Source: Eledone cirrhosa (Eukaryota). From it: DNA of 64,000 nt. The stretch is from assembly GCA_964016885.1 (NCBI GenBank), contig OZ024741.1, positions 99,820,001-99,884,000 of the forward strand, written 5' to 3'. Position 1 is the first letter of the stretch. Every line of letters begins with the position of its first letter. Positions 1 to 64,000 of this stretch are shown one piece after another. Both the position numbers and the translations under genes were made by a program. A model generated the notes under the pieces. It saw only the letters and a list, made by a program, of their open reading frames with translations. It was not told where the DNA came from and made no database searches.

Positions 1-497
1 AATAGGTTACTAAGACTTCTTCGATCATCAATTCAACGAAAGGAAAATATCGCTAAATGTCATCAAATGTTTAGAAATGAAATAAGATTCCTTAAATCAT
101 GTAATGAAAACTTCGTCTGGCTTAGTCTATTTTCATAGCATGATGCCGACAAGGAGCCAAGTCTGTCGAAGTGTCGGCGCCTGTTTCTCAGCAGGCGTTT
201 TTGGCGGGTACACACAAACATCTAAGCACAGACACACATATACATTCTGGCATACAGACACACATACGCAAGCAAGTAAACACATATGTACTAACAGCAA
301 ATAAATAAGAAAATATATTTCTGTGTATTCTCTTGTAGTATCTCTGTCCCAAGGGTCAATAACGCACAATGATAAACATATGGTTTAAAGGGTCGATTCC
401 TGAATTCGTATTCATTTTCATGTCTCGTCTGCTGAATTCGTCTGTCTCACTTAAAAGATAACTTATGTATTTTAAACCATGTATGTATGTATGTATG

Positions 498-790
498 TTA
501 TCTCTTTCTCTTAATTTCGAGTATATTTTTTGACCGGCCACCTTCCTGGTGGCAAGGTTGTAAAAGAAGAGAAATTGTCATCCCTTGAATCGCAAGAATG
601 TTTTGTAAATTTTGAAGGTGCCAGCTATCGCAGCCATTTGTAGACTATGAATTAGGGAGATGCGCACTCTGTCCGCAAATCCAAGTTCAGTCATACATTG
701 GTCCAAGTGGGTTGGTATATAACTCGTAGCTCCAATAATGATGGGTATGAAGCTAAAGGTGTATCTTGGATACTGTATTTGTAAACTCCT
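498..790 (-). mobile_element. 5'-truncated copy (3' ~290 bp) of the R4/Dong-type non-LTR element
   Basis: Near-identical to 1853-2145 (ORF end ...AAIAGTFKIxKTFLRFKG plus 3' UTR); (TATG)n on both sides. Confidence 0.9.
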
Positions 791-851
791 GTATGAATGT
801 ATGTATGTATGTATGTATGTATGTATGTATGTATGTATGTATGTATGTATG

Positions 852-1155
852 TTCTTTTTGGTAAATATCATATTGGTTAAGAGAGTGGGACTGGCTTTGT
901 GCAGTGCCTTTGCTCACTATAAAAGCTTCACGGCATAGGCATTGCTTTATATCTGGAGATCTCTCTGCACTTGTCGTCACATGGTACCATGGGCCCAGCA
1001 CTATGTGTCAATAATTGTCGCAATTTTAGTGTTTGTACCAGAGTTTTCAAGTCGCTGGCTGGACTAAAATGTCACACTCGTTCAGCGCATCGGAAGGGGT
1101 TCTCCTACATGGATATAAAGTAGTGGCCGTACTCGAAAACGAGTTGGCAGCCACC
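852..1155 (+). mobile_element. 5'-truncated copy of the RTE-derived non-autonomous element
   Basis: Matches 1534-1837, same 3' end GAGTTGGCAGCCACC followed by (ATGT)n. Confidence 0.8.
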
Positions 1156-1230
1156 ATGTATGTATGTATGCATGTATGTATGTATGTATGTATGTATGTA
1201 TGTATGTATGTATGTATGTATGTATGTATG

Positions 1231-1837
1231 TCAGGTCACCAGTTGGTGCTACTGGTAACATGTATACCAGTACAACCTGTCTCATGGTCGGGTCGTTGGT
1301 GACTAAACTGGCAACCCCACCAAGGTTTCCTGGTGAGAAGGGTGACTTTGGACATCCTGCAGGACTAAAAACAAAACCTGTCAAAGGGCAAAGGAGCTCT
1401 TAAGAGTCAATGGCCATCCAAAATCACCGGGAGAGATGACCCCTTAGTCTTTGTCAAGGCAGAATTCTATGAGAAGGAAAACTCTGATATAACACCTGCA
1501 ACCCTGATAGTATCCAATGATGTTGACTTGTTCTTCTTTTTGGTAAATATCATCTTGGTTAAGAGAGTGGGACTGGCTTTGTGCAGTGCCTTTGCTCACT
1601 ATAAAAGCTTCACGGCACAGGCATTGCTTTATATCTGGAGATCTCTCTGCACTTGTCATCACATGGTACCATGGGCCCAGCACTATGTATCAATAATTGT
1701 CACAAGTGTAGTGTTTGTACCAGAGTTTTGAAGTGGCTGGCTGGACTAAAAAGTCACACTCGTTCAGCGCATCGGTAGGGGTTCTCCTACATGGATATAA
1801 AGTAGTGGCCGTACTCGAAAACGAGTTGGCAGCCACC
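1231..1837 (+). mobile_element. RTE-derived bipartite non-autonomous retroelement (~607 bp)
   Basis: GAGAAGGAAAACTCTGA motif recalled from RTE 5' regions; 1701-1778 translates HKCSVCTRVLKWLAGLKSHTRSAHR*, like an RTE C-terminal C2H2 finger; 3' stem-loop GTGGC..CTCGAAAACGAG..GCCAC and (ATGT)n tail. Confidence 0.65.
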
Positions 1838-1852
1838 ATGTATGTATGTATG

Positions 1853-4800
1853 TTTTCTCTTTCTCTTAATTTTGAGTATATTTTTTGACCGGCCACCTTC
1901 CTGGTGGCAAGGTTGTAAAAGAAAAGAAATTGTCATCCCTTGAATCGCAAGAATGTTTTGCAAATTTTGAAGGTGCCAGCTATCGCAGCCATTTGTAGAC
2001 TATGAATTAGGGAGCTGCGCTTTTTGTCCGCAAATCCAAGTTCAGTCATACTTTGGTCCAAGCGGGTTGGTATATAACCCGTAGCACCAATAATGATGGG
2101 TATGAAGCTAAAGGTGTATCTTGGATACTGGATTTGTAAACTCCTCATCAATGGTCCGTAGATGTCCTCCTTCTCCTGTATTTTTCTGACAACGTTTACA
2201 TCAAGTGGGCAGCTGATCTCCACAACAGAACACGTTTTCAATGTGTGGTCCCAAACTACAATATCAGGCCGGTTGTGCTTTAATTTGGTGGCAGTTTTTA
2301 TTTTCAGGTTCCACCAGTATTCCTTAGTGCCATCTGTCTCAATATATTCTTCCTCGTTTGTTGTTGATTTTGTTTTCCGAAGTGCGTTCCAGATGGTTCT
2401 AGCTATCCCATCGTGTCTCATGGGCAGGTAGTAGCGAGATGACATTCTTTCGCAGCTGGCAACAATGTGGCTTACATCCTCGATCTTTGTTTTACATAGC
2501 CTACATTTATTGTCAGCTGCTGGCCCTCCTCTTTTGTGCAGCAGATATTTGGTAGGGAGTTCTTGTTCCTGTATTGCATAGAGATATCCCTCAAGGTGTG
2601 ATGTCATAAACTTGTCGGAACTCCATGCCAGGCTTTTTGAGTGGTTTATCCCCTCTATGGTCTGTGTTTTACGCCTCAAGTATCCATGCACAACTTTTTC
2701 TGTAAATTGGTCAATTTTTTTTTCTTGTTTGAACATTGAATAGGATCTTCCGATTTCTCTGGGTGAGAGATTTATATCGGGCTTTATTCCATATCTCTCC
2801 TCCAGATCAGTCGCTATTCTGATGATATTTCTTTTTTCATGGTCATAAACCTGGGCAAGATGGTTGCCAACCTTTTTCCTCTGTTGAAGGTATTGCTTCA
2901 GTGTCACTATCCGGGTCTCATATGTTGTTAATATTGATTTTAGACCCCGACCACCTTCCTTGCGTGAGAAGTATAGCCTATCCACATCACCATTGATGTT
3001 AAAGTTCCCAGTAACACTGAGAAGTTTTCGAGTTCTAACATCCATCTCACTTAGTTCTTGCAATGACCAGTTCAGTAGGCCAAATGTTGGCGTTAGAATT
3101 GGCACAGCATAAGTATTGTGGGCAATGTATTTGTTGTATGCTGACAGTTCTGATGACCATATTTTCTTTACTCTTCTGAGGTATTCAGTTCTGGTTCTCT
3201 CCTTATTTATGGGTCCATCATATCTGACATTCTCATCCTGTCCAAGATATCTGTAGTTGTCACCTGACTGCAGAGGTTGTATTGTCAGGCCGTTCATCTC
3301 TAGATTTCTAGAGGAGGGCACAGCTCTTCCACGTTTTACTGCCAAATATGCACACTTGGACTCACCAAATTTCATTTTGATGTCGGTTGAAAATTGTGTA
3401 ATGAGGTCCAATTGTTTCTTGATGTCATTGATATTTGGCCCATACAACTTCAGGTCATCAACAAAGAAAAGATGGGAGATACTTCTGGTCCCACTTCTTT
3501 GTCGACCTTGTTTCCTGAGTAGGTAAGATAGTGGATTCAGTGAGAGAACGAAGAGTAGCACTGACAAGCTATCACCCTGAAAGATGCCCTTCTGGTAATG
3601 TATCTTATCAGTCTTAACCTGCTCCTTCTCACCTCTAAGGATCAAACTGGTGTACCAGTTCTTGGTCAGGCGTTCAACAGCAGCTACCAATGGTTGTGGG
3701 ACTTTAGCTAACTGTAAAGCCTTAACAATCCACCCATGAGGTACACTATCAAATGCTTTTTGATAGTCCAGCCACACGACAGTCATGTTTCTGCGATTCT
3801 TTGTTGTTTTTTCCTGAATCATTTTGTTAGTTAGATCTATGCAACCCCACACCTCCCTCTTTCCACCAGCTTGCTCAGGTGTTATGATGTTGTTGGTAGC
3901 ACAGTGATCCTGTAAGAACAGGTTAAGGCACCCAGTATATAATTTATACATGATGTTTTGGCAGGCAATTGGGCGGTAATTTTTAGCAAGGGTGGTTTGG
4001 CTATTTTTGGGAATGAGGAGAGTAGAGGCAGTTGATAACCATCTGGGCAGTTCTTGTGTGCCCTTAATGGTTTCTGTAAACAGCCGTATGAGATCTTGCC
4101 GATAGAAAGTGAAATTCTTCAACCAGTATCCTGTAATGAGGTCTGGGCCTGGCGATTTCCTATTCGACATTTTCTGTAGAGCTGTTTCCAGTATTGACCC
4201 ATCTATGTCATATTGTTTTGTCTGGACATGTTGGCAGTAGTCCTGTTCCAGTTCTTTTAGCCAATTAGCTTGTCTGTTGAATCCGTCATCCGTTTCCCAT
4301 ACAGATCTCCAGTAGCTCTCAACCTGTTCTTTTGAAGGGGTGTCATTTACAGAGATTGAGCTTTTGCCACCGAAGCTGCGATAAACTGATTTAGGATCTC
4401 TGGCAAACAATCTATTTAGCACTTGTCGTTTATGTGCTGTTGACTTATATTTTAGTCTTTCTGTTGTAGCTGTGAGTTGTTGTTTCAACTGGTGTAATTT
4501 GGAGTTCAAAGTTTTAAATTTTGTATCTCCAAATCTTCTCTCTAACATTTTCTTTAGGTCTTCCTGGTGTTGTGTGAAGTTGCTCTCTATGTTGCATTTC
4601 ATAACGACTGCGATGTGTGAGATACTTCGTCTCAGGGACAAAATTTTGGTTTTTAAATTTCGCATCCACGCTGGTTCAGGCTTTCTGTTTGTATCTTGAT
4701 TGCGTGGTTTTAGATGTGTGTTATATGCTAGCAATGTGACAGCTGAAACATATAACAAAACATTAAGCGTTTCAAATGTCGTTTCTACACCTTTAGATCG

Positions 4801-5872
4801 TATAGCCTTCAGATAATTGCCAGCTATTTCGTTCACCGCTTCCAATTCCAATTTAGTGGGTTCTTTACTGACTCTAGTGTTGTATGGTCTGTCACTCACA
4901 TTAAGGCTGTGTATCTCTTGAAACATATCATTCCATATCACTTGTAGGGAGCCCACAAGTTTTTGGTGCTCTGTTTGTTCAGTAGAGTCATGAATTTCAG
5001 TCTCGTTGTTGATGTGGTGACAATTACTACTAGAGTCAGCTGACCTTTCTCGCTGTTCTTCAGTGGAAGTGGGATGAATTTCAGCAAAATTGTTGGTGAG
5101 CTGTTCACTGTTAGATTTAGCTGGCCATTCTCTTTGTCTGTCAGTGGAGGTGGGGTGGTTGTCTACAAGGGCTGTATTTGTAGTATCACTCGATTCCGTT
5201 AGATGTATCAATTTACATCTAATGATACGTTTTGCCTGTTCATTTAAATGCTTTGGAGAAAAGTCTAATTCTGGGTGTTTGGAGTTCCATAAAGTTTTTA
5301 GCCGTTGCATAAAACCGAACTTTTGGGGTTCAGATTGTTTGTATGCTTCATATAATACTTTGTTAAGCTCGTAGGTCCACTGTGTACAACGGTTGTAATT
5401 GCGATTTGGTCGAAGGAGACTTGTACTTTTTGCCATGATGAGTTCGTCTATTCACTAATATTTCGTATTTATTTTTCAAAATAGTCGATGATCTTCTTTA
5501 AAAGTTACGACAAAGTTCTGTCAGAATCAAATTTAAAGTTATTCACAGCTTGAGTAATATTTCTTTTCAGTTAGTTTTTAATTCTACAGCTGTGTTTTAT
5601 ATAAATGTAATATTTCTTTATAAATGTAATATAACAACGTTGCATTTATATGTTAAAGTGTATGTATCGTTCATATATCATAAGTGTATGTATCGTTCAT
5701 ATAAATAGGTGTTTTACAACACACTTACAGTTCAAACACTTATGTAGAATTATTGTATGTAATCTTACCGCGTAATGTAGCTCAACTTTTTCCAATATAT
5801 GGTATGTTGCCTTCATGTAAGCCGTAATTACACACGTCCGATTATCGGACACTGACCACAACGGTCGCCTTT

Positions 5873-5875
<3 letters not shown>
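1853..5875 (-). mobile_element. Full-length R4/Dong-clade non-LTR retrotransposon in a (CATA)n microsatellite
   Basis: Single long ORF with ~440 bp 5' UTR and ~80 bp 3' UTR; both ends abut (TATG)n. Confidence 0.85.
1933..5436 (-). CDS. Reverse transcriptase + CCHC knuckle + restriction-like endonuclease polyprotein (R4/Dong clade), 1167 aa
   Basis: RT motifs KSPGPD, YRPIAC, WLDYQKAFDSVPH, GIFQGDSLS, LFFVDDLKLY; CRLC..H....C; RHD, RPDIVV, VEISCP, KEDIY (PD-D/ExK). No stop codons. Confidence 0.93.
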   Translation of the reverse strand: MAKSTSLLRPNRNYNRCTQWTYELNKVLYEAYKQSEPQKFGFMQRLKTLWNSKHPELDFSPKHLNEQAKRIIRCKLIHLTESSDTTNTALVDNHPTSTDRQREWPAKSNSEQLTNNFAEIHPTSTEEQRERSADSSSNCHHINNETEIHDSTEQTEHQKLVGSLQVIWNDMFQEIHSLNVSDRPYNTRVSKEPTKLELEAVNEIAGNYLKAIRSKGVETTFETLNVLLYVSAVTLLAYNTHLKPRNQDTNRKPEPAWMRNLKTKILSLRRSISHIAVVMKCNIESNFTQHQEDLKKMLERRFGDTKFKTLNSKLHQLKQQLTATTERLKYKSTAHKRQVLNRLFARDPKSVYRSFGGKSSISVNDTPSKEQVESYWRSVWETDDGFNRQANWLKELEQDYCQHVQTKQYDIDGSILETALQKMSNRKSPGPDLITGYWLKNFTFYRQDLIRLFTETIKGTQELPRWLSTASTLLIPKNSQTTLAKNYRPIACQNIMYKLYTGCLNLFLQDHCATNNIITPEQAGGKREVWGCIDLTNKMIQEKTTKNRRNMTVVWLDYQKAFDSVPHGWIVKALQLAKVPQPLVAAVERLTKNWYTSLILRGEKEQVKTDKIHYQKGIFQGDSLSVLLFVLSLNPLSYLLRKQGRQRSGTRSISHLFFVDDLKLYGPNINDIKKQLDLITQFSTDIKMKFGESKCAYLAVKRGRAVPSSRNLEMNGLTIQPLQSGDNYRYLGQDENVRYDGPINKERTRTEYLRRVKKIWSSELSAYNKYIAHNTYAVPILTPTFGLLNWSLQELSEMDVRTRKLLSVTGNFNINGDVDRLYFSRKEGGRGLKSILTTYETRIVTLKQYLQQRKKVGNHLAQVYDHEKRNIIRIATDLEERYGIKPDINLSPREIGRSYSMFKQEKKIDQFTEKVVHGYLRRKTQTIEGINHSKSLAWSSDKFMTSHLEGYLYAIQEQELPTKYLLHKRGGPAADNKCRLCKTKIEDVSHIVASCERMSSRYYLPMRHDGIARTIWNALRKTKSTTNEEEYIETDGTKEYWWNLKIKTATKLKHNRPDIVVWDHTLKTCSVVEISCPLDVNVVRKIQEKEDIYGPLMRSLQIQYPRYTFSFIPIIIGATGYIPTRLDQSMTELGFADKKRSSLIHSLQMAAIAGTFKICKTFLRFKG

Positions 5876-5904
<29 letters not shown>

Positions 5905-6056
5905 TGTATGTATGTATGTATGTATGTATGTATGTATGTATGTATGTATGTGTGTGTGTATGTATGTATGTATGTATGTATGTATGTATGCATGTATGTA
6001 TGTATGTGTGTATGTATGTATGTATGTATGTTTGTATGCATGTATGTATGTATGTA
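5876..6056. repeat. (TATG)n microsatellite (also 479-497, 791-851, 1156-1230, 1838-1852)
   Basis: Direct reading. Confidence 0.97.
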
Positions 6057-6338
6057 GGTCTGTAGGTATATATTCGTATAAGTATGTACCTACTTCAATA
6101 TGTATGTGGGTATGCATATTTATGTATATGAATGTAAGTGAATGTTTGCGCATAAATATGCAAATCTCTATATGTGCTTGTATATTTGCGTGTGTCTAAA
6201 TACCTGTAACTCATACATTTATGGAAAGGCACACAACCAAAGGAGGGCAGCTCCTACCAATGAGATATGATGAAAATACTAATATACAGAAGATGTCACC
6301 TCAGAACTGAACATCTGTACATATACAGAAACCACACA

Positions 6339-6438
6339 AATAATTGTTTCTACTTTAGGCACAAGGCCAGCAAATTCCCCAGTACATAACTGGTACTTTA
6401 TTTCATCGACCCCGTACGGATGAAAGGCAAAGTTAACC
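6339..6438 (-). mobile_element. tRNA/Nin-domain SINE, 3' fragment
   Basis: Reverse complement of GCCTTTCATCC..GGGGTCGAT..AAGTACCAG core and GGCCTTGTGCC..AGTAGAAAC tail. Confidence 0.8.
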
Positions 6439-6533
6439 ACACAAATAATGATAAAAAATTAGATACAGATCACAGAGATTAATGGTGAAACTGGAAGTAA
6501 CAATATCAGCAGATTATTTATTACACTATATTC

Positions 6534-6569
<36 letters not shown>

Positions 6570-7287
6570 GAGGGGGGTATGTATGTATATATATATATAT
6601 ATATATATATTACTTATATAGTTCTGTATGTACATGTGTATGTATGTGTGCATGCATACATGTAATTTGTTGAAAGAAGTCCAATTTTCCTTTAAATCGA
6701 TGCTCCACAAAGGAATATTGGATAGCTATCACGAACAGAAATTCTATTGCTGACATTAAATGAAGACATATCAAATCAATTCTTAGCTTGAAATGTCCAA
6801 TATAGTAGGCTTAAAGAAACTGTCACGGTTGATTGCGATGTTTCTATAGAAATTGCAATGAAACTGTTCGCAGTTCTGGTTTAGTTTTCAACTATAACTT
6901 ATGTAGTTTTAACCAAATATCAATCCTTTTTCCCTCCGATCAATAAGATAAATACCAGTAATAAACTGCATTTTTCAGCAACTTTTGCTATTGAATATAG
7001 TTAAACCATTAAATATCAATCGATTTGCTATCTAAAATTTACCAAGAGCAAATCCCAAAGATATGGTAATACAAATATAATTAATATGCATACATAACAT
7101 ATATATATGTGAATTCTGTACGATTCTTTGCTAATTGCAAGGTTATTCTGTCATTGAGTAGCCGGCCGTCGCTGAAATACATTTTGTGACTTCTATATTC
7201 TGTATATATATATATATTACCTCTGTAATTTATTTACATTATTCTTAACTCTGAAGCCGAGAATCATTCGGTTTCCTAAATAGAATT

Positions 7288-7655
7288 TTAGTCTACGACT
7301 TCAGTTATACCATAAAACGTGGTTTTGTCTTTGTGTGTAATTGTTTACACCGCTCCAAATAATGACGTATTATCTTCGTTTTTTCCGTTCTTTCCCACGG
7401 AATGTTTCCACGAACCAAAGTGTCGTCTTCCTGGCTTCCTTCGGTTGCAACGTTTTACAAAATATTTACTTCTGTGTTCACAGATTGATTTTTTTAGTTT
7501 CAGAAGATCCCATTAAGAGTGAAAGCAGCGATTCTTTGCTTAAACTTTAATCTGTTATTTTAATAAATATTTACTCTACGGTTCTTATATATTTGATATA
7601 TATTTATCCTCATGGAGTCCTCTTTGGATTTTAGTCTTCAAATTTCTTCTTATTA
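7288..7655 (+). mobile_element. Family A non-autonomous element with variant HHR, ending in (TA)n
   Basis: Homologous to 43240-43610, 24772-25005 and 45262-45335. Confidence 0.75.
7496..7546 (+). ncRNA. Hammerhead-like motif, CAGAAGA core variant
   Basis: AGTTT-CAGAAGA-stem II-GAAAGCA..TGCTT-AAACT; stems I and III pair. Confidence 0.55.
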
Positions 7656-7711
7656 CTATATATATATATGTATCAAAATGTTCAAGACATTTGGGGTCTT
7701 GAACATCTTTT

Positions 7712-7777
7712 ATTACCCTAAGTATTGAGTACTCTGGTGCGTTATGGTCCACCTGTTTCCTTACCACACTTCCTTCG

Positions 7778-7780
<3 letters not shown>
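7712..7780 (+). mobile_element. Family B 3' end fragment before (TA)n
   Basis: Matches 35160-35224, and 13845-13895 and 37900-37965 in reverse. Confidence 0.7.
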
Positions 7781-7862
<82 letters not shown>

Positions 7863-7884
7863 GACATAATACATGCATGAGCAT

Positions 7885-8270
7885 ATAGTCAATGAGGTGG
7901 TAGTGTTTGGGACGAGGTTATTTTCAAACTCTCCCTCTGTTGGAAGAAGGTGTTCGTGATGACGAGTATATGTTCTGTGCAAAACTCCAACACCAAGCAT
8001 CCATTATCATTGCAGTTACCAACGCCATGTCTCCCAAGGCGTTGAAATCGCCACAGATTATGACCTTGTCGTTAACAACGGTGCCCTGCAAGAGACTGTT
8101 CAGATTAGAGTAAAACTTTTCCGCAGGATCTGCTTCAACGCACTGAACATTGTGGCATATTGTTGATTACTTAGTAAGAGGTGCATAGATATGATGTGGT
8201 TAGAAAGACCTGTTGGCAAGTTTGCAAGCGTGGAAGTGATATCTCCAAATTACATCCACATGGTGCATTA
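7885..8270 (-). pseudogene. RTE-like LINE apurinic endonuclease fragment
   Basis: Minus-strand [23 protein letters not shown] and [11 protein letters not shown] motifs, frameshifted. Confidence 0.75.
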
Positions 8271-8531
8271 TTTAGAAACGGAAATTCCTGTATGTTACGC
8301 CCATTTCTTTTATGTCTGCCGTAAAATATTTAGCTCATATTGAAACTTTAATCAAATTAAATCATTGTTGATGTAATAAACATCCATATACCACAAATGA
8401 CCACACTGACTTCCGTTATATATATATATATACGCACACACACACAGAGAAACAGGCACATACACACACACACAGACACATATATATATACATAAATATA
8501 TATTAATATACATATAAATATATATTAATAT

Positions 8532-8649
<118 letters not shown>

Positions 8650-8654
8650 GTATA

Positions 8655-8818
<164 letters not shown>

Positions 8819-8819
8819 A

Positions 8820-9085
8820 GCAAAAGTTATATTTAAATTGTTGGGATACAACAAGCAAATATTTTTATAACTGATATAAAGCACTCGACAAGTATTTGGA
8901 GTATCCCTGATGTCTTCCAAAAGTAACGGTTGCATTTTGAAAGGGTATGTCAACATTTATTTATAAAACTGGTATATATTGTATTTTGTCTGATGAAAGC
9001 ATTCCATAATTTAACATGGTATCCTTGAAACATGTATAATAAAATAGATATGGTTTTATAAATATAGTTTCCATTTGTTAATATC

Positions 9086-9088
<3 letters not shown>
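8820..9088. mobile_element. Family C HHR element, internally inverted, between (TA)n tracts
   Basis: 8820-8903 is collinear with 38708-38792, whereas 8904-9088 is the reverse complement of 38793-38985. Confidence 0.75.
8982..9046 (+). ncRNA. Minimal hammerhead ribozyme
   Basis: CTGATGA (8990), stem II, GAAA-CATG-TA with palindromic stem III. Confidence 0.65.
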
Positions 9089-9130
<42 letters not shown>

Positions 9131-9274
9131 TATATATTTATATATATATATATTAATACCTATACACGCACACACGTATATGTATATATAGATTTGTTAG
9201 TAATGATGAAAGTTTATTTTGTTCAAAGAATGACAAAATAACTATATACAATCGAAAGACACAGAACTCCAGGG

Positions 9275-10020
9275 TGATCGGCCATTGAGATAGGCTTTGG
9301 CAGTTTCGAGACCTACCATGAGTACTGCTGGTCCAACCGGTGTAACATCGTCTGACATAAGCCGAAACGCTTTCCATGGAGTAAGAAAGAAGACAAAATA
9401 ATAATTTAAAGCAATTAAGCTACAGCATGCAGACATAGAATGTATGTGACGGCAGGGAAAATGAACTTTCATATTTATAACACCAGAGTCCTATGATACA
9501 ATTGTCTTATGAAAGAAAAATAAAAATAAACGAAGGAAAGAAATAGGAAAACGAATGAAAAATGGAAGAAAATAGAAAGTCAAATATCATGTTAAATGTA
9601 AATCATTGAGATTATTGGTGGAAGAAGAGAAAACACGTACGTCACAGATTAGTAAACTAAGTAAAAGTAACAAAGAGTAGACAACAAACGAAAACAAAGT
9701 ACAACTAAAAACAATTTTCTTTAATGGAAAACCCTAACAAATTATTTTAGGTAAATGAAAATATAAACGTTGGCCTTTCAGATGGTCTTTGGCAGTTTCG
9801 ACCCCTACCAATGGTACTGCTGGTGCAACCGCGGTCAAATCCTCTGGGACAAGCCAAAACGCTATCCATGGCGTAAGAGATAAGACAAATTAATAATTTA
9901 TAACAATTAAGCTAAAACATGTACACATTATGTGACATCAGAGAAAATGTATTGTAATTTTTATAGCGCGAGAGTCTTATGAAACAAGAGTCTCATGGAA
10001 CAAAAAGTAAAAGAAGAGAA
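9275..10020 (+). repeat. Diverged ~490-bp-spaced duplication, possible exon-like cassette
   Basis: 9275-9530 resembles 9770-10020; both contain CATGG(A/C)GTAAG. Confidence 0.6.
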
Positions 10021-10879
10021 AGAAAGAAAAAGAAAAGAAAAGGAAAAAAGAAAAATATATATGTTTGCGCATGTGTGTGTGTGTTAGTTTGCATATGCCT
10101 GTGTTTGTGTATGTTTGAGTATTTGCTTGTGTGAGCGTAATGTTTATTGACTAGACATACTTAAGATATCACTATATAATCTTTTAGCTGGTGTGACGTA
10201 AATACACCATATGAGGTAATTATTGGCAGTCTCCTTTATTGAGGAAACCGAGCGACAGCATTTGTATGATGATTTGGTAATAGAGTGGGAAGAAAGAAAA
10301 AATATCAAATATTTGTTTGTGTTGGCGTTGAATCATACTAAATACGAAAACATAGCAATGTTTAATCCTGTTTAATTTCTTCAGATGCTTCTGACACATC
10401 AAAGACGTCTCTCATCCTGTTTACGGTCCTTGTCATTCAATGCCTTGTCACAGAGTATTCGGCTAATTAAATAATTATGGTTGAAATCAAGAAAGGTCAA
10501 TGTATTGGTTTACACTAAGCGGTTACACAAGAGATTCCTACAGAAATGAAAGAATTGAATGAAATTACATTGAATGAAATTTGTCTAAATCACTTTTACA
10601 CTCTCTATCTTTCTCTCACTATTGCGCAACTTATTTGTCGGTATTTCCACATATTGTGATAAAATGACACTATTCTGATTGTATACTGACCATTATACAA
10701 TGCAAGATGCGTTATTTAAGACAGACAAGTACATATAGGAAGATTTATTTGTTTTAGTTTCTCTATAAATGAATTCTCAAGTTTGATCGGGAAGGCGCAT
10801 AACTGTTACATGGCCTGCTAAGAAAGATCGGATCATACACATCATATACATTTTCCCATTATTACTACGTTATTTCACA

Positions 10880-11921
10880 CTAGCAGTAAAGCCCGGCGTT
10901 GCTCGGGGTCGCTCAGTAGCTGTGTTAAAGTTACAATGTTAAGTTTCTTTTTTGGCTTAAAAACTGTAATGTCTACTGTGCAGACTTGCATGTGGTGTTT
11001 TTGATTAATATTCCCTCAACCAACAATATGCCTTATGAAGTTAAGAAAACATAACTATAACCCGAATGTTATAACAAAAGAGGATGCTGGGGATAAAAAC
11101 TGCACTGGTTATGGTTATTTATTAACAAAGATCGAAAATGTAAACACTGCAACGCAGAGAAAAACATTAGCGTAACCAAATTATCAGTTATGTCTGTCTG
11201 CACGCCTATATCACCTCTCCGCACGACTGTCTGTCTGCACGCCTATATCACCTCTCTGCACGACTGTCTGTCTGCACGCCTATATCACCTCTCTGCACAA
11301 CTGTCTGTCTGCACGCCTATATCACCTCTCTGCACGACTGTCTGTCTGCACGCCTATATCACCTCTCTGCACGACTGTCTGTCTGCACGCCTATATCACC
11401 TCTCTGCACGACTGTCTGTCTGCACGCCTATATCACCTCTCTGCACGACTGTCTGTCTGCACGCCTAACGAAATTTACAGATACATATATTTTAAATAAA
11501 CTTATATAATTTTTGCTTTTTTTTTAGAAATATTTGCTTGTTTTACGTAGTCTTTAAATAGACTTGTTTTCAAGTAAAAATATTGTTTTAAAAGGCTTTT
11601 AAATGGAAATGAAGCAACTGTTCGTGTATTGTGTTAATGTCATTTTAAACGCTGAGAAAGCCAGCGTAATTTTTTACGTAAGACGCTCAATGTAAACAGA
11701 ACAAAGGGAAATAACTGATAACTTACGCTCAAAAATCGATACATTATATTCGATTTCGTCACATAGGGTGGGTCAATTTGAAATTTTTTTTTTCCGATGT
11801 CTTCGCTAGGGCTCAATGTACAAGTATAGCAATTTCGGTGCAATTCCGTGAGAGATTCTAAGAGGAGATGTGTGCCAAAAATCGATAGACAGACAGACAA
11901 CCACAGTTTTATATATATAGA
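10880..11921 (-). mobile_element. Non-autonomous Helitron
   Basis: Minus strand starts TC(TATATATA), ends with GC-rich hairpin CCCGAGCAACGCCGGG and CTAG, and sits between A and T. Confidence 0.8.
11191..11466. repeat. 37-bp minisatellite, ~7.5 copies, inside the Helitron
   Basis: Unit TGTCTGTCTGCACGCCTATATCACCTCTCTGCACGAC. Confidence 0.95.
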
Positions 11922-11941
11922 TTATTACTAACTATTTTTAA

Positions 11942-12131
11942 GGGCGGTGGATTGGCAGTATCAGTAGAGGGTCGGACGCCATGCTTTCCAGCATAGTTAC
12001 GTCCCTTTACGATCTGAGTTCAAATCCCGCCGAGGTTGACTTTGCCTTTCATCCTTACGGGGTCGATAAAATAAAGTACCAGTAATACACTGGGGTAATT
12101 GCTAGCCTTGTGACGAAAGTAGAAACAAATT
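11942..12131 (+). mobile_element. tRNA/Nin-domain SINE
   Basis: A-box TGGCAGTATCAG, B-box GAGTTCAAATCC, Nin core. Confidence 0.85.
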
Positions 12132-12204
12132 TTACTACCTATCACAATAATACAATTGCATCCCATAGAATAGCCTATCAGTTATAAAAAGATATAGATA
12201 AATA

Positions 12205-12915
12205 AAGAAGAACAGAGAATTTTCATCTGAGCTCAAATACAAATATATTACACAGAGAGAAGTGTGTTACACAGTGAGATGTGTGTAAAAAATTATCTGT
12301 TCTTCTTCGAGCTATTATTATTATTATTATTACTGTGAACTGCGGAATACTTCAATTCCGATCTTTGTATATTTAATGAGCTCCAGATTGTAGAGCTAAT
12401 AAATTCGAATGGTTGGGCTGATCTCTCTAGTATTTCCCCCCCAATTCATGTGAGCCGTTATCTGGAGCACATAACACGTGATTTCGCCCTACTCTGGGAA
12501 GCGTGTTATTAGCTTTCTCTCTATCCATTAGGCTAGATGTGTGGTGGACAGTACCCATACTTGCTGACTGAGGATCCTATGGGCTGTTATACCGCACATT
12601 TCGGTGGTGAAACGAACTTAATTCGTATCAGCAAGATTATAGTTATAAGGTTAGTAATTTAAAACTCTACTTCAGAGATTTGATTCTGACTTAGGGTTTG
12701 TTCTATTTAATTGCTAACCTGTAGGTATTGTTCTCCATACAGTAACGGTTAAACTCACATGTAATAATTGTTTACACATATCTCACTGTGTAACACACTT
12801 CTCTCTGTGTAATATATTTATATTTGAGCTGAAATGAAAATTCTCTGTTCTTCTTCGAGCTAGTAATATTATTATTACTGTGAACTGCGGAATACTTTAA
12901 TTTCGATCTTTGTAT
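12205..12915 (+). mobile_element. Retrozyme/pLTR-like non-coding element with HHR
   Basis: Direct repeat 12297-12372 / 12845-12915; 12205-12296 is inverted against 12766-12856; ends in (TA)n. Confidence 0.7.
12560..12635 (+). ncRNA. Type I hammerhead ribozyme
   Basis: Stem I CTTGCTGA/TCAGCAAG, core CTGAGGA, GAA, stem III ACGAA/TTCGT, GUA cleavage triplet (12625-12627). Confidence 0.85.
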
Positions 12916-12934
12916 ATATATATATATATATCAA

Positions 12935-13690
12935 GTGTTTTGAAACTGTGAGCAGATTTGTAATTAGAAAATAGAATAGCGTTCACCGTATTTTTGACTA
13001 AAGGAATTTTAGCCTGATAATGGGGTTTAGAACCCTCAGATAAATGGAAAAAGATGAGTATTGACTTACTTGTGAGTCGAACCCACATCTTTGGTTATCG
13101 CGACCACTGTGCTACCATTACACCAACACATCACCCATCTCTTTCCATTCAAATTAGAAGCTACATTCTTAGCGAGTTTAAATGGCAAGTAAGTATGTTT
13201 TGAAACAGTGAGCAGGTTTGAAATTAGAAAATGGAATACCTTTCACCGTATTTTTTGACTAAAGGAATTTTAGCCTGATAATGGGGTTTAGAACCCTCAG
13301 ATAAATGGAAAAAGATGAGTATTGACGTACATGGGAGTCGAACCTACATCTTTGATTATCGCGACCACTGAGGGTTCTAAACCCCATTATCAGGCTAAAA
13401 TTCCTTTAGTCAAAAATACGGTGAAAGCTATTCTACTTTCTAATTTCAAACCTGCTCACTGTTTCAAAACATACTTACTTGCCATTTAAACTCGCTAAGA
13501 ATGTATCTTCTAATTTGAATGGAAAGAGATGGGTGATGTGTTGGTGTAATGGTAGCACAGTGGGCGCGATAACCAAAGATGTGGGTTCGACTCCCATGTA
13601 CGTCAATACCCATCTTTTTCCATTCATCTGAGGGTTCTAAACCCCATTATCAGGCTAAAATTCCTTTAGTAAAAAATACGGTGAAAGCTA
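12935..13690. mobile_element. Fold-back of tandem 260-nt units containing a tRNA-like domain
   Basis: Left arm ~1.7 units (minus), right arm ~1.2 units (plus), inversion point ~13370, (TA)n on both sides. Confidence 0.8.
13535..13605 (+). ncRNA. tRNA-like (Pol III promoter) domain; second copy 13062-13132 on minus
   Basis: TGGTGTAATGG A-box, GGTTCGACTCC B-box/T-arm, acceptor-like stem; atypical anticodon loop. Confidence 0.65.
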
Positions 13691-13692
13691 TG

Positions 13693-13745
<53 letters not shown>

Positions 13746-13839
13746 AATATATATAAATATATATGTGTGTGCGTGTGTGTGGGTGGGTGTGTGCGTGTGT
13801 GTGTGATGTAGACATTAGTCTATCTATACATATGAGTAC

Positions 13840-13980
13840 AAAGAAAGTGTGGTAAGAAACCAAGTGGACCATAACGCACCAGAGTACTCGATACTTATGG
13901 CAGTAGAGTCTGTAATAGTTAGGATCTAGCTGTCGAAACGGCCGGAGCTCAGCCGTCGGGGCAGTGACTCTTTTCCTATA
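13840..13980. mobile_element. Family B inverted remnant with half-hammerhead
   Basis: Reverse 3' end joined to GTCGAAACGGC..GCCGTC. Confidence 0.6.
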
Positions 13981-14529
13981 CATATGAATAAACATATATA
14001 AATATAGAATATAAAAAAAATACATGAATGCCTGCGCCGTTGCGATGTCAGCTTTGTAGTTCGGCAAGGAAGAATTTTTAAGAAATGTCCTCAAATTTGG
14101 TAAGAGATGCGCAGAGGAAAACCCGTAAAACGTGACGAGACCATTAAGTGGACTAAACACTACATTGATGTCACTGAGATGAGCACATGGACGATGATAA
14201 TATGTGCAGAAGAAAAACTCCGTCATCATCAGATATCGAAATTGACTTATACTGCTTCAACACTTGCTGCCAGTATTGATAGTACATCCGGGGTCGCAAC
14301 CTCTCAGAAGATTCTTAAACACAGATGTAGTCTAACGTAAAACATGAGAGTTGTGACGACAACGCCTCTGAGAACCTGGACAGTAAGATAAAATAAACAA
14401 AACAAATGAAGCCATCTCTTATATTACATGGAAATGACATATATACACAAAACTACAATAGTTAAATGGAACGATGTTTAAGACTGATCATATGTCGTTT
14501 AGATACAGAACCACAAAAACCAGAGATAG

Positions 14530-14564
<35 letters not shown>

Positions 14565-14924
14565 GAGAGGGAGAGAGAGAGAGAAAGAGAAAGAGAGAGT
14601 GAGTGAGAGAGAGAGTGTGTGTGTGTGTGTGACACAAAGAAGAAATAATTAGATGTCTTTCCGGCAAAAATTTGTTTTCTAGCCACTGATTGCGTCACGT
14701 CACGGATAATTAAAAATTAAATTAGCAACAGCTAGGGTGAAAAAGAAAGTGTAGTACAGAGACGGAGGAATAAATGACATGAAGAAACATAGACAACAAA
14801 ACGATGGTAACATATAGTGTATAAACAACACCATGGTTATCAGCTGTCGAAAAGAGAAAAGTGAGAGAAAGAAAGAGATATAAAGACAGGCAAAAATGCA
14901 AGGGGTCCGGTATATAATAGATAT

Positions 14925-15835
14925 ATTTCTTTATTTGCCACAAGGGCGCACAAGAAAAGGAGACAATACAAAGACATATGGCGGGGATTTTACATACAGT
15001 CGTGTAAAAATAGTTTTAACGTTAAAACATAACAATCGAAATCCCCAATAGGGAGAGGCGTTACAAATGGGTTGTTTTATACCCCGTAGATAGAACAACC
15101 CTTAACTCCAGGAACATGTTGTGCAGGTGCGCCTTTCTTCTTTTCGTTCTCTTCTTCAACCTACAGGCTTATATACAAAGAAGGCCCAATCTCTCGGACC
15201 ATTCTCGCCACATTCACCAACCTTTCAGTAAAATTACTGGGGTGCAGTAACTCTCTCTCCACACTGATTCTCCTTCTAAAGTGGGACCTAAAGAAGGTAA
15301 TGCGTTGTTGTCCGGTGAAAAAGGCATCTGTCCTCCGTCCTCTCAACATTGTCCACCATATAACCTCTTTCCCCATAGCTACACTACAGAGGAAAACCGT
15401 CTCTCTTTCGTTTTTAAATGAAGGTAGCGGTTTGATCCTTACTATGGACTCGGCAGTCAACTGGATTTGTCCCACACGCGACAGAAGTTGTTCTGGGTAG
15501 TTCGACAGGTCGGTTACGCCCGGGCAGTATTCAATTGCGTGCAGGACGGTTTCAATGTCCCGCTCACATCTTGAACACGTCCACTTTGAAGTATCCCTGC
15601 CGGGGCGTCCGTGCCTGTAGACCTTATCGCGTACTGGTAGAGCTCCTCGGTAGCATTGCCAGGCCAGGGACTTTTGGAAGTTGTCCGTAGGTCCCGGGTG
15701 GAAAGTCCTACCGAACAGAATGTTGAGCTCCTCTTCTTCGACGCCCAGGGTCTCTCCGAACACGTCGTCGCACTTGTATCGTACTATCCCCCTATAGAAT
15801 GACGAAGTGGGGTCTCCACTGATTGCTGTGGTTCT
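14925..15835 (-). mobile_element. L1/Tx1-clade LINE 3' fragment (zf-RVT region)
   Basis: FQKSLAWQCYRGALPVRDK..CSRC..ETVLHAIEYCP; AATAAA near the 3' end (~14930). Confidence 0.8.
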
Positions 15836-15844
15836 TACGTTACA

Positions 15845-17990
15845 TTCGCGGGTAATATTTTCAGAAATATATCTGGAGAAGAAAAGAAGTTCAACCAAGA
15901 TGCAGTGTGACTGAAAGGAAACCGAATGAACTATTGTACCTGCATTACACCAAAAACATACAGCATCTGTAGAGATACTATTGAGACTGTGATAGGAAAA
16001 CTTCATGATAGAGAACATCTGGAAGAGAGTTGATTGTCGGCTATTGGTACAAAGAAATGACTTTCTCTCGGATGTATCTTATCAAACTCTAATAGCAAAT
16101 TCTCGACGGTGATGTGCATATACTAAGCTGGTTGACAATAGCAAACACGATATTGGCTTTCTGAAAAAATGAAACTCACTTGGCAAAATACCGACCTATT
16201 GCATGTATAAAATGCATAGAACTTCTATGAACCCGTTCTTTTAGGATGACACTGAAAATAACAAAATCTTCATATATGAGCAAGTGACTGAGAAAAAAGA
16301 AGTTCGGGATGCTTTGAGCAATTTCTAATTTAAAAAAACCGAGATATGTCGCGACATTAGAGGAACTAGGTTACAGTATGACTGGACTACAGTAAAACAT
16401 TCGACTATGTTCCCCATTCGTGGGTGCCAGAGACCCTTCGACTTGTTCAAGTCCCAGATACCACTGTCAGCGCCATAGAGAACATATCGTCTTCCTGGAC
16501 TACTATGTTGAAATTAAATAAGGAGAGAGAGGATTATATTGCCACAGATAAAAGCGGGTATATTTCAAAGAGACATTATCACTGTGATGTTATCTATAAT
16601 GTCAGTAAATCCTTTATGTTGGGGATATATGAAATATTTATATTTGTTTCACAGTGGCCAGGAAGACAAACCTAACACATAGATTCTTTTTAGATCACCT
16701 GAAACTTTACGACAACATTATAAATGTGATGAAGCGAAACCATGACCTCTTTACGATGTCTTAAAAGATACCTGAATACAATTTGACTAGGATAAATGTT
16801 TCTATATGATTGTAAAATAATGCAATCCACATCCCAATCTAGTAACATCTCTGGCCTGACTATTTCGACGCTATCTGACGATGGCTGTTACAGATAGTTA
16901 TGGATGCATAAAATATATCATATGATATATCATATGAAGGAATTTCTAAAAAATTGGAATTTCTAAAGACGTGTAACAAGTTAATATAGCACCCAAATAA
17001 GAAAAATGTAGTCTTCTGAACGCTCTGTGTATCAGTGGCCCTCAATGTAGTTACTGTACCCGTATTGACTACACCGTTTGGACTACTTGACCGGTCGCTA
17101 GATAGGATCCGTGCCTTTGATGTTAAAACCCGCAAAGTTCTAACTGCTACCGGGAATTTCCACGAAAGCATTGATATAGATCGCCTCTACCTGTATGGTA
17201 AACAGGGTCCCTGAGGCGTAACATCAATTTAAACAGCATTTGAGTGTCGCATCATATCCCTCCAATAACATCTACAAACCATCATGCTTAGAATCTCATC
17301 TATAGAACAACTCTGTCTACATGAAGAAGATCAAATCATAAGAGTTGAGAAGGAGTTCTATGTGAGATATTCCATTCATGATACCAAAGTACTCACACCC
17401 AGGGATATGGTTTTGCTATCCCAGAACAGGAAATAACAACGAAATACCTAATGTACAAAAACATCGGAATGCATACGAAATAAGAAGATATGACAAGAAA
17501 TGCAGAATCTGAGGAAATAATATTGCAGCTGCCCAAAGATGCCATCAAGATACTATCTAGTTATTAGCTTGACGTTATGACCAAAATACAATTCAATGCA
17601 ATCTGTAGAAAGGATAGCCCTGAGAATGAACATAAAAACGTTACAATGAAAAAGAGGACATATGCACACATAATACGTGCAAGTGAAATGTTCCAGTCAA
17701 AACACCTCAAAAGAAGGCATGCAGGTTTGTGAAAAGCATATGCCCAACAGATGTCAATATAATGCTGAAGAATAACGAGAAAGAGAACATTTATACAGAC
17801 AGAACTAATGAGAAATCTGCAGATAGTCCACTCAGATTGTATCTTTAAATTCGTATCTGTGAAGATTGGGACTTTGTTATATGTTACTAACAGCCCTAAT
17901 AAAAATCTTGAGACGCTGCGTTTCACAGAATAAGAAAGGGCACGGCTAGTTAAGAAGTTGCAGGTACAGTAATAAACATGCATACCTACA
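15845..17990 (+). pseudogene. Old decayed R4/Dong-type element
   Basis: Fragments align to the intact ORF: YRPIAC, LDYSKTFDYVPHSWV, LKLY, DVKTRKVLTATGNF..DIDRLY, AIPEQEITTKYL, SCPKMPSRYYL; many stops and frameshifts. Confidence 0.8.
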
Positions 17991-20136
17991 CATGCAATAC
18001 CATCCATACATGCACACGCGCAAACACATACACATATACATACGTATTTACTTAGTTCCTGTTGTCTAAATTCCATGAAAGAGTCTTGATTCTATGTTAG
18101 AAACAGGGTCTCTCTCTATTAGTGAATATTTATAAATTAATAAATCCAGAAGGACATTCGGACATACATACATATATACATACATGCATGCATACATACA
18201 TGCATACATACACACAGACAAGTTTCTATTTCAAAAATATATCCGAGCGTACATACGTAAACATGTGAATGTTCGAGTACATCTGTATTTTTGTTTTTGT
18301 ATGTGCGCGCGCGTATCTGTACGTGTGTGTGTGTGAGGGAGAGAGTGAGGAGAGGGAGTGTGTGAGTGAATGTGTGTGCGTGCGTGTGTTTAGGAATTGA
18401 AATTATACTTATGAATATTGTTCTAATCACCATTCATTAATTTCAGTAATTAAATGATAGGAAAATGTTGATCGGTCAGCAAGCAATATATTGAAAATAT
18501 ATCGTAATGTGCTTCAATTAACAAAACACATTTAGCTTATTTAATGAGGAGTCTGAAGATGTAAGTGAACCTTTACTGAAATATAATATGCATATATGCT
18601 CTACTAAAATGACATTTGCATAAAGCATTGAGATTCTCTCTTTTAAATGAATCGTGATCTGTAAACACAACATTGTATTTATTGATATTTACTGTCGCTG
18701 AACGTCTTCTTACTTTTTATATTGTCGGTTAATTTCAGTGTTGAGAATGTCAGGTGAGACAGATTCTCTAAGCTCAAACATAGCCACAGGAGACACAGAA
18801 TTATTTGTGGTGAGCTATAAATTTTAACATATTGCTGCTGTAAATAATAAAATATAGATAGGAAAGGTGAAAAAACAAGCGCTATTGACTGTTAGTTCCC
18901 GTTTATATCAGTATTTTTCTGCAACCATTATCATCAAAGATGACGATAGCTTTAGGAAGAAAGAACATAAAGTGGCTTTTTGACAAGGTCTTTGCTGCCA
19001 TTGAAAGAGGAAATGCATAGAGAGATCACATGCAGTTTTTCTCTTGATATTAAATGAAGAGCTTGAATCAAAGACATTCGCTTATATAGTTATTATTGAT
19101 CTAAAGGCAAAACTACGTCTTAAGTAGGTTAATATACACAATGTTACTTAAGAGTGTTTGTTTTTTAGTAAATCATTGGCTGTTTATAAGAATTAGAAAT
19201 GTTGTAAATTGTAGGTACTTCGTTCAAATTATTATGGAGTTTTTTTCAAAGGAAATAATATAAGTGACGAAAATTAAGTCTTAAGTGCAAGAGAAAAACA
19301 TAATCTAATTTTGTTGGCAAACTATTGAATATTTCGCTATAAAATTGACAATAAAAGAAAGTGATGAGCTGCGCAGATGTACAGCGTTCCTATACCTTTC
19401 ATTTTCTGGTATGATGTTTATCATGAATATCCTCCTCCTTCCCAACCTGAAACCCATGGACCTTAGGGCACACCAAGTCTCTAAATCCTATTTCTTTCAC
19501 TGTTAGGAACCTCTGGAACACAGTTTCTGCCATTCTCATGTCTACTATTCGGAGTAGTCCTGATTTATATGATCACTACATGCTCACCAAATTTCTCTTC
19601 ACCCATATTGTGTTCATCTGTCAACAGCACCTGAATTTCTGTTCCTAATCCTTCCTTTCTAGAGCGTCAGTTTACTAAAAATTTTCCCAAGACAAACATA
19701 AATATGATCAATATTCTCTGTTTTGCAGAGTGTGTGAAGACCTTGGACACACCTCATTTCGTCAAACAAAAGTATAAAATGGAAAGCTACAGCATGCGTA
19801 CATATTCAGGTTTTAACATTTTTTACACATCCATATATTCTGCATTATCCAATAATATATCTATTTTCTGGTTATCTATTTTCTCGTACACGCCTTGACT
19901 GGGAGAAGCTCAGTTTCGCCATAAAATACTGTTTAGGTGTGATATAATATGAAAAACTCAATCATCCACATGGGCTCGCATATACATTTTTCTTCAGTTT
20001 ACCTTTGAAACACACTTCCTAAATTCCCGGCAATAAAACGTTTAGTAATTCCACATAAATCATTTTAGTTTGACACTCCCCTTTACAGTTTGCAGAAATT
20101 GGTTGAAACATTTTTATTATTACTGAGTTGTTGAAG

Positions 20137-20512
20137 GGTGGTGGATTGGCAGAATCGGTAGAGCGGAGGACACCAGGCTTTGCAGCATAGAGTTACAGCC
20201 ATTTACGGTTGGAATTTAAATCCCATCGAGGATAACTTTGCCTTTCATCTGGGGACGATTTATTCGACTTTACCCTGACCTAAAATTATTGGCCTTGTGC
20301 CTAAATCAGATTACATTATTATTGGATTGGCAGTATCGGTAGAGGGTCGGACGCCATGCTTTGACGCATAGAGTTACGGTCTTTGCCATTCTGAGTTCAA
20401 ATCCCGCCGAGGTTAACTTTGCCTTTCATCCTTACGGGGTCGATAAAATAAAGTACCAGTAATGCACTGGGTAATTGCTGGCCTTGTGCCAAAAAGTAGA
20501 AACAATTATTAT
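20137..20512 (+). mobile_element. Two tandem tRNA/Nin SINE copies
   Basis: Two GGATTGGCAG heads at ~20143 and ~20323. Confidence 0.85.
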
Positions 20513-21289
20513 TGAGTTGTTAAACTTAAGTCAATTTCACTGCGCAGTAATTAAGGTTACTATTTTTATTTTGTTTTTTGGCTTCATTGTAGGTAGTAGA
20601 ATCGCTGCATAAACAGAGTAATTGAACTTTTTGAGTATATCGACTTCTGGTTTGCGAAAAACAGCCGCTCTCTGGCTAAAGTGGATTTTACTAAATGCAA
20701 ACAATATCCAGATAGTGCTGATAAAATTAGCGAAAGCTTAAGTCTAGCACCCAAATTAAAATTCGGTGGGATTATAAATCAGAAAACCTACCACAATGAA
20801 GCCCAGCTCCATGGGCTGATACTTTATATTATTAGTTCAGAAAGGTTGGATGGTATAGTTGATTTTTGTGAGATTTGAACTCAATTTCCAAAATTCTGAG
20901 TATATTTTATCATTCGCTCTAGCAATATGATTCGTGAACATTATCTAACACCGCCGCAATTTATATATATGAAAGTTCCTGCGCTTTGTAGATAATCAGC
21001 CGTGAACTGTATGTAATGTAGTAAAACGAGAGAAGCAACCAAATGTAAATTTCCTTTAAGTTACCTGGTAGCGTGTGGGTCACACGCTATATAAATATTA
21101 TTAGGATTCAAAATTATAAGAATCGCAGTTGACTCACTTTAAAGTCGACACCAACATTTTCGTCAGATTACCATTAATGGCAATCGAAAGTGACCGTGAC
21201 GAAGACACTAAATTCACATTAGCTCAGTTCGGGTAGGCAATAGGCAAGTAAATACCTCTCATTGTTATAAGAAGCCTCGTTTACATTAA

Positions 21290-21720
21290 CATTTGTAGAT
21301 CTCTTCGGATACAAACGTAAACGAAATTATTTGAAAATACTACAGATGTTCCAACATTCTAGAACCACACCAGGAGACTTATGAGAGGCAAGCAGCTCAG
21401 CGACCGTATCTGTATCAGTGAGATGCTCAACATTACCAATCTTAGCCCAATTACATCAATTGTCAAGTCAAGAGTACTCAAGCTATATGGTCATATAAAA
21501 AGATCAAGTCATGGTGTGAGTAGGTTATGCCTGGAAGGAAGGTTGGCTGGTAACAGAAGCAGAGGCCGGCAGGCAAAACTATGGCTTCACAAGGTCAACT
21601 TATGGACTGGACTTGATATTTGCTTTTTGAAACCTGCTGCTGGTGATCGAACTTTGTCGAGAGAGATACCACATGTTAATGCGCAGTCTGCAACTGGCGG
21701 AGTTTAGCGTCACAAGAAGA
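21290..21720 (+). pseudogene. RTE LINE 3' fragment
   Basis: SRVLKLYGHIKRS..LEGRLAGNRSRGRQAKLW; short AAG tail. Confidence 0.75.
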
Positions 21721-22454
21721 TTAAACATTACGTAATTGGCTAAGAGCAGCTTTATCATCATGCAATTAGTCTCACTGGAACAGGTCTGCTACAAACCTAC
21801 TGACCTGTTATAAATTCGGCGTTACATTAGTAAGCTCAACGTTCAATGCCATGTGACAGTGAAGGGGAACTAAACTTGTTCTGCCTATTACTAATATATT
21901 ATATCATACTGCACTTATCACATAATATATTGTTTTCAGTATTCAAAGAAATCAAAGAGATTATCTATGTACACACGTTTAATGTGTGTAGATAATTTTG
22001 TAGGACAGCTTATTATGATTTGTAAACTCTTTAAGACAGAATAGCTGCGTTTACATCAGATATTATATCAGGCATATCGCTTCTTATTTACGATTGATTA
22101 ATTCAAGCCGTAATCTTTAAAAAAAACATACATATCTGCTCATACCAACTCCCGCGTCAGAAGATATGGCAAATTTATATCAAAGAACTTAGGTTTCATA
22201 GCAATTGTCTTCTAAGACTTCACCTTCAGTAGCATCTCTTTGGAGTTTGCTTAAACCACTAATCAAACGTATCGCAAAATTATATTGTTACAAAAGGAAT
22301 TATGTGGTTCGTGTTTCTTTTTGAACAATGAGTTGGAATTACATACCGTACTGCCGGGAAACACGCATACACACACATACATATGCATACACGGACACAC
22401 ATACACACCATACTCTCAGAAACACACACACAAGTATATATATGTGTGTGTGTG

Positions 22455-22568
<114 letters not shown>

Positions 22569-22902
22569 TGTGTGTGTGCGTGTCTGTGCGTCTGTGTGTT
22601 TGTACAGACGCTGTGTACATATTAACTATACAATAGGCGAATAAACTGAGTTAATTGGAGCTGTAAAATATGATCAGAGACGTCAATAGGGTTAGAACGA
22701 CGCTTCTGTTGTGTGCTGGAAGGTATACACTAGGTGCGAGGTTAGAGTCACAAACTTCGGAACTGGACTTTCTCTGAAAATTGTAATTTCCTGATATAAG
22801 GCTAATGCCTGTTAGTTGAATGCTTAATTTTTCCTTTTCCATTAAGTCGAACTTATAATTCTTGGTCTTAATGCAAGCTTGCATTTATCTTTATTCTCAT
22901 GA

Positions 22903-22938
<36 letters not shown>

Positions 22939-23191
22939 AAGGGTAGAGATTCTATAAAAAAATCGTGTAAAAGAAAGTGAAGATGCTTAAGATGGACAAA
23001 TGAGTTGCCATCAGCAACAACGTGCACACCTCCCTCGTATTTCCCAGATACTGGCTACACAATTAGAACCAGTAAATCAATAGATCGTGATAATTTACTG
23101 TCTTAGGTTAGATACGAGCTGAATCCCTGCTTTTAAATGTAAACACAGTGTACACCTATTCGATCTCTCGAACATTTACAAAGCATCGAAG

Positions 23192-23382
23192 TAATAATTG
23201 TTTCTACTTTTGGCACAAGGCCAGCAATTACCCAGTGCATTACTGGTACTTTATTTTATCGACCCCGTAAGGATGAAAGGCAAAGTTAATCTCGGCGGGA
23301 TTTGAACTCAGAATGGCAAGGGCCGTAACTCTATGCGTCAAAGCATGGCGTCCGACCCTCTACCGATACTGCCAGTCCACCG
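23192..23382 (-). mobile_element. tRNA/Nin SINE
   Basis: Reverse complement of the 20322-20512 copy. Confidence 0.85.
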
Positions 23383-23882
23383 ATGTAACAAAGCACCGAA
23401 GTAATAGTGTTTATATAAACAGTGATGTGCTCATGCGCCTAGCCAGTATCTGGGAGAAAAGAAGGAAAATAGAAAGATACATTATGGTTATCCACCCTTT
23501 TTCACTCAATGTTAAAACTAAAGTTCTTGTTGACAATGATCACCTCGTAAACCATATGTATGCACCAATGTTTAACCGATATGCAAAGAAATCGGCTATT
23601 TCTGCACCAGAAACTTGCATTCCCGAATCAACAACGAACAACTTGCCCTCTTGATCAGCTTGCTATGGAATAAACCACATGCAATCAAATCAGCATCAAG
23701 AGGACGAAATACATGTGTTTATGTCAGAACGTCGATTCAAATGCGGCTTCCTATACCACGGATATTACTTTTAGGGAGCCAAATAAACAAACAGCTACGA
23801 AGCTGGCAAATCACGTCTAGTCCTTGAGGGTCAACATGTACGGTCGCATGTACACACACAAACACTCACACACATATATATA

Positions 23883-23915
23883 CTAGCAGCAGTATCCAGC
23901 GTTGCCTGGGTAGGT
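23883..23915 (-). mobile_element. Helitron 3' end remnant
   Basis: CTAGCAG..CCAGCGTTGCCTGGG, similar to 10880-10908. Confidence 0.5.
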
Positions 23916-24054
23916 AAAATAATATCTGCTTTGATGTAAAGGTGTTGATCTTAGCGACTGCTTCTCGATGACTCATCTATGGCCACACACAGGCCATGCA
24001 GGGGAGGGTGGTGATGACCTCTATCACTGAGAAACGCGGGTGACTGACGGAGGG

Positions 24055-24737
24055 GAATGCACCGACAGCAGATCATACACCCAAATGTCCGTAAGATACC
24101 CCTGAGTAACTATCTAGCAACATGTGGTTAGAGAATATTTATAATATTTCCATTCTACAAATTACACAGCCCAAGTGAAATCAAGAGAAAAATCAAAGAA
24201 AAGAATTTTATTGATAAATTCCAACCCAAGCTAAATGAACGATAATAATGGGGTATTACTCCTACTATGACTATGACTACGATCATATCGACTACTACCA
24301 CTAAAAACAACAAAAACAACAATAATAATAATAATAAAAGTGATGTTGATGGTGATGATTACTAGAAAATGCTATTTTCATCATTTCTAAAAATAGCAAA
24401 ACAATTGTTGCTTTGGATAGGGTCAAATAGTAGTCGTTAGGCATGCTCAGCCAACCGTGACGCCTTTAGTAATCCAGTAATACTACACACCGATTGGTCG
24501 AAATACAGTTTGCAAAATTACAGTTAGCCGCTTTTCATCTCATTACAGTTGGAAATTGCAAACTTGACTGTCACCACAGAATATGGACCTGAAGATTGCG
24601 AAAGCATGAAATTACTTGTTCAATTAACACTTAACATTTAATATTCTACCATACTATTTCATTCTAATACCATTATAAATGTTAAAGTATTGTAAATAAA
24701 ACGAGTAAATCAAACAAAGTTGGAATTCCTTTTATTA

Positions 24738-24745
<8 letters not shown>
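24055..24745 (+). mobile_element. Penelope-like 3' fragment (GIY-YIG C-terminus + pLTR)
   Basis: HRQQIIHPNVRKIPLSNYL..IFPFYKL..RKIKEKNFIDKFQPKLN*; HHR downstream; (TA)n end. Confidence 0.7.
24585..24621 (+). ncRNA. Minimal hammerhead ribozyme
   Basis: GGAC-CTGAAGA-TTGCGAAAGCAT-GAAA-TTAC-TT-GTTC. Confidence 0.65.
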
Positions 24746-24771
<26 letters not shown>

Positions 24772-24998
24772 GGTAATAGTAATACATTTGAAGACTAAAA
24801 TCCGAAGATATGGATAATATTTATATATCAAATATATAAAAACCATAGAGCAAATATTTATTAAAATAACTGATTAAAGTTTAAACAAAGAATCGCTGCT
24901 TGCACCCTTAACGCGATCTTCTGAAACTCAGAGGATAATTTTCAAAGGATCACCCGTTAAGGGTGAAAGTAGCGATTCTTTGCTTAAACTTTAACCTG

Positions 24999-25005
<7 letters not shown>
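24772..25005. mobile_element. Family A fold-back
   Basis: 24865-24912 is inverted against 24953-25003; (TA)n on both sides. Confidence 0.75.
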
Positions 25006-25087
<82 letters not shown>

Positions 25088-25094
25088 TACATGC

Positions 25095-26830
25095 AGAGGT
25101 TATATTTAATTTTTTGGGGATGCAACAAGCTTAACACATGTTTATAACTGATATAAAGCACTCAACAGATTAGTGGAGTAAATACACAATATATTAATAA
25201 ATGGAAACTATATTTATAAAACCAAATTTATTTTATTATACATATTTCACAGGCCACCAAGGCAAATTATGGTCCGATTTCATCAGATAAAATACAGATT
25301 TGTTTTATAAATAAATATTGACATACCCGGAAAAAAAGACAACCTTAACGGTTGGAGCTTCCTCGATACTGGAGATATTACATTTATTGAAGTTGATAGA
25401 AAATTATGATTGAGTATGCAAATGAGTGTCCGAAAGGTTGAAAAGATAACGGTTTATTATTAAACTGTTGGAATGTTAGGGAGAGAGAAAAAAGAAAGAA
25501 AGAAGAAAGAAATGAGAAAGATAGGAGAGGAAAGAAAGAACGATTATGTATATTTTGACAGTGAAAATAGCGTGCATGAAGAGAAGAGCGTAGGTATATT
25601 TAAGTGAGAGAAGAGCTGAGTCTCAAACGATAAATACAGCGTAAGTATATTTACGTGAGAGAAGAAATGAAGAAAAGAAGAAATGAGAATAGTGTGGATG
25701 AATAATATTTATAATGCAGGATTCATTATGTTTTGATTATAATATTTATAATGATAGGTTGAAAAATTAGATTAAAATTAAAATTAAAAATTAAAAAATT
25801 AGAAATCAAAATTAAAATTTACCTTAATATTAAAGATTTAATTTAATAATGTAATAATTAGTTTAAATGTGTATGTTAAGGATTATAAATTATTTAAATA
25901 AATATATATTATTTTACATTAGAGCAAATCTAGTATAGTTTATTTTATTAAAAGTTGTAAGTCAAAAATTTTAAACATCCAAATAATTCTAAATTTATGG
26001 AAAATTTTCGAGAGTTTACAAAATAATAACCACTTAGTTATATTATAAAAACAGTAAGGAAGCGTAAAGGAAGTTATAAGTGATTTTTTAAGAACTCAGA
26101 TGACTCTAAGGATTAAATGCTATAAAGTTAAGAAGTTAACATTTTCTATCTTAAGAATATAATTAAGACATGAACCATATGTTATTTTATACGAAGTCAT
26201 AAATTTACTTGCTATAAAGAATTTATCTTAAGAATATATTTAAAGCATAAACCATGGGTTACTCCACATATATATAAAAAATCATATGTTTTTCCGCATA
26301 TATAAAAACATTTGGATATATATAATATATTATTAAAAACGTTTGAAAATATAAGAATATTACAATATAAAAATATTGGAAGGTATAAAAATAATGGTTG
26401 TTCTATATCTTTTAAAGGAATTTTCAAAAGATTTTCTTAAAACCTTCCGTAAGTTTTTCAAGAAAAAATGTTCCTTAAAGTAAAGGTGTTTCAAGCAGTC
26501 ATATAGAGGAATTTTATAATCTATCGATAGGTGTAATAATATATATGTGATGTAGAGATAATAGAAAGTAAATTCAGTATATGAATCATATATAGATATA
26601 GAAGACATTATGTAAAAGAGATAAATCGTATTTTATATATATATTTAGAAGTTGAATTTAAACGATGTTTGCAGGAACTAAATAAATTATTCCGCAAATT
26701 AATAGAGTTCTTACTTTTTAGTAAAAAGAATATTTCTTCGAGACAAAGGGAACAATTTTGGTGGCCCTTGAAATATGTATAATGAAATAAATATGGTTTT
26801 ATAAATATAGATTCTATTTATTAATATATG
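25095..26830. mobile_element. Family C element with inverted ends and decayed AT-rich interior
   Basis: 25190-25265 is inverted against 26755-26825; HHR remnant on minus at ~25240-25295. Confidence 0.6.
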
Positions 26831-26925
<95 letters not shown>

Positions 26926-27024
26926 CAGGGAGTGTAACGTGAAGTTACTGTAGGTTCACCCAGGTGAGCTCTCGATGTTTAGGTTCACGTCAGTGGCGAG
27001 GTGTAGAGCTAGAGACAGTGTAAT

Positions 27025-27239
27025 TACAAGGATGATTTGTTAAGCTTCATTACGTTTAATGATTGGTGACGTGCGTTTCGCTATTAATCAGCTCAAGGTT
27101 CGATCTGTAACGATCTGGCCCGACTCTGCGGTATTGATAGCAGAGGCCCGACGAGCTTTCGATTCCATAGACGGGCCAGATCGATGCAGATCGAATCTTG
27201 AGCCGATCAATAGCGTAATGAAGGCTTAACAAATCGTCC

Positions 27240-27245
<6 letters not shown>
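27025..27245. repeat. Imperfect rod-like fold-back
   Basis: 27025-27053 pairs with 27214-27243; 27080-27125 pairs with 27168-27214. Confidence 0.8.
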
Positions 27246-27332
<87 letters not shown>

Positions 27333-27361
27333 AAAAATAGAGGCGTAACACACGAGTTGTG

Positions 27362-27740
27362 ATATATTAGTAAAAGGAAAAGAAAATGCTGACACATTTT
27401 TCCCAGTGAAAAATAGTTTAATTAGGAATAAGTATAAATTAGTAAAAAGTATTGGTGAATATTCAGTTTTAGTTAAAATTTTTTACCGGTTGCGCATTTC
27501 TGATGCTTTTCAAAAATAATATTGAGATAGAGCGCTCGTGATGTTTGCTCTAATCAGATTAGAGCAAACATCACGAACGCTCTATCTCAAAATTATTTTT
27601 GAAAAGCATTAGAAATGCGCAACCGGTATAAACTTAAAACTAAAACTGAATACTAACCAATACTTTTACTAATTTATACTTATTCCTAATTAAACTATTT
27701 TTCACTGGGAAACATTTGTCAGCATTTTCTTTTCCTTTTA

Positions 27741-27748
<8 letters not shown>
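27362..27748. repeat. ~190-bp-arm palindrome with decayed UUGAAAA-type HHR
   Basis: Centre 27556; TTGAAAA-GCATT-AGA-AATGC-GCAA-CCGG-TA in the right arm. Confidence 0.85.
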
Positions 27749-27773
<25 letters not shown>

Positions 27774-27779
<6 letters not shown>

Positions 27780-28592
27780 GGAAAAACTGAAACGAAATTT
27801 CATTTCTCACTTTTAGTACGGCTGTTACTTAAATATAAGTATCTATACGTAAATACATATATGTATACTGACGTACAGTAGTATGTATATATATATATAT
27901 ATACATATATGCACACATATATATATATATGTACGTATGGATTCACCGAACATTTATTATAATGCTCGGTGTGTTTGTAAACAAACATCCCGAATTAAGC
28001 CGTACAGTGTCTAGCAACCATCGTTGCTCATTTGTTCAACACTGACACACGAACGCTGTACTAGTTTCAAGCTTATTAGCTATCGTCAGCAACGTATACC
28101 TTCTTGCCACATGATTGAACGTCTGAAAGTATATACTTTCCTTATGCATATTAAAGGCTTATCGTTTCGGTGCGCCCGGCCGATTAACTCACTCGATATG
28201 TAAATTAGGCTGCTCAGCCGTTAATATGCATAAGGAAAGTATATACTTTCAGACGTTCAATCATCTGGCAGGAAGGTATACGTTGCTGACGATAGCTAAT
28301 AAGCTTGAAACTAGTACAGCGTTCCTTTGTCAGTGTTGAACAAATGAGCATCGATGGTTGCTAGACACTGTACGGCTTAATTCGGGATGTTTGTTTACAA
28401 ACTCACCGAGCATTATAATAAATGTTCGGTGAATCCATACGTACATATATATATATGTGTGCATGTATGTATATATATATACATACTACTGTACGTCTGT
28501 ATACATATATGTATGTACGTATACATACTTATATTTAAGTAACAGCCGTACTAAGAGTGAGAAATGAAATTTCGTTTCATTTTTTCCGTTTA
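27774..28592. mobile_element. ~380-bp-arm fold-back with an HHR in each arm
   Basis: Arms nearly complementary; (TA)n on both sides. Confidence 0.88.
28280..28322 (+). ncRNA. Minimal hammerhead ribozyme (mirror copy 28053-28095, minus)
   Basis: ACGTTG-CTGACGA-TAGCTAATAAGCTT-GAAA-CTAG-TA-CAGCGT; cleavage predicted after 28316. Confidence 0.85.
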
Positions 28593-29269
28593 TATATATA
28601 TGAATAAAGTTAGTCCTTCATCAGTGATCTTCCAACCTTCATTGGTATTTCATCGCTTTAAAGACCATATACCTCCGGTTGGTGCGAGCAACGTCTAAAG
28701 AAAGTCGTTGGGACACGTAAATAAGGGGAACGAGCGAAACTATAAACAAAGATGGTAATGCAACGGAGAGTGAGGAAGAAAGAGCCAAGTCCCAGATTTC
28801 CATGAATATATGTTCGGTGAAATCGTGAAGGAGAGAGAATAAAGACCATCAAACCTAGTCGAAATGTGAGCAAGGAAGGAATTCCGCACAGGTCAAACGG
28901 GAGGAAGAAGGAGTCTAGTCCCTGAATTCGGTGAACATAAGTTCTGTGAAATCGTAGACAAGAGAGAAAATGTATGTATATATATATATGTATATAGATG
29001 TATATATGTGTATATATATATATAAATATGTATATATATATTATGTGAGTGTGTGTCTGTGTGTGTCCGTGTGTGTGTGAGGGGAAACCGAAAACAATGC
29101 GCTTCAGTACGAAAATTATTAAGAATTAGTAAGCAAGTGAAAAAGTGTTTCAGAATTTCATGTAGGAAGAATTTAATATATGCGACCTCTCTCCATGTGT
29201 ATCACTTAGAACATGCAAAACACATTAATGTACAAAAAAACAACAACAACAACATATAATGTGTGCATG

Positions 29270-29645
29270 ATGGCCATGTGAATGATGATAAATGATGATC
29301 ATCATCATGGTGAACATGATGCAGAGGAGGACTTTTCGGTTGAGGAAACTGGATCCTAGGTAATTGTGATGATAACGATGATGACGATGATGATAATGAT
29401 AATGATGATGATGGTGATAATAGTTACGATGACGACGCTGATGATGATAATGATGATGATAATCGTTACAATCACGATGATGATGATGATGATAATCGTG
29501 TTGAACTTGGTGATGATCATGATGTCATTGATGATGATGACGACGATGATGATGAGGATAATGGTGGTGAAGTTGGTGATGATCATGATGTCAATGATGA
29601 TGATGACGACGATGATGATGATTATGATGACTATGATATTAGGAT
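29270..29645. repeat. Degenerate (GAT)n microsatellite
   Basis: Direct reading. Confidence 0.9.
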
Positions 29646-31389
29646 AAGAAAATTTGATAGAATCAATAAGCTTTTCATCTATAAACTTTTTCTATATAAT
29701 AATGATCAATAATATAAGCTGCGGCTAGAGAAATCGGTCACTTAAAGATGTGACAGAAGCGTGTGTGGAAATTATTTAAGACTTCCTCGTTACACTGCAG
29801 GATATGCCAAAGATCAGTGAAGCTTGTAACGATCAATGACAAATGGTATCGTTTGATCTTGATGGCAGGAACCAAGTAGCAAATATAGCGGTAATAAAAT
29901 TGCAAAATATTCTTTCGGTGTGAAGAACACTAGTTTGAAGAAAAGTATCTGCTTACCTGTGTGCGTGTGTGTATATGTGTGTGTGTGTATGTGTGTGTAC
30001 GTGTATGTGTGTGTGAGTGAGTGTATTTCTATGTGTGTGTATGTGTTTGAGTGAATGTATATGTGTCCATGTGTGTGTGTGTGTATGTGTGAGAGTGAGT
30101 GTGTGTGTGCCTCTGTGGGTATACGTATGTGAATATAGGTAAAATGCCTTCAAGGTAGTTGGATATTTACTCATAGCATATTGGACGGAAATATATCGGA
30201 AATGATATTAATGTTTTTTTATGTAACTATTTCTTTGCAAAAATATTTATGTCACATGATAGTTAGCGATATCCTGAAAAGTTCTTGGAATACATGAAAC
30301 CTGTTCATCGTGGCAAATAAATCAATGAAAAATAAAATAGTGTCGCGTGACAGGTGTTGCACAAAATGATCATGTATCATGTATCTTACGCGCAGAACCT
30401 ACTTATAACAGACACAATTTAATGTGACATGTGATCGAATATTCATTCTTACGGTATATGTTGTAGAATATGGTCTTTCGATGAGCGATAAAGTGACAGA
30501 TATAATACTACGAAAGATTGATGTACTTTAATAGATAATGGAATATATGATCACGCGCTAAACTAGATGGTTCGATAACACATGTATACCCGCTAACTTA
30601 TGGAGTGAAATGATATAAATAACGAGGCAGTTGGAGTTTCTAAAATATGTTTCACATTATATTCATAATATAAGAGCCTGGATATCGTAACTTAGTAAAT
30701 TTTAATTTTAAGATCATCTACGATTGCCGTTATTGCATCATGCTCAATAAATGAGGGCGTTTTAGCTGATTCACACATTCAAAGAGAGGCAGCTGATAGA
30801 AAGTTTATCACATACAAAAATATTTCTCTATTTACTTTCAATTCTGATTTCAAATCCCGTCAAAGTGTCTCTTGTATACTGAAGTCGACCCCCACGAGCC
30901 CATTGCACTTTATTTGAATTGGATTTAGTTATAAAAATCTTCAGACAAGCTATACCCGTCATCTCTCGGGGATTCACTATAAATATGTGACGTTTCAGAT
31001 CATGCGAATGCAATGTATTAGCGGTAAAACATTTTAACACAAATGGAAAACTGGTTGCGTTTTCATTGTATATTTAGTCTATGATGATTTGTGAATGAAA
31101 GATATTTAAAATTTGTCAATAGAAGTGGCCCACTACCCGTAATATTTTGACAATTTCCACCCTGGTTAGATTAATGCTGCCAATGTCAATTTATAATATT
31201 TTCTATCAACGCCCACAAGAAATGTATACGGGTGTAAAGGGAAGTGACATGTTGGGTCTGAGTGATTATAATCGAGTGAAATCCACTAAAAACAATCAAA
31301 GACAGGATGGTGATGTATCACCGGGTGGTATGATAAGATTAAAAACACAAAAAACAACTGACATCACTGACATTATTTATGCAGCAGAT

Positions 31390-31570
31390 GGTGGTGTTTT
31401 GGCAGTATCGGTAGAGGGTCGGACAATATGCTTTGTAGCACAGAGTTACGCCCCTTTCTGATCTGAGTTCAAATCCTGCCGAGGTTAACTTTGCCTTTCA
31501 TCGATAAAATAAAGTACCAGTAATGCACTGATAATTGCTGGCCTTGTGCCAAGAGTAGAAACAATTATTT
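31390..31570 (+). mobile_element. tRNA/Nin SINE
   Basis: Same head, core (partly deleted) and tail. Confidence 0.8.
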
Positions 31571-32760
31571 ATGACGCAGATATATAAATCGAGATAAAAA
31601 ACAACAACCTTTAAAACAGTTTCATGAAGCAGACACACATCGTTATCATGCTTTTTGGCATAGCATATTCGCCTACACTTCACTTCTATAAATATATTCT
31701 TTATTTTTAGTTTACATTGAAGTTGTTTAAAGAAACATTTAAGCATCATTTAGTTTTCAATTCAAATGACAATATGTTCCACAGGAAACAACAAATATTT
31801 CTAACAAGTTAAACACCATCATAATTAGATTTAGCTACGAATATTACAATAAATCTAATGATGAGACGTTAAAAAACATCTTGAACATTACTTATAAATA
31901 TGAAACAACAGATATTTACTTCCTGAGAAAATGATAACCAAGGTTACGTTAAATGTATTAACCGAGGCTAGAATTCGAATAATGCATTATGAAATTACTA
32001 AATAGTATATGACCTTTTCCTTAATATCTCTTTACATGCTATTCAATTACAGAGGAAAGGTTTTCGGGATTCTGCAAGATTTTCAACATTGAGCTTGAAT
32101 TTAAAAAGTTTCAGACAATTACGACCTCCTATATGCTTCTGATGCTTGATCAAGAATGCACGCTTTGCTCTGTCCATATCATAGTCTTTTGAACATTCTG
32201 TACCTCTCAGCGTATGCACCATGATCATCTCTTGCATATTAGGGTAATGCGTAATTGTGAAGTTAATAAAGTGACACTTCTTAAACATTGGTTGCGTTCA
32301 ACTTGCTTCATGAATGGGCTTCAAATAAAAGTATGTAGTGTTAATGCCCCAAACTTGTGCTGTAATTGTAGACTATTCTATTATATTTTCCCAGGACTAT
32401 GAAAGCTCAAGGAAGACTGAGTGTCAAGAACAGCTCAAACGATTATGTTACAATGACAAAGAAGTGTGACCCATTCAACCCATGAGCCACGCTATACAAC
32501 ATATCTTCCAGGTAGTCATATAACAGCATCAATTCTGCGAAAGGGTTTAGTGCAGGGTCATATTTTCCGATACCCACCAAATGAGTCCTTCAGTTCCATT
32601 ATGCACTCACATGCATCACACGATATCTTTGCTAATAATATAATAATATTCTGATTTTTATCTCCACTATTTTCCCTCCAATGTTTTGGCTTTCGCAGTC
32701 CCAAACGGTATATATTTACTTTCTTCATTTTTCGTTTACCTTCAACAGCGGGCTTCTTTA

Positions 32761-32945
32761 ATAATAATTATTTCTACTTTTGACGCAATTATCCAGTGCA
32801 TTACTGGTACTTTATTTTATAGACCCCGTAAGGATGAAAGGCAAAGTTAAACTCGGCGGGATTTGAACTCAGAATGGCAAGGGGCGTAACTCTATGCGTC
32901 AAAGCATGGCGGCCGACCCTCTACCGATACTGCCAATCCACCGCC
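32761..32945 (-). mobile_element. tRNA/Nin SINE
   Basis: Same family. Confidence 0.85.
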
Positions 32946-33609
32946 ATGGCTTCTTTAATAATAATGGAAAGAATACAGTTGAGTTTTGTATTGTTTATAC
33001 CATTTCCAAAGAAGTACTTAACTGTCAGATCACACACACACATCTTAATAAATAATCTAAGATATTCAAGACATTTAAGTATCGTACAAGCCTTTTGTAT
33101 CATAAGAACAACAGAGCTCATGGCCGATTAAAAAGACATAATTATTTAATTATAAGCCAACCAACGTAAGGGCAGAGGTGTAAAATAAGTAGCTATCCGT
33201 TATCACGTAAGCTACTTGAGTATTTTGTATTTGTTAGATATGATGAGATATTACATAGCGCCATGCTGCATTTTTGCACTTTATATATTGCATAATATCT
33301 CTAGCGGGATCAGGAAAGCTATATATTATTGTCGTAAACGTGACATTTATAACACTGGTCTACATGGAAATTGCTTCGGAGGCTAAACTAGTTGAGCATT
33401 ACTAATTTGGTGGTCCTGAATTCAGAAATTATTCTCATATTTGAAGCTTGGTCTTGTTATCCAAATTTAAATCAAAGGCTGCTTTTCCGTCTTAGATGGA
33501 AACTTTTTGTCATTTTCAAGTACAGCCGCTGAAGACGCATAAATCTAAGCCACTAAACAGACAGTATTTGCAATATTATAGATCTGTGTAATTATCTCTT
33601 CATACTAGT

Positions 33610-34060
33610 GACTCGTAGAATGCGCTTCCGTTGGAGTCGCTCTGCACCTTGCCACACAAATGCCACTGCAATTCCTCTATCACCAGCTTTGGGCTACAAC
33701 CCTCATTCTCTAGTTGCCAGATTCTTGGACATATTCGACACTCAGACAATTTGAATAAGGTTGTAAGCAGGAGGATCAACACAACAGATTTCTAAGTACA
33801 ACTAGAGAAATTTGGTCTTGACCGCGGCGATTCTTAATTCTTTTTCCCTGGCGATGCACCACGTGTCCAAAAATATTCTGGCTGTCAACCTCATGGTTTC
33901 TATCATAAACCAACAATGCTGAGGAGAAAAACAAATTAGCCAAGTACCAGTCACTAACTGACTGACTCATTCTTTCCTCTGTCAACAATGAGTCATCATG
34001 TGTGCTCTATCATACATTCGCCAAATCTGGACGAGATTCATTTCAAAGGAAGGAATTAAT
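33610..34060 (-). pseudogene. Decayed RTE LINE 3' fragment
   Basis: TEERMSQSV..IFGHVVHRQGKR..RRGQ resembles the RTE C-terminus. Confidence 0.45.
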
Positions 34061-34829
34061 TCCATGTGGAGGAATGTATTATGATACTTGGAATTATTGC
34101 TGATATCCCAAACACTCTCTCTCTTGAGAATTAATGGTACATAATATACATTAGCTTAGATATATGAGGGGAGTTAACGAATGTTTAAAAATTAACACAA
34201 GGTAAATATGAATCAGAATTAAGAATTGCGAACCATTGGCAGTAAATCGTGAGACACCAAACAAATGGATTATTAATTTGAAGAAAAATAGAATATGTCT
34301 AACGCGAGTAAGGTGAGTGTGGCTCGTAAGATATAATATATAACACTCATATTGATGTTGTACAAAGTTAGACTCCACATACACCAACTGAAGTTGTATT
34401 TTGCTATGCAGTGTTTAAACAAATATTTTGAAATGCGAAGCATGCGACTAAAGCTGCCTTTCAAATTCTTGTTTGAAAAAAACATTGGTGTATCTCATAG
34501 ACGTAATGACCAGAAATTAAGTGTGATGTTGTCCTTAGATCTGCAGTATATAAAACAGAACCTGCAGAACTGCAGCACGTCTTTTAAGCCAATTTAGACT
34601 GTGTCCTGTAGGAACTACACTTATAAAAGGAAGGAGAAAGGGAGTGTTAATGAGGGTTATATAAAACAGAGAGTTAATAGCCATCACCTACTTAGAGGCA
34701 CACACATGCAGATACATAGACACACACACACACACACACATAGGCATATATGTATATATATATATATATCATATACATATGTGCGTGCGTATGTGTGTGT
34801 GTATATATGTGTGTGTGTGTGTGTGTATG

Positions 34830-34894
<65 letters not shown>

Positions 34895-35033
34895 TTATGT
34901 ATATAATAAGAGACGATAACTATTCTATTCTGAAAAGCATATTGGTATATCGTCTTTCGTGAGCTTTTACCCTTGAGATACACACAGTGCACACACACAT
35001 ATACATACATACATATATATATATATGTATGTA

Positions 35034-35221
35034 TCGACGGCTAATTATATATATATATATGTTTCGACGGCTAATTCTGGACTCAGTCCAGAATTAGCCG
35101 TCGAAACGGCTTGAGCTCAGCCGTCGGGGTCCTACTCGTTCCTATTACCCACTCTACTACCCTAAGTATTGAGTACTTTGGTGCGTTATGGTCCACCTGG
35201 TTCCTTACCACATTTCCTTCG

Positions 35222-35224
<3 letters not shown>
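35034..35224 (+). mobile_element. Family B element with 5' palindrome and half-hammerhead
   Basis: Hairpin 35061-35107, then GAAACGGC-TTGAGCTCA-GCCGTC; (TA)n flanks. Confidence 0.7.
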
Positions 35225-35274
<50 letters not shown>

Positions 35275-35454
35275 TAGGGAGAAAAAGACGATTATTAAGA
35301 AGAAAAAAAAATGTTTTTCCTTTTATTTTTTCTCATTTTTTCTTGGTTAGAAAATGTTTAGAACAAAATATTTTACTTTGTGTGAAGTGTTAAGGTATTA
35401 GTTAATTTAGTTATTAATTAATAATGGCATTTATTTATTTATATATTTAATAAT

Positions 35455-35497
35455 TGTCTATTACCGGTTTCAGCATTTTATGCATTATCAAAGAGCG
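35455..35497 (-). ncRNA. HHR-like motif, U3-A8 variant
   Basis: TTGATAA-TGCATAAAATGCT-GAAA-CCGG-TA; stem I weak. Confidence 0.5.
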
Positions 35498-35498
35498 A

Positions 35499-35620
<122 letters not shown>

Positions 35621-37773
35621 AATATGTATATATATATATAAATATGTATATATATATGTATATATATATATAAATATGTACATAGATACGTAAATACACT
35701 GCCATAGGCACACACCCGCACATACACACACACATATATAGGGGGAGCTGTGTCTATATATGTGTGCGTATGTGAATGTTCATCACATCAACATTATATT
35801 ATATTTTATTACATTGTATTATACCATATTATATAACACTATATAGTTGTTTCATTTAATATAAACGAACAGAAAAGGAAGAAAAAAGATAAAATGAAAG
35901 AAAGAAAGGAAAATATGGAACAGAACGCGCCAAGTCGAACGAATTGTTTATTACGTTCAGTAGATCGCTTGCTTACAAAGCAGGAAGTATATTTATGTAT
36001 ATATTGATTCGTCTGTATTAAACGTTGAATATAATAAAATATAAAAATAAAATAGATAAAGGAATATTGGAAATAATCAATAATTACATTCACAGTAGAA
36101 GTAAGAAAATGTTATTTAAGCTTCCGAAACATTCGGAATATTTTGGCAGATATTATATTAGACTTCCTGAAGAAAGCACCAGTTATGCCTACTAATATTA
36201 CTCTATATAGCTGAATCTGAGATCTTCACATTACACATCTTTCTCTTTGTCTACTAAGATAGGATTAATGTGTATTTATCTGTGTGGGGGCCCTTGTTTA
36301 TGACATTGTATGTGTCTTTGTAAGCGTATATCTTTGTTTGATTGCGTATATATTCTTAATGTGTGTATACTACTTTTGAAAATAACGTAGAACAATTGTA
36401 AAAAATTATTGGCAAATATGAAGAAAATAATAAGGTAAGAAATCATAAATATTCCCATACATCAGCAGCCAAGAAGACACAACGTATTCTTTAGTTTTGA
36501 TTTACTTCTCTTATTATTCCCAAGTGAGATATATCTTAATAGCATTCTTATATAAAAGATGTATAGTCCATTGGCGCTAGGTTAAAGATGTAAGATAGAG
36601 AGCTTTGTTTGTAATAAAAAAGTATATATTTTTTATTACTCTTACATTAAGCTAAGCTTCGAAAAGTTTTTTTTATTCCTCATAGAGATGTTGTCTGTTA
36701 AACAATAGCCGAAGAGTGTTCGTTTCTATAAACACCGATTTGATCAGACTTTGTTCATTTTTTCCAAGCATTCCACATTTAATTTTGAAATTGAACTGAT
36801 ATAGATGAGAAAATCTCTTTTTATTTTCAGTATTTTCCTATCTAAGGCACTTACAGCCAATTCTTAATTGCATCTAACAATTTATATTTACACTGTTTAT
36901 ATGCAGAAATAGCACATTGAAATCAATTAGTGTTTCTTTAAAATTAAAATCCGACACCCATGGTCTGCATCAGCAATAATTCATTTCCTCTACAGTTATT
37001 TCTGAGAATCTTTTCGGCCATTTATGTGCGACAAAGTTTCAGACGCTTTCGTTTTGTATTTTACTAGCTAACAGTCCGTCATCTGAAACATACAGAGTCA
37101 AACTTTGCATCCTGTATAAATAAATATAAAAAAAAATAAATCTAGATTGATTTTGTTTACTTGAATTTCATCGATTCGTAAATATCGATTCATGGAAATC
37201 TAATTCATTGTCATCTTTTATATTTATTTGTGTCTAAATTTTCGTCAAACACTTGCGATGTTCTCACTTACAACATTCAACTGCAATGATGCTGTGTAAA
37301 TACCAATGCCTTAGGGATGATCCGAAAGCGGTTTAATCCTGAAATATGAAAAGCGAGAGCTTATTTAATAATTTACCTTTAAGGGTTAAATCGACCTTCT
37401 AGGAATAAATTGTTTCATTTTCAACAAACTTCATAGAGCAAATATGTCACCAACATGAACTCGTTTGAAATAAATCATATTGGCTGACTTGCAACTATTT
37501 TAGGACACATTTTTAATATTTGAGTGGATAGAACGACAACTGGTTCTAATGACTCTTGGCAGTCATAACATAAAAGCGGAGATTCTAAGTGCCAATCAAA
37601 TTTAACATAGTGAAATATATTTTGTTCAACTATAATATGTATAAAATTGTATATATATTTTCTAATTATTTCTGTACACTCGCAAACTAATCCCATATAT
37701 ATAGAGAAATGGGTGGGCTCCACCAGGTTTAAAATGCCCAAGTAACGGCGTATGCCACGACGGTGTGGTTCTC

Positions 37774-37879
<106 letters not shown>

Positions 37880-37899
37880 TCTCTCTCATATATATATAT

Positions 37900-38070
37900 A
37901 ACGAAGGAGGTGTTGTAAGGAACTAGATGGACCATAACGCACCAGAGTATGCAATACTTAGGGTAATAAAGTGGGTAATAGTAAAATGTTTAACCCCGAC
38001 GGCAAAGCCCCAGCCGTTTCGACGGCTAGAAACGGCATGAGCTATGCCGTCGGGTTGAAAATTGTCCTAT
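37900..38070. mobile_element. Family B fold-back
   Basis: CCCGACGGC..GCCGTTTC is inverted against GAAACGGC..GCCGTCGGG. Confidence 0.7.
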
Positions 38071-38093
38071 ATATATATATTTTAATATAGATG

Positions 38094-38144
38094 AGATTCT
38101 ACAGGACTAGAACTGTTTCATTCTTTAGAAATCATCAGGAATCT
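38094..38144 (-). ncRNA. Type I hammerhead ribozyme
   Basis: AGATTC-CTGATGA-TTTCTAAAGAAT-GAA-ACAG..CTGT-A-GAATCT. Confidence 0.85.
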
Positions 38145-38652
38145 GGGTATCAAAAAATAAATATGGTATTTATAGGTCTCTTCAGGTGATAGGAGAGGGT
38201 AGGGAGTGGGATGGGTAGAGGTCATTGGTTGATATAACAGGGAATTCATGAAAAGCTAATTCTTTAAAGCTATAATTTATATTTAGAGTAACAAAGGCAG
38301 AAAGAATTCTATAAACAAGTTCAGAATGGGGTGCCACTCCTTATTTTGAAGTTTCTATTCAGCTAACAATGCTTATATTTCAGGTGTCTATAAGATCGTT
38401 GGGGGCTCAGTCATGGTTGATGGATTTAAAGAAAAGGGAAAATCTTTAAAAGCTAATTCTTTAAGGTTCTACTTAGAGTGACAAAGGCCTAGAGAATTCT
38501 ATAGACCAGTTCAAAATATTGAGTGCCTATCATAGCATTATCTTCAAGATTCTCTTTAGCTATATTCCAAATGTCAACAGACACATTCACAAACACATAC
38601 ACTCAAACACACAAACGCGCACCCTCCCACATACATAGTGTAAACTCTAAGT

Positions 38653-38707
<55 letters not shown>

Positions 38708-38711
<4 letters not shown>

Positions 38712-38990
38712 AAAGTTTTATTTAAATTGTTGGGATACAACAAGTAAATATTTTTATAACTGATATAAAGCACTCGACAAATATTTGGAGTAGATATACG
38801 ATATTAATAAATGGAAACTATATTTATAAAACCATATTTATTTCATTATATATATTTCAAGGATACCAAGTTACATTATGGTATGCCTTCATCAGACAAA
38901 ATACCAATATATAACAGTTTTATAAATAGACATTGACGTACCCCTTTAAAAATTGACTGTTGTTTTTGGAGGCCATCAGGATAGTGATTT
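38708..38990 (-). mobile_element. Family C pLTR-like segment with HHR (~38845-38903)
   Basis: CTGATGA-AGGCATACCA..TGGTATCCTT-GAAA-TATATA; lies 3' of the Penelope ORF. Confidence 0.7.
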
Positions 38991-39749
38991 GTTTACTTTA
39001 GTAAGTCATAGTGTTAAGAGTAAGTAAAAAGATGGAGAGAGAGAGAGAAACGTGGAGAAAAGAAAGGGAGAGATATATAAAGAAAAAGAAGAAAGCAAAA
39101 AGAAAAGAGAACAGAGGAAATATAACGGGGAGATATCAAACCATCAGACAGAGAAAAAAAAAAAATATATATATATATATATAAACAAAAAAGAGATATA
39201 GGACGAAGGTAAACAGTTACAAAAGGATTTAATCCACGTATTAACAATTGTTTCATCAGAATTTCAGTCCATTATAGCTACACTATGTCATAAGGCAATC
39301 AACAAAGATACTGTGACATCCGAATTTTCAACACACATAGTTGAGATGACCTTAGGAAATGAAATAAGGGGTAGTAATGTAAGATAGAGGAACAGAGAGA
39401 GAGAGGGGCAAAAGAGAGGGAGAGAGAGAGAGAGAAAAGGGACGGAGGTAGGGAGAGAAAGAGAAAGAGATAGGGTGGTGTGAGAGGATTTGTATAGAAT
39501 ATAGTTAAGTTACAAGAAGGGAGGGGAGAAGGATTGTGTGCTAAAAGTTGTGATGAGTAGATGGAGAGATAAGGAAGATAGAATTTTAAGTGGCAGTTGG
39601 TAGTGGACAGGCAAAAGTTTTACCAGAGAATAGATGAAGGAAGAAAGTATTAAATTTCATATAGAGCCTATTTTTAGGAGTGTAAAATTGTTATTTAGGG
39701 TAGAAAAGTAGTGTTAAGATTTAGTTAAAGGTTTGAAGTGTGAGAATTT

Positions 39750-42045
39750 CGCTTTCAGTTTATGCTGGCAAAAGATTGACCTTTCAATTTTGTTGTTGAG
39801 TAGTTGGTGGCCTGAGCTTAGGATATGGAAGAGCTCATTATTACACAACGGGCACGTTTTCATCCCACTCCGGTATGGAGGAGCATGTGAGAGTTTGGTC
39901 CATTTAGGGTGTATTGTCGGTTACTCCCTTTTAAGTGCCAAATTTTGTCGGCGAGGGTCGTTATGTAACGGTGTTGGGGGTGCTTTATTGCGTAACGATG
40001 CGTGTACTAACGAGTTTTGAAGGTGTTTGCAGTGCTGTCTATGTAGTGCCAGGTTTGGTTGTCTGACTCAACGGAGCACCTGTACAGTAGGTTTGAATGC
40101 AAACATTCGTTATTCAATGGACAAGTCTCTGGAAGGTGGCAATTACAATTTCTGTTATGGGCAGTGGTGGAGTTATAGGTGGGCTGGGATGTGCGTGTGA
40201 GTGTGTTTTGTGCATACTGTTTGTTAGTGGGTGGTTGTGTATTAGGTGTATTATTGTGTTGAGTGATTGGGGTGTTGTTGTTACGGAGTTTTTTGGCGTT
40301 GAGCATCTTAATGTGTGCGTCTAGGTTTGGTGCAGTGGAATAAGATAGTCTAATTGTTTTGGTATTGAGTATACTACTATATTTATGTGAATTTGGAAAG
40401 TGTTTTCTTATAATTTTGTAGAATGTGGAAGGTAAGTTAGAGCTAATAGAAGAGTTAAACATAGGATTATACCAAATGTAAGATCTACTCCGTGTTCTGT
40501 TTTGCTTTGATGTTGCTGTTGTATTTGTGGTGTGGTTAGTATTAGGGGGTCTAGGTGCGTGTGTGCGGGTGTTTGTGGGGCGTTTGGCGTGTCTATGGTT
40601 ATGTTTTTTATGGTTGTGTCGGTCTATGTATTCTAGTTTGTCGGTGTGGCCAGCCCGTTCTAATGCAGTGTTGTAATATTCAGCGTGTTGATCAAATATT
40701 TGTTGGTTAGATGAGAGGCGGGATATTCTAAGTGATATACTATGTGGCACGGAACTTATAATAGATAGTGGGTGGTTAGAGCTAGTGTGGATGTAGGTGA
40801 GGTTCTCATTGTTTTTGTGAAAGGGTGTGATAATTTGGGTGTTGAGGTTGAAGGTGGAATCTAGGAAGTTATCTACTTTGGTAATATATTTGTAGGTGAT
40901 TTTAAGGCCAAGGCTATCCAGGGTTCTTCTAATGCGCTTACGGGTTCGCTCTATGTTTTGTTTATTCATGTTTTTAACTAATAGGAGAGCGTCATCTCTA
41001 TATATTCCGCCTTGAAGCTAACTAAATTTATTATGTAAGGTGTGGCTATGTAAATACCAACAATACCCGTAACTTGTGCTGAGTCATTAGCGCCCATAGT
41101 TATCTCAAAGTTACCTATTCTATCCTTACGTACCCAAAAGTTATTTTCAAATTTAATTATCGTCTTTCTAGCTGCTAGGATAATGTTTATTTCGTCGTCG
41201 GTTAAGTCAGAGTTGGCTTTCGCAAATGCTAGTGCTTTGTTTAGAGTATCGGGTGATATGGAGGAATAATAGTCCTTAATGTCGAATTGTATAAAGTTAG
41301 AGGTATTTTTGTTATCTATACTATTAAACCATTTAATTGTGTCGCTAGTATTGTCCCAAAGTTTAATAACTAGTTTATTCCTTAATTGTATTATTATTCT
41401 ATCTAAAATATGCTTGCTAATTTTACCTATGTCTGACTTAGAAGGGCATATTAATCTAATTGTAGTTTTATCTAGGAAATCTAATTTGTGGTCCTTAAGA
41501 TTAAAGGTGGGGGTGAAAGTTGTCATGGGCTCAGTTCTATCTTCAAGTTCTAGACTTTTGACAATATGGTGTGCTTGTTTGTTGATGTTAAGTAGTGCTT
41601 GGTTATTGGTTTTCTTATATTTTTTATGTAATTGCTTCCGTATAAGGTTGTGGTAGGTATTAATGTCCATTGTGTACACGTTAGATGTTTTATCCGCTTT
41701 GACAATAATCCCGTTAGTAGTGCGCAGCTTGTTAAGAAAGGTATCCATGTCTTTATGAAGCTTATTGGTTTTAAACTTCTTATATTTAGTATTCATGACC
41801 ATTTTAAGTAAGTCCTGTTCAAAGGCGTACAGTAGAGGGTTAGTGGGTGGGTTTTTACAGGAGTTGAACCCATATGTATTCTTTCCAGAGTTAGCGGAAT
41901 AATCATTACGTCCTTTGTCAGTTTTCCATCTGACGCGGCGTATGAAATCGTTGGTGCGCTGGATCATTCCAAGAGTGTAATCCTTCCTTTTGGGTAAAGG
42001 TATATTCTTTAGGGACATACCGATGTAATGTTTTTCCATGTCCAA
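39750..42045 (-). mobile_element. Penelope-like element, RT + C-terminal GIY-YIG, frameshifted
   Basis: SLKNIP, KADKT, FIQFDIKDYYSSI, ITMGANDSAQV, GIYRDD (shifted frame ~40990), FLD, SNHP, WYNP, CNC..CPL..C, LLYRC..HYID. Confidence 0.9.
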
Positions 42046-42181
42046 GGCGTAAGTTGAAGTGGTGGCTCAACCTGATAGGAGCATAAATTCAGTAATTAAG
42101 AATATTCCAAAGACTGGTAGAACAAGTTATGAGGAAAGTTATCAACATATATATATATATACACACATATATATACGTATA

Positions 42182-42218
<37 letters not shown>

Positions 42219-42257
42219 TATATATATATACATACACACATGTACATATATATATAT

Positions 42258-42352
<95 letters not shown>

Positions 42353-42455
42353 CACACATACATATACATACATACACACACATATATATACACATATTTA
42401 TATACATATATTCACATATACACGTATGCACATATACATATATATATATGCATAT

Positions 42456-42490
<35 letters not shown>

Positions 42491-42540
42491 CACATACACA
42501 GACATACACACATACATAGATACAAACATATACACATACC

Positions 42541-42586
<46 letters not shown>

Positions 42587-42693
42587 CACATACATATACA
42601 TATATATATACATATATATATATATACATATATACACATATACACATATACATATATATACATATACACATATACACACATATACAATTATAT

Positions 42694-42726
<33 letters not shown>

Positions 42727-42865
42727 CACATATATACACAAATATTCACATACCTACATATATACATATATATATACGCATATATATACACACATATATA
42801 CATATATATATATAGAGATAGTGATAAAATATAAGTCAATTGCATGAACTCATAATCCTTTATTT

Positions 42866-42921
42866 ACTGCTATATATATTTCGATGATAGCCATTGAATG
42901 GCTATGACCTCATCAGGCAGT
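42866..42921 (-). ncRNA. Minimal hammerhead ribozyme
   Basis: ACTGC-CTGATGA-long stem II-GAAA-TATATA-TA-GCAGT. Confidence 0.8.
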
Positions 42922-43239
42922 TAGTCAGTTCTTAGATATGCGAGCTCTGTGTTTATAGTGTTGATAGTATCAGAGCCTTGGGACATATGAGCTTGTTAAG
43001 AATAATTTAATGTTGTCAGCAGGAAGAGTCTTAATTCCCAGTGGTCAGTTTGTAGATGCTAGTAGGGTTGGTATTTGACCTCAAAGAGGCAGGTAGTGAT
43101 GTAAAGTTCAAAACCGTCAGGCAAGATGACAATAGTTCACAAAAAAGCATTCTTGGTCAGCTATATATTCAATTAAGGTTAATAGTATGAAATAGATACT
43201 ACAGGTCATTCTTAAATTGTATATATATATAAATATATA

Positions 43240-43610
43240 TAGTAATAATAATAAATTTGAAGACTAAAATCCAAAGAGGGCTCGATAAGGATAAATATAT
43301 ATCAAATATATAAGAACCGTAGAGCAAATATTTATTAAAATAACAGATTAAAGTTTAAGCAAAGAATCGCTGCTTTCACCCGTAACGGGATCTTCTGAAA
43401 CTAACAAAGTCAATCTGTAAACGCAGACGTCGATATTTCAAAAAACGTTGCAACCGGAGGAAGACAGGAAGATGATACTTTGGTTGGTGGAAACGTTCCC
43501 TGGCAAAGAACGGGAAAAAACGAATATAATATGTCATTAATAGGAGCGGTGAAAAACAATTACGCTCAAAGACAGAACCACGTTTATGGTATAAAAGAGG
43601 CCGTAGACTA
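43240..43610 (-). mobile_element. Family A element (variant HHR at 43352-43402)
   Basis: Reverse complement of 7288-7655. Confidence 0.75.
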
Positions 43611-44806
43611 ATGGGGGCATATTTTACAGGTTATACATTTCTTATCTATACATGAGGGTCTTTGGAACGGGTATGTCTTGCTAATAAGTGGCCTTGTTCC
43701 TAGTTCTTTCTATTCTATTCCAAAATTTGCTCCTATACAAGGGGCAGGTCCCATTTATGTCTTGTATAGGAGCACATTTTGGAATAGAATAGAAAGAACT
43801 AGGAACAAGGCCAATAGAATAAACTCATGGTATGATAGCAATAAATACCAGAGTGTAATGTTCATCAATACAACCCCTAGAGGCGAACTAGCCTACAAAT
43901 TTAGAAGGGCCCTAAATAAACATAAACTCAATATTAAGATAGTAGAAAGACCAGGTACCTCCGTAAAAACACTTATTAGCAAGACATACCCGTTCCAAAG
44001 ACCCTCATGTATAGATAAGAAATGTATAACCTGTAAAATAAGCCCCCATATTAACTGTAAAACTAGAAATGTAGTGTATAGCATAAGATGTACTGAAGGA
44101 CAATGTAGAAACAAAAATATAGTGTACATAGGTGAGACAGCTCGTAGTATAGGGGAACGAATAAATGAACACCGGCGAGACCTTCAAGATAATAAAGAAT
44201 CATCTGTGCTCTACCAACATGCTAAGATAGAACACAGGGGTAAATTAGAGAACATAGAAATAAAAATAGAATCCACACACAGAAAAGATGCAATGTTTAG
44301 GCAAATTACAGAGGCAGTAAGCATAAAAGAATTACAACCAAAATTAAATAGAAAATATGAGTGGAACAGCAACATCACAACTTACAATTAAGGACAAAAT
44401 GAAAACACACACACACATAGAACAAACAACCAACCAACAATAAATAAATAAATAAATAAATAAACAAATAGATAAATGAACACAAACACACACAGACACC
44501 CGGATGTGGCGCATGCGCAAACTGAGCACACAACACACACACAGAAACAAAATGGCGTAGGACAGAAGAAAGGAAAGGCACAGAAACAAAGAAAGGAATC
44601 CCCAGTCACTGAAGAGGTCACAGAGTGTGTGATGAAAGGACTATGACTATATATAAACAACTATCTGGTTGTGGAACCAACCAACCAACCAGAAATTTAT
44701 AAGTTTGTAGATTTGTAAATTTATAAATTTATAAATATATAATAAATTGAAGTGAAAGTAACTGGTGCGTGTGTTTCTTATTGGTAACATGACCCTCCCA
44801 AAGTAT

Positions 44807-44810
<4 letters not shown>
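43611..44810 (+). mobile_element. 5'-truncated Penelope-like element (GIY-YIG) with inverted 5' segment
   Basis: C..C..C..C, NVVYSIRC, VYIGETARSIGERINEH, RQITEA, PKLN; 43611-43740 is an inverted copy of downstream sequence. Confidence 0.88.
44604..44648 (+). ncRNA. Minimal hammerhead ribozyme in pLTR
   Basis: AGTCA-CTGAAGA-stem II-GAAA-GGAC-TA-TGACT. Confidence 0.75.
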
Positions 44811-44877
<67 letters not shown>

Positions 44878-44882
<5 letters not shown>

Positions 44883-45175
44883 AAAAAGAGATGAAATCGA
44901 AAATGCAACTGGAGTCTTATTTTTGTAAAAAATATATATATTTATTTGGTTCCTTTACCGGTTTCGCAGTTCTTCTGCTTTTCAAAAGGTGAGTTGAGAT
45001 GGAGGGTCTGTGGTTTTTCTCACATCTGTCAGAAAAACCACAGACCCTCCATCTCAACTCACCTTTTGAAAAGCAGAAGAACTGCGATACCGGTAAAGGA
45101 ACCAAATAAATATATATATTTTGAAAAAAAATAAGACTCCAGTTGCATTTTCGATTTCATCTCTCTTTCTTTATA
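44878..45175. repeat. ~145-bp-arm fold-back with U3-A8 HHR
   Basis: Centre ~45026; arms nearly complementary. Confidence 0.88.
44952..44989 (-). ncRNA. Minimal HHR, UUGAAAA core (mirror 45062-45099)
   Basis: CCTT-TTGAAAA-GCAGAAGAACTGC-GAAA-CCGG-TA-AAGG. Confidence 0.7.
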
Positions 45176-45265
45176 CTTTCACTCGTGTAGGACACCTCGG
45201 TTATTTTTCATTTTGTAAAAAAAACCTCACTTTCTAATATATATATATATATATATATATTTGTT

Positions 45266-45316
45266 AGTTTCAGAAGATCCCGTTAAGGGTGAAAGCAGCG
45301 ATTCTTTGCTTAAACT
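45266..45316 (+). ncRNA. Family A CAGAAGA HHR-like motif, isolated between (TA)n tracts
   Basis: AGTTT-CAGAAGA-TCCCGTTAAGGGT-GAAAGCA..TGCTT-AAACT. Confidence 0.6.
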
Positions 45317-45368
45317 TTAATCTGTTATTTTAATAAATATATATATATATATATATATAAATATACAT

Positions 45369-45453
<85 letters not shown>

Positions 45454-45599
45454 TATATATATATATACATATACATATATTTATATATATATATATATAT
45501 AAATGAAAAGTATAGAAATTGTTGTAGCGAGAATCTAATACACACATATACATACATATACGCACACATATACATATATATATATATATATATACAAAT

Positions 45600-47100
45600 A
45601 AGTACTCATAAATATACGCATATACACAGTCACATAAAAACAGCTCTACAGGCAGAAAATGCTGATAGGTAAGTGGTACTCACATAACCATAGTGGCCGT
45701 ATTTCAGGTTGAGGAGGGGTGGGGTGGGGTGGGAATTAGGTAGAGAGGTTAAAAGGAGGAAGTCGTTTTTAGCCATCGGGCATTAACACTGGCTTAATTT
45801 ATCTGAAAGTTGCAAAGTTCTTGTGCATGCAGTTCGGGCAGTATTCAGAGAGTTCGTTCAGTAGCGGGCCCTTGGCGAATAAAATTTCATAGCTCTCTGA
45901 GATACAAAGTTTACAGCCCTTGTGTCCTCCGTTGTAAGAGCGCGCTTTCTGGAGTATTTTCCATTTAAGCGTGAAGGGGGTGAAGTTTATTTTGAGGTCC
46001 CAAACATAGGAGGCGAGTGTTGTCTGGTTTGATTTGTCCGGTCTTCTGTAGGAGTGGGTATGGGCATACCAACGGGTCTTAAAGTTATTGGAAGTCATGC
46101 CGATGTAAGTCTTTTTGTTATTGCAATCATCGGTGCCTGAGATGACATCGCATTTGTATACGATATCATTTGTCAGGCATTTGTTTTCAAGTGGGCAGGC
46201 TTCCTTATTTAGGCAATTACGCAAGTCCCCAGTCAGGGTATTGGGTTCGGAGGTGGTTGGCTTATTTAATTTTTTAGAATTGTGGTTGGCTATATTGCTA
46301 GCTAGCTTAGGTGTGGTGGAGTAGGAGAGTCTTATTGTGTTTTTATTAAGGATGGTGTAGTACCTAAGTTGTATGGGGAAGTGTGTTTTCAGCAAAGTGA
46401 AGAAAATCCTAGCTATCGGTGTAGAGACCTCTCTATTGAAGGGAGGGTTGTACCAGCTAATCTGCCTATGCCTATTCTTCCTCTGCAAACTTGCGGTGGT
46501 TTCTAGGTAGGTTATCTTTTCTTTAAATCCGCTGCGGGCGAGGGCGTCATTGTAGTAGGAGGCAGAGGCGTTAAAATATCTTCGTTGGCAGAGAGGCCAG
46601 AGATTCTAATAGAGACGCTTTTTACTAAGTTATCAGTGATGTTTTGGGGGTGGTTAGAATTAACATTAATTTATCTAAGGGACTCGTTAGGTTTGTGGTA
46701 CGGGTAATAGAGGGAAGTATCTAGGTCGAGAGTGACATCTAAGAAGTTGGTCCTAGTCATGTTAGATTCTATAGTTATACTAAATCCTAGATTAGAGAAG
46801 AACGAGCTTAAGTTTCTCCGAAACCCATCGGTGGTTCTGGGGTTAACCTTGTGCATGGCGAAGAGGCCGTCGTCTCGGTATAAAGGTTAGGCCCGTAAAG
46901 GGGTTCTTCAGGTGATGTTAAATGTACAAGCCCACAAGGTCGCTAAGTTCACTCGAGTCACTCGCTCCCATGCTGACGTCAAATGGCGTCTGAAACGTCT
47001 TGTTGATCCAGTAAGATCCATCGTGGTATAGAAAGGTCTAACGGGCGTGGAGGATAACAAGTTGCTCAGCATCGGTAATGGTGGTAAAATTCCTGGCAAA
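45600..47100 (-). mobile_element. Penelope-like element, truncated RT + GIY-YIG
   Basis: LYRDD (~46870), TNFLDVTLDL, WYNPPF, CPLENKC, DIVYKC, TYIGMT, CKLCISE; frameshifts. Confidence 0.9.
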
Positions 47101-47109
47101 AGTAATTAT

Positions 47110-47216
47110 ATTTATTATAATGCTCGGTTTGTTTGTAAACAAACATCCCGAATTAAGCCGTGCAGTGTCTAGCAACCATCGTTGCTCATTTGTTCAACAC
47201 TGACAAAGGAACGCTG
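47110..47216 (-). mobile_element. Fragment of the 27774-28592 family starting at the HHR cleavage site
   Basis: Matches 27952-28058. Confidence 0.85.
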
Positions 47217-47282
47217 GCCTGTTAGCTCAGTTGGTTAGAGCGTCGTGCTAATAACGCGAATGTCGTGGGTTCGAGCCCCATA
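47216..47282 (+). pseudogene. tRNA-Ile(AAT) retrocopy, 3'-truncated
   Basis: GGCCTGTTAGCTCAGTTGGTTAGAGCGTCGTGCT-AAT-AACGCGAATGTCGTGGGTTCGAGCCCC; 3' acceptor strand missing. Confidence 0.85.
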
Positions 47283-47286
47283 TTAC

Positions 47287-47343
<57 letters not shown>

Positions 47344-47719
47344 CTGTGTGTGTGTGTGTGTGGTTGTGTTTTGAAAGAGTGACAAGGACGCTTACCACGC
47401 CTCATGCCTTTGTATTGGAGTACATCGTTTGTATGGAGAGTGGAGTATGAAATGTATATTTATCTACTAAATAGAAAACATCCTCAATCAGCATCTCGGA
47501 GTTGAACATTTTAGGTGTGGATGTATCTTGTCATATCTAGCATGGGAAAGAAAGTCTGTGGTGAGGAAATCAAATTTAATTGACCATACAATATATGCGT
47601 GAATCATGCGTTCAATATATATTCACTGTTATTATCTGACACTAATATACATGCTTATTAAACGACCGAAATACAATTCTTCCTATCTCGGATTCTCTCT
47701 CTCAATATATCAAACAACT

Positions 47720-47961
47720 CTCTCTCCCTCTCGCTCTCTCTATATCTCACTCTCTCTCTTTATCTCTCTCTATATATATATAAACACACAAAGGTACGCA
47801 CACTCACACACACACACATGTATATGGATATAATTAGTTATGTTTATTTAGAGTATGTACATATGCATGATACATTTATATAATATATATATATATATTA
47901 TATATGTATGTATATATATATATATTAATATCTATATATATATATATAAATATATATTATA

Positions 47962-48027
<66 letters not shown>

Positions 48028-48045
48028 TATATAATATATATATAT

Positions 48046-48087
<42 letters not shown>

Positions 48088-48167
48088 ATATATATATATG
48101 TATATATTATATAAATGTATCATGCACATGTACATACTCTAAATAAACATAACTAATTATATCCATA

Positions 48168-48263
<96 letters not shown>

Positions 48264-48350
48264 TGTGCGTACCTTTGTGTGTTTATATATATAGAGAGAG
48301 AGAAAGAGAGAGAGTGAGAGATAGAGAGAGAGAGAGAGGGAGAGAGAGAG
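47720..48350. repeat. Inverted repeat centred on a (TA)n tract
   Basis: 47770-47880 is inverted against 48110-48295; extra partial copy at ~48405-48445. Confidence 0.85.
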
Positions 48351-48393
<43 letters not shown>

Positions 48394-48772
48394 AGATATA
48401 TAATGAACATGTACATACTCTAAGTAAACATAACTAATTATATCCCAGACTTCAATCTTCCGCTTCATACCAACTCGATCTTCTTCCTGACTGATATCAG
48501 ATATCAATGTCTCGAATATCATCTTTATCCTCACATCAACGGTTCTCTAGATTCATAGTTTTTTAGTTGTATTACATGGTCACTATTGATTCATTTCCTT
48601 AAACGCTTTTATCACTTTGATACTTTCTTTTTCATGCGCCTTATATTATTTGTTATGAAAGTAGTATAGGTTTTTTATCACTCTAACACTTCACCACATT
48701 TCTTTATTTCATCCGTCTCTGTATCATTTGTTTCTTTTCATATTGATACACTCAAGGAAACACACTTGAACA

Positions 48773-48998
<226 letters not shown>

Positions 48999-49022
48999 CA
49001 TGTGTATTTTCTATATATACAT

Positions 49023-49085
<63 letters not shown>

Positions 49086-49508
49086 CATATTTATATATAT
49101 TAAACACACATACACGCACACACACACATATGTATATATATATTCATTTAGACACATACACACACTTATGACATCTACAAGCCGAGAACTGTTTCATTTA
49201 TATGAAATTATTGTAATGAGAGTTTTCTGATCTTTACGAAACCGTTTAATGTTAAATATAATTCCCGCTTTGATGTGTAGAAGAGAATGACACAATAATG
49301 TATATATTGCTTCGTTTGATAATGATGAAGATGTAATGTATGTTATTGATTAAAATGACATTCCTAATGATTTCTTATAAATGAAACATTTCTAGATCTG
49401 TAGAAGTCATATCTATATAAAATATATTTGCCTATGCCATCTCAATATATTGAGTACCTTTTCAAAATGTAATTTCCCTATCTTCATCGAGATTCCAACC
49501 TTATAGAT

Positions 49509-49703
49509 CACTGATTATCAACCAGTGTGCCACGGCACACTGGTGTGCCGCAAGATCTTCCCAAGTGTGCCACAAAATTTTATTTTCACCATGTTTTTAT
49601 TTTGTAAAATTCAATATTTTTCATATGTATATAGCCAGGCGTGCCGCTATTTTTTCATGCGTTCCAAGGTGTGCCGTTGGCAAGAAAAGGTTGAGAACCA
49701 CTG
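49509..49703. mobile_element. hAT (Charlie-like) MITE
   Basis: TIRs CACTGATTATCAACC / GGTTGAGAACCACTG; 8-bp TSD TTATAGAT/TTACAGAT; internal GTGTGCC repeats. Confidence 0.85.
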
Positions 49704-50186
49704 TTACAGATAAACACGTACTCATACACACACTCATTGGCACGCATACATACTTAGAACAATATTCCTTAATTAATAGGTAATCCACAGAGTTAGCACT
49801 GTTTCAAATCTACCTGAACATATATGCACGTGAAGGTTACATACGATACGTCATCAACGGAAAAAAACTATTACAATTAGCATTCACACTGAATGTATTT
49901 ACTAGTTGTAAAAGGAATCTCGTGGAAGGATCGGTGGAAACAGTGTTGAAAATGTATTAAATTTACCAAATATTAATATAACATATTGTATCTATTTAAG
50001 ATTAGGAATTGACTAAATTCTGTATGAGAAAGACTTCTCATGAAATAATACTCAATAATATATATATATATATATATAGAAAGAGATAGATATGTCGATG
50101 AATTAATGTAGACGTACATACACACACACACACACACACACACACTCATACACTCACACACTCACACACACACACACATATATATA

Positions 50187-50233
<47 letters not shown>

Positions 50234-50486
50234 ATATATTACCTACAATTTTAGTTGATATATATATATCCTCTACTGAGAATTGTCTGATCTTTACGAA
50301 ACCGTTTAATGTTGAAAATAAGTTCTACTTTGATGTAAGGAAGAGCATGCAGCAATGAAGGAGATGTTGCTGCTTCTGATAAAGATGAAGATTTAACGTA
50401 TATGGTATTGATTAAAATGACTTTAGTATATCCATAGTTCTTTTCTGATATCTTCGTTTCTCGAAGCTTTTTAATATTCAATAATA

Positions 50487-50575
<89 letters not shown>

Positions 50576-51329
50576 TGTGTGTGCAGTTCTGTTTGTTTGT
50601 GCGTGTGCGTGTATATATATATGTATATGTACACACACACACATATATATATATATACACACACACACACATATATTTATATTTATAAATATATATATAT
50701 ATATATAAAAGTTTGCGTTAATATGAATTATAACTGGTAACCTTCCTTTTTCCTTATCTTTTAAATATTGTACAATTAAACACAAATGTATGGGGACACC
50801 GATAAACATTCATACACATTCACAAATACAACTAACATACTTACATGTACAATATATGTGTAATAGTGCGTGCATATTTGAATGTCTTTGTGGATTTTGT
50901 CGTTGTAAATACCATTATTGTGCGTGTGCATTGTTCTACATATGAGTGTCAGTTGGTGCCTGTTTGTTTCTGTGTCTTTAAAATATTACATACGAACGAA
51001 AACTAATATTTGGTAAGAATTACAAAGGAATAGTGGGTAGTGATATATATAATGTAATGCACACTACAAAACCATGAGATATCTATAAGTTTCTCGGGTA
51101 ATTTGAAACACTGATGCAACAGATTCATGTTATGTAAAGGTACGATATTAAATCTATCAAGTGACTGCCTGAAGAATGTATTATATTACATTGGATGAAT
51201 TAAGGAAATAAATCATACAAACTCATTGTACTTTTCGATATAAATTGTATCCCTATTTACCAACTATGTACAGTTGACTCTCTTGCCATTAGAGTAGATT
51301 TGTTAACTTATGTTTTATGTATCATACCG

Positions 51330-52605
51330 GATATATCAGCAAAATTATGCAAACTTTAGATTCAAATTCGAACTTCTGTATCTCAGGGATGCTTAAAAAT
51401 ATCTTAATTGAGTTGTCAGGGGTCTTTCTACAACCATTTGACTCTGCTTTGAGCAAGGTATATGTTGCTTACCTTCCAAGCTAACCAGAAGAATGTGTGA
51501 TGAAGTTGATCATGGACGAAAATGAGATTTTCATACATAATAAACCATAGATCAGTATTGGGTGTTCATAAATGATTGGAATAAAGTTTGAATTGAAGCC
51601 GAACGTTCTGTTCCAAATTGTCAGATACAAGGCTTGCCGAAATCCCACCTATTAGGTATCAATAGTTGCTCCTCTTTTGGCAATGACTTCCTCAAGCCTG
51701 TTTCTGACTGCACCACAAACTTTCTTAATGAATTCCTCGTCAATGTCTTCCTCCGAAGTCCTACGGCTGGAGATTGTGAGGGCTTGCAGGTTACTTTGGG
51801 ACCTCTCAGAAGCTTCTCTGACGAGTTCATTCCAGATGCTGAAGATTAATGGTTCAAATCAGGTAATGAATGGGCCATGTATCCATATCCCCAAACCTGT
51901 TCCCAAACTCATCCCTCAAAAATTCTTTAGCGAGAAGGAGCTCCAACATGCTGGAATGTAAACTTGAAATCTTTAGCGATCTTATTGGGGTTTTCCTCGT
52001 TTCTTGCCTCAAGATATTCAGAAAGAATCCAAAACCTGAACATAATAAACCCCCTGTCAGTCTCTCAGCTTTCTCAATTATGATCAATGGCATCTTTTTG
52101 CCATCACAGGGCACGCATGCGAACATTATCAATTTGGTAGGGTTTTTTCACCCGACAATGACATTTTTGCCTCCCTCGTGAAGATCTGAAACCAGGACGC
52201 GGCTGTTGCGTCTGTTTGTGTGCGCATCATTGGTGAAATTCTTCTCATTTGTGTAACAGATCGCTCCAGGTTTATGCTTCACTTTGTTGAAGATGATCTT
52301 CCCCCTCTCCAACCTTCTAACCATTTGTCCTGGAGTTACAAGGTGCCTCAGATGTTTCACGTACAATTTCATTTTCAGGTCTTCTGTCACTGATCTTAGA
52401 ACTGTTATAGCTGAAACTCATCCTCATGTGCCAAGCGCCTTATGGATTGAGTTGGATCGCTTCTTATTGATCTCTTCAGCTCCAGATTGAAATGATGATC
52501 CCTCTTGTGGTTATGACCTCCTGATCCAATTTTCTTCTCCACTATTCCCTCTTTCTTAAATTTGTTCACAATTTTTTTGATGGTTCTTGAATGGACTTTG
52601 AAGAT
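51330..52605 (-). mobile_element. Decayed Tc1/mariner (maT-like) transposon
   Basis: GSGGHN, DPTQSIRRLA, EDLKMK, TNEKNF, KMPLIII, WP motif remnants. Confidence 0.8.
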
Positions 52606-52607
52606 GC

Positions 52608-53710
52608 GGGTCCCACGCATCCCTCCTCGCTGACCTCGATACTTGTATCCGAGCAGCAGCCGAGGAGTTATGCAATGTCAAGTTTGACGACATTGGATGG
52701 CAACAGGCCACTTTACCTGTCAGGTATGGCGGCCTGGCCCCTCCGGTCACCGATCTCACTGGCTTTGCCTGCGTATCTTTCGTTGGTAACCTCGTGCCGC
52801 GTCCTCGTCAGCAGGGTTCTTCAACACACAATACAACCCTCTGTGTTCAGAGAACGTGAGGCTGCCTGTGAGACGTGGGACCGACTTAGCCCAGTAGATG
52901 TCCCTCCTCCTTCTCCCCCTGCTGATGTCAAGTCCCCCCAAAACACTTGGGATGCCATCCAGTGCAGCCTGGCCTCAGACAGGCTCACGCGCCAGCTCGA
53001 CCAGCACCACACTGCCTGTTTTCGTGCGGCCTCCAAACCCCACAGTGATGCCTGTGTCCATGCCCTGCCCTCCTTCTCCACTTGCACGTAGCTAGACAAT
53101 AATAGCCTGCGAATCGGCGTTTCCTTGAGGCTCGGTCTCCGTATCTGCGAGCCACACAAATGTCGCTGCGGATCCACCGTGGACTCTTTCGGACATCACC
53201 CGCTTTCCTGTCGCCACAGTGCCGGCCGGCTTCCAAGCCATGCTGCTCTCAACGAGATCATAAAGCATGGCTTGGACGCTGCAGGCTTCCCTTCTCAGCT
53301 CGAGCCGGTGGGGCTGGACCGAGGGGCGGCAAAAGGCCAGATGGCATGACCATCTTCCCGTTGCACGGTGGCAAACCCCTCGTCTGGGATTCCACTTGCA
53401 CTGACATTTTCTGCAGCTGCAACCTGGTGTAGTCTGTGACTAACCCAGGATCTGCTGCACGTCGAGCTGAGGAGGACAAAGTCCTCAAATACCGGTGGCT
53501 CTCCAACAGATTTGCGGTTGTACCCTTGGCAGTGGAGACTTCTGGTGACCTGGGCTCCAGGGCCACCTCCCTACCCACCACCATATGCGCTGAACTGGCC
53601 AGCCGCAAGTGTGAGCCCCGCGAGTTGGAGTGGCTTTTCCAGAGCGTCCCCCTTGCCGTCCTCCTGGACAACGCGTTCTCCATTCTGCCCGCCGGGGCTG
53701 TGTGTGTGTG
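52608..53710 (+). mobile_element. CRE-clade non-LTR 3' fragment (RT thumb, zinc knuckle, RLE)
   Basis: WQQATLPVRYGGL, LRLG..CRCG..HPLSC, KRPDGMT, LVWDSTC, VPLAVETSG; ends in (TG)n. Confidence 0.85.
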
Positions 53711-54946
53711 CCACGTATTATTCCACTGAATCAAGTTTTTAAAGTTAACCAATATATCTATCTTTGGACAAGTTATTGAGTATATAGTACTTGGTAGCTG
53801 TCAGTAAGAGATACATTTCTGAGACAGGAAACTACACCAAACGAATTCTACTGTTGTAAAGAATTTGCCAGATATATCTAAACACAACCAATTTTTCTCA
53901 CTTTGTTTTAATGTATTAAAGCAACGAGAACCATACTTTTTCCATGAGCATTCCAGTATTCCGTGATTGTTCTAACCTGTTAATGTTAAATCTATTTCTG
54001 AGTTAACGTTTTTGTTACCTTATTTCTGAAGCCATATTCGACAACACAAAAGACAATTCATTTTGCAGAAGCAGACTCTAGAAAGTCGTAAAAGCGAAAG
54101 TTAAGCTAATGTATTATATTCTGTATAAAAAGAAACAATCATTAGTCTACTACGTCTGGTATTTAACTGGAAATTCATCAATGTATGAATGGCCCAAAAT
54201 GGATTCAGAGTTAAAGAGTAAAAGACACATTCTAAGAAATGCAAGCAACATAAATTATCTGTTCACAGCAGAATGATGCCTAATCCTCCAAACCTTACGT
54301 GAAAACCGCCATTTAAACACTATATGCTAAATATTCGGGAAAGACAAATATTTCGAGACATACCATTCACAGAACAAGTAGGTACCACCTTCAGCAGATT
54401 ACCCTTAGTATATAAATTATGACAATAAAAACATAATACTGACCATAGATATTCATAGATAAAAATTATGATAAATTTGTACAACTAGTTTAGTGTGAGG
54501 TGTAAAACTCAACATTTCAAACATTTGTCCTTTTGGTTGATAAAAACATTATTCAAGTAATAGAATCAATAAATTTAACCATAGCAGAATTTGAACTCAA
54601 TTTCTAAAAGAACAAATTCAAATAGTTTTAGCATAATGCTGGGCGTGCTCTTTCAATACCTGCTTGCACAGCTCTTTGATATAAGAACTAATAGAGGGTT
54701 CAATAATTCCACAACCGAATATATCACAACAGTACCTTTAATGTTAGAGTAGTACACTTGAACTAAGATATTGACATTTGATTTCTCGATTGTCTTCTGT
54801 GAAACACCTCGGGAGAATTTACTTTCAATAAATATGCTTATATACAGACACACAGACAGACAATAAGGCAGACTGGCAAACACACATATGCAGTTGTTAT
54901 TGCTGGTGTTCTCTTGTGGCTAAATATATATATATATATATATATA

Positions 54947-55100
54947 TAGTTTTTGTGTTGTTGTGGTAGTTATGGCGGTTTTATTATTGTTGTGTCTATT
55001 TATCTCTTTTGTGTTATATATATATATATATAACACAAAAGAGATAAATAGACACAACAATAATAAAACCGCAACAACTACCACAACAACACAAAAACTA
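54947..55100. repeat. Palindrome centred on (TA)n
   Basis: 54947-55014 is inverted against 55032-55100; related copy at 55425-55495. Confidence 0.85.
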
Positions 55101-55118
55101 TATATATATATATATATA

Positions 55119-55324
55119 TAGTTATGTAATAAACAACATAAGGCAATTATTCCATTTACCAGTGGTTTCTTAAAAGCAAAAGATTTTGCTTTCAATACTC
55201 AGAATGAAAAAATCCTGGTCTGTTTATAGAATTTGGATTTTAAAAACAGGTTTTTAAAATCCAAATTCAATAAACCGACCACTGGTAAATGGAATAATTG
55301 CCTTATGTTGTTTATTACATAACT
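55119..55324. repeat. Fold-back with an asymmetric bulge
   Basis: 55119-55167 and 55217-55247 pair with 55250-55324. Confidence 0.8.
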
Positions 55325-55384
55325 ATTAAGCTCTGTTACCTACATAGAGCACTCTTTTTTCCTGGACTTTTCCGACGGAATTAC

Positions 55385-55431
<47 letters not shown>

Positions 55432-55577
55432 TTTATGTAGTTGTGATAGTTGTTGCGGTTTTATTATTGTTGTGTGTATTTATGTCTTTTGTGTTTTTGT
55501 GTATATTATTGATGGCTTTGTTTCGCTCCTTCTGCAGTGATTGAACTGACCTAAATTTTAAAAAAATACCACATATT

Positions 55578-55750
55578 TCTTCTTCTTCTTCTTCTTCTTC
55601 TTCTTCTTCTTCTTCTTCTTCTTCTTCTTCTTCTTCTTCTTCTTCTTCTTCTTCTTCTTCTTCTTCTTCTTCTTCTTCTTCTTCTTCTTCTTCTTCTTCT
55701 TCTTCTTCTTCTTCTTCTTCTTCTTCTTCTTCTTCTTCTTCTTCTTCTTC
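55578..55750. repeat. (CTT)n microsatellite
   Basis: Direct reading. Confidence 0.97.
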
Positions 55751-57566
55751 CTGGGAGGGAAATGCTACCCTTTAATATAGGTTTATCATTATTTTGTTGG
55801 CGGTAGAGTAGGGTGTGTGTTATTTGTGCAGCAGATCGAACTATATCTTTGAAGCTTTCCCATTGGCTTATTTTAATATTGTTAGTGCTGTTTTCCTATA
55901 GACTCTGCTTTGTTTATTAAAATTACCAGTTATTTGTTTTAGAATTTAAAGAAAATACTAGTTTATTAATCAATGTAAAGTACTGTTACATATTGAGCAG
56001 TACCTAAGAAAAGAAAAACTATTAAAGGGAACAGAAAAGAAAAGGATATAACAATGAAATAAAGGGAGAGGTGTGGGACAGTCACCACCATCTAGGTTGA
56101 GCCGTGCCTCAGCCGCGCTCCACCAAAAAAACGGCAAACGCATTACCGCGAACGACCAAAGACACACACTGCAAAATTCAACCTACACCACGGAGCTCCC
56201 TCCTCAAACGGGATGCCGTCTTTCTGGGGGAAATCAGCAATACACACACCTACACACACATAAAAAACACACACACACATACACACAGACACATACACAC
56301 ACAAACATACACACACACATATATATATATTATATATATATATATATATGAATAAAAAGTAACCATGATTAAATTTGATTAAATCATTTAATTGATTGAC
56401 AAACGTTTCGATTAACATAACAGAAATATTCATTCCTCATATATTAATCTCATCAGAATCTATGAAAGAACATTTATATTTACCAACGTATGTCCAGAAG
56501 ACATGTACAAAAAAAAATTATTTTGTTATTTAATTTTTATTCATTTATATACCTGCTCTGTAATATTGTAAAACTACTGTGATTGGACTAACTTCTGAAC
56601 TGTCTTACTGTTGAATATAAAATCATATTTCAGCTCAGAAATGTTCTTTGCTTTTATTTGGTTGCATTATCAACTCATCTAAACTCTTATATAAATATAT
56701 GATCAAATATATATATAAGTGTATCAATGACGACGGACCAAACACCGATCTTTAGAATTTGATTCATGTCATGTAACGCCAACTTATACATTTTCTAATT
56801 TTATATCGCTTTCTAATGATTTTGATATTACACATTCTACTGAATACTATATTCACTTGATTTTGATTGAGTAGTATTTGTAATATTTGTAATGTTATTC
56901 AACTGTACTGTGAGAAAACCGTTAGTGTTATAGTTTAATATATTTGATTGCCTGTATATGAATATGAATGAAGTTATAATACTGTCCTCTCAGATTGTCA
57001 TAAGTTGTATGGATTAGTAATTGAATCGACAACAATACATGTTAATATATTTTATAAAAAATAGATCACGACAGATTTGATACTCTAATTACAGATAGAT
57101 CGAAGTATTTGGTTTCCCACATCATTTCATCTATCAAACCCCCCCTTGAGAGCTGTAACAGTGATTTCTAGCCGGATATTATAACGCAGCCAAAACAGTG
57201 TTAAGGCACAAGTAATTTATTCACGAAGCTAACTGCCAAAAATTCGTTACATATGCAAACTGGTCTATCCATTTTATTTAAGCTCTAATTAATAGTGAGT
57301 TTATAATCAATGCCCGTGGATATATTGTTTATAAAGTCAACAGGTTCAAACGAATTTATATATTCAGTATTGGCTAAAATGTGTAGATATACTAAGGACC
57401 AGTGAAGCAAAACACTGTTAACGCAGGAATAATATTAAACTTCTCGCTGTGAAATAGAATAAAATACATCAAGATTAGGATTTGAATTTTTACTAAAACT
57501 CAGTACCATATGGGGTGTTAAATTCTCGCTTCTAATTCATTGTCATAGCGACACTACATAGAAGTG

Positions 57567-57639
57567 ATCAAAATCATGTTACCTACGCTGGGATATAACA
57601 TTGTGTGTTATATCCTAGCGTAGGTAACATGATTTTGAT
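57567..57639. repeat. 34-bp-arm hairpin
   Basis: ATCAAAATCATG..ATAACA-TTGTG-TGTTAT..CATGATTTTGAT. Confidence 0.85.
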
Positions 57640-58419
57640 TTGGTGGCATGTTGATTATAATAAACCAAAATACTATAGTATGTTAGTTTATTACACTGGT
57701 ATATATTTTATCAACAGGGAAAGAATCAAAAGCAGGCGCAAACCCCAAATTATATCCAGATCAAACAGCTCCGCCTCTGGAAATGTTCCTCCTTTCCTTA
57801 ACATTATCGAGGCTCGGAAATAGGGACATGAACATTGCACTTCCTCCCTCAACTAAGCCAAAAGTAAATAAAATCTCTACCGCCGATATTAAAAAGAAAA
57901 ATATTTCATATGTATTAGTTTCTATTGGTTTAAAGTTGATACTCTATCCGTTAGTAAGCCACAGTACATCACTGGAATGTAGTGGTTACTTAATTGCAAA
58001 CCATCCATGATCAAGCAGATATATGGTCAAAGCCATTCCAGTATAAATATCCGTCTTAAAACTCAGAATTTGAAATGAATGAAATATTTCTAAATGTTAA
58101 TATTTCAAATTAATATGAATTATTCAAAACTTGAAATCTACAATATAACGACGTTTATGTATTTATATTTTATCTATTCCGGTGACTTACAAAAAAAAGA
58201 AAAACATAATTAAAGCAGAGGGAATATTAACCAGAATTTGTTAAGCGTTTGGGTGATTGTGTTCACGTTTTAGTTTTTGCTAGAGCACTGATTGTTGTAT
58301 TTAGTTATATGGCTCATGCATAAAAAATACAGCATACAAGTCTATTTCAGCGAATATATCATACCTACAACATAATGACATGTATGTTAAAAAAACCCAA
58401 AACAATTAGGGGTATTGGA

Positions 58420-58640
58420 AATAATGGTTTCTTATATAGGCAGAAGGCCAGCAATTTTGGAAGGAGGGGAAAGTCGATTAAATCGACCCAGTGCATTACT
58501 GGTACTTTATTTTATCAACCTCGTAAGGATGAAAGACAAAGCTGACTTCGGCGGGTTTGAACTCAAAACGTAAAGCGCCGTAACTCTATGCTGCAAAGCA
58601 TGATGTCCGACGCTCTACCAATTCTGCCAATCCACCGCCC
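58420..58640 (-). mobile_element. tRNA/Nin SINE
   Basis: Same family. Confidence 0.85.
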
Positions 58641-58859
58641 AATAATGGAGATTGATTAGTAATAGCAGCTTTGTTTTAGTAATATGATGCATTTCATTCC
58701 AGATATTACTTACGAACATTCCTCATAATCTTAATTTCGAAGCCTTTCTTGAGTGTATAACATGAGGAACTAAGCCTAAGTTTTGCACCGCTGCTTCATA
58801 AATTCACTACCGTCGAGTACAATCTGTAGTTGTATAGGCCATGTTACATGTATATGCAT

Positions 58860-59159
<300 letters not shown>

Positions 59160-59919
59160 CTTTATGAAGGAGCTTTGAAATTAAGATTATGAGGAATGTT
59201 CGTAAGTAACAGATGCATTGTTCTGGAATTATATATATATATATATATATATATATTTTTATATATAAGGGATAACAAAATATCGTTATAGGTAATCCAG
59301 TTACAGGTTGTGAATACTTCTTATTATGGATAGTTTTAGCATATGGCGTTGTTTGACACAAGATGTTTACGGAGATGACGAGTTTATGATTTCACTTGTA
59401 TTCCTATGTAAGTTAATCTTGGAGTAATACAATTGAAAAAGTAGAGGAACAATAGTTAGACACGAAATAAATCCCCCGGCTCTGTCTTCCTCCACGCACG
59501 CTCCGGCACCACACTTCGTAGCGCATCCTTTTGCGGTTGTGCGGCTATATCCTCGTAACAGATGCTTAGTTATTCCTCTTACGGCACCACCCACAAACTG
59601 AGACAAGGCTAGGATCTTATTCGCCTCAGCATCCCATTCTCTACAAAACCTTAAAACTATTTCTACTTGTACGTGTGTCTGTTTGTGTCTACAGAATTTC
59701 ACATATATAGGTATACCTCCCTGCATTGTTCAGATGTGTTTTTTCATTAATTACTCCTCTCAATCTCCTCTATCTCGCCCCCTCCTCTATTTTTGATGGT
59801 TTCTGATAAAAGACTAGCATCCAAAACATTAAGAATATTTTCCTATTATATCAAGCGTGAAACTAATATCTAGCTTAATTACATTGTATCTTTTTCTCTG
59901 CTGTTTTCCATATACATTT

Positions 59920-59986
<67 letters not shown>

Positions 59987-60113
59987 AGATAAATCTACCA
60001 AAATGTACTGTAGTGATCAATCCGTATGAAGAACGTGATCCAAATATCATGAAAAGTTGATGCATTCACCAATTTTCGATAAAAATCATAGGAAAACAGC
60101 GTCAAGATAAATT

Positions 60114-60447
60114 AATAAAAACAAAGAACAAGTTCCTTATATTAAAACATTCATCATTTTACGATCGTTTCTGGGATGTATATGTGTGTTGGTATGTATA
60201 TCATATAGATGTATGTAAAAATATTACAAATTATCAGAGGAAATATACATACCTTCACATATACATGCCGTCCTCAGAAATTTCTGAGGACGGTATGTAT
60301 ATGTGAAGGTATGTGTATTTCCTCTGATAATTTGTAATATTTTTACATACATCTATATGATATACATACCAACACACATATACATCCCAGAAACGATCGT
60401 AAAATGATGAATTTTTTAATATAAGGAACTTGTTCTTTGTTTTTATT
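60114..60447. repeat. ~165-bp-arm palindrome with an HHR 3' half
   Basis: Centre 60280/60281; GAAACGATCGTA at 60390. Confidence 0.85.
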
Positions 60448-61705
60448 TCATTGTTTTTATTAATTTAGATATATATATATATGAATATACACAGGCAAAG
60501 AGGTACACATACCTTGCTAGCTAGTTAGCTGACTTCATGTATTGATGATTTTGTATATTTGTAGTCAATTGGAAACAGGTTAGATCAAGTTATTTGCAGT
60601 TTAATGGAGATAAGATATGCATTATTTGTCAGCTTATATGATGAATGGTTGGCAACATATTAAGTACTGCTTCAGTTAAATAAATATTCTGGCGCTCTTT
60701 AATCTTACTATGCTTAGGCTTTCATCTATTCCCCGTTTTATTTATATGTCAAGCACTCTTCTGGTGCATAAGAAAACAGGGCTATAACAGCTCACCTTTC
60801 AAATATCTTCTAAATGTTATTAACATCAACCAGTGATGATAGAAGATTAATAGAATGGCTAGAGCATCGGAAAAAAAATATATGCATATATACATATATG
60901 TATATGAAGAGACTTTTGGGTTAATGCTAGATTCAAGGAGGAGATTTCATCAGAAAATGTTGTATCAAGATTGCGCTTCTTTACTGTTCAGAGTTTGGTG
61001 TTCAACTGAAATATATATATATATTTCAAATCACTAAATTAAATCATTCTTTGATTCATGTAACTTTCAATGTAGCTTGTCCAAATGAGTGGGAACACTG
61101 AACGCTTATTTTGAGTACTTGAGTGATAAATCTCTCAAATAATTCCTTCGGTTTCTTTTTCCTCGCTAGATTTAAATAACGCAAATCTCAAGAGGCCGTT
61201 GATTTCCACTTCACATAATTTTCCCTGCACATGAAAAAAATAATTGATATTGGCAACAAATAAGTATGCTTCGAAATGTTTAAGTTGATTTGTTTTAAAT
61301 ATTAAATAATAAATGAATCATGTTACATATATTATTTTGCAAATTCCGGTTTGCTGTTTTGAGGCAGTTTACATTTCAGATAGCTTCCTGCAATATGTTT
61401 AGGCTATTGCAATCATCAATGCATAATTCTATATTTCCATTGACAAATATATTTCTATTTGAAACTGAAAGTCGCCAGATCTTCTTAACTTTTTCTCATA
61501 TATAATATCTTAAGTCTTCACCTTTGAATATATATATATATATATATATAATATTAAGGATACTATTCATGGTTATGCATGAACTAAATCTGTTTATAGT
61601 TATATATATTTTAAACCCTAAACAGTGAGGGTCAGTAATTTATTACTACCAGTAACATAAATAGCTCAATGTAATAACATCAGTTGTTCTACAGAGCAGT
61701 TATAT

Positions 61706-63981
61706 AGAATTCACAAGAATCAAAGCTATGTTCAAAGCATTTATTCACTTACAATTGTTTCATCCAAACCTAGGCTGGGAGTCTTCGGACCATTTTTCAA
61801 TGTTTGTACACATAATTGACCTCCTTTCCAACGCAAGAGACATACAGATACATATGTATATATTGATGTACCGTGGTGTGACATATATTATATTATATTA
61901 TTTCTGTATAGCAATTCAAATTCAAAATCAAAATCAAAATTAAAATTAAAACAAAATTAAAACAAAATTAAAATACATTCGGCAGTTAACATAGATAATG
62001 CAAGAGGATAGTTTGTTAGTCAGATGTAGTAGTTATTGTATGCGTTAGTTACACGTGGGGCATGCACGTGTGTCTCATTTATATATGATTATTGTGTGGC
62101 AGGGTGTTACATGTAATATAAGCACTTTAAGCGGGTAAGTAAGAGTATTATGGAGGTTGTAGTGGTAAGGTATATTTTGTATATAATAAAAAAGTAAGTG
62201 TGCAGAAAAATAAAAATAAAAAGGAGAAGCAAAAGAAAGTTATGGTTTTCGGATCCACCACCATTTTCACATTCAGGAAATGTAATATTATAGTTTATAC
62301 ATCCATCACATAATTAACAATGATTCCGTATTGGATGTTTGATGCATTAAATTAAATTATTTTAGCTTATTGCGGCTCAGTGTTCTTTAATTCAATTTTA
62401 TAGAGTAGGTTGTTTCTGCTGCGAGAATTTACATCGGTTTATTATCCGGAAGTATGTGTGTAATTAAGGGGAGTTAATGCGTAAGGGGATGTAACTAGCT
62501 GATTTCCATAACTAAATTTATTGTTCTAACATACATTATAAGGTGTCTGAATTGAGTCCCTTATATAGACGGTTATATATTTATATTCAGTTTCCAATTT
62601 TAAATACAGTCTACTCCATCATGATGTACTAAAGGTATTTATACTAGGATGATTACTCCCTATCATAGAGTACTACAACTGAATATTCCATACAAAGAGC
62701 CATATCTTTATATCAAAGTTCTTTGCAAATGTATTCTACTCACAGAACATGTCAGGGGACCTATTAGAACTATGTCTACATAACCCCTGGTAAGTTCTGG
62801 AGCAGCGTATGGCTGTTTGCATGGCAAAACCAAATACATCTCTAGGGCAGACAAAAACATCCCTCATTTACAATGTCATTAATCTATCCATCAAGTTATA
62901 CTTGTATATATAACTCACATACCATATACCATTGTATCACTATATAATTATAAGTAATTGAAAGTAATTATACTAAAAGTAGGTGTCCATGGGGATATTT
63001 CTAGGGTATAAAGTTATAGATAGATGGAATGATTTGTGTTGAGATAGGGTGGATCAGAGAGTGTGGAGTTGTGGTGTAAGGTGTGCCCTTGGGGTGTAGT
63101 GTTAGAAGTGGTGATGGGTTCAAGTCTGACATTGTTATATATTGGGTTTAAAGTTTTGGAAGGAGTGCCGGAATCGGTGCTGGCACGACGCAAACACTCC
63201 GATTTTTTTTATTAAGGAGGTTATGGTTTGAGAAGATTATAGTATGGGTCACTAGTAGACAGAGGTTACAGAATTTATTAGGTGGTTTGTACGATGCCGC
63301 CTTACCTATCACTTCCCATTTAAATGTATAATATCTATTTTTAGTTTTTAGATAGTGTATGTAGCTAGATAGTGAAGTGGAGTTGGCTAGACTGTGTTTT
63401 TTAAAGAATAGAGGTGTGAATTGTATCTGGTTTTGAAGCAGTTCGACATAGAGCCTATATAGGTTTCAGAAGAGTTGGTAGTTTATTTTTATTTTTCTAC
63501 ACACATACTTTTTTTTATTATATACAAAAAATACCTTACCACTACAAGCTCCATAATACTCTTACTTACCCGCTTAAAGGGCTTGTATTAAATGCAACAC
63601 CCTGCCACACAATAATCATATATAAATGAGACACACATGCATGCTCCACATGTAACTAACGTATACAATAACTACTACATCTATTTGCATTATCTATGCT
63701 AACTGCCGAATGTATTTTAATTTTGTTTTAATTTTGTTTTAATTTTAATTTTGATTTTGATTTTAAATTTGAATTGCTATACAGAAATAATATAATATAA
63801 TATATGTCAGTCCACTGTAAATCAATATATACATATGTATCTGTATGTCTCTTCCGTTGGAAAGGAGGTCAATTATGTGTACAAACATTGAAAAATGATC
63901 CGAAGACTCCCAGCCTAGGTTTGGATGAAACAATTGTAAGTGAATAAATGCTTTGAACATAGCTTTGATTCTTTGGAATTC
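61706..63981. mobile_element. ~500-bp inverted repeats enclosing a probably decayed Penelope-like interior
   Basis: 61706-62219 is inverted against 63482-63981; weak minus-strand ASYKPPN..NL.LLV, YIVIQ..CELYI and KGLN remnants; CCGAAGA..GAAACAATTGTA in the arms. Confidence 0.65.
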
Positions 63982-64000
63982 TCTCTCTCTCTCTCTCTCT

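Follow-up and report, generated by a model that had tools for sequence, protein, structure and literature searches.

A head-to-head junction between a hammerhead retrozyme piece and a tRNA-Ile(AAT) copy beside a Penelope-like element: a one-off variant of a chimera type known from LINE-1

Twin priming has been proposed as the origin of antisense tRNA/LINE-1 and 5S/LINE-1 chimeras (Law and Burns 2025, 10.1101/2025.02.02.635956). The Penelope-like element (PLE) PAc was reported to cleave AT-rich DNA and to extend both strands in vitro; initiation was internal, at two sites, and cleavage by the hammerhead ribozyme (HHR) was not needed (Frangieh et al. 2024, PMC11167929). Distribution and phylogeny have been used to link retrozymes with PLEs (Li et al. 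2026, 10.64898/2026.07.22.740005). A literature search found no paper on chimeras of PLEs or retrozymes with an antisense tRNA.

The composite described here consists of a hammerhead retrozyme piece joined head-to-head to a tRNA-Ile(AAT) copy, beside a broken PLE. It is found in the window (the whole stretch of 64,000 nucleotides that was analysed), which belongs to contig C2 of a 3.0-Gb microsatellite-rich animal genome (G000). The junction is considered a one-off variant of the chimera type already known from LINE-1.

Anatomy of the composite

Table 1. Features of the composite and of the reference retrozyme copies, by position in the window
Feature	Position	Strand	Description
(TA)n array at the PLE 3′ end	45333..45501	.	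Likely insertion target; PLE relatives align to ~45500 (loci L079, L028)
5′-truncated frameshifted PLE	45500..47107	-	C-terminal part of the RT (YRDDGL), cysteine linker, GIY-YIG, 3′ UTR
AT spacer (2 nt) between retrozyme piece and PLE	47108..47109	-	Untemplated, or remnant of the (TA)n target
Retrozyme piece	47110..47216	-	107 nt of the 433-nt unit, +1 to +107 from the predicted cut (GUA/C)
tRNA-Ile(AAT) copy	47216..47284	+	nt 1-69 of 74; one mismatch (47220); anticodon AAT at 47250-47252
ACT	47285..47287	+	Would resemble the trailer (3′) seen in array-type tRNA-Ile genes if 9 nt were lost
(TA)n then (TG)n, right flank	47287..47362	.
Reference type I hammerhead	28281..28321	+	Predicted cut 28316/28317
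Head-to-head pair of retrozyme copies	27930..28595	.	Right arm ends near the +279 site

The retrozyme/tRNA junction is real, as known from the assembly sequence. The retrozyme piece matches both 28423-28317 and 27952-28058 at 96% over 107 nt and is identical (107/107) to a copy in locus L002. Read on the minus strand, its first base is the one that follows GUA, as a preliminary description of this DNA had stated. The 5′-to-5′ fusion with tRNA-Ile(AAT) claimed there is likewise borne out, by an Rfam RF00005 match (47222-47282, 43.5 bits) and by 67/68 identity to gene copies of the genome. The piece does not carry the usual 3′ ends of its family (+223, +279), and its end at +107 is atypical. G47216 is common to both parts: it is C1.1 of the retrozyme (minus strand) and G1 of the tRNA (plus strand). 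The break is therefore placed at 28317 or 28318; if a gene leader was present on the tRNA template, it is fixed merely to 28317-28320. The tRNA copy had also been described as truncated at a TA next to (TA)n. The truncation and the (TA)n stand, but the match runs to nt 69 and ACT intervenes. Both outer ends of the composite are flanked by (TA)n, so no target-site duplication is readable.

The adjoining Penelope sequence of the preliminary description is present but is of a different family from the retrozyme. Its GIY-YIG domain scores below the cut-off (PF01541, E=6e-4), and a PDB search with the PLE fragment gave no match. The fragment is 90-95% identical to 29 relatives, which extend upstream of 47107. 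None of the 29 has this retrozyme at this position; two have a copy elsewhere in the locus. The upstream part of the PLE, sought beyond the tRNA copy with three relatives, was not found. Private changes number 37/1408 in the PLE part and 1/176 in the retrozyme and tRNA part (p=0.12, a gap that does not decide between one event and an older PLE). The ages of the two parts are compatible, unequal as they are.

It is very improbable that a tRNA gene or pseudogene came first and received the retroelements at its 5′ edge, or that the assembly is in error. The tRNA copy is broken at its 3′ end and is the only truncated tRNA-Ile copy of this kind returned by an exact-match pattern, no gene flank is present on either side of the composite, and the private substitutions of the window are typical of a real aged insertion. 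Misassembly of the junction is excluded only indirectly.

Other features of the window are as follows. A second GIY-YIG frame (43612-44391, +; E=1e-4) is probably another PLE fragment. An open frame of 1172 aa with RVT_1 and zf-RVT (1933-5451, -) belongs to a LINE-type element. ARAGORN calls a tRNA-Ser(CGA)-like sequence at 13534-13606 (+), which could be a SINE head. Near-perfect long hairpins (27504-27608, 43688-43814, 44976-45074, 54946-55101) have miRNA-model scores below the cut-off and are probably inverted insertions. Hammerhead-like motifs of other repeat families are found at 8990(+), 12568(+), 25286(-), 38138(-), 38895(-), 42916(-), 52811(-) and 56456(-).

Retrozyme family and breakpoints around the predicted hammerhead cut

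By anatomy, the repeat family is taken to be a non-LTR retrozyme. Its non-coding units, 433 nt long in locus L014, are arranged in tandem and have one type I HHR each; L030 contains four units, and arrays are spaced 420-430. Folded as a circle, the unit is highly self-paired (z=-7.4 versus 40 shuffles). Self-cleavage at 28316/28317, with C28317 as the base after the cut, is predicted from the motif CUGACGA...GAAA-CUAG-UA (28286-28316, +; mirror copy from 28089, -). Stem I of the reference hammerhead has 5 bp (28281-85/28317-21) and stem II 4 bp; stem III is palindromic. Helix III, a 2-bp stem with a palindromic 6-mer, has a self-duplex energy of -4.8 kcal/mol; a short palindromic helix III for dimeric folding is a described feature (PMC4209133). 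The core bases (CUGANGA, GAAA, UH) are kept in 94-100 of 100 copies, a count partly forced by the copy filter. The G10.1-C11.1 pair is absent, being replaced by U-U (89/100 copies) or C-A (7/100); U10.1-U11.1 is a reported natural hammerhead variant (PMC3088659). A U-G to G-U swap in stem I occurs in 12/100 copies, which form one subfamily, and the common cleavage-triplet variants of the family are exclusively NUH. No Rfam hammerhead match was found in the window among the matches listed (150 of 182), and the 55-nt motif, folded freely, does no better than shuffled sequences. In locus L066, a retrozyme copy has its hammerhead core deleted between the two stem I strands.

Segment ends were surveyed in 29 loci (L002-L030) that were not selected for their ends. 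The 3′ ends are concentrated at +220-224 or +276-279 (38/48; sharp sites +223 and +279, 56 nt apart), the 5′ ends are scattered, and 12 of the 29 loci contain a head-to-head pair. Two apparent 5′ ends at +1 were rejected as query-edge artefacts, and no break near the cut occurs in these loci. The two sharp 3′ ends correspond to the ‘tail’ signature of PLEs and point to PLE-type internal initiation, which would here act on a non-coding retrozyme.

Breaks near the cut were collected with a pattern for copies broken in 28311-28325. It gave 178 matches, of which the 100 listed (contigs C1-C4) were analysed: 72 head-to-head inversions, 22 joins to other sequence and 6 same-sense indels or duplications. 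Removal of the latter 6 and of 5 repeated contexts left 89 distinct breakpoints. Among these listed matches, 6/89 lie at 28317 (flat expectation 5.9; p=0.55) and 18/89 within 1 nt (p=0.52). Without the edge bin, the values are 6/77 and 18/77 (p=0.47 and 0.38). Microhomology of 1-3 nt is present at 33/48 clean inversion junctions of the family. One of the 22 non-inversion junctions is at 28317, and no short piece with an unusual 3′ end (n=4) starts within 1 nt of the cut. A pattern for the exact cut returned 14 matches; four are indels or a duplication, and the remaining 10 are real breaks, in line with the flat rate. At least 10,821 exact 29-nt matches read across the predicted cut.

The peak at GTA/C expected in the preliminary description is thus missing from the 89 breaks. 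The junction had been presented there as a fossil of in vivo self-cleavage; uniform breakpoints, which had been named as speaking against this claim, are what was found. From the flat rate, about 35 copies are estimated to break per base, or about 0.3% per base, assuming that the filter passes ~0.3 of random flanks, so one match to the cut is expected somewhere. A random break would be a ~0.3% event at this base and a ~1% event for the 4-nt interval. The match of the junction to the predicted cut is likely due to chance, helped by microhomology, since the family breakpoints have no peak there. The histogram samples mostly normal insertions, and the 47110 piece began at an unusual site. For normal insertions, the flat breakpoints suggest circular or uncleaved templates, as found in vitro for a PLE.

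In an alternative that is rather unlikely, the cut was involved. A linear retrozyme monomer, released by self-cleavage, would have been copied to its 5′-OH end, and a tRNA precursor, trimmed by RNase P but still bearing its trailer, to G1. Both cDNAs would have run off true RNA ends, joined at one shared base. The overlap has C1.1 and G1, the predicted 5′ ends of the two RNAs, as its exact outer edge, and the odds of a break at this base are 0.3-1%. The ribozyme core is intact, stem I has the U-G/G-U swap, the common triplet variants are NUH, and U10.1-U11.1 is a natural variant. Linear retrozyme RNA amounts to <5 to 25% in mussel (Cervera and de la Pena 2020, PMC7229834), and a template switch could use free RNA rather than the usual bound RNA. 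Against these points, there is no peak at the cut, either in the 89 breaks or in the 22 non-inversion junctions, and the real breaks found with the exact-cut pattern equal the flat-rate prediction. The locus was singled out post hoc, the activity of this ribozyme is a prediction from its motif, and Anolis RNA-seq is reported to have no reads ending at the PLE HHR cut (PMC11167929). The full scenario, in which a PLE-type RT caught a self-cleaved linear retrozyme and a nascent, 5′-trimmed, unedited pre-tRNA at the two ends of one break and reverse-transcribed each to its true 5′ end, is rather unlikely.

Similar junctions were sought elsewhere in the genome. A search for other tRNA retrocopies at the cut, proposed in the preliminary description, gave three matches, among which the window alone is a tRNA (L252 not read further). 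A B-box next to (TA)n gave 126 matches (overlapping rows); in the 37 distinct contexts read, the window is the sole clear tRNA copy. The other contexts were rejected as another hammerhead family, SINE-like heads or chance. Rfam found no tRNA, rRNA or snRNA at E<=0.05 in 20 loci (19/22 non-family junctions and L069).

Some loci deserve separate mention. Many B-box/(TA)n loci belong to one more hammerhead family. In L254 (1470-1600), this retrozyme, broken one base before the cut, is head-to-head with a second hammerhead family; the junction came from a pattern selecting for breaks at this position. In L218, a retrozyme copy is joined at 28313 to a tRNA-like (SINE-type) head of the same orientation, with no Rfam tRNA at E<=0.05.

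Template of the tRNA copy and formation of the composite

The tRNA copy keeps A34, G26 and A58 and has no CCA end. Modified bases at positions 26 and 58 of tRNAs are often misread. In mature ANN tRNAs, position 34 is believed to be almost completely inosine (I34), which is read as G, and in precursors to be edited in part (PMC4446420). The template was probably not a mature tRNA, given the A34 kept in the copy. The ACT after nt 69 would fit an array-gene trailer if 9 nt between two CCATATT repeats had been lost; at the corresponding trailer site, 28/30 gene copies have AC and 2/30 ACT. In the window, 5/184 (TA)6+ runs are entered through AC. A34 and the trailer-like ACT make it probable that the template was either a precursor before editing or the DNA of the gene. 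Edited G34 copies of tRNA-Ile were not found in the genome with an exact-match pattern, hence there is no positive control for RNA templates.

On the 5′ side, the leader of the best-matching genes ends in CT in 29/30 copies read, among which overlapping loci may double-count a gene. Another class of tRNA-Ile genes has a TA leader and, in 30/30 copies, a different nt 68. The 83 matches for 5′-intact tRNA-Ile with a non-CT leader are all within two clusters. If the leader was retained on the template, the overlap with the retrozyme strand is CTG, a microhomology of 3 nt; this triplet occurs 6 times in the antisense retrozyme unit. If RNase P had already trimmed the leader, the overlap is one base. 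The 5′ processing of pre-tRNA by RNase P precedes 3′ processing.

The arrays of tRNA-Ile(AAT) genes are noted here for themselves. One has a period of ~1578 bp (loci L034-L060, G000:C4 near 316.0 Mb). Its units also carry an opposite-strand tRNA-Ile copy that has its own leader and is broken off by a (CA)-rich tract at nt 49. The other has a period of ~1495 bp (C4, 315.87-315.95 Mb).

At its single mismatch (47220), the tRNA copy has the base that the retrozyme family shows in register (28313), which lies four bases upstream of the predicted cut. Such identity by chance is estimated at ~2% and would favour a strand that continued past the cut. Locus L015 reads like the window at the cut, and 17 further copies have GUC. 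A rare family variant as source of the mismatch was rejected on haplotype: the 4 variant copies that passed an ungapped filter (4/18) do not have the two diagnostic alleles of the window. These alleles have 2 carriers among 103 copies, both GUA.

Assembly at the DNA level is another explanation, also of low probability. In this case, the tRNA would have been copied from gene DNA during break repair, or separate insertions would have been fused by a deletion, with joining at a microhomology between leader and retrozyme. The unchanged A34, G26 and A58 and the trailer-like ACT are explained by DNA as well as by a precursor. The array leader and the retrozyme antisense strand have CTG in common, or 7 nt with one bulge; the retrozyme piece has no normal 3′ end; and the base at 28313 could mean that the retrozyme strand passed the cut. 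However, the tRNA copy has no gene leader beyond the shared bases, no T-run terminator and no other gene flank, and its closest gene copies among the matches listed are on other contigs than the window. Absence of the PLE upstream part beyond the tRNA (three relatives) also stands against this explanation, and L015, the sole copy in the family to share the reading of the window at the cut, does not have the two diagnostic alleles.

The somewhat favoured reading is a one-off scar of two-ended retrotransposition in (TA)n, whose match to the cut site is a likely coincidence helped by microhomology. A PLE protein would have cut AT-rich (TA)n DNA on both strands. The left end would have been extended on PLE RNA, with a subsequent template switch to retrozyme RNA from +107; alternatively, an older PLE may already have been in place, with the retrozyme copy beginning at its edge. 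The retrozyme RNA used as template was likely circular or uncleaved, and its copy truncated as others are. On the right, (TA)n would have served as primer on an unedited, trailer-bearing tRNA-Ile precursor, at its AU-rich 3′ part, as in tailless tRNA retropseudogenes (PMC5322556). The two cDNA ends would then have been joined via 1-3 nt of microhomology, as in the usual inversions of the family. Two-ended priming as such, taken over the two readings with a cleaved or an uncleaved retrozyme template, is probable. The claim in the preliminary description that two RNAs were copied from opposite sides of one break draws good support from analogy and from family anatomy, not from this locus itself.

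If the junction is RNA-templated, two-ended capture of host small RNAs extends to the PLE/retrozyme system, and A34 is a simple mark to separate precursor from mature tRNA templates. If the retrozyme template had been cleaved, the genome would here preserve a trace of hammerhead cleavage in an animal retrozyme, and also of host small RNAs captured by the action of a PLE. More weight attaches to the family data than to the single junction. Sharp 3′ ends, frequent head-to-head joins and the lack of a ribozyme-cut footprint point to internal initiation as in PLEs, on RNA that is circular or uncleaved. How animal retrozymes move thus becomes testable from genome sequence, and the end maps add mechanism-level support to the retrozyme-PLE link proposed by Li et al. 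2026 (10.64898/2026.07.22.740005).

Comparison with known systems

Human tRNA/LINE-1 and 5S/LINE-1 chimeras (10.1101/2025.02.02.635956) have a 3′-truncated small RNA in antisense at the 5′ end of a retroelement, as here. The start of the small RNA is at the junction (stated for 5S), which is also the case here, and the chimeras are explained by two reverse transcriptions from both ends of one break, as proposed for the present locus. The partner differs, being here a retrozyme and a PLE. The tRNA is of 69 nt with trailer-like bases here, whereas theirs is a half of 1-37 nt. The target-site duplication is unreadable here, and one locus is compared with 21 human tRNA/LINE-1 chimeras.

Animal non-LTR retrozymes (PMC7229834; 10.64898/2026.07.22.740005) share with this family a tandem non-coding unit of ~430 nt, one type I hammerhead per unit, a highly self-paired circle and thousands of copies. 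The present family is known from genome sequence, its circles and its cleavage being predicted. Breakpoint maps, fixed 3′ ends and tRNA fusions are not described for animal retrozymes in the parts of these two papers used here.

PLE insertions with ‘tails’ (Craig et al. 2021, PMC8557442; PMC11167929) are 5′-truncated and carry an inverted 5′-truncated copy at their 5′ end, as does this retrozyme family. The (TA)n targets and the two fixed 3′ ends are shared at the level of the retrozyme family. The inverted partner is here a host tRNA, and the element with these marks is non-coding. The 3′ ends are 56 nt apart here, versus a tail of 30-40 bp.

Tailless tRNA retropseudogenes (Noll et al. 2015, PMC5322556) are 3′-truncated copies, processed or unprocessed, with no oligo(A) tail and with an AT-rich match to the target, as here. 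They are stand-alone LINE-1 products with target-site duplications, whereas the present copy is fused head-to-head to another cDNA.

R2 elements have their 5′ junction at the cut of an HDV-like ribozyme (PMC3774820), which is the same idea of a genomic junction recording a ribozyme cut. In R2 of Drosophila, a junction at the cut site is the rule (PMC3774820); in this retrozyme family, the cut has no more junctions than neighbouring bases do.
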